From contig JBDKRC010000208.1 in assembly GCA_039683575.1 (NCBI GenBank), positions 1 through 52,068 of the forward strand: DNA of 52,068 bases. Direction: 5' to 3'. This document shows positions 1 through 52,068 of the stretch, in pieces. The stretch is from Armatimonadia bacterium. Lineage in GTDB: Bacteria > Armatimonadota > Zipacnadia > Zipacnadales > UBA11051. The position numbers and the translations under genes are program-made. Under the pieces are notes generated by a model. The model did not search any database, had not been told where the DNA came from, and was given only the letters and a program-made list of their open reading frames with translations. Each line of letters opens with the position of its first letter. Positions within the stretch are counted from its first letter, which is position 1.

Positions 1-205
1 ACGAAGAAACATACTTGCCGATCAGATCGTCTGTCATGCCCCAAGCATAACGCAAACCTAGACAAATGTCTAGACTCCTTCTGCAGAAAAAACGAAGACC
101 AATTGTCAAAGTGCGAAATAGGAGATCATGCCGCGAGCTATCGCCAACAGAGTCCGGCTTCCAGCCGGGCGGGCAAACGTGCCCAACCTGAACCGGAGAT
201 CCGCC

Positions 206-994
206 ATGACCCGCCTCCACCAAGCCTTCGCGGACGCGCGCGCCCAGAATCGCGGCGCCCTCATGCCGTACATCACGGCCGGTGACCCCGACCTGACGGC
301 CAGCCTCGAGATCCTGCGCGCCATCGAGCGGGCGGGGGCTGACCTTGTCGAGCTTGGGATACCTTACTCGGACCCGCTCGCCGACGGTCCTGTGATCCAG
401 GCGGCGGCCCAACGGGCGCTGCACAGCGGCACCAAGGTCAGCCGCATCATTGAGATGATCCGGGAATACCGCAGCGCAGGCGGCACGCTCCCGCTGGTTA
501 TCATGACCTGCTACAACCCCATTCTCGCCTATGGCCCCGAGCGCTTCACGGCAGCCTTCGCTGAAGCCGGAGCTGACGCGGTGCTGGTGACGGACCTGCC
601 ACCCGCGGAAGCCGAGGAATGGTCTCGTCTGACCGCCGCCGCCGGCCTCGCGACGGTCTTTCTGGTGGCCCCAACGACCCCGCCGGACCGGGTGCACCTG
701 GCCACCGAGCGCACGACTGGCTTCGTGTACGCCGTCTCGCGAGCAGGCGTCACTGGCACACGCAGTGACCTCCCGCCCGACCTGGCGGACCTCGTCGCGA
801 ATATCCGTCAGGCTACCTCGCTGCCGGTTGCGGTTGGCTTCGGCGTCTCCACTCCCGAACACGTCCGGACGGTGTTGAAGCTCGCCGACGGCGCGGTGGT
901 TGGCAGCGCGCTGGTGAAGGTCATTGCCAGTCATGCGGGACAGGAGGGGCTTGTGCAGGCCGTCGAGGACTTCGTGAGGCAACTCCGGGGCTGA
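206..994 (+). CDS. trpA: Tryptophan synthase alpha chain
   Basis: Motifs PYITAGDP, ELGIPYSDPLADGPVIQ, GFVYAVSRAGVTG, VAVGFG, ADGAVVGSALV. Start set at ATG 206 after GGAG RBS (195-198); the ORF track starts at 128. Confidence 0.96.
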   Translation: MTRLHQAFADARAQNRGALMPYITAGDPDLTASLEILRAIERAGADLVELGIPYSDPLADGPVIQAAAQRALHSGTKVSRIIEMIREYRSAGGTLPLVIMTCYNPILAYGPERFTAAFAEAGADAVLVTDLPPAEAEEWSRLTAAAGLATVFLVAPTTPPDRVHLATERTTGFVYAVSRAGVTGTRSDLPPDLADLVANIRQATSLPVAVGFGVSTPEHVRTVLKLADGAVVGSALVKVIASHAGQEGLVQAVEDFVRQLRG

Positions 995-1071
995 CGGCCT
1001 GGCAGGATAACCGCGACCCCTCAGCGAACAAGCGCACACCGCACGCCCATCACGCCACCCGGGAGTAAGAA

Positions 1072-1908
1072 ATGCGCCTCGGAGCACACCTCTACAAGCC
1101 CTTCAATGAGCCGGACCAATGGGCGCAGGTCGTCCGCAGCTACGGCTACAGCGCCGCGTATTGCCCCGTCGGCCCAGACGCCGATGACGCGACCATCGCC
1201 GCCTACGCCCGCGCCGCCGCCGACAATGACATCGTCATTGCCGAGGTCGGCGCATGGAGCAACCCCATCGATAGCGATCCCGCGGTCGCAAAAGCCGCCC
1301 TGGACAAGTGCAAGGCCTCTCTCGCCCTTGCAGACCAGATTGGCGCCCGCTGCTGTGTCAATATCGCCGGGTCAAAAGACCAGCAGTGGGACGGACCCTC
1401 ACCCGCCAATTTCAGCGACGAGTGCTTCGACCAGATCGTCCAGACCACACGCGAGATCATCGACGCCGTCAAGCCCACCCGCAGCTTCTATACCCTTGAG
1501 ACGATGCCCTGGATCTTCCCGGAGTCGCCCGAATCCTATCTCCGGCTTGTGCAGGCCATAGACCGCCCCGCGTGCGCCGTCCATCTCGATCCTGTCAACA
1601 TGGTCAATGGCGTCAAGGTCTTCTTCAACAACGCCGAACTGCTGCGCGAGAGCTTCCGACTACTCGGTCCCCACATCCGCAGTTGCCACGCCAAAGACAT
1701 CGCCATTGAGCGCCGCCTGACACTGCACCTCAATGAATGCCGACCCGGCCTCGGCGCCCTTGACTATGGGGTCTACCTGACGGAGCTGAGCAAGCTCGAT
1801 CCGGACGTCTGCCTGATGATCGAGCATTTACCTAACGAGGAAGAGTACATCGCCGCCGCGCAGCACCTCCGGCAGGTAGCTGCAGACAACAGCCTCGCGT
1901 TCGGGTAG
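1072..1908 (+). CDS. Sugar phosphate isomerase/epimerase (xylose-isomerase-like TIM barrel)
   Basis: LETMP, HLDPVN, HAKD, G.G.LDY and MIEH metal-binding motifs typical of the AP_endonuc_2 family; GGGAG RBS upstream. Confidence 0.85.
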   Translation: MRLGAHLYKPFNEPDQWAQVVRSYGYSAAYCPVGPDADDATIAAYARAAADNDIVIAEVGAWSNPIDSDPAVAKAALDKCKASLALADQIGARCCVNIAGSKDQQWDGPSPANFSDECFDQIVQTTREIIDAVKPTRSFYTLETMPWIFPESPESYLRLVQAIDRPACAVHLDPVNMVNGVKVFFNNAELLRESFRLLGPHIRSCHAKDIAIERRLTLHLNECRPGLGALDYGVYLTELSKLDPDVCLMIEHLPNEEEYIAAAQHLRQVAADNSLAFG

Positions 1909-1931
1909 CGGCCGTCTGCCATCGCGAATCA

Positions 1932-1965
1932 AAACGGGGACAAGCCAGTGGGCCTGTCCCCGTTT
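1932..1965. terminator. Bidirectional intrinsic terminator between convergent genes
   Basis: aaacggggaca (1932-1942) pairs with tgtccccgttt (1955-1965). Confidence 0.75.
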
Positions 1966-1985
1966 CACTTCCGTTCACGGTCTAG

Positions 1986-4859
1986 CTAGTCAACCAGATC
2001 AACCGGCTGGCGAATCCACGCCAGTGGCCCGTTGGGCCCGGACAGGATGTAGCTGATCTCGTACTTCCCCGCCGGCAGTGCCTTGCCATTGGCATTGGCA
2101 CCATTCCACGAGATCTCCGGCGTCTGGTCCCCCACGACTACCCAGTTATGCACGAGCTGGCCCTTTGCATTGCGAATCTCAACGGTCTTTTGCACCTTGG
2201 CCACATCCACGATGCGAGTCCCCGGCGAAATCGTCACAATCGGGCTGCCGCCGCGCATCTTCAGCGCCAGGGGCTCTGGCGACAGGGCGTCCAGTCCCTC
2301 CACAACCTGAATCGTCCGCCGGTATGCAGAACGCTCACCCTCACGGGTGATGGCCTCAACCACCAGCAGATACTGGCCGGGGCCCGGGAAGGTCACCTGC
2401 GTCTGGTAGGCCCCGTCCTTGATGGCCGCTTCCAGCCCGTTTACCCTCACTGTGACAATCGAGGACCCGGGGGCTATCTTTCCGCCGACGAAGAGGTAGT
2501 TCTGGTTCGATACGAGCGTCGGTGTCCGCCCGTCGGCGGGCACGAGGGCCAGCGTCAGCAAGGGCAGCCTATCCTGCAGAGAGCGCTCTGTCGGCGGGCG
2601 CGTCCCCGGAACCGTCGCGGTCGGTGGAACCGTGGCAGGTGGCGTCGGCACGATCACAGCAGGCTTCGGGCCGCTTGATGGCGGGGTGGTGGCCGGCGGG
2701 AAATCACGCGGCGGGTCCAGCGGAATGACCCGCTCGGCCGGGGTTGGCGTGACAGTGGCTGCCGGGGCCGGCGGCGCGATAGACGGGGCTGGCGGCGCGC
2801 TCGGCGGCTTCAGCGCTACCGTCTCCGGGGCGGGCGCGGAGGGAGTTGGTCGCGCGGCGGGCGCAGCCGCCACTGGCGTCGGTTCAGGTTTCGTGGCCGC
2901 AGGCGTAGCCGGCGGCGTGACTGTCACTGCTGCGGGCGCAGCAGATGGCGCTACTGCCGCCGGTGCTGGCGTGGATGTCGTCGGAGGCAAGACCGCTGGC
3001 GTGGCAGGCTCTGTCGGGATCGTTGGCCCGGCAGGCGTCGAGGGCTGTGGCGCCACGGCCACGGGCGGCAGCGGGCGGTCCGGCTCGATCGGTACTACCG
3101 GCCTGGGAATATCAGCCGCGTCCATCGGAGGCAGCGGCAGCCCTCCGGCATTCGGCACGTACGCGTATACAGTCCCACTCTCGCCGCCCACCACCAGATG
3201 CCCGTCTGCAATAGCCGCACACGTTGCCAACGGCTCGGGTTCGCGGTGGAAGTTGATGACACGCCCGGTCGGGCGGTCCAGCGTCCACAGCCGCCCATCA
3301 CGCGACGCCAGGTACATGAGCTTGCCATTCACCAGCGTCGGCGAGGCAGCCAGCGACGCCTTCAGGTCGCACTGCCACAGCATCTTGCCGGTCTTGCCCT
3401 CGAGGGCGAACACGCCGCCATCGGCCGTGCCCACATATACCCGCTCTTCATCAACGGCCGGCGAATGCGCCACGCTGCCGGGGATCTTGCAGGCCCAAAG
3501 CTGCTTGCCGCTGGTTGTTTGCAGCGCGTACAGGCTGCCGGTGCGGTTGGTTACATACAGCCTGTCGCCGCAGGTAACGGGAGCCGAGGTTATTGGTCCG
3601 TCGCTGGTGAAGGTCCAGATGATCTGCCCCTTCACTTCCTCGATGGCGTACAGTTTTCCGTCCGACCCGCCGATCAGCACCCCATCCGAACGCTTGGTAG
3701 CCTTCCCCGCTGCGTTGACGCCCGCTGGAATCCTTGCGCTAACCTTCGAGGCCGAAGCGATCACTGGGCCGCCTGTTGCGATCTTCCATACCAGTTTACC
3801 GACGTTGCGGTCCAGGGCATAGATATACGAGTCACACGAGCCGACGATCACCAACCCCGAGTCCGTGACCAACGGCGAGGCGGTGACGGCCGCTGATGAC
3901 CGGTACCGCCACACCAGTTGCCCGGTCGGCGGCCCGCCGCGACGCGGCTGAGCCACACAGAAAATGTCACCATTCTCGGTGCCGAAGAAGATCTGATCGT
4001 CGCAGACTGCAGGCGCGCCAGTGATGGCCGACTCCGCCGGGAAGCGCCACAGCCTCTCCCCGCGCGAAAGGTCGAGTGCGTACAACCACCCGTCATAGCT
4101 GCCCACATAGGCGATGCCGTTGACGATTGCGGCTGAACTGCGAATTGGCCCTTCGGTCTGGTATTTCCACACCTGCTTGGCTGGCGGAGCAAAGTCGCTG
4201 CTAACGTACGAGGCCGACTGTACCGAATGGCCCTCACGCGGCCATGATTGGCGCTTTTGCGGGAAGTAGGCAGTTGTCGTCATCAACTGGTTGCTGCCCT
4301 CGCCAGCCCTGTAGACCAGCGCCGCCCGCGCGCCGAGGTCGCCCACGTCTCCGGCCCCACTTGACCACGCCGAACTCTCGTCGGTGCGCGGCCGCGGCAG
4401 CTTCCGCAGCTTCACGCCCCATGGCACCTCGTGCGTCAGCATCAGGCCGCCCTGGAAGTCTCCGTCCACGCTCTGTGCAAACGCCCCTACCCCATAGTTT
4501 TCCATCGACCGGTGGAGAGTCAGGCCATAGCCGAAGTCATCCTGAATGATGCCAACCGAACCACGCAGCAGCAGGTCGCTCTTCAACGGGTGGTCGTAGT
4601 TGAAGGTCGCAGTCGCGTAGTCATCGGCCTGCGTGTCAAAAAACCAGGTACCCGTAACGTTGGTGCGAGGGGAAAGAGGCAAGGCAATCGAGGCATCAAG
4701 CCCGCGCAGGAGCAGTTCGCCGCCGTCCTGGTTCCATAGCTGCAGATGCGGCACCGCCCAGATCATCGGCGGCGGCCCCAGTCGCTCGGTTTCCTGAGTT
4801 GTGCCCAGAGAAGCGAAGGTGATGGCGGCGAAGGTGGCCAGTAGAACGTGACGCCACAT
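1986..4859 (-). CDS. Secreted protein with PQQ/BamB-like beta-propeller, Pro/Ala/Thr-rich linker and C-terminal Ig/FlgD-like domains
   Basis: Signal peptide MWRHVLLATFAAITFASLG after GGAGG RBS. Repeated 'SSP.V..G.VYVGS.DG.LYALD...G...W' blades, a ~190-aa Pro-rich linker and a C-terminal 'WNG..ANGK.LPAGKY' FlgD-Ig motif. Confidence 0.8.
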   Translation of the reverse strand: MWRHVLLATFAAITFASLGTTQETERLGPPPMIWAVPHLQLWNQDGGELLLRGLDASIALPLSPRTNVTGTWFFDTQADDYATATFNYDHPLKSDLLLRGSVGIIQDDFGYGLTLHRSMENYGVGAFAQSVDGDFQGGLMLTHEVPWGVKLRKLPRPRTDESSAWSSGAGDVGDLGARAALVYRAGEGSNQLMTTTAYFPQKRQSWPREGHSVQSASYVSSDFAPPAKQVWKYQTEGPIRSSAAIVNGIAYVGSYDGWLYALDLSRGERLWRFPAESAITGAPAVCDDQIFFGTENGDIFCVAQPRRGGPPTGQLVWRYRSSAAVTASPLVTDSGLVIVGSCDSYIYALDRNVGKLVWKIATGGPVIASASKVSARIPAGVNAAGKATKRSDGVLIGGSDGKLYAIEEVKGQIIWTFTSDGPITSAPVTCGDRLYVTNRTGSLYALQTTSGKQLWACKIPGSVAHSPAVDEERVYVGTADGGVFALEGKTGKMLWQCDLKASLAASPTLVNGKLMYLASRDGRLWTLDRPTGRVINFHREPEPLATCAAIADGHLVVGGESGTVYAYVPNAGGLPLPPMDAADIPRPVVPIEPDRPLPPVAVAPQPSTPAGPTIPTEPATPAVLPPTTSTPAPAAVAPSAAPAAVTVTPPATPAATKPEPTPVAAAPAARPTPSAPAPETVALKPPSAPPAPSIAPPAPAATVTPTPAERVIPLDPPRDFPPATTPPSSGPKPAVIVPTPPATVPPTATVPGTRPPTERSLQDRLPLLTLALVPADGRTPTLVSNQNYLFVGGKIAPGSSIVTVRVNGLEAAIKDGAYQTQVTFPGPGQYLLVVEAITREGERSAYRRTIQVVEGLDALSPEPLALKMRGGSPIVTISPGTRIVDVAKVQKTVEIRNAKGQLVHNWVVVGDQTPEISWNGANANGKALPAGKYEISYILSGPNGPLAWIRQPVDLVD

Positions 4860-5033
4860 GGGGACGGACCTCCCCACCTCTTTGGCTGCATGGGCCGAGC
4901 AAGAGCGTCTCGCGCTATGTCCATGCACCAGACAGGGGTGGTTGGAATGTACAAGATTTTCACTTAACATTTTACAAGCTTTAACCGTCCGAAGTCAAAT
5001 CCGTTCTCTTCCAACGAACAGCTATTTCGATGC

Positions 5034-5062
5034 TTGACAGCATCCCCCACTGGCCTTAAAAT
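5034..5062 (+). promoter_or_regulatory. sigma70-type promoter of the riboswitch-CDF transcript
   Basis: TTGACA (5034-5039), 17-nt spacer, TAAAAT (5057-5062). Confidence 0.8.
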
Positions 5063-5073
5063 CTGCATGTTTA

Positions 5074-5149
5074 CAGGAGCAGGCGGCCCTCACTGGGCGC
5101 AGCTGGGCCTTCACAAAGGCAGCGGGATCTCCAAAGACCCGTGGGACTG
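5074..5149 (+). promoter_or_regulatory. NiCo (czcD) riboswitch aptamer
   Basis: Ordered conserved elements GAGCAGGC...GCAGCTGGGC...GGCAGC...GTGGGAC of the NiCo four-way junction. It lies directly upstream of a CDF transporter, the canonical context. Confidence 0.88.
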
Positions 5150-5170
5150 ACAGTCCCACGGGTCTTTTTC
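5133..5170 (+). terminator. Riboswitch expression-platform terminator
   Basis: aaagacccgtgggactg (5133-5149) is the perfect inverted repeat of cagtcccacgggtcttt (5151-5167), followed by T-tract. It overlaps the 3' half of the aptamer, consistent with an ON switch. Confidence 0.85.
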
Positions 5171-5189
5171 GTTAGTCGGGAGGACAGAC

Positions 5190-6170
5190 ATGCAGCAGAG
5201 CCAATTAGCGCGTAAGACCGGCGTCGCAAGCCTGTCCGTCGCGTCGAACACGATTCTCGTTATTCTGAAGCTCATAGTCGGCATCCAAATCGGGGCCGTG
5301 TCTATCATATCCGAGGCGCTTCACTCCGGCGTGGACCTGGTGGCCGCGATCATCGCTCTGCTGGCAGTAAGGGCCTCGGCCCAGGAGCCTGACGAGGAGC
5401 ACCCCTACGGGCACGGCAAGTATGAGAACATCTCAGGAGCCATCGAAGCCCTCCTTATTTTCGGCGCTGCGGCCTGGATCATCTATGAGGCGATACACAA
5501 GCTTCTCAAGCCGGCCCCGCTGGAAACCCTCGGCTGGGGCATGCTCGTGATGCTCGTGTCCAGCGTTGCCAACATCATCGTCTCAACCCAGCTATTCAGG
5601 GTCGCCCGGGATACCGACTCTCTCGCTCTGGAAGCTGATGCCTGGCATCTGCGCACTGATGTCTACACTTCTGCGGGCGTATTGCTGGGGTTGTCGGTGA
5701 TCTGGATCGGCCGGATACTGGCACCTGGTGTTCATCTGGAATGGCTCGATCCCGTAGCCGCCATCACCGTCGCCTTCCTGATCATCAAGGCAGCCTGGGA
5801 CCTCACCGCCAAATCCGTCAGCGGCCTCCTGGACACCCGCCTGGATCCCGAGGAGCTGGACTGGATTCGCCATCACCTCGAAACTCTGCAGCCCCAGGTC
5901 TGCGGCGTGCATCACCTACGCACCCGCAAGAGCGGCGCCACACGCTTCGTTGACCTGCACCTGGTCGTGCAGTGCGAGATGCCGCTCGTGGAGGCTCACG
6001 CTCTGAACGATGCCATATCGGCGGCCATACACGAGCACTTCCCTGACACCCGGGTACTGATTCACACCGAGCCGTGTGAGGACAAGTGTGACGAGGTATG
6101 CCTCGCCGGCTGCTTCGATCGCCGCAAGGTCAGCCAACCAAACCAGGAACCAGAGCCGCTACTCCCGTAG
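5190..6170 (+). CDS. Cation diffusion facilitator (CDF, FieF/CzcD-like) metal efflux transporter
   Basis: SEALHSGVD, HPYGHGKYENIS, DAWHLRTD, HHLRTRKSG, VLIHTEP motifs and 6 TM segments. Confidence 0.95.
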   Translation: MQQSQLARKTGVASLSVASNTILVILKLIVGIQIGAVSIISEALHSGVDLVAAIIALLAVRASAQEPDEEHPYGHGKYENISGAIEALLIFGAAAWIIYEAIHKLLKPAPLETLGWGMLVMLVSSVANIIVSTQLFRVARDTDSLALEADAWHLRTDVYTSAGVLLGLSVIWIGRILAPGVHLEWLDPVAAITVAFLIIKAAWDLTAKSVSGLLDTRLDPEELDWIRHHLETLQPQVCGVHHLRTRKSGATRFVDLHLVVQCEMPLVEAHALNDAISAAIHEHFPDTRVLIHTEPCEDKCDEVCLAGCFDRRKVSQPNQEPEPLLP

Positions 6171-6204
6171 CGGTCCTCCCGGTGTTCTCCCCTTCGCCCA
6201 CCGT

Positions 6205-6251
6205 GCCCCGAGTGTGCGCCAGCTAGACGCGCACTTGGGGCCTTCTCTTTT
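6205..6251 (+). terminator. Intrinsic terminator after CDF gene
   Basis: 14-bp stem gccccgagtgtgcg/cgcgcacttggggc followed by cttctctttt. Confidence 0.6.
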
Positions 6252-6441
6252 CCCCTTTCACGTTACCTCGCGCAGTTCACCCCCACGATGCCAAGGCGTC
6301 CCACGCGTTCTCGCGCGAAGGACTTGGCGCCCCCGTCAAGGAACATGGCCACATGCGGTCTCGCCAGGTCATCGCTGGCGGGGACGTCTTGCATAGTCGC
6401 TCAGAGCACGGGCTAGAGCACCGATAGAGATGGAGACAGAT

Positions 6442-7401
6442 ATGAAGGTTGCCATTGTTGGCTGCGGCGGCATAGGCCGGGCTCACGCGCTTGCCTACGG
6501 GCAGCTTGACGGTGTGGAGTTGGCGTATGTGGTGGACCGCGACCCCGGGCGCGCGGAGGCTCTGGCGGCTGAGGTCGGAGCGGAGCCGCTGACTGACCTG
6601 GGGCTACTGACGGACGCCGTGCGGATCGTGAGTGTGACTACCGACCCGGCCTCGCATGGTCCCCTGGCGACGGAGTGCTTGCGACGAGGCTTCGCGGTGT
6701 TCTGTGAGAAGCCGTTAGGCATGACGGCGGCCGAAGCGCGGGGCTTGGTGGAACTGGCACGAGAAGTGAAGCAGCCGCTGTCGGTGGGGTTCAAGATGCG
6801 CTACGAGCCGATCTTCACGAAGGCGCGGGAGCTTGTGGGGGAGGTCGGGAGCATCGTACAGATAGCGACGACCAAGGTGCAGCCCTTTGCGCACCGGGGG
6901 CCAGCGGAGTGGCGGGATAAGGTCGGGGCGATGTTCGAGCTGTCGGTGCATGACTTCGACCTGATCAGCTTTGTCACGGGGCTATGGCCAATGAAGGTCC
7001 AGGCCGCCACGTTGAGTCACAGGCTGGACTGGGAGCGGGAGGACGGCTTCACGGCACTCGTGGAATACGAAGGCGGGGCGCAGGGGGCGCTGAGCGGGTG
7101 CTACACGCTGGAGAGCAAATGGCTGGCAAGCGACTTCTGCCTGACAGTGACGGGGGAGAAGGGGTGCATGCGGGTGTTGCGGGGAGACCGCATTGTCATG
7201 CACACGGACACGTATGAGGCAGTCGAGGTCGAGGCGCCGGGAAATACGTTTGTGACCGAACTCGGGGAGTTCGTGGAGGCGGTGCAGGATGGCAAGGAGC
7301 CGCCGATTGAGCCAGAGGCGGGGTATTGGAGCACCGCTTTGATTGACGGAATATGGGAAGCGGGCCTGGGTGGGAAGGCCGTGGAGATCAGCCGAATATG
7401 A
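6442..7401 (+). CDS. Gfo/Idh/MocA family oxidoreductase
   Basis: MKVAIVGCGGIG Rossmann motif, CEKPL, GFKMRY, H.FD motifs. Start could also be 6430. Confidence 0.9.
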   Translation: MKVAIVGCGGIGRAHALAYGQLDGVELAYVVDRDPGRAEALAAEVGAEPLTDLGLLTDAVRIVSVTTDPASHGPLATECLRRGFAVFCEKPLGMTAAEARGLVELAREVKQPLSVGFKMRYEPIFTKARELVGEVGSIVQIATTKVQPFAHRGPAEWRDKVGAMFELSVHDFDLISFVTGLWPMKVQAATLSHRLDWEREDGFTALVEYEGGAQGALSGCYTLESKWLASDFCLTVTGEKGCMRVLRGDRIVMHTDTYEAVEVEAPGNTFVTELGEFVEAVQDGKEPPIEPEAGYWSTALIDGIWEAGLGGKAVEISRI

Positions 7402-8846
7402 GTAAGCCGCCGAGCATTCTCGTGCTGTTCACCGACCAGCAGCGGTTTGATACCATTGCGGCGCTGGGCAATCCGGTCATCCGGACGCCGGCGCTGGATT
7501 CACTGGTGCGCGAGGGAGTGGCGTTCACTTCCGCTTATACGCCGTCGCCGGTCTGTGTTGCCGCGCGTTGTAGCCTGGTCCTGGGCCAGTGGCCGCACCA
7601 GACAGGATGTACCGCCAACAACGCGATGCCCCAGGAGCGGGTGTCGCTCATGGAGAGGGTCCGGGAGGCGGGGTACCAGACCCATGGCACGGGGAAGATG
7701 CACTTCACGCCGGACAGTCGGAAGCTCTGGGGGTTTGAGGGCCGAGACTATTCGGAGGAGTGCACGCGAGACGACGACTTCTATGGCCTTCTGCGCCGCA
7801 ACGGCTATGACCACATCATGGACCCGCAGGGGGTGCGAAGCGAGTATTACTACCTGCCACAGCCTTCGCAGTTGCCTGAGCGACTGCACAATACGACGTG
7901 GGTAGCGGACCGGTCGTTGGAGTTCTTGCAGACGCGAGACCGGCAGAGACCGTTTTTCCTGTGGAGTAGCTTCATCAAGCCACATCCGCCGTTTGAATCG
8001 CCAGTCCCGTGGAACAGGCTCTACAAACCCACTCAGATGCCGATGCCGCATCTACCGGAGGGTTATCAGGAGCTACTGACCTACTGGAACCGGTACCAAA
8101 ACCGGTACAAGTGGCGGGACCGTGGGACGGACCTGCAGCTTCTGCGGACGATGCAGGCGGCCTACTATGCAGCGATCAGTTCTGTGGACTACAACGTGGG
8201 ACGGATACTGGGATATTTGCGGCAGACGGGGGAATTGGATGAGACGATGGTGATTTTCACCACGGATCACGGGGAGATGCTGGGCGATTTCGGGAGCTAT
8301 GGCAAGCGGAGCATGTTTGACGCGGCGGCGCGGATACCGTTTCTGGTGAGGTATCCCGAGGCGTTTGCGGCGGGAGAGCGGTGTGAGAGGCTGGCCAGCC
8401 TGGTCGACGTGCTGCCGACCTGTCTGGGGGCGGCGGGGATTAGGCCGCCGGAGGAGTGTGTGGGTGAGGACCTGCGAGAGGTGGCACAGGGGAAGGCTCG
8501 GGACGCCGTCATGGTGCAGTATAGCCAGGGAGCTACGGGGCTCTACGGACTGGTGGGCCAGCAGTGGAAGTATGTGTATTCGGCGGCGGACGGGCGGGAG
8601 TGGTTGTATGAGCGAGGGGAGGCGGAGACACGGGATCGGACAGGCGAAAGGCCGGAGATAGCAGCGAGGATGCGGGCGGAACTGATCGCTCGGCTGCGAG
8701 CCGATGGCTATGAGGAGCCGCTGGAGGGAGACGGTTGGAAGGCGTATCCGCTGACGGAGGTTCCACCGGACCCGGACGCGGAGTTGTTGTATCAGGAAGG
8801 CGGCAAAGTCGAGGGGCTTTTCCCGCCGGGATATTGGGAGTCCTAG
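7398..8846 (+). CDS. Sulfatase (Cys-type formylglycine-dependent, choline-sulfatase-like)
   Basis: FTDQQR, SPVCVAAR (CxxxR), GKMH, KPHPP, FTTDHGEMLG motifs. ATGA overlap with upstream stop. Confidence 0.92.
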   Translation: MSKPPSILVLFTDQQRFDTIAALGNPVIRTPALDSLVREGVAFTSAYTPSPVCVAARCSLVLGQWPHQTGCTANNAMPQERVSLMERVREAGYQTHGTGKMHFTPDSRKLWGFEGRDYSEECTRDDDFYGLLRRNGYDHIMDPQGVRSEYYYLPQPSQLPERLHNTTWVADRSLEFLQTRDRQRPFFLWSSFIKPHPPFESPVPWNRLYKPTQMPMPHLPEGYQELLTYWNRYQNRYKWRDRGTDLQLLRTMQAAYYAAISSVDYNVGRILGYLRQTGELDETMVIFTTDHGEMLGDFGSYGKRSMFDAAARIPFLVRYPEAFAAGERCERLASLVDVLPTCLGAAGIRPPEECVGEDLREVAQGKARDAVMVQYSQGATGLYGLVGQQWKYVYSAADGREWLYERGEAETRDRTGERPEIAARMRAELIARLRADGYEEPLEGDGWKAYPLTEVPPDPDAELLYQEGGKVEGLFPPGYWES

Positions 8847-10841
8847 ATGGCGGTCGCAGAGAGTACTGCATTCGAAGAACGCAATCCACAGCTGCAGCCT
8901 GTGTCACTGCGGACGCTGCTGGTGGCGCTCATTATTACTGTGTTCGGGCTATTCTTCTACGCCCGCAGCTCGCTCAATGGCCTCGGGGCCGGCGTGCCCC
9001 TGGCGCTGGCAGTCCTGGGTGGCCTGGTGGCCCTGGAGCCGGTGCTGCGGCGCTGGCTCAAGCTGACGCGTGCCGACATCATCGTCATCTACTGCTTCGT
9101 CCTCATCGCGTCACATAGCTATCAACTGGTTGACAGGTTCCTGCCGGCATACACCGTGCCGCTGTATTTCGCGGCGCCGGAGAACAACTTCGAGCAACTG
9201 GCGGACGAGTACGTCCCGTCGTGGTTTGTGCCCAAGGACCGTGAGGTTATACGGACGTACTTCGAGGGGGCGGACGGGCCGTTCTCGCTGCGTCCTTGGG
9301 TTCTGCCGCTATCGCTCTGGACTTTGTTCTTCATGACGATGTGGGGGACGCTGTATTGCCTGACGGCGATCCTGCGGCGGCATTGGGTGGAGCATGAACG
9401 GTTGTCGTTCCCGCTGGTGACGGTGCCACTGTACATCGCAAGCGCGGGAAGCGGGCGGTTGCGGCCGCGTACGGTCATCTGGCGCGAGCCGCTGATGTGG
9501 GTGGGGTTCGCGATCTCGAGCGTTCACTTCCTGACGATCATGCTGCACGCCTCGAACCCGTCCATCCCGACGCTGGGGACGAACTATGACGTCGGCAAGC
9601 TGTTTACCGAGAAGCCGCTGGACGCACTGCGGCCGCTGTTCCTATTCGTCTATAACCCGACGCTGACGGGGCTCGCCTACTTCGCACCGCAGGACCTGTC
9701 ATTCTCGATGTGGTTCTTCTTCATCTTCTATTTCAAGCCGCTGGCGCTGTTCTACCGCCTGTCAGGGTTGCAGACGCCGTCGGGCTTCCCATACTACTGG
9801 GAGCAAAGCGCGGGGGCCTTTGTGGCGATTGCGGTGTTCTATGCGTGGGCGGGGCGCGGGTACCTCAAGCGGGTGGCGCTGGCAGCGTGGAACGGGACGT
9901 GGCTCACCGGTGAGGACCCGCGCAACAAGTGGGCGGATCCGCTGAGCTACCGGCTGGCCGTTGGCGGCCTGATCTGCGGGTTTGTGGCGATGTGTCTGTG
10001 GTATGTGCTGGCGGGGATGACGCCGTGGGTGACGGCACTCTTCTTCTTCCTGATCATTCTCTTTGCGGTGATCTTCACCAGGGGGCGGGCAGAGACGGGG
10101 GTGGCTTCCACGGCCTCATATCCGTTCTGGCAGGCAAGCAGGCAGATCAAGTCCTTCCTGGGGTCTGGGCCACTGGTATATGGCGGCAGTCTGTCAAACC
10201 TCGTGATGCTCGGAAGCCTGATCTACCTGCACTTCGGTGACTACCCCGAGGGGATGACCTACCAGGTGGAGAGCCTGAAGCTGGGCGAGGAATCGCGCGT
10301 CAAGACGTCCCACATGACCTGGATCATCATCGGCTCCATGCTGGTGGGGCTGCTGGTGCACTACTACGTCTTCCTGACCATGTCGTATGAGTGGGGGAAC
10401 AATACTCTCGGCGGGGGGACGACACAGGGCGGCTATGGCGTCAGCATCGCACGGAGCGAGTGGATGGAAGTGAGCAAGGTCGCGGACGGTAACCCGCTGC
10501 GGCCCGACTGGAACCGCAATGGCTTCACGCTGGCCGCTTTCCTCATCACGCTCCTGCTCGTGTTCATCAGGGTGAAGGTGCCCAGGTCACCGTTCCACCC
10601 ACTTGGGTTCGTAATGACCATGTCATACGGCTATGCCTACTGGGGATCGTTTTTCACGATCTGGCTGGTCAAGGCGATCATCTTGCGGCTGGGTGGGGTG
10701 CGGATGTACCACAAGCTCACGCCGGTGTTCGTGGGGCTGGTGATGGGGCAAATCTTCATGCTGAGCCTCATCTGGCCACTCTGGGCGATGTTCTCGCCGG
10801 AGGAGTGGAAGACGCTGGCTGACCCACTGATCTATTTCTAG
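8847..10841 (+). CDS. Polytopic membrane protein, DUF6785/DUF6784-like (putative transporter)
   Basis: 664 aa with many TM helices; 'LRRHWVEHERLSFPL', 'P..FHPLGF', 'LGGVRMYHKLTPVFVGLVMG' motifs recalled from this family. Confidence 0.7.
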   Translation: MAVAESTAFEERNPQLQPVSLRTLLVALIITVFGLFFYARSSLNGLGAGVPLALAVLGGLVALEPVLRRWLKLTRADIIVIYCFVLIASHSYQLVDRFLPAYTVPLYFAAPENNFEQLADEYVPSWFVPKDREVIRTYFEGADGPFSLRPWVLPLSLWTLFFMTMWGTLYCLTAILRRHWVEHERLSFPLVTVPLYIASAGSGRLRPRTVIWREPLMWVGFAISSVHFLTIMLHASNPSIPTLGTNYDVGKLFTEKPLDALRPLFLFVYNPTLTGLAYFAPQDLSFSMWFFFIFYFKPLALFYRLSGLQTPSGFPYYWEQSAGAFVAIAVFYAWAGRGYLKRVALAAWNGTWLTGEDPRNKWADPLSYRLAVGGLICGFVAMCLWYVLAGMTPWVTALFFFLIILFAVIFTRGRAETGVASTASYPFWQASRQIKSFLGSGPLVYGGSLSNLVMLGSLIYLHFGDYPEGMTYQVESLKLGEESRVKTSHMTWIIIGSMLVGLLVHYYVFLTMSYEWGNNTLGGGTTQGGYGVSIARSEWMEVSKVADGNPLRPDWNRNGFTLAAFLITLLLVFIRVKVPRSPFHPLGFVMTMSYGYAYWGSFFTIWLVKAIILRLGGVRMYHKLTPVFVGLVMGQIFMLSLIWPLWAMFSPEEWKTLADPLIYF

Positions 10842-10852
10842 CGGCGGAAACG

Positions 10853-10883
10853 AAAATCAGGCGGCTGGGGGGCCAGCCGCCTG
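10853..10883. terminator. Terminator between convergent genes
   Basis: caggcggctgg/ccagccgcctg 11-bp stem; A-tract on the left gives a U-tract for the minus-strand xfp transcript. Confidence 0.7.
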
Positions 10884-10908
10884 TAACCGAAGCGAAGGGT
10901 CAACGGCC

Positions 10909-13317
10909 TTACTCAGGCTTCCAGAGCCACTCCTGGACCATTGGCATATCCTCGCCGTAGGTGGCGATGTAGTGCCGATGCTCCGTTAGCAGGTCCCGCA
11001 TCTTCTGTCGCACGTGCGCCACGCGATAGCCGAGTTGCGGCACCCGGTCTATCACGTCCATCACCAGATTGAACCGGCTCATGTCATTGCGAACGGTCAT
11101 GTCGAACGGCGTCGTGGTCGTGCCCTCTTCCTTGTATCCCCGTACGTGCAGATTCTTGTGGTTGGTCCGTCGGTATGTCAGCCTGTGGATCAGCCACGGG
11201 TATCCGTGGTAGGCGAAGATGATCGGCTTGTCCGTGGTAAAGAGCGCATCGAATTCAGCGTTCGACAAGCCATGAGGATGCTCTTCGGGCGGCTGGAGTG
11301 TCATGAGATCCACCACGTTGATTACCCGCACCACGAGATCCGGCACGTACTCGCGCAGCAGGCTCACCGCTGCCAGCGTCTCCAGCGTTGGCACGTCGCC
11401 CGCGCAGGCCAGGACGACCTCGGGCTCCTTCGCCTGATCACTGCTCGCCCAGTCCCAGATGCCGATGCCCGCCGTGGCGTGTCTGACGGCAGCCTCGATG
11501 TCCAGCCACTGCGGCTCCGGCTGCTTACCGGCGACGATGACGTTCACATAGTCCCGGCTGCGCAGGCAGTGATCCATCACCGAAAGCAGCGTGTTGGCGT
11601 CCGGGGGCAGGTAGACGCGCACTACCGCTGCCTTCTTGTTGACCACAACGTCAAGGAAGCCGGGATCCTGGTGGCTGAAGCCGTTGTGGTCCTGGCGCCA
11701 AACATGTGAGGTCAGAAGGTAGTTGAGGGAGGCGATGGGCCGTCGCCAGGGCACTTTCTGCGATGATTCCAGCCACTTGGCGTGCTGGTTGAACATGGCG
11801 TCCACGATATGGATGAAGGCCTCGTAGCAGTTGAACAGGCCGTGGCGGCCGGTGAGCAGATAGCCCTCGAGCCACCCCTCGCAGGTGTGTTCGCTGAGAA
11901 TCTCCATGACGCGCCCATCTGGCGCGAGGTCCACATCATCAGCATTGGTCGCGGCATTCCACTGGCGTTTGGTGACCTCGAAGACGTCACCCAGGCGGTT
12001 GGAGGCAGTCTCGTCAGGGCCAAACAGGCGGAAGTTTCGGCGGTCGGCGTTCATGGCCATGATGTCGCGCAGGAACTTGCCCGACACGCGCGTGGTCTCG
12101 GCCATGACCGTGCCGTTCTGCTTCACCTCAACGGCATACTGCCGGAAGTCAGGCAGCCGCAGGTCCTTTAGCAGGATGCCACCATTGGCATAGGGGTTGG
12201 CCCCCATGCGCTTCTCCCCCACCGGACGCAAATCCCGCAACTCCGCCACAAGCCGGCCCTGCTCGTCGAAAAGCTCCTCGGCATGGTAGCTCCTGAGCCA
12301 TTCATCCAGAATCTTCAGATGCTCCGGATTCTGCCGAACGTCGGTTACAGGCACCTGGTGAGACCGGTAATGCCCCTCGGCCTTGAGACCGTCCACGTAC
12401 TTGGGCCCAGTCCATCCCTTGGGCGTTTCCAGAACGATCATTGGCCACAGCGGGCGGGTCACGTCCCCACTCTCCCGCGCCTCGCGCTGGATGCGCTTGA
12501 TCTCCGCCACGACGGCTTCAAGCGTCGCCGCCAGCAACTGGTGTACTTCGGCCGGGTCATCGCCCCGCACGTACCATGGGGTATAGCCGTACCCAATCAT
12601 CAGGGCTTCGAGTTCCTCGCCGCCTATGCGGGCCAGAATGGTGGGATTGGCGATCTTGAAGCCGTTGAGGTGCAGAATCGGGAGCACTGCGCCGTCGGTG
12701 GCGGGGTTGAGGAACTTGTTTGAGTGCCACGCGGTGGCCAGGGGGCCGGTCTCGGCCTCACCGTCGCCCACGACAGCCGCGACGATCAAGTCCGGATTAT
12801 CGAAGGCCGCCCCATAGGCGTGGCTGAGGGAGTAGCCCAGTTCGCCGCCCTCGTTGATCGAACCGGGGGTTTCGGGGGCGGTATGGCTGGGGATGCCATA
12901 CGGGAACGAGAACTGCTTGAAGAGGCGCTTGAGGCCCTCCTCATCTTCAGATACGGCCTGGTAGAACTCGGTGTACGTCCCCTCAAGGTAAGTATTGGCG
13001 ACTATCCCGGGGGCGCCATGGCCGGGACCCGTGAGGTAGATCACGTTGAGGTCCTGAGCCTTGATGAGGCGGTTCAGGTGGGCGTAGATGAGATTGAGAC
13101 CGGGCACGGTACCGAAATGCCCTAACAGGCGCGGCTTCACGTGCTCCGGTCTCAGAGGCTCGCGCAAAAGCGGGTTGTCCATCAGGTATATCTGCCCGAT
13201 GGACAGGTAATTGGCGGCGCGCCAATAGGCGTTGATCAGGCGCAGGTCCTCATCTGAGAGGGGGCGCGCCGTCGCCACCTTGCCTTCGGGCTTCGTCTGG
13301 GTCAGCAACTCGTCCAT
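10909..13317 (-). CDS. xfp: Phosphoketolase (xylulose-5-P/fructose-6-P)
   Basis: [37 protein letters not shown] (TPP motif), [30 protein letters not shown]. Confidence 0.97.
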
Positions 13318-13399
13318 CCGCTCATCACTCCCGTTCCTACCGCTCCGCGGTGCTAGTCCTTTGACCCGTGTGGCCCTGCAGAGTTCATTCCGCTGGTGC

Positions 13400-14404
13400 T
13401 CAGAGCCCCAGCGGGCTGGGCAGATCCACCGGCTTCTTCAGCTCCGAGGAGAGGTACATTGCCTGCGCTATTTCGACCACCCGGCGCCCCCAGTAGCCGT
13501 TGATGCCGGGGTCACGGTCTTCTTCTATTGCGCCGATGAATTCAGCCCACTCCGCCTGCCAGGCCGGCGGGCCCTCCACCGGAATATCCTCTTTCTCGCG
13601 GTTGTGGTAGAACTCGATTCCTCCGCCGTAGGTCGGGAAGGTCATGGCCCCTTCGGTGCCGGTGAACTCGTTGCGGTTGAGGTCGCGCTGGCCGTATGCG
13701 TCCTGCCAGAGGCTGATCACAGCGCCGCCGGAGAAGTGGAGCAGACCGAAGGTGTGCAGTTCGACATCAATGTGCGTCAGGTCAGGGCGCTCGTTGCCAC
13801 ACGCGGCATATACCGAGGTGACGTGCTGGCCCGTCATGAACATCAGGCGGCCGATCGCGTGGGAACCGTTGTTCATAACCGTGCCACCGCCAGCGGCATC
13901 CTTGCGCAGGAGCCACTTGATCTTGCGCTCCGCCTCGGGCTCGACTTGGCCGTAGGACATCAGATCGGTGCCGAGCACGAGCTTGCCGAGGCGCCCGCCC
14001 TGAACGAGTTCGCGCGCCTTCCGGATGATGGGCATGAAGTGATGCGTGTAGCCGATCATGAGCTTACGGCCCGACTTCTGTTGGGCAGCAATGATCTCGT
14101 CACACTCATCCACAGAGCAGGCCATGGGCTTTTCGAGCAGGACATGCTGGCCGGCGGCAAACGCGGCGACGGCGACCTCGCGGTGGAGGCAATGGGGAAC
14201 GCAGATCACGACGGCGTCAGACACGCCGGCGGCGAGGAGGTCGCGGTAGTCGGCGAAGGGTTGGCCACCATGCTCGTCAGCCATGAGACGGGCCTGGTCG
14301 AGGTTAAGGTCAGCAAAAGCAGTGATCTGATGCTCGGGGAAGGCTTTGAGGGCGGAGGCGTGGCTGCCGGCAACGCGGCCGGCGCCGATGAGGGCGATAC
14401 GCAT
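13400..14404 (-). CDS. Gfo/Idh/MocA family oxidoreductase
   Basis: [31 protein letters not shown] motifs. Confidence 0.9.
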
Positions 14405-14484
14405 TCAGGGTCGGTCCTTTCAGTAAAGGGGGCCGGGAACCTGAAGACGACACTCGGTAGCTCGGCCCACGAGGCAGATGGTGT

Positions 14485-15492
14485 TCAACGTGTCAGCAAG
14501 TCGGGCAGGGTGCTCGCGAGGCAGTATAAGGTGTCGTGGAGGGGCTTGGCAACCCATAGCAGGGCGAGGAATCCGAGGAGAGCCTCGGTGGCCAGCATTA
14601 CCGGGAGGGGAAGGGCGAGAGACGGGTAGTGCTCTTCCTCGAGTGCGGCAAGACGTTGTTCAGGACTTGCATAGCCGGGGAAGGTCGGGCGGAGCGGGGC
14701 GAGATCGCCCTGGAGCCGAAGCTGGCGGGAACGCTTGAGGGCCGCCATTTTGCGAAGGGCAGAGGCCAGGACGGTGCTGGAATGGCTGGCAGCCGCGGAT
14801 GCGTCACAGACGCGTTCCACGGCCGCGCGGAAGGCATAGAGGTAGTAGTGGGTGGTGGGGAGCCACAGAAGCGGGTCGCTGACAGCACGGATCAGCAGTT
14901 CAAGGCGGCTATCGCGGTTTCGGGCGTGGCAGTGCTCATGTGAAAGGACTGCGGCGGCCTCGTCCTCGTCAAGAACACCGGTAAGCCCCGAGGTCATGAG
15001 GACTATAGGCGTGCTCAGTCCGAGTGAGAAGCAGTCGGCTTCATCGGTAGGCAGGACAATGGCGGAAGCGTCTGACGAGTTCTTGCCCTGGCGAGCCAGG
15101 AGACGGTGAGCGAGGCCCTCGGCTCGACGCGAGGAGTACCAGGACATTACGAGGCGTACCACCGCGAACAGAATGAGGCCAACCGCCGTGGCGGCATAGA
15201 GACGGAGGCGGAAGTGGGCATCAGGCAGTGAGGCGACCCGCTGCAAACACCAGTGCCCTCTGATGTCAGAGGGCTGACCGGAGGGATCGTGGACGAAGAC
15301 GAAGGCCAGGATGGTCAGGATGGTGCCGGAGAGCAGGGGAAGCAGGTTTGCAATGAGCCAGAAGCGCCGCGCGGTGGTAGGCGGGCAGTTATGCAACGAC
15401 TCCGCCGCGACCATGATGGGGAGGAAGAGGATCAGACTGGCGGCGCCGCTGCACAGGAGCAGCATCCCCCCAACGGCGCCGAGCTGAGCCAT
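14485..15492 (-). CDS. BlaR1-like M56/M48 membrane zinc metallopeptidase lacking a penicillin-binding sensor domain
   Basis: N-terminal TM helices, 'LMTSGL..LDEDE..AVLSHEHCH..NRD' (HExxH), 'ERVCD..A' third ligand, 'LASAL.K', C-terminal TM. Confidence 0.88.
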   Translation of the reverse strand: MAQLGAVGGMLLLCSGAASLILFLPIMVAAESLHNCPPTTARRFWLIANLLPLLSGTILTILAFVFVHDPSGQPSDIRGHWCLQRVASLPDAHFRLRLYAATAVGLILFAVVRLVMSWYSSRRAEGLAHRLLARQGKNSSDASAIVLPTDEADCFSLGLSTPIVLMTSGLTGVLDEDEAAAVLSHEHCHARNRDSRLELLIRAVSDPLLWLPTTHYYLYAFRAAVERVCDASAAASHSSTVLASALRKMAALKRSRQLRLQGDLAPLRPTFPGYASPEQRLAALEEEHYPSLALPLPVMLATEALLGFLALLWVAKPLHDTLYCLASTLPDLLTR

Positions 15493-16103
15493 CAGTCACG
15501 CTCCTGCTCGTCATCTGCGGGAGGGTTGGCATCGTTGAGCGCGTCCAGCAGATCATCCTCGTCATTGTCTTCGAGGAAGTAGCTCAGCGCCGGCTGCCCC
15601 ATGAAGCGGCGGAAGAGCGGGGTGCTCTGACGCAGGTCCGCCGGCGAAAGCGCAGCGGCATATTGCTGGGATGACGTCCCTTCGCCGCGCTTCACATAGC
15701 CACGACGGTGGAGGCTGCTCAGGCCGGAGAGGACCTGCGCGTACTGGACCTCAGGGGTATCAGCCGCCAGGTCATGCAGCAATTCATCAGGGGTCTGTGA
15801 ACGGCCGGCCTGCCAGAGCGCTGTCATCAGGCGCGCTTCGAAGGCGCCAAAGGTCTTCACCATGGCGTCGCCGGTGGCGGCGTAGCCGAGTTCGCGGCGA
15901 AGCTCGAGCGCCACGTGGCGGCAGGCGTGGCAGTACCGCAGGTGTGCAGCCATCGCGGCCTGCTCCGCGCGTTTCAGCCTTCCTTCGGCAAAGGCCGCAA
16001 GGTCCTCGAAGGCGTAGGCGACACATTCACTGGTGTTTGGGGTGACCATTTGTGATATCGCCGCCCAGAAATCGGCGCTGTCATTGTCAGTTGTGGGTTT
16101 CAT
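15492..16103 (-). CDS. Zinc-finger (zf-HC2/ZAS) anti-sigma domain fused to a BlaI/MecI/CopY-like winged-helix domain
   Basis: N-terminal 'LAAFAEGRL..AE.AAM.AHLRYCHACR' (Hx3Cx2C). C-terminal 'FGAFEARLMTALWQAG...QYAQVLSGLSSLHRRGYVKR...FMGQPALSYFLE' aligns by eye with the adjacent BlaI. ATG 16103 overlaps the sigma stop (ATGA). Confidence 0.8.
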   Translation of the reverse strand: MKPTTDNDSADFWAAISQMVTPNTSECVAYAFEDLAAFAEGRLKRAEQAAMAAHLRYCHACRHVALELRRELGYAATGDAMVKTFGAFEARLMTALWQAGRSQTPDELLHDLAADTPEVQYAQVLSGLSSLHRRGYVKRGEGTSSQQYAAALSPADLRQSTPLFRRFMGQPALSYFLEDNDEDDLLDALNDANPPADDEQERD

Positions 16104-16699
16104 GCGGTTGATCCTGCGACAGCCAGCGTTGCCGGCGTGTAGTTCTTTCCTTCCAGGCACTTGCGCATGCGTCCGTCTACCCTGAAGATGCGGGTGCTGA
16201 CTGTGTTTATGTTCAGGCCCATCTGCTCGGCGATGACATGATACTCGCGGCCTTGCAGGCGGTGCTGGACCCATACCTCTCGCATCACGAGGTTGACCTG
16301 GCTCAGGCAATCCGCGAGGGCGTGGCAGAGGTCCCGGCGGTAGACTTGCCAGAAGGGATCGTTGCCAGGCCGATCGGCGACGCGATCCACGATGGGCTCG
16401 GCCTCGACGGGCTGGTCGGCCATCCGCTCTCCGTTGAGCTTGAGCTTCTGGAGGTAGCGTAGATGGCAATTGAAAAGGATCGCGAGAGCCCAGGACTCGA
16501 ACTGGGCGCGCCACTGGAACTCCGGCAGTTTGCGCATCACGATCTCAAGTGCCTGTTGTGAAAGATCCTGTGCGGCTTCAGCGTCAACCCGCCGACGGCG
16601 AAGGGCTCGCAGGAAGGCCGCTTGACAGGTCTGTGCGATTTCAGCGCGGGCTTCTTCCTGGCCGCGCTGGGCCGCGGAGACCATTTGCTTGGTGATCAT
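16100..16699 (-). CDS. ECF RNA polymerase sigma factor
   Basis: Region 2 'AAQDLSQQAL...LPEFQWRAQFESWALAILFN' and region 4 'YHVIAEQMGLNINTVSTRIFR'. Confidence 0.9.
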   Translation of the reverse strand: MITKQMVSAAQRGQEEARAEIAQTCQAAFLRALRRRRVDAEAAQDLSQQALEIVMRKLPEFQWRAQFESWALAILFNCHLRYLQKLKLNGERMADQPVEAEPIVDRVADRPGNDPFWQVYRRDLCHALADCLSQVNLVMREVWVQHRLQGREYHVIAEQMGLNINTVSTRIFRVDGRMRKCLEGKNYTPATLAVAGSTA

Positions 16700-16822
16700 G
16701 CCATCCCCCTGGAGGGGGGAAGCGATCCGCTTTCTGTCACAGTGGTAAATGCACCGAGGCGGCGGATTCTTCCCGAGGTTCGATTGTTTTTTTCACTATT
16801 TGATGGTCTGGCGTAGATGCGG

Positions 16823-17275
16823 CTAGTCTTCGCGCTTCTTCTGCTGTTCCTGGCGCTGGCGGATCATCTGAGCCAGGGTATCAAGCTTGTCCGGATGCTC
16901 GTCGCCAAGGGCCTCCACAAAGTACGCCATGGCCGGCTCGGCGAAGGTGGACATCAGGGAGTCAATGACTTGCTTGGTGACGTTGCTGGTAAGCTCGCGG
17001 CGGCTGACGCGGGGGCTGTAGTAGTAGGCCTTGCCGCGCATCTCCCGGGAAAGCAAGCCCTTCGCGTGCAGACGGCTCAGGGTGGTCATGATCGTGGTAT
17101 AGGCCGGATTCTTGCCGCCACGGGTGAGCGCTTCTCGGACGTCGTCCACAGAGACGGGGGCTTCGGCCTTCCAGGTAGCCTCCATCACCTCGGCCTCGAG
17201 CTTGCCGAGCATCTTCTGAAGACCCTCGCTACCCGGGCGAAAGACCGGCAGGTGTGGGTTTTCCTGCGATTTCAT
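16823..17275 (-). CDS. BlaI/MecI/CopY family transcriptional repressor
   Basis: 'LGKLEAEVMEATW', 'AYTTIMTTLSRLHAKGLLSR...GKAYYYSP' signature; GGAGG RBS. Confidence 0.93.
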   Translation of the reverse strand: MKSQENPHLPVFRPGSEGLQKMLGKLEAEVMEATWKAEAPVSVDDVREALTRGGKNPAYTTIMTTLSRLHAKGLLSREMRGKAYYYSPRVSRRELTSNVTKQVIDSLMSTFAEPAMAYFVEALGDEHPDKLDTLAQMIRQRQEQQKKRED

Positions 17276-17328
17276 GCTTGCGACCTCCAGGGGTGCAAGG
17301 AGGCTGTGTGGAGCACCCCAAGGATATA

Positions 17329-17363
17329 CTACTTAGAATAGTAGACACGTCAATAGCTGTCAA
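17329..17363 (-). promoter_or_regulatory. sigma70 promoter of the blaI-like operon with overlapping palindromic operator
   Basis: Minus-strand TTGACA (17363-17358), 17 nt, TATTCT (17340-17335). Inverted repeat CTACT-N6-AGTAG (17329-17344) overlaps the -10. A second possible promoter TTGACG-N16-TAGTAT is nested. Confidence 0.7.
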
Positions 17364-17421
17364 CCCCCAAGGTCATTCTGAGGTGGCCCCACGGTATGCA
17401 ACATCCAGATGATACCACTGT

Positions 17422-17597
17422 GCAGGCTAATTCGCCGTCGCGGCTTGATATCCTCCCCTCATGGCCTGATGGCCGCTTCTGAGCCCAACGAGGACAGGCG
17501 GCCCTACCGCTACCGCCCCTCGTGGTTGCAGAGCATGGCCGGAGCGCACAACTGAGCGGGAGGAAGTTCGTCCGGCGACAGGGAACTTCAGGCCCAC
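17422..17597 (-). ncRNA. Putative 6S RNA (SsrS-like)
   Basis: ~176-nt rod: ends pair (17592-17597 with 17422-17427; 17576-17581 with 17435-17440; 17558-17564 with 17451-17457). 12x9-nt central bubble ~45 nt from the 5' end and ~70-nt apical stem. Several A.C mismatches on + become G-U on -, favouring the minus strand. Confidence 0.55.
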
Positions 17598-17618
17598 CAA
17601 AAGGCTATCATCATTATT

Positions 17619-18332
17619 GTGACCGATCATCTGATGAGATTCCGGGGAGTGATACGCCGTGAGGGGTGCCTGGCGGCGCTGGAGCGCGGCTGGGCGCGGG
17701 GGTTTGAGGCTGTCGCGGCACTGCGGGTAAGCCATCTGCTGGGGCGGTTACGCAACCTGTGGCGGCTGCCGGGACTGCGTCGGCGGCACCACGGCGGCAC
17801 GCTGAACCTCGGGTGCGGCCCCGACCGCCGCGCGGACTGGCTAAACGCAGACTTGGGGCTGACAGGTGATATCCACCTGGATGCTTCCCGACGCTTTCCC
17901 TTCCGTGATGATTGGTTTACGATGGTTTTCACGGAGCATATGCTGGAGCACCTGAGCGAAGGGGCAGCGGCGGTGTGCCTGCAGGAGTGCTATCGGGTGT
18001 TGCAGCCCGGTGGCACGCTGCGAGTGAGCACCCCCGATCTGGGTTACGTTGTGGGCAAGTATGTGGCGCGCGATCTGGCACACCGGCAGGAGACAGCGGC
18101 GGTTTCGCCCTGGAAGTACGGCGCGGAGACGCTGCCTACGGATGCCCAGGCGCTGAACGACGGCTTCTACCTGTGGGAGCACCGGCATCTCTATGATGCC
18201 GAGGACCTCCGTCGGGTGATGGAGGCGGCAGGTCTTGTCGGGGTGGAGGTGCAGGAGGCGGGGGAACCGGGCGAGGGGCCGGAGAGTCGAAAACATGGTT
18301 CACTGGTGGCGGAGGGGAAGAAGTCAGTCTAG
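17619..18332 (+). CDS. Class I SAM-dependent methyltransferase (Methyltransf_11-like)
   Basis: 'LNLGCG...W.NAD', 'FPF.D', 'EHMLEHL', 'ECYRVLQPGG.LRVSTPD'. Start codon uncertain (17619, 17634 or 17649). Confidence 0.85.
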   Translation: MTDHLMRFRGVIRREGCLAALERGWARGFEAVAALRVSHLLGRLRNLWRLPGLRRRHHGGTLNLGCGPDRRADWLNADLGLTGDIHLDASRRFPFRDDWFTMVFTEHMLEHLSEGAAAVCLQECYRVLQPGGTLRVSTPDLGYVVGKYVARDLAHRQETAAVSPWKYGAETLPTDAQALNDGFYLWEHRHLYDAEDLRRVMEAAGLVGVEVQEAGEPGEGPESRKHGSLVAEGKKSV

Positions 18333-18445
18333 CGTCGGGGCACGTGACCCCGCCGCACGTGCGCGAGGTCGGCCATTGGTCGATCTCTATCGCTATTACG
18401 CCGGTGTAGTTCGGGGCTATGCCCCCTGAGATGGAGACCAACTTG

Positions 18446-21400
18446 ATGACGAAGCTGCGATTGTTCCTGATTCCGCTGTTGCTGCTGGTTTGCGGCGCGA
18501 TGGCTGCGGCGGCCACTTTCGACCCCAAGACCATGATGGATGTGAGTGAGGTGCAGCGTGGGGCCAAGGCGGTGGGCCGGACCGTGTTTGCGGGCACGGA
18601 TATCTCCGAATTCAACCTCCAGATTATTGACATCATGCACCAGGCGAACCTGGGCACCGACATGATCCTGGCGCGGGTGCTGGACGGCCCCGTCGTGGCA
18701 CGCCAGTCCGGTATCATCGGCGGGATGAGCGGAAGCCCGGTCTACATCAACGGGCGCCTGATCGGCGCCATAGCCTGGGGCTGGGGCTTTGCCAAGGAGC
18801 CCATCGCCGGGATTACGCCGATCCGGCCGATGCTCGAGGCCCTTGACATGATGGACGACAAAGCGGCGACAGCACCGGGCAATGGCTCGAATGGTCGCTG
18901 GACCGCCAGCCAGCCCTTCACGGTTGCGGGCAAGAAGTACGATGGCGCGCAGGTTGCGTTGGCTGGGACGAAGGTTGCCGCGAACGTGCTGCCCCTGCGG
19001 GCTGTCAGCACCCCAATCAACTGCAGCGGCATGGGCGAGCGCGCCATGGCGTTTCTGAAGGGTAAGCTGGAGCGGTACGGCATCGAACCTATGGCTGGCG
19101 GCGGGCCGAAGGCCGATCCGGTTCCGGTGGAACTGGTGCCAGGGGCGGCGGTGGGCGTCCGGTTCATGGAGGGCGACCTGGACATGACGGGGATAGGGAC
19201 CGTCACCTACCGGTCCGGGGACAAGCTGCTGGCGTTCGGACACCCAATGATGCAGCTTGGGAAGGTGAACCTGCCGCTCTCCAGCGCGTGGATCAATGAC
19301 TTCATGCCAAGTTACCAGCGGTCGAACAAGATGGGCAGCGGGATGCTCGACGTTGGTGCGTTGCGAGCGGACATCCCATGGGCAATTGGTGGGCAGATTG
19401 GCGCCAAGGCGCCTCTAATCCCGGCCCGGATTGAGGTTGTGGACAAGAGCCGCAACTACACGCGGACCTTCAACATCAGGGTCATGCGGCACCCGGGCCT
19501 GACCGCCTCGGTGCTCGGTGCAGGGATTGCCTCTGCCCTGGAAGCCACTTATAACCCCAACCACACCGCCACGATTCGCACCGATTTTGAGATCAAGGGC
19601 GAGCACGGGGTGACGCTGAAGTGCGCCAACCAGCACTACATGGTGGGATCGCCGGTGGATGCGGGGACTGCGGAGATCATGGGGACGCTGAGCTTTCTTG
19701 AGATGAACCGCTGGGACCCGCAGCAGGTTAGTGAGCTCGTGTACCGGGCGGAGATTACCGACCGGGACGAGTCGCTCGTGATTGAGAAGGTCTTCACCGA
19801 GGAGACGGTGGCGAAGGCCGGCAAGCCAGTGCATGTGCATGTCCTGATGCGGCCAGCGGGTGGGGAGCTGATCGAGCGGGTTCTGACCGTGAAGATGCCC
19901 CTGAACCTGCCGAAGGGGACCGTGCGGATAGGCGTCAGCGGCGGGGATGACGTGATGTATTTCCGCAGCCGCTTTGGCACGATGATGCCGAGCTTCGACA
20001 ACCTCACGTCGGCACTGCGGTACCTGGAGCACCTGGAGCAGAACAAGCAACTCTGCGTGCTGGTGGGTCTCCCCAGCGACGGCGTGAACGTCGGTAGCAG
20101 CACCCTCATGAACCTGCCCACGTCAATCACCAACGTGCTTGAGAAGTCTTCCCGCACGGACCTGGAACGCGGCAAGGAAGAGCTCCTGGCAACCGAGCAG
20201 ATGGACGGGGTGGTATATGGCCGACAGACGCTGACCTTGGCCGCAGAGGACCGGATGGGCGAGAAGGGGTCGGCGACCGCTCCGGCGACGCCCGCCGCGC
20301 CAGCAGCGCCGGCAACCACGACCGTGCAGATGCAGGGCGATGATGATGGACTGGTGGGGACGCGCCTGTGGTGGCTCGCGAGTGCCCTGCGCACGCCGCA
20401 GCCGGGCTCGCAGCGGCCGGATGTGCTGGTAGAGAAGCCCGCGCAGGAGGCAAAACCGGCCACGGCGGCTAAGGCCGGCGACGACGAGAAGAAGAAGGAC
20501 GCGAAGGCGGATGACAAGGCCAAGGCCAAGGGCGAGGAGGAAGAGGAGGACGCCAAGGATGAGGACAAGGACGACGAGACGGCTACTGTAGTCCGCCAGC
20601 CGACGGTGTGGACGCAGAGGAAGGGCACTGACTTCGACGCCGGTGAGGCGACCGGGATGGCAGTGCGCGACGGTGGTGGACTGCTACTCGCCCCGACCGT
20701 TAGCGTGCTGTGCGCCACCACCGAATTCTATATCTGGAACGTCGTAACCACGCCGCAAGGCGTCTACTACGCAACGGCCAATCCGGGGCGAGTCTACCGT
20801 GTGAGGCCCCAGGGAAAGCCGGAGCTGGTGCTGGAGACTGAGTACTTCGGCGTGCGAGGCCTCGTGGCGGACGGGCAGGGAAACGTGTACGCAGGAACGT
20901 GGCCCGGTGGGCGGATCTACAAGATCACGCCGGAGGGCAAGGCCGCGGAGCTGTGCGCACTGCAGGCCGACTATGTGTGGAGCCTGGCGCTGCGGTCGGA
21001 TGGAATGCTGGTGGCGGGGACGGGACCCGAGGGCCAGGTATATGAGGTGGCGCCGGACGGGAAAGCAAAGCTGCTGACCGAACTGCCGCAGGCCCATGTG
21101 CTGACGGTATTGGCGCAAGGAAGCGACATGTTCCTGGGCACGGCGGGCAAGGGCCTCGTATACAGGCTGGGCGCGGATGGCAGCCTGGCAGCCCTCGTGG
21201 ACACCAATGGGGATGATGTGACTATCCTCACAGACGGCAGCAATGGAATGCTATATGCCGGAACGAGCAACGGTAAGGTGTACCGCTTGGCCAGGGACGC
21301 CGCGCCGGAGGTGATCTTCGACGAGAAGACACTGCCGGTGTACGGGCTGCTATGGGCCCAGGACCGGCTCTTGGCGGCAACGGGTGGCGAGGGGAAGCTC

Positions 21401-22435
21401 GTAGCCATCACCCCTGACAAGCACCATGACATCATCGAGGATACGGAGACGACGCACCTGCTGTGCCTAGCGGCCGGACCCGGAAACACCGTTTGTGTGG
21501 GCTCGGCAAACGCCGGAGAGCTGCGGAAGCTGACGCTCGAAGGAGCGGCACAGGGGAGCTTCGTATCGTCCATACTCGACGCCAAGCGCACGGCGCAATG
21601 GCGGAAGATCGACTGGCTGGCGAGTGTGCCGACGGGGACGGAACTGACGGTCAAGACGCGCTCTGGTAACAGCGCCAATCCCGAGGATGGCAGTTGGAGT
21701 AGTTGGTCGGCAGCATACTCTCAGCCCGGCGTTGATGACATAGCCTCGCCCGTGGCGCGCTACCTGCAGTACCGCGTAGAGATGAAGCGCCAGGACGGGG
21801 CAGAAAGCCCGCTTCTGCAGCGCATTGCCATCAGCTACCTGCCGGCGAACCAGGAGCCTAAGGCAGAGTTTGAGGCGACAGTGGGCGAAAAGCCCCTGCA
21901 CGAGACTGCAAAGCTGACCTGGACCGCTTCTGATGATGACAAGGATACGCTGCTGGCGACGGTGGAATACCGGGCAGCGGGAACCGAGAAGTGGGAGCAG
22001 ATCAAGCAACTCGCGGGAGACAAGAAGACCTGCGACTGGGATACGGCCAAGGTCAAGGACGGCCTATACGACCTGCGCCTGACGGTATCCGATGAGCCCA
22101 GCAACCCCGCAAACCCGCTGAGTGCCCAGCAGATGGCATATGCGGTGCGGGTGGATAACGCCAAGCCTGAGGTGCTGCTGCAAAACGTGGCAGAGAAGGA
22201 CGGGAAGCTCGTGGTGGAGGGAATAGCCTCGGACGGGCACTGCGTAGCGGAGGTGGCGTACCAGGTGGATGAGCAGTGGCGTGGTGCAGTTGCGGTGGAC
22301 GGGGTATTTGATGGCCAATATGAGCAGTTCCGTTGCGCAGTACCGCTGACAGAGGGTAAGCTGAAGAGCAAGCTGCGAGTGCGGGACAGCGCGGGGAACG
22401 CGTGCGAGCAGGAGCTGGTTTGGCCGAAGAAGTAG
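18446..22435 (+). CDS. SpoIVB-family (S55) serine peptidase fused to beta-propeller and Ig/FN3-like domains, secreted
   Basis: Signal peptide; 'GIIGGMSGSPVYINGRLIGA', 'GTVTY..GDKLLAFGHP'. Acidic linker, then repeated 'G.LYAGT...G.VY.' blades and 'TRSGNS.NPED..WS.WS', 'WDT.KV.DG.Y.LR..VSD.PSNP'. Confidence 0.85.
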   Translation: MTKLRLFLIPLLLLVCGAMAAAATFDPKTMMDVSEVQRGAKAVGRTVFAGTDISEFNLQIIDIMHQANLGTDMILARVLDGPVVARQSGIIGGMSGSPVYINGRLIGAIAWGWGFAKEPIAGITPIRPMLEALDMMDDKAATAPGNGSNGRWTASQPFTVAGKKYDGAQVALAGTKVAANVLPLRAVSTPINCSGMGERAMAFLKGKLERYGIEPMAGGGPKADPVPVELVPGAAVGVRFMEGDLDMTGIGTVTYRSGDKLLAFGHPMMQLGKVNLPLSSAWINDFMPSYQRSNKMGSGMLDVGALRADIPWAIGGQIGAKAPLIPARIEVVDKSRNYTRTFNIRVMRHPGLTASVLGAGIASALEATYNPNHTATIRTDFEIKGEHGVTLKCANQHYMVGSPVDAGTAEIMGTLSFLEMNRWDPQQVSELVYRAEITDRDESLVIEKVFTEETVAKAGKPVHVHVLMRPAGGELIERVLTVKMPLNLPKGTVRIGVSGGDDVMYFRSRFGTMMPSFDNLTSALRYLEHLEQNKQLCVLVGLPSDGVNVGSSTLMNLPTSITNVLEKSSRTDLERGKEELLATEQMDGVVYGRQTLTLAAEDRMGEKGSATAPATPAAPAAPATTTVQMQGDDDGLVGTRLWWLASALRTPQPGSQRPDVLVEKPAQEAKPATAAKAGDDEKKKDAKADDKAKAKGEEEEEDAKDEDKDDETATVVRQPTVWTQRKGTDFDAGEATGMAVRDGGGLLLAPTVSVLCATTEFYIWNVVTTPQGVYYATANPGRVYRVRPQGKPELVLETEYFGVRGLVADGQGNVYAGTWPGGRIYKITPEGKAAELCALQADYVWSLALRSDGMLVAGTGPEGQVYEVAPDGKAKLLTELPQAHVLTVLAQGSDMFLGTAGKGLVYRLGADGSLAALVDTNGDDVTILTDGSNGMLYAGTSNGKVYRLARDAAPEVIFDEKTLPVYGLLWAQDRLLAATGGEGKLVAITPDKHHDIIEDTETTHLLCLAAGPGNTVCVGSANAGELRKLTLEGAAQGSFVSSILDAKRTAQWRKIDWLASVPTGTELTVKTRSGNSANPEDGSWSSWSAAYSQPGVDDIASPVARYLQYRVEMKRQDGAESPLLQRIAISYLPANQEPKAEFEATVGEKPLHETAKLTWTASDDDKDTLLATVEYRAAGTEKWEQIKQLAGDKKTCDWDTAKVKDGLYDLRLTVSDEPSNPANPLSAQQMAYAVRVDNAKPEVLLQNVAEKDGKLVVEGIASDGHCVAEVAYQVDEQWRGAVAVDGVFDGQYEQFRCAVPLTEGKLKSKLRVRDSAGNACEQELVWPKK

Positions 22436-22460
22436 GGAGCCTGCGACAAAGGCAAGAAGA

Positions 22461-22499
22461 AGGCCGGATGACCCGTGAGGGTTGTCCGGCCTGTTTTTT
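22461..22499 (+). terminator. Intrinsic terminator
   Basis: 14-bp stem aggccggatgaccc/gggttgtccggcct, GTGA tetraloop, then gtttttt. Confidence 0.85.
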
Positions 22500-22513
22500 G
22501 TGGGGCGAGGGGA

Positions 22514-22564
22514 GGTCCGGGATTGAAATCCCGGCCTGGGCGAATGAGCGTCCCTCCGGGACGC
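22514..22564. repeat. REP-like palindromic element (two small hairpins)
   Basis: ccgggatt-ga-aatcccgg (22517-22534) and gcgtccc-tcc-gggacgc (22548-22564). Only one copy in this window. Confidence 0.45.
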
Positions 22565-22661
22565 GGAGAGAGGAGAAAGGCAAACACGGGAGGGGTTTGC
22601 GACGTCGAAACGGAGGGGGTGAAGGCCTGGGGGTACACGTCCGGTGGTGTGAGGAAGGGCG

Positions 22662-23576
22662 ATGCCTTACTTCATCCGCGATGGGAAGATACAGACGGAG
22701 GGGCTGCAACTGGCCGGGGCCTATCACTGCAATCTGCGCTGTGCGGATTGCCTGAGCATCTCGTCGTGTGCGCCGGCAGGCTTTCCATCGCTGGAGGTAG
22801 TGCAGGCGGACCTGGGGAGACTGGCAGCGGTATTACACGCGCGGGAACTGCGGATCGTGGGCGGGGAGCCGCTGCTTAACCCGGAGTTGGGAGAGTTGGC
22901 AGGCATCGCAAAGCGCTCGCAGATTGCGGATAAGGTAACGATGTTTACCAATGGGCGATTCCTTGAGCGCATGAATGAGGCGGTTTGGAGCAATCTTGAC
23001 CAGCTCAACATTAGCGTGTATCCGGAGGCGCCGCCGCCGGAGGGGGCGTTGGAGGAGGCGGCAGCGCAGACACGGGCGCGGGGAATCGAACTGCGGGTGT
23101 ACCGGCGACACCGGTTCTATGTGCGGGTGGTAACACAGCCGCATGCGGAGGATTTCGTCACCAGGCTAATCTTCTTTGGTTGCAGCGCGGCGCACCAGGA
23201 TCATTGCCACTGGGTACACGAGGGGCGGCTGTCCAAGTGCGCCATGCCGCTGTTTCTGCCGGGCTACTTGCGGAAGCTGGGCTGGGATGATTATGTGGCG
23301 ACGGATGACGGGATGGAGATTGGGCGAGAGGGGGAGCTGTCCGGGAGGTTGAGGGGTTTCCTGGGGTCTACCAAGGTGCTGCAGGCTTGCCGGTGGTGCC
23401 TGGGGAGCTTTGGCAGGCAGCAGGCGCACCGGCAGTTGACGCGGGAGGAACTGGATGATCCTGGTCTGAGGCCAGTGACGCGGGACACGCATTTGAGCCC
23501 GACGCGGCTGGTGTTGCGGACGGCGAACCAGTTGCGACATTCGGCGGTCGGGCGGATCCTGGGTGGGTTCGGATAG
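22662..23576 (+). CDS. Radical SAM protein
   Basis: HCNLRCADC (CxxxCxxC), GGEPLLNP, TNG motifs; C-terminal Cys residues (C..CRWC) could bind an auxiliary cluster. Confidence 0.9.
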   Translation: MPYFIRDGKIQTEGLQLAGAYHCNLRCADCLSISSCAPAGFPSLEVVQADLGRLAAVLHARELRIVGGEPLLNPELGELAGIAKRSQIADKVTMFTNGRFLERMNEAVWSNLDQLNISVYPEAPPPEGALEEAAAQTRARGIELRVYRRHRFYVRVVTQPHAEDFVTRLIFFGCSAAHQDHCHWVHEGRLSKCAMPLFLPGYLRKLGWDDYVATDDGMEIGREGELSGRLRGFLGSTKVLQACRWCLGSFGRQQAHRQLTREELDDPGLRPVTRDTHLSPTRLVLRTANQLRHSAVGRILGGFG

Positions 23577-23604
23577 GCGAGGAGGCAGGGATCAGGATTC
23601 AGAG

Positions 23605-23706
23605 ACTGCGGGCCGGATGATCGTTGGATCGTCCGGCCCGCTTGGTGGTGGGAGATTAACTGCGGGCCGGATGCGCGGCTACGGCTCGCGCACTCGGCCC
23701 CTCCGC
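23605..23706. terminator. Two tandem hairpins between convergent genes sharing a 15-nt direct repeat
   Basis: gcgggccggatgatc-gttg-gatcgtccggcccgc (23608-23641) plus a second gggccg...cggccc hairpin; actgcgggccggatg occurs at 23605 and 23659. Confidence 0.5.
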
Positions 23707-23714
23707 AGAAGCGG

Positions 23715-26700
23715 CTACGGCAGGCTCAGGACTGTCAGGTTCCCGTCGCTGGTGGAGGCCACCAGAGAGCCCTTTGTGGCTGTCAGGCCAACTACGTCGG
23801 ACTTCGTCGGCTGCCGGTACAGGAGCTTGCCATCGGCACCGTTGAAGACATAGAGGTTGCGGTCGTCGCAACTGGCCGCGACCAGCGTCTGGTCGCCGCG
23901 ACGAAGGGTGGTGAGCTTGCGGATCTGGTTGCCGAGGTCATGGCGCCAGAGCGGCTTGCCGCTGCCGTCAAGGCAGTAGAGGTTGAAGGACAGCGAGCCA
24001 ATCAGCACCTCGTCCTTGCCGTCGCCGTTCACGTCGGCGCACTTGAGCGCTTCGACCTCATCGCCGGTGTTGAAGGTCCAGAGCAGCTTGCCATCGGCAT
24101 CGAGGACGTGTACGAGGGTGTCAGCGCCGCCGAAGAGGGCCTCCTGCTTGCCGTCACCAATGAGGTCGCCCGCAGCCACGGCGTTGGCGCAGGGGCCGCC
24201 CTTGGTGTTGTAGCCGAATCGCCGGCTGCCATCGGGATTGATGACGTGCCACCAGTAGTATTCGGTCCCCGCGATGATCTCCTGCTTCTTGTCCCCATCC
24301 ATGTCCGCGGCGCAGCCGGCGGTGGAGCCGTGGACGCTCTCGTAGCGCCAGATCTCTTTGCCAGCGGCATCCACTGCGTAGTAGTGCCAGTTGTCGGCAC
24401 CGGCGATGGCAACCTGCTTACCAGTTCCGGTTATGTCGGCGGGGAAGACCGTGCGGACGTGGCCGGCGCGCTTGTAGTACGGCGGGTTGAAGATCCATAG
24501 CTGCTTCCCGGAGGCGTCGAAGGCCACCATCCGAGCTTCCATGCAGCCGGCGATGACGGTCTTCTTGCCATCACCGTTGAAGTCGACGACGTTGACGTCG
24601 TTGACAGTGGCGCCGCAGTCGCCCTTCCAGAGAATCTTGCCGCCTTCGCCGAAGCAGTAGACGGTGCCGTTGGTGCTGCCCGCGAGGAGCTCCTCGGTCC
24701 CGTCGCCGGTGAGGTCGGCTGACTTGAGGGCGGTGAAGGTGTGGACCGGGGCCCCGCTGGCGAGCTTGGCGGCCATGTCGATTGCCAGGCCGGGGCGGTC
24801 GCCCCAAACCATGAGTTCGGAGAGGTAGAGAGCCGTGCCGGGGCGCGGCGTGAGGATCAGGCGAAGCTGTTTCGCTTTGCCGGTGATCTTCGGGAAGTCA
24901 TAGCTCTGCGGCCCGTAGCTAGGCGCGCCCCAGTTGCCGTGCGGCTCTGTGTCGGTGAAGTCCACGAGGGTGCGGTTGTCCTGCTTGAAGCCGTCGGTGC
25001 TGGCGAGAACCTGCAGGCGGCCAAGCTGGAAGAGCTTGTTCTTGCTCGAGGAGCTGGCGAACCATGACTTCAGCAGTAGCCGGTTCAGATCGTAGACATT
25101 GTCGAACGTGAGGTCCAGAGTGACCTGCTGGCCGTCCGCCCACATGACGCTGCCATCGGACGTGAGCAGGGCGCCGTCCAGGAGGTTATCTACGGTGTTG
25201 GTATTGTCCTGGGCGAAGATGTTCTGCGGGAGAGGCTCAGGCTTGGCCGAGATCTTCGCCCCGGCATCCACGGCTTCGAAAGCGTCGGGATTGTTGGTGA
25301 TCAGGTAGGTCTCGAGCTTCTCGGCATAGGACCACACCGGCTTGAGTGCCGGGGCGGCACCCTCGGCGCCAGCGGCGGGGGCAGTCCACTGGGCCTGCTT
25401 CACGGTTGCCTCAGTGATCCCGTCGGTCTTCACGACCGGGGCCGCACTCGCGCTCGGAGCAGCGGTCTGCACGACAACTGGATCCCCGGCGCCGGTAATC
25501 ACGGCCGAATTGGCGTCGAGGCGTCCGACCTTCACGTCGGAGGCCTTCTCGCCCGAGGCGTTAAGGACAGTGAAGAGCGTGACAGTCTCACCCGCCGCCA
25601 GCTTCTTGTTGATGATGCCCTGCATGACACGGACGATAGGCTTGCCAGCGTAGGGGTAGCTGGACCAGTTCTTGCCGGTGCCGGGATCATCGTCGAGCAT
25701 GACGCGGGCGTCGGCGGTGGTGGCGAAGCGAGCCCACTGGCCGCCCTGCTCGACATCCATGGCCGGGCCATTGAGCTTGGCGTTGCCGATGGTCTGCCAG
25801 ATGGCGCGGAAGCTGTAGTCGCCGGGCTCTTTGGCGACCATCTGGTCGGCGACAACGAACATGCGGCCCTTGAGCCAGATGACGTTGCGGCGCCAGTCCA
25901 CGCCCGCGTAGTTGCGGTACGTAGTGACTGAGGTGGCTGACTTGGCGGAGTTGTTGACGTACTCGGACTCCACGAAGTCCGGGATCGTGGCGGATTGGCC
26001 GTCCTTGAGGATCAGGACGCCGTTGTGGTACTTGGGCAGGGACTTGATGTAGTCGGCGTCCGCGACCCAGATGCGCTCGTTTTCGGTCCACTGCAAGACG
26101 GAATTACCGTCCATGTGGCGGTGGCCGCCGTTGGAGAGCCCGTCGATCAAGATGAACGGGGCCTTGGGGTCGAAGCTGTCGCGGAAGGCGATCTTGTCGA
26201 AGGCCTTGGCGAGGGGGAGGGCCTTTTCGCCACCCATGGCCTTGTACCAATGCTCATCGAGCGGGACTGCGGTGAAGGTGGCGAGTTTGGCGGGCTCGAC
26301 GGCGGCGCCGCCGGGATCGTATTCCCAAAGAGCCTTGCGGCCGGTGATCTCGACCTTCCGGTCAACGGTCCAGCGGTAGGTGCCATCGCGGTAGTACCAC
26401 TCGGCCATGCGCAGGACCGGCAGTTCGCTGAACCAGCACTTCCACTCGCCAGTGTCGCCGTAGGGGACCTGGTAACCGAGGTTGTTCATGGTGATGGTGG
26501 CGTAGTCGGCGATCTTGCGCCCGTTGCCGTTTTCGAAGATGGTGAAGTCGGGCTTGGTGAGGGCGTAGCGCATGATGTGCGAGTTGGTGAGCCACTGGTA
26601 GCCGTTGCAGTCCTCGTGGACCTTGGCGGCCTGGGCGAGGTTGTGGAAGCAGTCTTCGCCGATCTGGAGCCACTGCTTGGCTTCGACGGAGTCGTAGTAC

Positions 26701-28250
26701 TTGCTGAAATACTCGCCCGCGAGGAAGGTGGCGAGGGCGGCGAAGGTGCCATGGTTGGAAACGGAACCGTGCTGGAGGGCTCCGGCGGCGGCGCCAGCAC
26801 CCTCGGGCAGGGCGGCTTCCTTGATCCAGCGGAAGAGGATACGGCTGACGTCGAGACGATCGGCATCACTGAGAGCCGGGGATTCCTCCAGGGCGTCCCA
26901 CAGGGGGATGACGCGGTGGCCCATGAAATCCGAGTCCATGCCCCAGGGCCCGCCGAAGGTGCTGGGCTTGCTGTCAGTGTGCTTCTGAGCGCGGCGGGCG
27001 AGCCAGACGAACTGTTTGGCGAACTCGTCGCGGCCGGAGACGACATAGCTCTCGCCGAGCGAGGACATCATGCCGAACAGACCGGTGTGGGCGCCTTCCT
27101 GGAGGGCTTTCTCGGCGGCGTCCTGCTGGGATTTGAACCATTTCTCGTCGAGGGTCATTTCATAGCAACCGTAGCGCTTGCGAACCTCCTCGGAGGGCTT
27201 GATCTCCATGAGGCGCGGAAGGACCAGGCCATCGCCGGTCTTCCTGGCGGCAGCGAGTTGCCGCGCGAAGGCGGCGACGCCCGCTTTGGCTCCGGCAAGA
27301 TCACTGGCGCCGATGATGAGGAGATTCCGCTTGTCGCCACGAGGATTGCAGACGGTGCGAAGTTCATACCCACCAGCGCCGGGGAAGTAGGCGTCCGCCG
27401 GGGTCATGTAATGAGAGTAGGGATATAGCAGAGCTCGGTTGTTGCCGACGTTGCCAAGCACCAGCGCGTGCGAAGCCGGGGGCTTCAGGGCATCGGGGCC
27501 CTCGCCGGAGAGGACGGTTAGCTTGCAGCCGGTGGCTTTCTCGTAGGCGGCGGTGAGATCGGCCACGACGGGCTTCCAGGCGGGATCAGCGGGAGCGTAG
27601 AGGACCAGTTGGGGCTGGCCCCCCGTGACGAGCGGCGTGTCAGTTACCAGCCTGTGCGCCTCTTTGGTCTCGTCGAAGGACTTCAAGGTGGAAGCCTCCA
27701 GTCGCAGGTTATCTACGAAGAGATCGAACGCAACTCCGGGGTCGTGGGCGCCGACAAAGAACTCCCACTTCACGACGGCGCTGCGGTCGTCGGTCTTGAC
27801 GAAGCCGGGCTCCCAGGGCAACAGGCCCATGGCGATGCCGGGATGGAGCTCAAAGGTGGTCTTCTCGGCCTTGAGAGGCCCCGCCCAGCTCATCCAGCTC
27901 AAGGCCGGTTGCCCCTTGGCATCGTAACCACGGACGTAGAGAGCCTGGGAGACCTTGGGATCGGTGGTCCAGGCCTCAAACACAAGCGCCTTGCCACGCA
28001 TGTCTACTGGCGCAGTGGTGACTGTTGCGCTCAGATAGCTGTTGCCCTGAGCATCCTTGGGCGAGACGCTGCTGAGGTGAAGGGCGCCTTTGACGGTCTC
28101 AAGCTTGCTGTCAGGCCACTTGGAGCCCTGAGAGAGCGCCACGCCCTGCAGGTCGTCAAGAGAGTGGACGACTGCGGGTTGCTGGGCAAAGGCTGCGCTG
28201 ACGGCGATCAGGGCGAGGGAGAGCAGGAGCGGCATACTACGTGACATCAT
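23715..28250 (-). CDS. Large secreted multidomain carbohydrate-active protein (heparinase II/III-like core, discoidin-like module, C-terminal FG-GAP/PQQ-type propeller)
   Basis: Signal peptide; 'NH..F', 'GHRHMDGNS', 'HNGVLI', 'W.RNVIWLKG..FVVAD' lyase-like motifs; repeated 'AD.nGDG..E...GS' FG-GAP repeats. Confidence 0.7.
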   Translation of the reverse strand: MMSRSMPLLLSLALIAVSAAFAQQPAVVHSLDDLQGVALSQGSKWPDSKLETVKGALHLSSVSPKDAQGNSYLSATVTTAPVDMRGKALVFEAWTTDPKVSQALYVRGYDAKGQPALSWMSWAGPLKAEKTTFELHPGIAMGLLPWEPGFVKTDDRSAVVKWEFFVGAHDPGVAFDLFVDNLRLEASTLKSFDETKEAHRLVTDTPLVTGGQPQLVLYAPADPAWKPVVADLTAAYEKATGCKLTVLSGEGPDALKPPASHALVLGNVGNNRALLYPYSHYMTPADAYFPGAGGYELRTVCNPRGDKRNLLIIGASDLAGAKAGVAAFARQLAAARKTGDGLVLPRLMEIKPSEEVRKRYGCYEMTLDEKWFKSQQDAAEKALQEGAHTGLFGMMSSLGESYVVSGRDEFAKQFVWLARRAQKHTDSKPSTFGGPWGMDSDFMGHRVIPLWDALEESPALSDADRLDVSRILFRWIKEAALPEGAGAAAGALQHGSVSNHGTFAALATFLAGEYFSKYYDSVEAKQWLQIGEDCFHNLAQAAKVHEDCNGYQWLTNSHIMRYALTKPDFTIFENGNGRKIADYATITMNNLGYQVPYGDTGEWKCWFSELPVLRMAEWYYRDGTYRWTVDRKVEITGRKALWEYDPGGAAVEPAKLATFTAVPLDEHWYKAMGGEKALPLAKAFDKIAFRDSFDPKAPFILIDGLSNGGHRHMDGNSVLQWTENERIWVADADYIKSLPKYHNGVLILKDGQSATIPDFVESEYVNNSAKSATSVTTYRNYAGVDWRRNVIWLKGRMFVVADQMVAKEPGDYSFRAIWQTIGNAKLNGPAMDVEQGGQWARFATTADARVMLDDDPGTGKNWSSYPYAGKPIVRVMQGIINKKLAAGETVTLFTVLNASGEKASDVKVGRLDANSAVITGAGDPVVVQTAAPSASAAPVVKTDGITEATVKQAQWTAPAAGAEGAAPALKPVWSYAEKLETYLITNNPDAFEAVDAGAKISAKPEPLPQNIFAQDNTNTVDNLLDGALLTSDGSVMWADGQQVTLDLTFDNVYDLNRLLLKSWFASSSSKNKLFQLGRLQVLASTDGFKQDNRTLVDFTDTEPHGNWGAPSYGPQSYDFPKITGKAKQLRLILTPRPGTALYLSELMVWGDRPGLAIDMAAKLASGAPVHTFTALKSADLTGDGTEELLAGSTNGTVYCFGEGGKILWKGDCGATVNDVNVVDFNGDGKKTVIAGCMEARMVAFDASGKQLWIFNPPYYKRAGHVRTVFPADITGTGKQVAIAGADNWHYYAVDAAGKEIWRYESVHGSTAGCAADMDGDKKQEIIAGTEYYWWHVINPDGSRRFGYNTKGGPCANAVAAGDLIGDGKQEALFGGADTLVHVLDADGKLLWTFNTGDEVEALKCADVNGDGKDEVLIGSLSFNLYCLDGSGKPLWRHDLGNQIRKLTTLRRGDQTLVAASCDDRNLYVFNGADGKLLYRQPTKSDVVGLTATKGSLVASTSDGNLTVLSLP

Positions 28251-28251
28251 C

Positions 28252-28998
28252 TTATTCCTCGTTCGAACGGTTAGTGGGCGCCGCCGGGGCGGCTGGACGG
28301 GCGGCCGGCGCGAAGGGAGCGGCGGGGTCTACGCGGACAACCTTTACAGTTTTGGGGACGTTAATCTGCCAGTCGGCAACAACGCGACTGAAGACTCTCG
28401 GGATCATGAATGCCGTCTGGCCGGAGACGGTGCCTCCGGGGGCCAGGGTGGTCGGCGACAGGAAGGGGAAGCCACTTATCACAGCATCGGCGGTCGAGAA
28501 CTGGTCGGAGCGGTAGATCTTCCCATCGACGTTGAGGGAGAAGGCATTGTTGTCTACGGCGACATTCTCAGTGCTCCGGTTGTAAATCGTCACACCAAGC
28601 GCCACGAACTGGAACCCTGACATTGAGCCCTGTATCTGCTGCCCCAAAATCGAGGGGCTCACAGGATAGAGAAGCCAGCGCCAGGTGACCGTCCCAGATG
28701 GCTGCGGGGCCTCTTCCTTTGGCTGCGGCTGGACCTCGGTGACCGGAGCCTGAGGAGCGGCCGGGACCTTCGTCTCGGGCAGGGGCGCGGCCTCGATGGG
28801 CTTCTGACGAGCTTCAGGGAGCGCGGGAGCGGGCAGATCAGGCAGGTTGGTCGCCGGAGCGGCAGGCAGTGGGGCCTTCGGATGCAAGGTGGTCCACAGG
28901 GCCAGGGCGATCACGATAAGCAGCAGAACGGCAGCGACGATGGCGATGACGCCCATCAACTTCATCTTACCGTCTGGTTTTCCGGGTGGCTTGCCCAT
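28252..28998 (-). CDS. Membrane-anchored DUF4352-like protein
   Basis: Single N-terminal TM, Pro-rich linker, Ig-like 'V.I.N.S.E.V.V....FSL..DG..Y...LAPGGTVSG...F.IP'. ATG 28998 after GGAGGT. Confidence 0.65.
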   Translation of the reverse strand: MGKPPGKPDGKMKLMGVIAIVAAVLLLIVIALALWTTLHPKAPLPAAPATNLPDLPAPALPEARQKPIEAAPLPETKVPAAPQAPVTEVQPQPKEEAPQPSGTVTWRWLLYPVSPSILGQQIQGSMSGFQFVALGVTIYNRSTENVAVDNNAFSLNVDGKIYRSDQFSTADAVISGFPFLSPTTLAPGGTVSGQTAFMIPRVFSRVVADWQINVPKTVKVVRVDPAAPFAPAARPAAPAAPTNRSNEE

Positions 28999-29159
28999 GG
29001 GTGGACCTCCAGATGAGCGGCAGGATTGGTGATTTCCCCGCCGGCCATGCCGAGACCTGCAGGTCTCAGCGCGGGACCTGCAGGTATGTGACTGTCGGCG
29101 GAGGAAAGCGACGCCGCTGCCTCGAAAGCCTCGCCACAACCTGCATGGGAGATGATGTG

Positions 29160-30680
29160 ATGCTGCAGCGACACGATTTCGCAGCGATGTCGCCGGGAAC
29201 GCTGCCCGAGGGCTTTAGCGCCTCAGGATGGGCGCTCAAGCCCGTGGCGCGCCATCCGCTGAATACTGAACGGATGAAGGCAGTCGACTCGCCCGACTGT
29301 CATGTGGCGTTCCCCAGCATCTGCAAGACCCTCAGCGGCGAACTGCTCGTGGTCTATCGCGAGGCCTTCACCCACGCTGTCAGCCAGGACCCGCACGATG
29401 GCAAAATCGCCCTGATTCGCTCAACAGATGGTGGCAGGAGCTGGAGCGAGCGGGTCATCATCATGGATGCCGATGATTACGACGACCGGAACGCAGCGAT
29501 TGCCTGCGCGCCCGATGGCCAGCTCCTCGTGTGCTGGGACAAGTGGCTGCCGCCGCTGCACCGCGGCGCGTACTTCATGACCAGCGAGGACGACGGGTAC
29601 ACGTGGAGCGACCCGCGAAAGCTGCAGCCGGTTGAGAATGTGCACACTCGCTCCCCCGCCCTGAAGCTGCGGGACGGAAACTGGCTCATCCCACTGGCCG
29701 AGGGCGAGGGAGACGGCCTCGCGGCGTATGCAACGATTGTGAATCCGAACACCGGCGAGTCGGAGATGTTCCCGATCACAACGCTGGGCGACAAGGCGCT
29801 GGCGGATGAGGTGTGCGTGACCTATGCATCTGACGGGGCCATAGTGGCCCTGGGGCGGTCATACAGTCACCGCTATCTCTGGCAGACGCGGTCGGTAGAC
29901 GAGGGACGGACGTGGGAGAGGCCGTGGATGTCGGAGATACCGTCGCAGTATTCGCCCGCGGATCTGATAACGCTGGACGACGGGCGGCTGCTGTGCAGCT
30001 TTTCGTTCCGCGAGCGGCGCAACGAGCGCCTGGTACTGTCGAACGACGGCGGAGCGACGTGGGATATCGAGAACAGCGTGGACGTCTTCGACGGGACCAT
30101 GGAGGTCGGCGGCGACCGCTCGTATGCGGCGACGGTGCAGGCTGACGCGGAGACGGTCGGGACCGTGCTTTATGAGACGAAGGCATACCCTGATGGCGGG
30201 ACCATCTACTTCGTCCGCACGCCCCTGGCGGAGTTCGAGCGGACGCCTGTGACGGCGCTCTACGCGCAGGAGGCCGAGGAAGCGAAGATGCAGGTCCCAG
30301 TACCGGAGGGAGCCCGGAAAATAGGCCTGCGCTACCGGTTCATGGGGAAGTTTGGCGAGCCGCCGAGCCGACTGGAGGTGGGGCTGGCAGGAGTGACGGT
30401 GGCCTACCAGATGGGCGCAACACCGGACCGGAAGGGGAACATCAACTGGGTGGACGCGCAGGACGCAGAGGGACGCACCCTGGCGTCCCAGGAGGCGGCC
30501 GGGGACTGGTTCGACGATGGGAACGAGCACGAGTTGCGGCTTGTACTGGCGGAGGAGAAGGTGGCACTGGAGATTGATGGGTGGCGGCAGTTCGAGGTGC
30601 CAGCGGCCGCGAAGGCTGAGAGCCTGGAGATCACGGCACGGCGGGCTTCCGTGGCCATCTACGAGGTCGGGTTCGCTTAG
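29160..30680 (+). CDS. Sialidase/BNR-repeat (Asp-box) glycoside hydrolase-like protein
   Basis: Asp-boxes STDGGRSW, SEDDGYTW, SVDEGRTW, SNDGGATW; 'AFP' motif. Start placed after GGGAG RBS. Confidence 0.85.
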   Translation: MLQRHDFAAMSPGTLPEGFSASGWALKPVARHPLNTERMKAVDSPDCHVAFPSICKTLSGELLVVYREAFTHAVSQDPHDGKIALIRSTDGGRSWSERVIIMDADDYDDRNAAIACAPDGQLLVCWDKWLPPLHRGAYFMTSEDDGYTWSDPRKLQPVENVHTRSPALKLRDGNWLIPLAEGEGDGLAAYATIVNPNTGESEMFPITTLGDKALADEVCVTYASDGAIVALGRSYSHRYLWQTRSVDEGRTWERPWMSEIPSQYSPADLITLDDGRLLCSFSFRERRNERLVLSNDGGATWDIENSVDVFDGTMEVGGDRSYAATVQADAETVGTVLYETKAYPDGGTIYFVRTPLAEFERTPVTALYAQEAEEAKMQVPVPEGARKIGLRYRFMGKFGEPPSRLEVGLAGVTVAYQMGATPDRKGNINWVDAQDAEGRTLASQEAAGDWFDDGNEHELRLVLAEEKVALEIDGWRQFEVPAAAKAESLEITARRASVAIYEVGFA

Positions 30681-30696
30681 GGGGTCGCGCGCGTCC

Positions 30697-31740
30697 CTAA
30701 TCGCGCACGAAGTTGACCATGTCTTCCAGCGACAAGCCCTGCAGGCCCAGTTGTTCCAGGCGGCGGGGCTTGTTTGCTGTGTAGTCACGGCCGGTCGCGA
30801 CTTCGGCGAGGCGAACTATCGCTTCGATTGTGGGCAGCTTGAGGCCAGCCACTTCGGCCAGCGCCAGCCACGTAATGAGGCCCTCTCCCACGTCCTCGTG
30901 CATGTAGCGATGGTCGAGAGTGTTCGGTGCCGTCAGCGGCCCGAAAACCGCACTGTCGCGGTAGCAGGCCAGGTAATCATCGCTGTCCGCGTACCCCTGC
31001 AGGTGCGACAGGACCGGTTCGGGGATGAGATCGAAGCCAAAGGCCCGCGCGAGGGACTGGCGCTCGGTGTCCACCTGCTCAATGAGACGGGCCACGGCGG
31101 GGCTCATGCCGTCACCATAGAAGCGGAAGCTCCCGTCATTGCGCTCGATGTTCGCGGCGTTGAGCAGGGCAATTGCGGGGTGAAGGACGGGGTTACCGTT
31201 GTAGAGGCCGGTTTCGAGGACCGAATGGGCAGGTACGAGGAAGGGGTAGAAGGGCTTCACGGCCTGCAGCATGGTCTCTGTCTGGCTGGCCGGGAGTGCG
31301 GCGAAACGCACATGCTCAACGTGCAGGGTCACTCGCACGCCGCCAGGGACGGGGCGGGCGCAGTGGGTCAGGGTGGAGGTTTCGGCGAGCAGCGGACGGG
31401 GCCGTCCCTGCTGGCGGAAGGCCTCACCAATTTCGAGAGCGCCGCCGAGACTGCCGGGGTTGAGCAGGAGCATCTGGTCAGCCCTCATGAGCCGGGGGAG
31501 CTCCGTGGCCAGGTAGTGGTGCATGGGGCGCTGAACGCAAGCGACGATAAGCTCTGCGCCGTTGATGGCCGAAGCCAGGGAGGTGGTGGTGGCGAAACCG
31601 GCGTCGCCGAGGTCATCGAGATTGGCGGCGAAGTCCGGATGCTCCCATAGGGTTACGTGTAGGCCATGTTCGAGAAGCTGAAAGGCCGAGGCACGGCCGC
31701 CGCCGCCGGCGCCCAGGACTGTTGCCTTGCTGATGGTCAT
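30697..31740 (-). CDS. NAD/NADP-dependent opine (octopine/nopaline) dehydrogenase family protein
   Basis: GAGGGG Rossmann, LNPGSLGGALE, AETSTL, N.NPVLHP, FY.DG, HRYMHEDV..GL. Confidence 0.9.
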   Translation of the reverse strand: MTISKATVLGAGGGGRASAFQLLEHGLHVTLWEHPDFAANLDDLGDAGFATTTSLASAINGAELIVACVQRPMHHYLATELPRLMRADQMLLLNPGSLGGALEIGEAFRQQGRPRPLLAETSTLTHCARPVPGGVRVTLHVEHVRFAALPASQTETMLQAVKPFYPFLVPAHSVLETGLYNGNPVLHPAIALLNAANIERNDGSFRFYGDGMSPAVARLIEQVDTERQSLARAFGFDLIPEPVLSHLQGYADSDDYLACYRDSAVFGPLTAPNTLDHRYMHEDVGEGLITWLALAEVAGLKLPTIEAIVRLAEVATGRDYTANKPRRLEQLGLQGLSLEDMVNFVRD

Positions 31741-31806
31741 GATTTGCCTTTGTGGACGTCAGGAAGCGGACGGACCATGGTCCGCCCACGGAGTGCGAAA
31801 GCGGCT

Positions 31807-32625
31807 CTACCGTTCGTTCTCGAGTGAGGTCAGGAAGTCTCGGAGCAGGTCGGTCACTGAGTCGGCCGCGGCTCGTTGCCTGCGTGGCGGGCACGGTGGC
31901 TCTATGAGAAGCTTGTCGGCCTTAACCGGCACAATGTCGCCCACCAGGCCAGCGATATGCTGTTGCAGCGTTTCGAAGGTCTCCTCGATGGAGCGAGAGG
32001 CGTCCACGGCGGTGAAGCCATACTCCTCGCCGAGCTGGTCGAACTGGTCGAGCATAGCGGTCTGGTGCTTGATGAAACAGTCATACAGGTCGCCGCGGAG
32101 GTAGTCGGCGCCGGATTCCCAGTAGTCAAAGCCACCGCTGGCGAGGACCCGGGGGATGAGGTCTCGTACGCTGATCTTGAGGTAGTAGATGGCAGAGGGG
32201 TTGACCGCAAAGCCGTAGACCTTGCGAATCCAGGTGGGACAGAGGCCGCGGACGATGGCGCGGCCGATAAGGGAGTAAACGTAGCGGTCGGTGAGAACGA
32301 CATAGCCAGCGCGCAGGGCGGGGACCATTTCGTTCTCGAGGCGGTCAGCGAAGTCGGTAGCATAGAAGAGGGCCTGGGTCATGCGACCCATGGTGTGTCC
32401 CTGCTGGGCTTCGCGGAGGTGTCGGCCAGCCAGGTTGGAGCGGGTGAGGCCGGTATCGTAGACGGCGAGGCCGGAGCTTTCCAGCCAGCGCTTGAGCAGG
32501 CGGATCTGGGTCGAGCGGCCGACGCCGTCAGTGCCCTCAAGGACGATCAGGCGGCCGGGATACTCCTCCTCGACGAGGCCAGGATACGGTTGCCAGTAGC
32601 TTTCGATGCGCATGGATCGCTCCAT
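31807..32625 (-). CDS. Thymidylate-kinase-like protein with variant P-loop (GTDGVGRST)
   Basis: LIVLEGTDGVGRST, DFADRLE..MVPALRAG.VVLTDRY. Start may be 32610. Confidence 0.85.
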   Translation of the reverse strand: MERSMRIESYWQPYPGLVEEEYPGRLIVLEGTDGVGRSTQIRLLKRWLESSGLAVYDTGLTRSNLAGRHLREAQQGHTMGRMTQALFYATDFADRLENEMVPALRAGYVVLTDRYVYSLIGRAIVRGLCPTWIRKVYGFAVNPSAIYYLKISVRDLIPRVLASGGFDYWESGADYLRGDLYDCFIKHQTAMLDQFDQLGEEYGFTAVDASRSIEETFETLQQHIAGLVGDIVPVKADKLLIEPPCPPRRQRAAADSVTDLLRDFLTSLENER

Positions 32626-32673
32626 TAAGGGCGAGAATCGGCGGGCAGTGTCTGGGCGTCCGAGGCCAACTCT

Positions 32674-33351
32674 CTATTCGCCGGCGGGTTTCCTGAGCAG
32701 GCCTTCGAGGTGGGGACGAACGATCTCTCTGACTTGCTCCTGCTGGTCTGGAATCGGCAGCGTGGCATCGATGACCTGCAGGGAGAACTCGCCAATCATG
32801 CTCTCGTATTGTTCCAGAATCTTGGCCTGGAAGATGCGGAAGGACTCGTACGGGTCGTCGCTCCAGCCCATGTCCTGGCCGGCTTCGTAGTACTTGAGTT
32901 CCGGTCGCCCGACCATGATGCGGTCCAGGGCCACCTCAAGGGGGACCCGGAAGTACAGCGCCACGGCAGGCTGGACGGAGAAGGAATAAAGCTCCCGAAC
33001 CCAGTCTGGATGGCAGCCGCGGGCGCCATCGCGGGCGAAGGCGGTGAAGGCATAGCGGTCGGCGAGCACCACTGCCCCCGCTTTGAGCGGCGGAATGATA
33101 TTGCGTTCAGTGCGGTCGGCAAAGTCAGTCGCGTGGACCAGGCTGAAGGTAAGTGGGGTAAGCAGGTGCCGCTGTTTTCCGCGCTTGGTAGCCCGTTTAA
33201 CGAGCTCGGAGGAGTTCCATTCGGAGAAGAAGGTGCTGTAGCCTTGTGCCTGCAGCCAGGTGTCGAGCAGGTGCATCTGGGTGCTCTTGCCAGAGCCGTC
33301 GATACCCTCAACGACGAAAAGCTTCCCCGGGAAGTCACTGCTGGGGCGCAT
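32674..33351 (-). CDS. tmk: Thymidylate kinase (dTMP kinase)-like protein
   Basis: VEGIDGSGKST P-loop, IIPPLKAGAVVLADRY. Confidence 0.8.
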   Translation of the reverse strand: MRPSSDFPGKLFVVEGIDGSGKSTQMHLLDTWLQAQGYSTFFSEWNSSELVKRATKRGKQRHLLTPLTFSLVHATDFADRTERNIIPPLKAGAVVLADRYAFTAFARDGARGCHPDWVRELYSFSVQPAVALYFRVPLEVALDRIMVGRPELKYYEAGQDMGWSDDPYESFRIFQAKILEQYESMIGEFSLQVIDATLPIPDQQEQVREIVRPHLEGLLRKPAGE

Positions 33352-33571
33352 TGTGGATCACTCGCCATCCATGTAGATAACAGGCTAAGATCGCTGGGAA
33401 GTATAGCATGAAGTTCCCCTGTACGCCAATTCAGGAAACGATGCCAGGAATCCTGCAGTAATCAGCAGGATTCGTGCAGCAATAACAAGGATTCCAGCAG
33501 GTGACTTGAAGTTGATGTTGAAGTATACTCAAGTCCATTGCACTACAAGCCGTAGCCAAGGTGAATACCCC

Positions 33572-34462
33572 ATGCCCGAGTTGTCCCTCAACGTCCGGCA
33601 CTATCATTTCGATTTTGCCGAAGGTACGCCCTGGCGTGAAGAGAACACGCGGGAGGTTGACAGCACTCGCAGGCTGAACCCCGCGGAGACCGCGCTGGTC
33701 CTGGTGGACTGCTGGGACCGCCACTACCTCAAGAGTTTTCTCGAACGCAGCGACAAGATCATCAGCGAATATATCGTTCCGGTGCGCGAGGCGTGCCATG
33801 AGGCGGGAATCACAGTGATTCACGCCCCGTCGCCGCCGCAGGCCAAGCGCTACCCCCAGTCGGTCCAGTATGCGGCGGATGACGACCTGTTCGGGCCGAG
33901 CCCGCACGGCCACCAGGCGGAATGGCCGCCGACAGCCTTCCGTCAGCGAACCGGCGAGTACCAGGAGTTCGCCAAGCCCCCGGGCGCCGTAGTACAGGCG
34001 TGGCGGGTCGTGGAGGCCGATCAGCGCAAGATAGCGCCGGAGCTCGAGCCGCGTGAGGGTGAATTCGTCATCGCCACAGGGCGGCAGCTACACCGTCTGT
34101 GCCGCCACCGCAAGATATTGCATCTGCTGTATGTGGGCTTCGCGGCGAACATGTGCATGCTCGCCCGCGACTATGGCATGAGGGCAATGCACCAGCGGGG
34201 GTACAACGTCGTGCTCCTGCGCGATTGCACCACGGGCATTGAGGCCCGGGACACCGTGCAGTCACAGGCACTAAGGCAGGCGGCGGTGCTCGAGGTGGAG
34301 ATGATGCTGGGCTTCACGACTACCTCGAGCGATGTCATCCAGGCAGTGCGCGAGTACGTGCAGGCGCCGCCAGCCGCCGCAGAAGGCGGGTCCGGCGGCG
34401 GGCGAGGGCTGACGATGCCGCGGCCGCTGGAGAGGCTGGCCTCACGGTTGGGCGCGAGGTAG
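33572..34462 (+). CDS. Isochorismatase-family cysteine hydrolase
   Basis: ETALVLVDCW, VIHAPS, GFAANMC, GYNVVLLRDCT. Start at ATG 33572 after AAGGTG; GTGACT-N17-TATACT promoter at 33501-33529. Confidence 0.85.
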   Translation: MPELSLNVRHYHFDFAEGTPWREENTREVDSTRRLNPAETALVLVDCWDRHYLKSFLERSDKIISEYIVPVREACHEAGITVIHAPSPPQAKRYPQSVQYAADDDLFGPSPHGHQAEWPPTAFRQRTGEYQEFAKPPGAVVQAWRVVEADQRKIAPELEPREGEFVIATGRQLHRLCRHRKILHLLYVGFAANMCMLARDYGMRAMHQRGYNVVLLRDCTTGIEARDTVQSQALRQAAVLEVEMMLGFTTTSSDVIQAVREYVQAPPAAAEGGSGGGRGLTMPRPLERLASRLGAR

Positions 34463-34495
34463 CCCAAAAAAGCTGCGATTTTTTCGCGTCGCCCC

Positions 34496-34524
34496 TTAAC
34501 AGCGGGGGCCTCTCCGTCTATAAT
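34496..34524 (+). promoter_or_regulatory. sigma70-type promoter of structured leader/ncRNA
   Basis: TTAACA (34496-34501), 17 nt, TATAAT (34519-34524); A/T tracts upstream resemble an UP element. Confidence 0.75.
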
Positions 34525-34530
34525 GCCGCT

Positions 34531-34857
34531 GAAGCACCTTTGCGGCGCGTCTGCGCCGCGAGAGTAATATGTGGGCCTTGACGGCCCCGAAGGTTAGTAA
34601 AGTGAAGTCTTCGGCCACGAACAGCACCAGGATTAGGATGAGCGTTACCAACCTCAACCTAGCCTTGTGTCTGCTCTCCGCCGGTCATTCCATTATGAAC
34701 CTTAGCCACGTACCGGTTATTAGCCATGTGGTTAACCTTCATAAGAATGCCTGCGCAGCGGTCGGAACTATCAGTGACGGATAAGCTTTAACGGAACTCC
34801 AGTAACTGACACGGCCGCGAGCAGGCGAAGAGCCAGCTAGCGGCCGTTTTATTTTTG
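34531..34857 (+). ncRNA. Unclassified large structured RNA or riboswitch-like leader
   Basis: Nested helices: 34551-556/34753-758; 34560-566/34672-678; 34587-595/34606-614; 34629-646/34650-665; 34686-709/34728-749; 34771-775/34805-809 with loop-E motif GAC/AGUA. About 50% GC (121/240 counted over 34561-34800). Confidence 0.7.
34811..34856 (+). terminator. Intrinsic terminator ending the leader RNA, upstream of the sigma gene
   Basis: acggccgc (34811-818)/gcggccgt (34840-847) plus inner agc/gct and ggc/gcc pairs, followed by tttattttt. Confidence 0.8.
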
Positions 34858-34893
34858 CATATAGCGCACCTGGCGTGCGCAGGGAGAGTTCCG

Positions 34894-35427
34894 ATGAGAC
34901 AGTTAGTGGAGGAAGCACAAAAAGGCTGTATGGCGGCGCGGACGCGGCTGGCGGCAGTGCTGCGCCCGCGCCTGATGACGATGGCACGCTACTATGCGCG
35001 CAAGACCTGGCTGGACTACGAAGACCTGTTGCAGGAGGCGTGGGTGGCGGTCTACGAGGCGCTGCCGGAGACGAAGCTCAATATCGGCGAGCCGGAGGAG
35101 TACCTGATGCGGCGGGCCCGCTGGGCAGTGTTGGACTACCTGAAGTGGTCACTGCGCCGCCAGATGGAGCCGCTGGAGGACTGGACGCCCGAACGGCAGG
35201 TGGCAGGGGCCGAGGGCGAGGTCGTGGCGCGGGCCACGGTGGAGCGCGTGGCAGAGGGGCTGTCGGAGATGCAGCAGAAGGTGCTGCGACTGCTCCTGGC
35301 GGGAGAGAGCTGCACGGACGCGGCCGAGACCCTGGGGTGTACGACCGCAAACGTCAGTTACCACCTTGGGCAGGTGCGGCGGCAGATGGAGGGCGTACTG
35401 GGCGAAATGGAGCCCGCTCTCGTCTAA
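34894..35427 (+). CDS. sigma-70 family (ECF/SigH-like) RNA polymerase sigma factor, no adjacent anti-sigma
   Basis: 'LV..AQ.G', 'DYEDLLQEAWVAVYEAL', 'A..AVLDYL', region 4 'LSEMQQKVLRLLLAGESCTDAAETLG.T..NVSYHL'. AGGGAG RBS before ATG 34894. Confidence 0.88.
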   Translation: MRQLVEEAQKGCMAARTRLAAVLRPRLMTMARYYARKTWLDYEDLLQEAWVAVYEALPETKLNIGEPEEYLMRRARWAVLDYLKWSLRRQMEPLEDWTPERQVAGAEGEVVARATVERVAEGLSEMQQKVLRLLLAGESCTDAAETLGCTTANVSYHLGQVRRQMEGVLGEMEPALV

Positions 35428-35480
35428 AGAATGGAACAGGGGAGTGGCCAAGCTCTCCCCCGCACCAATGAGGTGATACG

Positions 35481-36428
35481 ATGACCGGCTCCGGCACCAA
35501 TCCACTGAGGATCATCTCCGGCAGTTCCAACCGCCCTCTGGCGGATGAAGTCTGCGAACAGCTCGACGTGGCACTTACGCCCGTCGAGCTGTCTCGTTTC
35601 TCTAATGAGAACCTGGCGGTGCAGGTCCTCGATAGCGTGCGCGAGTGCGACGTCTTTGTGATACAGTCGCTCTATCCCGCTCCGAGCGAGAGCCTCATCG
35701 AGTTGATGCTGCTGCTTGACGCTTGTCGCAGTGCCTCCGCCGCCCGTGTCACCGCTGTCATCCCCCACTACTCCTACGCCCGTTCAGACAAGAAGGACAA
35801 GCCGCGTATCTCCATCGCGGCCCGGCTGATGGCCGACGTGTTGACCACAGCCGGCGCGAACCGCTTCCTGACGATGAACCTGCATTCCGAACAGGTGCGT
35901 GGGTTCTTCAGCGTCCCGACTGATCACCTGCTGGCGATGCCGGTGATCTGCGAGTATCTGCGGCAGGGAGACCTGTCGAACGCGACTGCGCTGTTTGATC
36001 TGGGGCAGGACAAGCGGGCAGGCAACTACGCCGAGGCGCTGGGCATTCCGCTGGCTGTGGTAGACAAGCGGCGCATCAGCGACACCGAGGTTGAGATCAG
36101 GGCCCTGATTGGGGAGGTCGAGGGGAAGGATGTCATCTTCTTTGATGACGAGATCAGCCGCGGGACGTCGCTGATTGCGACCCTGAACGCGATCAAGCAG
36201 ATGGGGGCGAGAAGCGTCCGCGCAGCGTGTACGCACGGGCTGTTTGCGGGTAACGCGATGGCCGAGATAGACCTTTCGGTACTGACAGAAGTCATCAGCA
36301 CCAATACCGTCAATGTGCCGCCCGAAAAGCGCATTCCCAAGCTGACGGTGCTGTCAGTGGCTCCACTCTTCGCGGCGGCGATCGCGAACACCCATGACGG
36401 GCGGTCGATCAGCACGCTGTTTACCTAG
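35481..36428 (+). CDS. prs: Ribose-phosphate pyrophosphokinase (PRPP synthetase)
   Basis: SGSSNRPLA, RFSNEN, SAARVTAVIPHYSYARSDKK, MNLHSEQVRGFF, DKRR, GEVEGKD, ACTHGLF. Confidence 0.93.
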   Translation: MTGSGTNPLRIISGSSNRPLADEVCEQLDVALTPVELSRFSNENLAVQVLDSVRECDVFVIQSLYPAPSESLIELMLLLDACRSASAARVTAVIPHYSYARSDKKDKPRISIAARLMADVLTTAGANRFLTMNLHSEQVRGFFSVPTDHLLAMPVICEYLRQGDLSNATALFDLGQDKRAGNYAEALGIPLAVVDKRRISDTEVEIRALIGEVEGKDVIFFDDEISRGTSLIATLNAIKQMGARSVRAACTHGLFAGNAMAEIDLSVLTEVISTNTVNVPPEKRIPKLTVLSVAPLFAAAIANTHDGRSISTLFT

Positions 36429-36450
36429 GGGAGACGCAGCGGACCCAAGT

Positions 36451-37056
36451 TCAGGCCCGATACTCCGCTATCTGCTCCACGGTCACGGCCACAAATCCAT
36501 ACTCTGCGATGACGTCCATCAGCAGGTCGCCACGGGCCATGTGGCCGTCGGGGGCCAGCATCTCGCACATGACCACGGCCGGGTAGACCTCGGCCAGATG
36601 CGCCAAAGCGACCGCGCCCTCGGTGTGTCCGGCCCGCTCTGCTATTCCGCCGGGCGACGCCGCCAGCGGGAAGAGGTGGCCGGGGCGCATGAAGTGCTCT
36701 GGCTTGGACGCGGGATCCACCAGCGCACGAGCAGTCACTGCGCGGTCGAAGGCCGACACGCCCGTGGTGGTGCCGATCGTGTAGTCCACCGGCGCCGCGA
36801 AGCGAGGCCAGTTGCAGCCGCAGTTGGCCGGGTCGAGCAGGGGGATGCCCAACTCTTCAAGGCGGGCAGCGGACATGGCAATGGTCACCAGGCCGCGGGC
36901 CTGGGTGATCATGACGTTGAGCTTTTCGCCGGTAGCGAACTGGGCAGCGAGCAGGAGGTCGGCCTCGCCTTCACGTTCGGGATGGTCGAGAAGGGCTACA
37001 AACTCGCCGGAGGCGAGTGCGGCAATTGCCTGGTCAACAGTATGAGTCGGTTTCAT
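36451..37056 (-). CDS. ribB: 3,4-dihydroxy-2-butanone-4-phosphate synthase (stand-alone)
   Basis: D..EREGEADL, TTGVSAFDRA.T, RPGHLFPL, RAGHTEGAV, VMCEML..DG.MAR. Confidence 0.92.
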   Translation of the reverse strand: MKPTHTVDQAIAALASGEFVALLDHPEREGEADLLLAAQFATGEKLNVMITQARGLVTIAMSAARLEELGIPLLDPANCGCNWPRFAAPVDYTIGTTTGVSAFDRAVTARALVDPASKPEHFMRPGHLFPLAASPGGIAERAGHTEGAVALAHLAEVYPAVVMCEMLAPDGHMARGDLLMDVIAEYGFVAVTVEQIAEYRA

Positions 37057-37079
37057 GGGTTATTCTCGTTCGACTGATA

Positions 37080-38012
37080 TCAGGCAGGCCGTTTGGCCTG
37101 GCTGGCAATGTAGACCCCGGCCAGGGTCGTGATGACGCCAAGGGCCTGCAGGAGGCTCGGGGCCTCGTCAATCACGAAGTACGCGACGACCAGCGCCACC
37201 GGCGGCACCAGGTACTGGAAGATCATCGTCTTGGACGACCCCAGGACGCGCACACCTCGGTACCATACCACAAACCCGTATACGCCCGCGAGCCACGCGA
37301 AGTATAGTACGCAGGCCCAGCCACCTGGGGCGAGGTGGGCCCAGTCGTAGTTCAGGGCCTGGCTCCAGCCGATGGGTACAATCATGATTGCACCCAGGGT
37401 ATGGGCCCAGGCGGTGACCTTCAGCGGCGAGTAGTGGCGCAGCAGGGGCTTGCTGAAAATCGCGTAGGAGGCCCAGAGAATGGCACCGGCAATCATCACC
37501 AGGTCGCCGAGGATGTGGGTCTTGGGGATGTTGGCCGAGGCGTCGCCACCGAAGATGACGAGGGCAATGCCGATGAAGCCGAAGATCACGCCCAGCAGGC
37601 CGCGACGGGAGAATTTCTCATGGCCGAGCGCCGTGGTGATCAGGAACGTGAAGATCGGCGCGCTACTGATCAACAGGGCCGATTCGCCGGCTGAGGTGAG
37701 CTGAATGGCCTTGGCAAAGAGATACTGGTAGATGCCTACGGTGAAGAAGGAGAAAATCGCGAGGTAGCGCCAGTGCTCGCGCTTGATGTGCACGTTGCGC
37801 TCCATCACCAGCAACAGGCCGAGCAGGACCGGTACCATGAGAATATAGCGGGCCGAGAGCAGGCCCGTGACGCTGAAATGGTAGGTTTTGTAGAGAATCT
37901 TCAGCGCTACGAAGTTGAAACCCCAGGTCAGGGGCACGGTCGCGAGCCAGAGGTAGGTGCCGGCGACTGACGGCTTGTGGGTAGTGGGTTCGACGGGGGC
38001 AGGTACAGACAT
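37080..38012 (-). CDS. DMT/EamA family transporter
   Basis: WG.NF motif, two EamA repeats, about 10 TM segments. Confidence 0.9.
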   Translation of the reverse strand: MSVPAPVEPTTHKPSVAGTYLWLATVPLTWGFNFVALKILYKTYHFSVTGLLSARYILMVPVLLGLLLVMERNVHIKREHWRYLAIFSFFTVGIYQYLFAKAIQLTSAGESALLISSAPIFTFLITTALGHEKFSRRGLLGVIFGFIGIALVIFGGDASANIPKTHILGDLVMIAGAILWASYAIFSKPLLRHYSPLKVTAWAHTLGAIMIVPIGWSQALNYDWAHLAPGGWACVLYFAWLAGVYGFVVWYRGVRVLGSSKTMIFQYLVPPVALVVAYFVIDEAPSLLQALGVITTLAGVYIASQAKRPA

Positions 38013-38065
38013 GGATGCACCAGACGAAAAGTCAGCGCCCCGCTGACTGGGGCGCCTGTAAGGTG

Positions 38066-38094
38066 ATTATAGACCGGAGCCGTGGAATCGTCAA
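38066..38094 (-). promoter_or_regulatory. sigma70 promoter for DMT-ribB
   Basis: Minus-strand TTGACG (38094-38089), 17 nt, TATAAT (38071-38066). Confidence 0.75.
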
Positions 38095-38201
38095 ACGGCA
38101 GGGCTCAGAGGTCAGGGATCTGGTCTCAAAAGGGCAGCCGGGAGGTCTGCCGCAGGTATCAGTGGAATCCCCAGACAGCACATACGCGGGAGGTTTTTGC
38201 C

Positions 38202-39914
38202 ATGCGCCGGTTCGTCTTGATTGCTATCACACTGCTCCTGGCCTGTGGCGTCTGGGCCGGGACTGTTACGGGGCGCGTCTTTGTTGACCTGAATGGAGAT
38301 GGGACATACCAGGCCGGGGAGGCTGGAGTTGCCGGCGTGCTGGTCAGCGACGGCGCAACGCTGGTGCGGACGGCCGCAGACGGGGTCTACCGGCTTGAGA
38401 TGCCGGATGGAGAGCAGGTAGTCTTTGTCGAGAACCCCGCCGGGACCTGGGCGACCAAGGGGTTCTACAGGAATGTGAAGGTGGGACCGGCAGAGGCGGA
38501 CTTCCCGTTGGTGCGGCAGGAGCAGAAGGTGCCCTTCTACTTCGTGCAGGGCACCGATCTACACATCCGGCCAGGGGTCGAGCCCCAGATGGCGCAGTAC
38601 GTGGCCGCAATCAACGGGCTCGCGGTGCCGTTGGCCTTCGTTGTCCATACCGGGGACCTCGTGGCGGATACCAACGGCAGCGATGTGAACGAGGCCCGCA
38701 AGCAGTTTGGCCTGTACAAGCAAATGGTAGCCGGCCTGAAGCCGCCCCTGCTCAACCTGCCGGGCAACCATGAGCATGTGGCGGCCAACCGCAAGGATAT
38801 TCCACCGACCACCCCGGGCTGGGGCAAGGGGCTGTATCGTGAGGTCTTCGGGCCCACCTACTATGCCTTCAACTACGCGGGCGTTCATCTCGTGGCGCTT
38901 GATGGCAGCCGCTTCGTCAACAACAAGCTGGCATGGGACATGTCCCCGGAGTGCCTTGAGTGGCTGAAGGCATACCTCGCGCAGGTGCCGGCGAGTGAGC
39001 CGCTGGTGCTGCTGATCCATGAACCCTTCGCAACCCTCCCCGGCAAGGCGCAGATCGAGGAAGCCTTGAAGGGGCGGAAGGTGCTGCTCTCGCTGTCGGG
39101 ACACGGTCATGGCATCGCTCGCTGGACCTTTGCGGGGGCGCCGGAGATCATGGGCGGAGCCACAAGCTATGCGTGGCATGGCTCGAACTTCGGCGCCAAT
39201 GCCCTGGGATACCACCTTGTGAAGATCACCGGTGACGGGGTCGACAGCGCCTTCGGGGACTGGGCCGAGAAGTACCCCGTAACAGTGCTGACGCCGGGGC
39301 GGATGGCTATGCCCAAGGGCACGATCAAGGTCGAGGCCCTGTTCCTGGACCTCAAGAACGAGGTCCAGTCGGCGGAGGTAGGCATCGGCAGCGCCCTGGT
39401 GAAGGTGCCCGAGATCGGGACGCAGGGGATGTACCGCAAAGTGACCACGGAACTGACCGTGCCGCCGCTGCCAGATGGCGTCCATGACCTGGTCATAACT
39501 CTCCACGGGCAGGGGGAGCCTTTCGTGGAGCGACAGCCGTTTGTGGTGCTGACAGGGCAGCAGGAGCCCTTCACGGCTGCAGGGCCGGCGAGACTGCGGA
39601 CGACAGTGAAGAGCGTTCAGGCCCCGCATGCGATCAGGGTGAACGGGCGGGAGGTAGTGAAGCTGGACCCGGCCGCGGGAGAGGTGCAGAAGGTGGATGT
39701 CGAGATACCAGCCGAGGCGCTGCGGCGGCTGAATGTGGTAGAGATGGTGTCCGGCCCGCTGGCGGAGGGTGCGGGCTACGATGACTGCAATGCCGAGTTC
39801 ATCACGCTGCTCTACCAGGGCAAGGTGTACCGGGACTGCCGCATTAACGGGGTGAACCTGAAGAAGGCAGCGGAGGCCCAGACGGGGACGATGTACTTTG
39901 ATCTGACGAGATAG
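38202..39914 (+). CDS. Secreted calcineurin-like metallophosphoesterase with N-terminal SdrD-B/MetallophosN-like domain
   Basis: Signal peptide; GRVFVDLNGDG...GV.VSDG; DLH, GDL, GNHE, HEP, GHGH motifs. GGGAGG RBS. Confidence 0.88.
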   Translation: MRRFVLIAITLLLACGVWAGTVTGRVFVDLNGDGTYQAGEAGVAGVLVSDGATLVRTAADGVYRLEMPDGEQVVFVENPAGTWATKGFYRNVKVGPAEADFPLVRQEQKVPFYFVQGTDLHIRPGVEPQMAQYVAAINGLAVPLAFVVHTGDLVADTNGSDVNEARKQFGLYKQMVAGLKPPLLNLPGNHEHVAANRKDIPPTTPGWGKGLYREVFGPTYYAFNYAGVHLVALDGSRFVNNKLAWDMSPECLEWLKAYLAQVPASEPLVLLIHEPFATLPGKAQIEEALKGRKVLLSLSGHGHGIARWTFAGAPEIMGGATSYAWHGSNFGANALGYHLVKITGDGVDSAFGDWAEKYPVTVLTPGRMAMPKGTIKVEALFLDLKNEVQSAEVGIGSALVKVPEIGTQGMYRKVTTELTVPPLPDGVHDLVITLHGQGEPFVERQPFVVLTGQQEPFTAAGPARLRTTVKSVQAPHAIRVNGREVVKLDPAAGEVQKVDVEIPAEALRRLNVVEMVSGPLAEGAGYDDCNAEFITLLYQGKVYRDCRINGVNLKKAAEAQTGTMYFDLTR

Positions 39915-39934
39915 CCCGGCGCACTCCCACCGGG

Positions 39935-39990
39935 AACGAACGCGCCTCCCCGCGCGGACGAAGCGTCCGCAGGGGAGGCGCGTTTTCGTT
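39935..39990. terminator. Bidirectional terminator between convergent genes
   Basis: aacgcgcctcccc/ggggaggcgcgtt plus gcggacg/cgtccgc stems, T-tract on the right. Confidence 0.75.
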
Positions 39991-40004
39991 TGGGACGGTC
40001 TATC

Positions 40005-43000
40005 TCAGCGGTCGCCGAAGCGAACTGTCACGCCGCCTGCCTGCCAGGGGATGTCACCTGCGGTGGCGGTCCACTTACCACCAATCTTCACTTGCACGGG
40101 CTGGCCCATCTTCACGTTGGCATCGCTCGTGCCGTTGATCACAGCGGTTCCGTCCGGGTTGGTCACCAGCGAGCACGTATTGTAGATTGTGAAGCTGTCT
40201 CCCTGCCGCAGATCGTAGTAGTACACGCGCTGGCCCTTGCGGAAGCCCTTGACGCTGTCGACCTTGATGATGAACGGCTGGGCGTGGGTCGTGGCTCTGA
40301 TGGTCGTCTGCAGCTTGCCATCGGCAGTCGAGAGCAGCTTGCCATGGAAGAAATGGCTGTCGGGACGACCGAGGGCCCGGCTGTACTCGTGGGGGTTCAG
40401 GGTCGTGATCGTGTGCTCATCCATAGGATCGTCATCGAGGTCGGCGAAGCCCAGGACGAAGGAGGTTTGGCCGAGGTCGATGACCGAGCCGGTGGGCGTC
40501 GCAGTGATGCCGGCGATGCGATAGACGGTGTTGCGCGAGTAGCCGGGATTGTTGAAGTAGATCGGCTGGTTGGTCAGACGGCCATCGGTCGGGAGTTTGA
40601 GGTTGGTGTAGACCTTGTTGTCTTTGTAGTCCACGATGCTGACTTCGCCCGCGAAGGAGGACTGCGGGAGGCTGAGGGTGAGCGCGGAGGACTTGAGGTC
40701 AGAGCCGCCGACGAGGTTGGCGCTCGTGACCTTGCCCTCGCGGGTGCTGAGGCGGGCGAAGCGCGCGTCGGTGGTGAGGCCGTCCACGGTCACCTCGGCC
40801 GCTTTGACGTCCGGTCGCGCGTAGAGGAGGGTGTCCTGCCGGCCTGAGACGTGATCCACTCGGACCGCCTGATGGCCCTCGGGGGCGGAGAGGCGCGTGA
40901 TGGACTTCAGGAACGGTGCGGCTTTGGTCTCGGCAGGCTGGGCCGCAGCGGGTGTGAGGGCTATATACTGCACGCCGATCCAGTAGTTTTCGCCCTGTGG
41001 TTTGACGACCCTGATCGCGAAGTCATGCTTGCCGGCGGTCAGGTTGCGAGTGCCGAGGCTGAAGATCTCCGAACCGTTCTGGGGGACAGTCCCGGGCTCG
41101 TTGAGGAGTTTGGGAAGGGTCTCGCCATCCACGCTCAACTGGGCCACGCCGTAGTTGGGTGAGCCGTAGATGGAGACGTTGATCGTGTAGTCGCCGGCCT
41201 TCGCCACCTGCAGGGGCAGCCGCATCTCGTCGCCGGGGCCGGTGGCTTTGAAGAGCACAAGTTGGTACTGCGGGATCGGCCTGATCTCGCCGGCAGTGGC
41301 AGTGGCGACGGCAGCGAGCTTCTCGCTCTGGTAGACGCCCTCGGGCAGAGGGCGCGCGTAGGGCTCGTAGACGGCCATGTAGGCGCTGCTCAGAGCCGCG
41401 GCGTCGCTTTGGCGGCGGGCAATTACGTAGCGCGCCCGAGGGTAACCGGAGGGCGCACCGTAGGCGCCGACGGTTTCGGGATAAATGCCGGGAGCCCAGG
41501 CGGTAATGAGCTCGGTGCCGGGCTCGGGCAGGAGGGTCATCTTCACATGGGCGTCTTCCTGGCCGATGTCCCAGGTAGCGGCGACATTGCCGGCTATGGG
41601 AGCGCGCTGGGGATTCATCAGGAAGCCGAGGCCGTTGCCGGGGGGCGGATTCCAATACACCTTATTGGGGAAGCCGATCATGTCGGCGTCGTTGCCCTGC
41701 AGTTCGCCCCACTTGAGGTCAGCGCCGGCGAGAGAGCCGGCCTCTGGTTCGGAGAGCTTCACGCCCTCGAAGTTCACAGTCTTGGACAGGGCGTGGAAGA
41801 GGTAGTCGTGCTGCTTGCCGCCAGCGACCTGGAAGAGGTCGAGGAGGTAGGTGTCGGGGCCGTCACCCACCAGGGCGCAGACGCGGCGGTAATCGGTGAC
41901 GCCGAGGCTGCTGTAGGTGCTGGGGGCGGTGCACTCGCTCACCTGCAGACCGGGGAGACCGGCGAAGAGAGCGAGGTCGCCGCCGCTGCCGTCTTTGGCG
42001 GCGTCGCGACCCTGACTGGCTTCGTCCACCAGCACGAGATTGTGGGAGGCAGTCTGGTGAGACCAGCCAACCTGGGTGTGGGTGGAGCCGAGACCGTAGC
42101 CCAGGTCGTAGGTGAGTTCGTAGCCGAGGCCGTAGTAGTTGAGGTTGAGATCATCGCGGTGACCGTGGTTGAGAGAGGGGCCGAAGCGGATGATCGCGGC
42201 CTGGGCCTCGGGGCTATTGGGCGTGCGGAGGATCGCCAGGCCCTTTTGGCCGAAGAAATTGGTGGCATTGAGGCGGCGGTCGAGCCAGGAGGGGAGCTTG
42301 CCTTCACCCGTGGGGGGAGTATCGGCATGAAACAGCAACCACTCCTGGTCGGGTTCGGAGGCGCGGGCACGGGTGATATCGCCGTTGGACAACCAGGCGA
42401 CAAGGTTGCCAAAGTCCTGTCTCGTCTGGCCGCTGGAGCGCGCGTAGAGCATTTCGGCGAAGTGGAGATCGAGCGGCGAGGAAGGCTTGGCCGGTGGCAT
42501 CACCCGCGTGATATCGGGGCCGGAATCGCCGAAGCGGGGGTTGTGGCCGAGAGCGGTGATAGCGCCGGCGGGCAGGGTATAGAAGGATTGGAAGACCGGA
42601 TCGTTGTAGACATCAATACCCTTGGGGTACTTTTCGCTGCGGTAATTCCACAAGGGGTCGGAGAAGGTCAAGTATAGCTCGCGGCTGTGATCGGCGTACA
42701 TCGTCGAGGTCTCGAAGTACCGGCCGTCGCGGCAGACGTTGTTGTGCACCAGCGCCTGGATGCCGTAGGGGCCGCTGTACGCCCAGTCGACGTAACTCTC
42801 GATGCCAAGGAGAGCGCCGACGGACAACGCACCGCGGATGTAGTCAGCTTCCCCGTTGTTCAGGCCACCCTTGAGAGACTGCTCGTAGCAGTACGCGGCG
42901 CCGTTCTTGAGCATGTTGCGCTCGATGTTCTCGCGGCGAGTGAGGCCGGTCGTCACGGAGCGCTCGTCGAGAGACTTGCTGTTGTAGATCTGATCGTAGA

Positions 43001-44162
43001 AGTCGACAAGGCGCACGAGCACGCGGGCAACCTGGTACCACGGGCGGGCGAGGCGGCCGCTGGGTGGGTTGGAGGGATAGTCCCACGAGCCGGCATCGCA
43101 TGAGGGATAGATGTCGGCGATCAGGTCGAGGATATAGGCGGCCTTGCGAGCGTACTTTTCGTCGCCAGTGAGCGAGTAGGCGACGGCGCAATTGCCAGCC
43201 ATGTCGTGGATGAATTTCTCAGTGACCCACGCGTTCCAGGAGCCCACGAAGTAGTGAATGCGGCCATCGGGGTTCTTGTAGCCTGTGCCCTCGTCGGGAT
43301 ACTGCTCGTTGGGCAGGACATGGCCCTTGAGGCAGGTGACGTGGCCGGGGTTGTCCCAGGAGCAGCGGGCGCCGGCCCAGGTGCCCCAGCTTGACTTGCA
43401 GATCGGGCAGCCCGTGAGCCCGTAGGCGAAAGCCGCGCCCTTGGCGGGCAGCATGTCGCGGTACCACTCGTCCGTGCGCGCGACGGCGGCGTCGGCCTGG
43501 GCGATCACACCCTTGGCGTAGGACGCGGCCCAAGATTGCTCTTTCACCCGCTGGCGCGCCGCCTGCACGTCGGCGACGGTGTGGTAGACGCAGGGGTGCT
43601 CCGAGCGGCCCTTTTCGGTGAGATCGATCTTCTTCCATCCGGTCTTTGGTGACACTTTCACTCGCACCTGCTGATCAGGATCAAGATAGGCGCTCAGGCG
43701 TGCAACGCCGAGGTACATCTTGTCAGGCTGATAGGTCTCGTTGACGGTGACACGCACGGAATCGGTGGTGAGGGCAGGGAAGCGAACGATAAAGGGCCCG
43801 CGCTCATCGGGGAAAGTCTGCTCCAGGGGCGGGCCGGCGGAGAAGCTGATCGTGACGCTCTTGAGGTTCGTGTAGAGGCTGGGGTTCTCGGCGTTGTAGA
43901 GGACGAGGGTGTCAATCTTCTGCGGCTGCGCGAACCGGATCTCAAGCCACTGCGGCAGCTTGTTGTTGTAACCGGCCCACCAGGTGTCGTCCTTCTCGTC
44001 AATGGCGTCAGCAGCGCTGTACTTGGCCCCAACAGCACCAGCGGCCGAAGAAGCCGAAGGCGCCGCACCCGGTACGAGGTCTTTGGCAAGGCCCGCTGTG
44101 AACTGGGCGTGAGCGGCTGAAACCAAAACGAGAGCTAACAGCAGCGGCAGCAGTCTATACAC
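40005..44162 (-). CDS. Secreted heparinase II/III-family polysaccharide lyase-like protein with discoidin and CBM-like modules
   Basis: GTG start at 44162 after GGGAGG; signal peptide; F5/8C-like 'AID....TWW....PQWLEI.F'; 'HPCVY', 'HGHRDDLNL.YY', 'TASHNLVLVD', 'Y.R..ALV', 'YLLDLF.V.GG.QHDY.FH'. Confidence 0.8.
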   Translation of the reverse strand: MYRLLPLLLALVLVSAAHAQFTAGLAKDLVPGAAPSASSAAGAVGAKYSAADAIDEKDDTWWAGYNNKLPQWLEIRFAQPQKIDTLVLYNAENPSLYTNLKSVTISFSAGPPLEQTFPDERGPFIVRFPALTTDSVRVTVNETYQPDKMYLGVARLSAYLDPDQQVRVKVSPKTGWKKIDLTEKGRSEHPCVYHTVADVQAARQRVKEQSWAASYAKGVIAQADAAVARTDEWYRDMLPAKGAAFAYGLTGCPICKSSWGTWAGARCSWDNPGHVTCLKGHVLPNEQYPDEGTGYKNPDGRIHYFVGSWNAWVTEKFIHDMAGNCAVAYSLTGDEKYARKAAYILDLIADIYPSCDAGSWDYPSNPPSGRLARPWYQVARVLVRLVDFYDQIYNSKSLDERSVTTGLTRRENIERNMLKNGAAYCYEQSLKGGLNNGEADYIRGALSVGALLGIESYVDWAYSGPYGIQALVHNNVCRDGRYFETSTMYADHSRELYLTFSDPLWNYRSEKYPKGIDVYNDPVFQSFYTLPAGAITALGHNPRFGDSGPDITRVMPPAKPSSPLDLHFAEMLYARSSGQTRQDFGNLVAWLSNGDITRARASEPDQEWLLFHADTPPTGEGKLPSWLDRRLNATNFFGQKGLAILRTPNSPEAQAAIIRFGPSLNHGHRDDLNLNYYGLGYELTYDLGYGLGSTHTQVGWSHQTASHNLVLVDEASQGRDAAKDGSGGDLALFAGLPGLQVSECTAPSTYSSLGVTDYRRVCALVGDGPDTYLLDLFQVAGGKQHDYLFHALSKTVNFEGVKLSEPEAGSLAGADLKWGELQGNDADMIGFPNKVYWNPPPGNGLGFLMNPQRAPIAGNVAATWDIGQEDAHVKMTLLPEPGTELITAWAPGIYPETVGAYGAPSGYPRARYVIARRQSDAAALSSAYMAVYEPYARPLPEGVYQSEKLAAVATATAGEIRPIPQYQLVLFKATGPGDEMRLPLQVAKAGDYTINVSIYGSPNYGVAQLSVDGETLPKLLNEPGTVPQNGSEIFSLGTRNLTAGKHDFAIRVVKPQGENYWIGVQYIALTPAAAQPAETKAAPFLKSITRLSAPEGHQAVRVDHVSGRQDTLLYARPDVKAAEVTVDGLTTDARFARLSTREGKVTSANLVGGSDLKSSALTLSLPQSSFAGEVSIVDYKDNKVYTNLKLPTDGRLTNQPIYFNNPGYSRNTVYRIAGITATPTGSVIDLGQTSFVLGFADLDDDPMDEHTITTLNPHEYSRALGRPDSHFFHGKLLSTADGKLQTTIRATTHAQPFIIKVDSVKGFRKGQRVYYYDLRQGDSFTIYNTCSLVTNPDGTAVINGTSDANVKMGQPVQVKIGGKWTATAGDIPWQAGGVTVRFGDR

Positions 44163-44343
44163 GAAAGCGACCTCCCAGTCATCGTCTGCAGTGGGTTCGT
44201 CGGCAAGCACAAACAAGCTGAGTTCGCCGAAGAGCCTGTCATTCCTCTGCACACGTGCAGAGGCCAACAGAGGGCCGGAGCACGTGTGCCGACCCTCCGT
44301 ATGCTTGTGAGCAAACTAGCAGCAGGTTGCTCTGTGCCCTTGG

Positions 44344-45051
44344 CTATTGCGTCGGGTTAAAGTACGGGGCGTTGTTGCCGTTGTTGTACAGCGCGCTATG
44401 ACTCATAGCCTTGGCGTGTCCATCGCAGAAGGCGACGTTGCCCATGCCATTGTGGCGCTCTATGAAGTTGAACCCGGTGTACTGGTAGTTGTGGAAGACG
44501 CGCGCCTCGTCATAGGCCAGGGCATTATGCTTCCCCCCGCAGATGCTGCAGTTGCTGCCGTCTGGGTTGCAGACGAACTTCCCGAAGGAGGGGCTGCGGA
44601 AGATCACGCGCGCGTTCTGATCCTGGGCCACATCACCCATGATGACGATCTCCGCGGGGCGCACAATCTGCCCCAGGGTCATACTTGGCCCGTTGGAGGT
44701 CATGACCCCGGTGTAACCATAGCTGCGGTTACCCAGATAGTCATTGGTCAAGGATTTCATGTCCGAACTGGGGCAGTCGTGTACCTGGAAGCTCTTGATA
44801 TAGGGCTGGGTAGTCTGAATGAGGCCCATGCGTGGGGTGCCGAGGTCATAGTACATGGGCAGCCGCTCATCATAGTCCTGAGCATACTGCAGCAGTGCAA
44901 GGGTGATTTGCTTGACATTGCTCAGACACGTGCTCTGCCGGGCCTTCTCCCGGGCCTTCGCAAAGACCGGAAACAGGATGGCGGCCAGGATAGCGATGAT
45001 CGCAATGACGACCAGCAATTCAATCAACGTGAAACCTCGAGTTGACTTCAT
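44344..45051 (-). CDS. DUF1559 prepilin-type N-terminal cleavage/methylation protein with H-X9-DG motif
   Basis: [45 protein letters not shown]...YAQDYDE and [25 protein letters not shown]. Confidence 0.93.
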
Positions 45052-45188
45052 CTTGTGGGCCTCCCTAAGGTGATGGCGTATCCGTTCAGCACGGGCTGTC
45101 TTCAGACCTGCCATAGTAGACAAATCATGGTCGATCAGGTGCCATGGTTGTCAAGGCGAAGTGACAGGGACGCCGGCAAGCAAGCAGC

Positions 45189-45221
45189 AAAAGCGGGGTG
45201 GACGGCTTGCATCCACCCCGC
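45189..45221 (-). terminator. Intrinsic terminator downstream of the DUF1559 remnant
   Basis: gcggggtgga/tccaccccgc 10-bp stem, followed by TTTT on the minus strand. Confidence 0.65.
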
Positions 45222-45275
45222 GCACACTCGCCGCCTGAGCCGGGGGTGCCATCCCACCGCAAGGCCGTGGTGGGA

Positions 45276-45339
45276 GACGGGGAACAGGATTGCCGCAAGG
45301 ATCGCAATGATGGCAATCACGACCAGCAACTCGAGACAT
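45276..45339 (-). pseudogene. Frameshifted 5' remnant of a second DUF1559 prepilin-type gene
   Basis: RBS AGGGGGA and ATG TCT CGA, then [19 protein letters not shown] in a different frame (same peptide as the intact neighbour, with synonymous differences). Similarity ends after LFPV. Confidence 0.75.
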
Positions 45340-45470
45340 AATTCCCCCCTGATACTCCGTATCCAGCCACTTCTGACATCCATGTGGCAAAAGAGCTACC
45401 GTGCACCCGTGAGCAGGTTGAAGCGCGAGCCGTTGCGAACCTTCCGGAAACTATACTGAGGGTGATCTCG

Positions 45471-46511
45471 ATGATCGAGGAACCAGCCAATCTTTCTTTG
45501 CATGCGCGATTTGAGGAACTTCGGCGCAGCGCGCTGCTGTCCATGACCTTTGACGAGGAAGCCACAGGCGACTTCAAGTCCTGGCAGCGTCGCCTGCGCG
45601 AGGCGCTCCTGGACCTGCTGGCGGTCCACCCCCGGGAAGAGCAGCCCGTGGCGGGGGAGGTACTCGACGAACGTGACATGGGCGACTACACCCGCCAATA
45701 CGTGCGGTTCAACAGCCGCGACGGCGTGACCATCCCCGCCTTCAAGATGGTACCTAAGGGATTGAGCGGCCCAGTGCCCGCCGTGCTATGCCTGCACGGG
45801 CATGGCACGGGCAAGTGCATCCCGGCAAACTTCGGACAGGATGTGAAGGGCAGGCCGGTGGTGGTCGAGGGTGAGCGGGATTACGCAGTTCAGGCGGTAC
45901 GGGAGGGTTACATATCGCTGACGCCGGACCTGCGCGGGATGGGAGAGTTGATGCTGCAGGATGATCTCGTCGGGGATCGGGGCTCATCATGCCAGCAGCT
46001 TTCGCAGCGGGCGCTGATGGCCGGGCGGACACTGCTGGGGATGCGGGTGTTGGACTGCATGTCGGCGGTGGACTACCTGAGCGCGCTGCCCGAGGTGGAT
46101 GCCAGCAGACTGGTGTGTACGGGGCAATCCGGGGGCGGCACTGCGACACTCTTCGCGACGGCACTCGACACCCGGTTCGCGGTATCGGCACCGAGCTGCT
46201 ACTTCTGCACGTTCGAGCACTCGATCATGGCGATGAGCCACTGCGACTGCAACTACGCGCCAGGCCTTCTGAACCTGTGCGAGATGTACGACATCGCCGG
46301 TCTGATCGCGCCACGGCCCATGCTTATCATATCCGGCGAGCAGGACCCCATCTTCCCCATCGAGGGAGTGCGAATCGCGTTTGAGAAGCTGCAAAGGATG
46401 TACGAGGCAGCCGGGGCTGCGGGCAAGGTGGAGCTCTACGTCGGGCCAGAGGGGCACCGCTTCTACAAGGCGCGAGTGTGGGACTTTGTGCGGGAGAGCT
46501 TAGAGGCTTGA
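45471..46511 (+). CDS. Alpha/beta hydrolase (dienelactone hydrolase/acetyl-xylan-esterase-like)
   Basis: PAVLCLHGHG, GQSGGG nucleophile elbow, LIAPRP, D.IFP, GH.F catalytic triad context. Start may be further upstream (45384). Confidence 0.88.
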   Translation: MIEEPANLSLHARFEELRRSALLSMTFDEEATGDFKSWQRRLREALLDLLAVHPREEQPVAGEVLDERDMGDYTRQYVRFNSRDGVTIPAFKMVPKGLSGPVPAVLCLHGHGTGKCIPANFGQDVKGRPVVVEGERDYAVQAVREGYISLTPDLRGMGELMLQDDLVGDRGSSCQQLSQRALMAGRTLLGMRVLDCMSAVDYLSALPEVDASRLVCTGQSGGGTATLFATALDTRFAVSAPSCYFCTFEHSIMAMSHCDCNYAPGLLNLCEMYDIAGLIAPRPMLIISGEQDPIFPIEGVRIAFEKLQRMYEAAGAAGKVELYVGPEGHRFYKARVWDFVRESLEA

Positions 46512-46546
46512 CAGTCTTCTTCTGTATAAGTATTCTGTATACAGAA
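46508..46546 (+). promoter_or_regulatory. vapBC promoter and autoregulatory palindrome
   Basis: TTGACA (46508-513), 17 nt, TATTCT (46531-536). Perfect palindrome TTCTGTATACAGAA (46533-546) and extra half-site TTCTGTATA (46520-528). Confidence 0.75.
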
Positions 46547-46556
46547 GGTGTTTCCG

Positions 46557-46823
46557 ATGGCAAAGACGCGTATCAATGTTTGCGTATCAGAGGACAGGTG
46601 GCAGAAGATCAGGGAGTTCGCTGCCAAGCATCGAATGTCCGCGAGCGCCGTGGTTGATGAGGCCCTCGAGCGGGTACTGCGGGACGACGAGCAGTGCGGC
46701 CCGGATCGTCTGGCCGCGTTCGCGGAGATCATGGCTACTGACTTCGGCCAGGTCGGCACGCCGGAGGAGTTGGCCGCTGAGCTAGAGGGTGCTCATGCGC
46801 CATGTCTGGAGCCCGGCCAATGA
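46557..46823 (+). CDS. Putative ribbon-helix-helix antitoxin (VapB-like)
   Basis: 'KTRINVCVSEDRWQKIREFAAKHRMSASAVVDEALERVL' RHH pattern; ATGA overlap with the PIN toxin. Confidence 0.78.
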   Translation: MAKTRINVCVSEDRWQKIREFAAKHRMSASAVVDEALERVLRDDEQCGPDRLAAFAEIMATDFGQVGTPEELAAELEGAHAPCLEPGQ

Positions 46824-47254
46824 CTCCCGTCCACTTTCTGGACGCAAACATCGTAATATACGCCACCGGGACGAGTCCCACGTATCAGCAACCATGCGAA
46901 CGCATTTTGCGGGCCGTGCGTGACGGGGAATTGCTGGCGGTGACAAGCGTCGAGGTATTGCAGGAGATCATGCACTTCTCGCTCGGGCGTGGGCGTGTCG
47001 AGGCTGGGGCGAGGATCGTGCGCAATCTCCCGAAGATGGTTACGGACGTCCTGCCTGTAGACAGCAAAGACATTCTGGAGATGGTGGCGATCCTCCAGGC
47101 AGTGCCGGGCTTGTCCACTCGCGACGCAGTCCATGCGGCGGTGATGAAGCGCCACAACCTGGACAGAATCATCACGGCCGATCGCCACTTCGCCTCGATC
47201 CCCGATATTGTTGCCCTGGATCCACGCGACGTTGCAGCGAGCCTCGGGGCCTAG
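46820..47254 (+). CDS. vapC: PIN-domain toxin (VapC)
   Basis: FLDANIVIY, TSVEVLQEI, RDAVHAA, ITADRHF acidic PIN motifs. Confidence 0.92.
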   Translation: MTPVHFLDANIVIYATGTSPTYQQPCERILRAVRDGELLAVTSVEVLQEIMHFSLGRGRVEAGARIVRNLPKMVTDVLPVDSKDILEMVAILQAVPGLSTRDAVHAAVMKRHNLDRIITADRHFASIPDIVALDPRDVAASLGA

Positions 47255-47592
47255 ACCAGCTTCGGCTCCGCGCGGCCGGTGAAGGGAAACGCCGTCTCGC
47301 TGAACAGCGAGAGCTTCACCACAAACGCCCACGTCTCGCCGCCATACTCCACCCACAGCGTCATCGCGGGAGCGCCCTGGCTGAGGGCGGATAGCAGCCG
47401 CTTCTCGACGTAGTCCAACTCATCCGCGGACGCGGGGCGGAACTCGCCCTCGAACAGGTTGCGCTGCACGCGCAGCCGGTCTGTCTCGCGGGTGAAGGTA
47501 ACGTCCGCTCGCCCCGCCGCAAGTTGCTCCCCGGTGTTGAAATCAAACAGCGTTGCCTCGACATCCCGCAGTTCGACAGGAAGGTCTGCCAT
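47251..47592 (-). CDS. Hypothetical protein
   Basis: 113-aa ORF with GC-biased codons and AAGGGG RBS, 10 nt downstream of the uxuA-like gene. Confidence 0.65.
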   Translation of the reverse strand: MADLPVELRDVEATLFDFNTGEQLAAGRADVTFTRETDRLRVQRNLFEGEFRPASADELDYVEKRLLSALSQGAPAMTLWVEYGGETWAFVVKLSLFSETAFPFTGRAEPKLV

Positions 47593-47602
47593 GGTGATCC
47601 CC

Positions 47603-48598
47603 TTATGAAGGCTGGCGCAGGCCCCGAGGCTTCGCCCCGACAGCCTGCATCAGCGCTTTGATGTAGCCATGTGCATAGGCCCGGGAGGCCAGCCCCAGCG
47701 GCGCATCTCCCGTCAGCTTCGGCCAGTGGTCCGGCATCATTGCATACTGGTAGCCGAATTCATGGTACAGCCTCATGGCTGCCACCATGTCTGTATCGCC
47801 ATCGTCTATGAAGGTCTCATCGAACCTGGGGCACGAGCCGCAGACGTCGCGGAAGTGCACATGGAAGATGCGGTCGCGCTCCAGAAAATAGCGCACGATC
47901 TCCAGCACGTCCGCCCCCGCCTGCTCTGCGACCGTCCCCTGGCACAGGTTCAGGCCGTTTGCGGGGCTATCTACTAACTCGATCAGTTGCTTCATCCCGG
48001 CGAAGTCGCTGATGATCCGCGCCTCACCCTTAAGGTACGGCGTCTGTGGCGGGTCCTGGATGTGAAACGCCAGCTTCACCCCGGCCTGCTCGGCGGCCGG
48101 CACGATCCGGACCAGGAAGTACTCCAGCCGCTCCCACATCTCGTCCGCGTCCACGGCGTAGCCCGGCTCGGGCGGCACAGCCTTGATCTTGTCAAAGTCA
48201 TACCGGCGGACGCCAGCCTCTCCCCTACCCCATGGGCCAGAGTCGCTACCCCACACATCAATGATGCTCCAGGTCCACTCCACCACACGGATACCGCATT
48301 CGCCGCAGATCTCGATGGTGCGGCACACGTCCTCGATCTCGCGGTCACGCTCCGGGCGGCCGAAGCGGGCGTTCCAGTACTGCGTCTCGGGCCCCTGCGG
48401 CAGCAGAAACACGCCCAGGCTCAGGTCATGTGCATATAGACGATCCTGCAGGGCGCGCAGGTCGTCCTTCGGCACGATGCCACAGCCCTTCGGGGGCATG
48501 AGGCGAACTCCGGTGAGCTTCACCGTCTCAACGCCAAGCTGCTGGAGAAACTGGAGGAAGTCGTCTGAGAGGTCATGCAGATCGTCGCAAAGCTTCAT
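47603..48598 (-). CDS. uxuA: Mannonate dehydratase (UxuA-like)
   Basis: QQLGV, 'MWERLEYFL.RIVP.AE.AGVKLA.H..DPP', SPANGL.LC.G, HVHFRDV, ETF.DDGD.DM, MPDH.P. Confidence 0.82.
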   Translation of the reverse strand: MKLCDDLHDLSDDFLQFLQQLGVETVKLTGVRLMPPKGCGIVPKDDLRALQDRLYAHDLSLGVFLLPQGPETQYWNARFGRPERDREIEDVCRTIEICGECGIRVVEWTWSIIDVWGSDSGPWGRGEAGVRRYDFDKIKAVPPEPGYAVDADEMWERLEYFLVRIVPAAEQAGVKLAFHIQDPPQTPYLKGEARIISDFAGMKQLIELVDSPANGLNLCQGTVAEQAGADVLEIVRYFLERDRIFHVHFRDVCGSCPRFDETFIDDGDTDMVAAMRLYHEFGYQYAMMPDHWPKLTGDAPLGLASRAYAHGYIKALMQAVGAKPRGLRQPS

Positions 48599-48636
48599 GG
48601 CACGGCTCCTGGTTGCCGAGGCTACCGGTCAGCAGT

Positions 48637-48671
48637 AACAAAACAGCCACCATACTTTGATGGTGGCTGTT
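48637..48671 (-). terminator. Intrinsic terminator after the ssb-like gene
   Basis: aacagccaccat/atggtggctgtt 12-bp stem, U-tract on the minus strand. Confidence 0.75.
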
Positions 48672-48695
48672 CGAATTCCTGCCTGTCGGCTCAGA

Positions 48696-49142
48696 TTACT
48701 CGCAGGACGAGCCGCCGCCCTCTTCGAGGGCAGTCTGCACGAGACCGATCGCCGTCTGCAGCATGCCGGCTGTCCAGCAGTCGCGCTTGAGCTCCTCGAG
48801 GTCTACATCGTCGGTCAAGAGAGGGCTCTCCAGCGGCTGGATGTACTTGGCCTTGACGATGGTGAGATGCTCGCGCCCGCCGCGGGTGCTGTAGCTTTCC
48901 TTGTTGAGGGTACCGATCACGAGCATGCGGGTCCCCTCGCGGATGTTGTCCACCGCCCAACGTCCGAGATCTTCCCAAACGTCTACCAGGAACAGGTCAG
49001 AGACCGGCTCGCCGGTAGCCCGGTTGAAGGGTCTGTCCACTTCGAAGCTGAACTCAGCCTTCACCTGCCCGGACGACTTCTGCCGCAGAGTTGCATCCCT
49101 GGTCGCAAATCCCGACAGCAGCACCAGATTGAGATCTGCCAA
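48696..49142 (-). CDS. Single-stranded DNA-binding protein-like (OB fold), atypical C-terminus
   Basis: TTG start after GGAGG. 'ADLNLVLLSGFATRD..LR', 'FS.EVDR', 'D.F.VDVW', 'G.R.LV.G.L..ESY...GG' match the SSB OB fold. Confidence 0.78.
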   Translation of the reverse strand: MADLNLVLLSGFATRDATLRQKSSGQVKAEFSFEVDRPFNRATGEPVSDLFLVDVWEDLGRWAVDNIREGTRMLVIGTLNKESYSTRGGREHLTIVKAKYIQPLESPLLTDDVDLEELKRDCWTAGMLQTAIGLVQTALEEGGGSSCE

Positions 49143-49261
49143 AACGCCCACCTCCCACGGGGGACTTTTTCCTCTTCAGCCAGTCAGCCTCGCCCAATCA
49201 AGCACCGCGACGCAGACCCAGAAGGGGTTTTAACCTCTTTATGATAGCAGGTTGAGAAACG

Positions 49262-49289
49262 ATTATAGCAGAGGCTTTTGACATGTCAA
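49262..49289 (-). promoter_or_regulatory. Consensus sigma70 promoter for the ssb-like gene; the -35 is part of a palindrome
   Basis: Minus-strand TTGACA (49289-284), 16 nt, TATAAT (49267-262). Palindrome TTGACATGTCAA at 49278-49289. Confidence 0.72.
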
Positions 49290-49337
49290 CCAGCGAAAGA
49301 GCACCAGAATTGCTGACTACAGGGCTCTGACAATAGT

Positions 49338-49571
49338 TCACACAGGTTCCCCCGGCGCCGTCCCGGCTGCCGTCTCTGGCGCTGGCTCATGGGCTTTGCG
49401 GCCATGGACACGCTCGTACGCCTGACAGTAAGGACAGAAGCGGTCCTCGATATTCCTGACGAACCAGAAGGCGAATCCTCGCTGCGTCCGCCGGGCCCGA
49501 TCGCATACTTTGCACTGCCCGCACTTCTCCGCCATCGAGCGGTCTCGTTCGCTAATGCTGCCACTGGCCAT
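49338..49571 (-). CDS. Small Cys-rich (putative metal-binding) hypothetical protein
   Basis: 77 aa with CxxCxxC and CPxC; GGAGGAG RBS before ATG 49571. Confidence 0.7.
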   Translation of the reverse strand: MASGSISERDRSMAEKCGQCKVCDRARRTQRGFAFWFVRNIEDRFCPYCQAYERVHGRKAHEPAPETAAGTAPGEPV

Positions 49572-49696
49572 GCTCTCTCCTCCCTTCTCAAGCTGATGGT
49601 AGGCACACATTTGCCCCTCTGCAGGCGTCATTCCTCCCGGCCGGCGGAGGGACAATGCCCTCAGGTCGAGAATTTACCTCAATCGCAGGCCAGTGA

Positions 49697-51736
<2,040 letters not shown>

Positions 51737-51753
51737 TCAGGGGGAGAACCATT

Positions 51754-52068
51754 ATGCAACGGCAGCGAATTGTGCCGGCGATCTTGACGGCAAGTCTCAT
51801 CTGTCTGGTTGTTGGGTGTCGAGCGCGTCCCAGTGCCTCATATGAGAGGTTCCTGCCCAAGCTGGACCCAGTTCTCGCGCTGCCGCAGTACCCGAAGCCT
51901 TCACCTAACGGCTACGAGGTGCTGCTGCAGTTCGCTGCGAAGATCAGCGAGAAGCATAGAACTTATTCGGCCTCTCTCGCAGAGTCGCAGGCCGCCTTGC
52001 CGACTGAGGTGGAGGCTAATCTGAAGGCCCTGTCAGAACTCCGGCGCGCACGGCAGATGGAGTGGCTA
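51754..52068 (+). CDS. Putative lipoprotein (partial, runs off the window)
   Basis: GGGGGAG RBS; MQRQRIVPAILTASLICLVVGC has a lipobox-like VVG-C; frame stays open to the window end. Confidence 0.6.
   Translation, partial: MQRQRIVPAILTASLICLVVGCRARPSASYERFLPKLDPVLALPQYPKPSPNGYEVLLQFAAKISEKHRTYSASLAESQAALPTEVEANLKALSELRRARQMEWL

Follow-up and report, generated by a model that had tools for sequence, protein, structure and literature searches.

Upstream of a sigma factor gene in the window, by which we mean the whole stretch of 52,068 nucleotides that was analysed (contig JBDKRC010000208.1, forward strand), lies a strongly folding tract, and the question that it raises is whether this is an RNA gene in its own right or a part of the gene that follows. 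The first-pass annotation had described the stretch examined here (34496-34857) as an orphan, non-coding, multi-domain RNA with a terminator/antiterminator switch, and had offered two readings, a new riboswitch or attenuator and a discrete RNA partner of the sigma factor. On our analysis, the structured stretch most probably belongs to the sigma gene as its leader and is not an RNA gene of its own. Specifically, this 5' leader of an ECF-type sigma gene probably works by ribosome-dependent (leader-peptide) transcription attenuation, in the manner of trp and whiB7. The support is in silico, from sequence and predicted folds: it shows which parts are present, that they are conserved and that they can pair in alternative ways. 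Translation of a short reading frame in the leader, the signal and the direction of the switch are what we infer.

The 5' part of the tract contains two features.

34495..34524, plus strand: promoter, CTTAACA (-35), 17-nt spacer, TATAAT (-10)
34539..34587, plus strand: 5' UTR with two hairpins in the minimum free energy (MFE) fold, 34539-48/34553-62 and GGGCC 34573-77/GGCCC 34583-87

The near-consensus promoter that had been annotated holds up: TTAACA-N17-TATAAT at 34496-34524 agrees with the consensus at 11 of 12 positions, and one such site was observed against 0.3 expected. The extended pattern CTTANCA-N17-TATAAT occurs a single time in the 6.2-Mb genome, and a CTTAnCA-N17-TATAAT-like box also precedes the homologous leaders. 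Judging from the position of the promoter, transcription would start at about 34531. As had also been noted, the GC content of the tract (0.50-0.565 over 34500-34799) is lower than that of the flanks (0.62-0.70) and the tract is strongly paired: the plus-strand fold has an MFE of -135 kcal/mol (z -5.09), which none of 100 shuffles equalled. The minus strand folds well, too (z -4.54). One fold included a pairing of 34525-31 with 34756-62, which was dropped because it involves bases 5' of the putative transcription start.

Individual elements of the proposed architecture fared unevenly. The 64-nt hairpin at 34686-34749 and a further hairpin at 34771-34809 are both present in the MFE fold, and in L189, the closest relative, the first 5' UTR hairpin still pairs with an altered sequence (GGTGC/GCACC). 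The enclosing helix ctgcgc/gcgcag and the helix gagagta/tgctctc fall outside the MFE fold and have uncompensated mismatches in L189. The hairpin at 34771-34809 had been credited with a loop-E motif; the hairpin stands, but the loop-E occurs only in the window and L189, and the other type I hairpins at this place (type I being the subgroup of leaders, defined below, to which the window belongs) have a different stem and register. The threefold occurrence of AGUA is at chance level (161 of 1000 shuffles reach it). AACCU does recur above chance (four copies; 0 of 1000 shuffles), but just two of the four are kept in L189. The view that the RNA belongs to no known family was borne out by an Rfam search of 34400-34950, which gave no match at the gathering threshold and, at E<=10, a single snoRNA match (E 8.6) that we take to be due to chance; no likeness to the Rfam riboswitch, T-box, tmRNA, RNase P, SRP, 6S or leader families was found.

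The relationship to the downstream gene is more informative.

34882..35427, plus strand: gene for a 177-aa ECF-type factor of the sigma-70 family; Shine-Dalgarno (SD) sequence GGGAGAG at 34882-88, ATG at 34894

The protein contains Pfam Sigma70_r2 plus region 4/GerE and matches NCBIfam TIGR02937. A BLASTN search with the element returned only the self-match in its own genome, where the element is single-copy, and only a 39-nt terminator match, in G002, among 60 relatives. Because the leader is too diverged for a DNA search, homologues were collected via the sigma gene. The module was seen in 14 of 16 regions upstream of sigma homologues in relatives; the sigma factors of the two exceptions share just 31-32% identity. 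Within the order, the exact terminator pattern is present in 11 of 67 genomes, solely at these sigma loci. Among public genomes, 99 matches to the pattern were found and 80 of these were fetched; ten of the 80 adjoin a sigma homologue (nine titled Armatimonadota and one 'uncultured bacterium'), and 69 others, from other phyla, have no adjoining sigma homologue and were taken as chance inverted repeats. Removal of near-duplicates (L050, L190, L196, L198, L199, L200, L204, L231, L141 and L104) and truncated contigs (L193, L214 and L240) left a comparison set of 30 non-redundant leaders from Armatimonadota genomes and metagenome contigs, 22 in the larger subgroup (type II) and eight in type I. 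The 30 leaders are phylogenetically related, so that counts over them overstate independence. Between the subgroups, the 5' UTR and the body of the open reading frame (ORF) described below cannot be aligned.

The element and its sigma gene are conserved together in several Armatimonadota families, and the designation 'orphan' is thus unsupported. The genes 3' of sigma vary between loci and give no clue to the regulon; accordingly, the suggested gating of a sigma-prs transcript involves a link to prs that is specific to this genome. The sigma start lies 37 nt beyond the T-run of the terminator in the window; the range is 37-71 nt among the 10 listed leaders of type I and 20-39 nt among 23 of type II. 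Such a short gap (20-71 nt) leaves little or no space for a separate sigma promoter, so that sigma expression probably depends on read-through.

The same observations bear on the idea of a discrete RNA acting in trans. A promoter and a terminator at these positions would yield a defined RNA of about 320 nt, pieces of the leader are found in RNA libraries, and there is a precedent in the rhizobial trp leader, a terminated attenuator RNA that is reported to act in trans. Under this reading, the RNA, with or without a trans-acting peptide, would lie next to sigma as a result of shared regulation, not of cis control. However, the element has no similar locus elsewhere in the genome and always lies directly 5' of sigma with hardly any space for another promoter. 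We therefore regard a purely trans-acting RNA as very improbable, and the proposed RNA anti-sigma is unsupported. A trans role of the leader RNA could coexist with attenuation in cis. The RNA-library contigs with at least 99% identity cover leader pieces within 34559-34778 and pieces of sigma; among those of the window's own organism none covers 34779-34878, so none bridges the terminator, and a relative's contig with 90-95% identity spans 34799-35438. Because these contigs give no ends, strand or level, and may include DNA carry-over, they argue neither for nor against termination.

The switch itself consists of two mutually exclusive pairings.

34811..34856, plus strand: intrinsic terminator, with region 3 (34811-26), region 4 (34832-47) and T-run (34847-56)
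34749..34764, plus strand: region 2, the antiterminator strand, GCCTGC-gca-GCGGTCG, within the last 12 codons of the leader ORF

In what follows, T5 and T3 denote the 5' and 3' strands of the terminator and A the antiterminator strand. The terminator, which a simple terminator scan missed (34811-34847), has an energy of -27 kcal/mol in the window, and across the 30 leaders 95.4% of the cells of its helix are paired, with three pairs changed on both sides. The competing antiterminator that the first-pass annotation had recognised (34758-764/34812-818) was recovered in the nascent-RNA MFE, in which gcggtcg 34758-64 pairs with cggccgc 34812-18 and the helix is lengthened by pairing of 34749-54 with 34821-26; the duplex amounts to -16.0 kcal/mol in the window. 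In the family, A:T5 is 81.3% paired, compared with 26-42% for slid controls; the type II fold reaches 93.8%, and over both comparisons the slid controls span 26-45%. T5 is paired with A in the nascent-RNA folds of 19 of 30 leaders, the window included, and with T3 in the full-length folds of all 30. The terminator fold beats the alternative by 10-26 kcal/mol, and hence the antiterminator can act only kinetically.

Covariation among homologues had been named as a test of the structure. The RNAalifold consensus fold for type II includes the antiterminator, with five pairs changed on both sides and a covariation score of 0.183 versus 0.101 for shuffled alignments, a value reached by none of 500 shuffles. 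However, covariation in the A:T5 core is thin, with one lineage event and the remainder invariant; in the G002-like lineage, A-to-G in T5, T-to-C in T3 and T-to-C in A co-occur. The annotated attenuator with a terminator/antiterminator switch before sigma is nonetheless supported, given that the switch is conserved in the 30 leaders.

The leader also contains an upstream ORF (uORF) that overlaps the switch.

34602..34784, plus strand: uORF of 60 codons, GTG start, stop codon TAA at 34782-84
34589..34604, plus strand: weak SD-like GAAGG (34589-93) and GTG (34602-04), with conserved start

Read from ATG 34569, the ORF of the window would have 71 codons; this ATG is missing in L189. The start RTGAAG is invariant in all eight type I leaders. 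An ORF of 30-116 codons with its stop 19-41 nt 5' of the terminator 5' strand (28 nt in the window) is present in 30 of 30 leaders, compared with 2.2 predicted from shuffles, a count for which the starts were partly picked with the ORF end already known. When the start was picked blindly, as the best SD of the whole leader, the same ORF was obtained in 24 of 30 cases (21 of 22 in type II and three of eight in type I). In type I, including the window, SD pairing is weak, at about -4 to -5 kcal/mol. The uORF frame shows GC3 > GC1 > GC2, with GC3 the highest in 22 of 30 leaders, and TGA, TAG or TAA interchange at the same stop position. Strand A sits within the last 6-12 uORF codons, where a ribosome could mask it, and the stop lies 16-18 nt 3' of strand A in type I and mostly 24-29 nt in type II. 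These regularities suggest that the uORF is translated, and the description of the tract as non-coding is unsupported, given that it holds a conserved ORF. The first-pass annotation had set against its own reading the case in which the tract is simply the mRNA of the 71-codon ORF; a small ORF is conserved in position in 30 of 30 leaders.

The sequence of the encoded peptide is not conserved. Over ten close pairs, dN/dS of the uORF ranges from 0.4 to 1.25, with most values near 1; the peptide is under no purifying selection. Values around 1 fit the case in which translation itself matters and the peptide does not, and with changes spread evenly over the codon positions, the pairwise data alone do not tell whether the ORF is translated or is a non-coding frame that happens to be open. 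A search of the peptide against Pfam and NCBIfam gave no match, and in the pooled uORF composition no amino acid, alanine included, is enriched and no run of regulatory codons was found. Hydrophobic versions of the uORF peptide occur, as do long ones (88-116 aa). Type II peptides have recurring C-terminal residues, Ser-Trp followed mostly by Val and Pro, which coincide with strands that pair in the RNA. Ser is encoded by TCG in every case, and the residues become Ser-Arg, or the frame is shifted, precisely where changes in the terminator stem occur.

On these grounds, we consider it quite improbable that the uORF is an ordinary small-protein gene, encoding, for instance, an anti-sigma or partner peptide and ending in a terminator of its own, such that read-through into sigma would be incidental or sigma would have a separate promoter. 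The SD, the conserved position of the ORF, the hydrophobic or long versions and the recurring type II C-terminus are what such a gene would predict, but dN/dS is about 1 in the ten pairs, the 88-aa version included, the length varies from 30 to 116 codons, no domain was recognised, the recurring residues change with the terminator stem, and just 20-39 nt separate the T-run from the sigma start in type II. A wider possibility, which we deem distinctly unlikely, is a TnaC-like arrest peptide that senses a metabolite or stress and/or a function of the RNA of about 320 nt, or of its peptide, in trans. In the arrest-peptide case, the type II Ser-Trp and the mostly Val/Pro residues after it, about ten residues before the stop, would lie in the exit tunnel of a ribosome that has reached the stop codon, and a ribosome held on the stop-codon hairpin would set sigma expression. 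If true, either of these readings would represent a new kind of sensor for a sigma factor without an anti-sigma.

In the attenuator that we favour, strand A has a second predicted partner.

34671..34761, plus strand: long hairpin 34686-34749 with extended base, region 1 (34671-86) paired with region 2 (34747-61) in the full-length MFE
34771..34809, plus strand: hairpin H, which contains the uORF stop (MFE); a hairpin is present here in all leaders of both types

In the window, the pairing of regions 1 and 2 is predicted to serve as an anti-antiterminator. At the position of 34686-34749, the remaining type I leaders also form a hairpin, with another sequence. In type II, the region around the uORF start can pair with A and the hairpin arm that follows it (-22 to -33 kcal/mol), and this region 1:2 complementarity is significant against shuffles (p<0.05) in 17 of 22 leaders; for the initiation region in the window it is not significant (z -1.0, p 0.18). 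The stem of hairpin H varies in sequence and is out of register between lineages, and RNAalifold recovered just the terminator and a 3-bp stem from eight type I 3' modules. A C-rich element, CCUCCCG, was considered as a mask of the sigma SD and rejected, with p<0.05 against shuffles in just 5 of 30 leaders and a median z of -0.4; it is mainly the 3' arm of a hairpin after the stop codon. Matching flanks for the CCUCCCG/sigma SD pairing occur in one sub-clade.

These hairpins are also the point at which an attenuator controlled by a ligand, a protein or another RNA, with the ORF incidental or secondary, has to be weighed. In its favor, the tract folds strongly, hairpin H and the hairpins in the body of the ORF persist through changes in sequence, the SD is weak in the window's subgroup, and the terminator/antiterminator platform would serve such a riboswitch-like device equally well. 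However, nothing resembling an aptamer core is conserved outside the platform, where both length and sequence differ between subgroups, Rfam yielded no match, and this reading leaves unexplained why a strong SD with a start codon is conserved and why the stop position stays fixed while the stop codons interchange. The riboswitch of the first-pass annotation is thus unsupported, and riboswitch-like control in general is unlikely, although the likeliest of the alternatives considered here.

The model that best fits the data is the following. The strong promoter would start a transcript at about 34531 that carries the uORF from GTG 34602 to TAA 34784, the last codons of which hold the strand 34749-64 that is able to pair with the terminator 5' strand 34812-26. 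If the antiterminator is formed while the polymerase transcribes the terminator, read-through into sigma would follow; if it is not, the far more stable terminator (34811-47 and T-run) would form and a leader RNA of about 320 nt would be released. The position of the ribosome on the uORF would decide between the two pairings. A ribosome that reaches the stop codon, 16-18 nt past strand A in type I, would favor termination, as would an RNA free of ribosomes, with regions 1 and 2 paired. A ribosome held earlier, on region 1, would leave strand A free and permit read-through. On this model, slow or stalled translation would turn sigma on, much as it does in whiB7.

Leader ORFs of the trp, leu and his attenuators have 14-30 codons; unlike these, the ORF in the window has 60 codons, shows no regulatory codon run and precedes a sigma gene instead of a biosynthetic operon. 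Regulatory codons define the subclass of amino-acid operons, and general translation sensors of the whiB7 type do not need them. The predicted 1:2, 2:3, 3:4 logic, with region 2 at the end of the leader ORF, is that of the trp, leu and his attenuators (summarised in PMC10274678), and in both, a terminating ribosome would abut region 2, the stop lying 16-18 nt beyond it in the window's subgroup. The closer parallel is whiB7/wblC of Actinobacteria, which is likewise described as having a distal promoter, a variable uORF and a Rho-independent terminator with a competing antiterminator, such that efficient translation of the uORF leads to termination and translation stress to read-through (PMC10274678). 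As with whiB7, the regulated gene here is a transcription regulator and the uORF is variable (30-116 codons, dN/dS about 1). Unlike whiB7, the element is found in Armatimonadota, has no sequence similarity to it, would control an ECF-type sigma instead of a WhiB-like protein, shows no enrichment for alanine or another amino acid and, in type II, has a region 1 that overlaps the uORF's own SD-to-start region. The reinterpretation of a structured non-coding RNA candidate as a uORF attenuator also has a counterpart in the ilvB-II motif of Corynebacterium, which was re-read as a leader-peptide attenuator with a uORF rich in branched-chain amino acids, matching its operon (PMC10272879); no such match of amino acid and operon exists here.

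Taken together, these results point to a classic bacterial control device in a little-studied phylum and imply no new principle. We know of almost no experimental genetics in Armatimonadota, and a full-text literature search brought up no account of a leader of this type ahead of a sigma gene. As a rule, ECF-type sigma factors are under the control of anti-sigma proteins; for the one in the window, control seems to lie in conditional termination, which in turn would depend on the leader ORF being translated. If confirmed, the leader would, by analogy with whiB7, respond to translation stress and represent a whiB7-like sensor in a distant phylum. It would also add a further case in which a structured non-coding RNA candidate is a uORF attenuator, and would provide a handle on when the regulon of this sigma factor turns on.

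The tract at 34496-34857, upstream of a sigma factor gene, is in our assessment fairly likely to be a ribosome-dependent transcription attenuator; the direction in which the switch would operate is put forward with less confidence. Its features in the window are:

34496-34524, plus strand: promoter TTAACA-N17-TATAAT, 11 of 12 consensus positions matched
34602-34784, plus strand: small leader ORF, from the most likely start, GTG, to TAA
34811-34847, plus strand: terminator, a long interrupted hairpin (-27 kcal/mol), with a T-run at 34847-56
from ATG 34894, plus strand: ECF-type member of the sigma-70 family, 177 aa (Pfam Sigma70_r2 and region 4/GerE; TIGR02937)
35481-36428, plus strand: prs (ribose-phosphate pyrophosphokinase), 53 nt after the sigma gene

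The promoter, the terminator (34811-34856 with its T-run, overlooked by a simple terminator scan), the low GC content and the strong folding described in the first-pass annotation were all confirmed. The promoter is the sole promoter-like site in 34000-35600, and the pattern including the preceding C occurs once in the entire 6.2-Mb assembly. The GC content is 0.50-0.565 over 34500-34799 compared to 0.62-0.70 in the flanks, and the plus strand of 34525-34857 folds with an MFE of -135 kcal/mol (z -5.09), which none of 100 shuffles equals. Because the minus strand of the same tract is likewise a strong folder (z -4.54), the strand is not given by stability alone; it is assigned from the promoter together with the T-run and the homologues. 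As had been anticipated, the Rfam scans of the element, at the gathering score and at E<=10, yielded no family, only a chance snoRNA match (E 8.6). The finer architecture fared unevenly. Two of the proposed hairpins were borne out, and two long-range helices are absent from the MFE structure and acquire uncompensated mismatches in L189, a locus with a sigma 99% identical to that of the window and a visibly diverged leader. The loop-E motif is seen in the window and L189 only, and the number of AGUA repeats is reached by 161 of 1000 shuffles. The AACCU repeats stand as an excess over chance (four copies, 0/1000 shuffles), with half of the copies lost in L189. These copies and three of UAGCC (26/1000 shuffles) span 34650-34738, mostly in the arms of both hairpins of the ORF body.

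In BLASTN searches, the element matched only itself in its own genome, and 60 relatives yielded nothing convincing apart from 39 nt of the terminator that matched in a single congeneric genome; homologues were therefore sought upstream of sigma homologues. The latter were detected at E<=1e-10 in 14 of 61 related genomes (G000 counted). A common layout, namely a CTTAnCA-N17-TATAAT-like promoter, 250-450 nt, a terminator whose stem hardly varies and the sigma start, recurs in 14 of 16 inspected upstream regions, so that the element is not the orphan it had appeared to be; the two regions lacking this layout belong to sigmas of just 31-32% identity. The exact terminator pattern is present in 11 of the 67 genomes of the order, solely at these sigma loci. 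Of 99 stretches with this pattern in a public genome collection, 80 were fetched, and a sigma homologue adjoins it in 10 (nine titled Armatimonadota MAGs, from Armatimonadia and 'Ca. Zipacnadia', and one 'uncultured bacterium'). The other 70 have no adjacent sigma homologue: 69 come from other phyla and were taken as chance inverted repeats, and one, L127, titled Armatimonadales, carries the exact pattern with no sigma homologue in the 3.7 kb fetched. Scanning metagenomes with an alignment of 13 sigmas added 53 loci, L189 among them. At one locus, L045 (G024:C36), the sigma-query match contains an in-frame TGA close to the C-terminal end, which may be no more than the genuine end of a shorter protein. 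After removal of near-duplicates and truncated contigs, the analyzed set consisted of 30 leaders, eight of type I (the window, L189, the group resembling genome G002, L191 and G004) and 22 of type II, from other families of the order.

All 30 leaders contain an ORF of 30-116 codons with a stop 19-41 nt ahead of the terminator 5' strand (T5), against 2.2 cases in total expected from dinucleotide shuffles of each leader, a test in which the starts were chosen partly with the stop position known. When the start was picked independently, as the start codon with the best anti-Shine-Dalgarno pairing anywhere in the leader, the same ORF was opened in 24 of the 30 leaders (21/22 of type II and 3/8 of type I), the pairing in type II amounting to -10.6 to -15.9 kcal/mol, e.g. 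AAGGGGGTG or AAGGAGGTG. The description of the tract as non-coding is thus unsupported. Leaders differ in which stop codon (TGA, TAG or TAA) occupies the conserved position, and mean GC1, GC2 and GC3 in the ORF frame are 0.61, 0.55 and 0.69, with GC3 the highest in 22/30. In the four pairs whose lengths are not the same, the difference is a multiple of three, which in two cases stems from the chosen start. In ten close pairs, dN/dS is about 1; the window and L189 show 21 differences, distributed 8/6/7 over the codon positions (dN 0.124, dS 0.148), and no indel. Given this ratio, the conserved ORF position and the lack of any match of the leader peptide in Pfam and NCBIfam, we infer that the frame is maintained and the peptide is not, the hallmark of a leader ORF in which it is translation itself that counts. 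In the window, GTG 34602 is favored over ATG 34569 because the RTGAAG start is invariant in all eight type I leaders and the ATG is missing in L189; the weak SD (GAAGG) is where the argument for the window itself is least secure.

Two further observations concern such ORFs. In L039, L192, L194 and L195, all G002-like, a G-rich SD-like run ~40-60 nt past the -10 box forms the 3' arm of a hairpin with a CCUCCC-like 5' arm, the arms co-varying across the four leaders; in L194 and L195, a short ORF from this SD ends (TGA) 0 and 5 nt before the conserved GTG-AAG start. Among L168-L188, loci with more distant sigmas of the phylum (36-45% identity), 11 of 21 upstream regions combine a strong SD (<= -10 kcal/mol, GAAAGGAGG-like) with an ORF that spans 20-51 codons and is located 84-312 nt ahead of sigma; several of these ORFs have a Pro-Arg-Phe-Gly stretch in common, and a clear terminator is present in only some of the regions. 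The leader ORF may predate the order.

Across 13 positions of the terminator helix in the 30 leaders, 95.4% of cells are paired, and both partners have changed in three pairs. Within the final codons of the ORF lies a strand, A (34749-64 in the window), that is a copy of the terminator 3' strand and therefore can pair with T5. Over 10 positions, 81.3% of A:T5 cells are paired, and shifting the partner by 1-3 columns lowers this to 26-42%. There is hardly any variation in the 7-bp core, whose covariation represents one lineage event, in the G002-like group, with matching changes in T5 (A to G), the 3' strand (T to C) and A (T to C). For the stretch from A to T5 in 18 type II leaders, RNAalifold combines A:T5, a hairpin H, which ends at the stop codon, and a small CCGY:RCGG helix that occupies the rest of T5. 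In this fold, 93.8% of cells are paired, five pairs are changed on both sides (reached by 10/500 shuffles), and the covariation score is 0.183 vs 0.101 +/- 0.012 in shuffles (reached by 0/500), the controls being flattered by derivation of the fold from the same sequences. In the MFE structure of the window's nascent RNA (34531-34832), 34758-64 pairs with 34812-18, as originally proposed, and 34749-54 with 34821-26; at full length, the terminator forms and the base of the 64-nt hairpin is extended (34671-86 with 34747-61). Across the 30 leaders, T5 pairs with A in 19 nascent folds and with the 3' strand in all full-length folds. In stability, the terminator fold exceeds that with the 3' strand blocked by 10-26 kcal/mol, and therefore the antiterminator can act during transcription only, as in classical attenuators.

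Type II leaders also contain, 8-22 nt past the ORF stop, a conserved CCUCCCG, the 3' arm of a hairpin starting immediately past the stop, which is complementary to the sigma SD (CGGGAGG); in the sub-clade of L065, L213, L220, L217, L232 and L238, the flanks match too. This pairing, better than in shuffles in just 5 of 30 leaders, could constitute a translational lock on sigma.

The strand able to pair with A, region 1, extends in type II from the 3' half of the SD through the spacer and start codon into the first codons. This initiation region is complementary to A and the adjoining arm of hairpin H (-22 to -33 kcal/mol; p<0.05 vs shuffles in 17 of 22 leaders), and matching changes were noted by eye (TGCACC/GGTGCA vs TGCGCC/GGCGCA). 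In the window, complementarity of the initiation region to A is not significant (z -1.0, p 0.18), and A is predicted to pair with the 5' flank of the long hairpin.

The sigma start lies 37 nt past the T-run in the window, and the corresponding spacing is 20-39 nt for type II (23 leaders) and 37-71 nt for type I (the 10 leaders listed). Because the start follows so closely, sigma probably lacks a separate promoter and depends on read-through. The suggested sigma-prs link is local, given that prs follows sigma in the window's genome only and the downstream ORFs vary among 16 other sigma loci. Metatranscriptome contigs from one study (two samples, >=99% match) cover 34559-34724, 34614-34778, 34619-34778 and pieces of sigma and prs, and a contig from a relative spans 34799-35438; these contigs, which carry no ends, strand or levels and could include DNA carry-over, place the stretch in RNA libraries and nothing beyond. 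Elsewhere in the window, the adjacent genes 31807-32625 and 32674-33351 (both minus strand) each match the thymidylate kinase family of Pfam (E 2.5e-17 and 7.9e-20), and the sole gathering-score Rfam match is a NiCo (nickel/cobalt) riboswitch aptamer (RF02683) at 5065-5150, plus strand (41.7 bits, gathering score 37, E 4e-06).

These elements can be arranged in a four-region scheme, with pairings 1:2, 2:3 and 3:4, where A, at the end of the leader ORF, would be region 2, and T5 and the terminator 3' strand regions 3 and 4. The type I stop codon follows the 3' end of A by 16-18 nt, which would bring a terminating ribosome up against A in the manner of the trp leader. A leader free of ribosomes would form 1:2 and 3:4 and terminate; a ribosome reaching the stop codon would likewise lead to termination; and a ribosome delayed on region 1 or the ORF body would allow 2:3 and hence read-through. 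In type II, because A is 24-29 nt ahead of the stop and region 1 shares sequence with the ribosome-binding site, occupancy by an initiating ribosome could favor read-through too. Bolder and much less probable readings would be an arrest peptide, or a leader RNA or peptide acting in trans.

Leader-peptide attenuation is a textbook class of mechanism; what lacks a prior description in the full text of the open-access papers and preprints searched is a uORF attenuator ahead of a sigma gene or in Armatimonadetes. The closest case histories are ilvB-II, a motif proposed as an ncRNA candidate and later reinterpreted as a uORF attenuator (PMC10272879), and whiB7, where slowed translation switches a regulator on and the uORF differs in length and sequence among species (PMC10274678), as does the leader uORF here. 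Under the attenuator model with the direction that we favor, the sigma factor would be a read-out of slowed translation.
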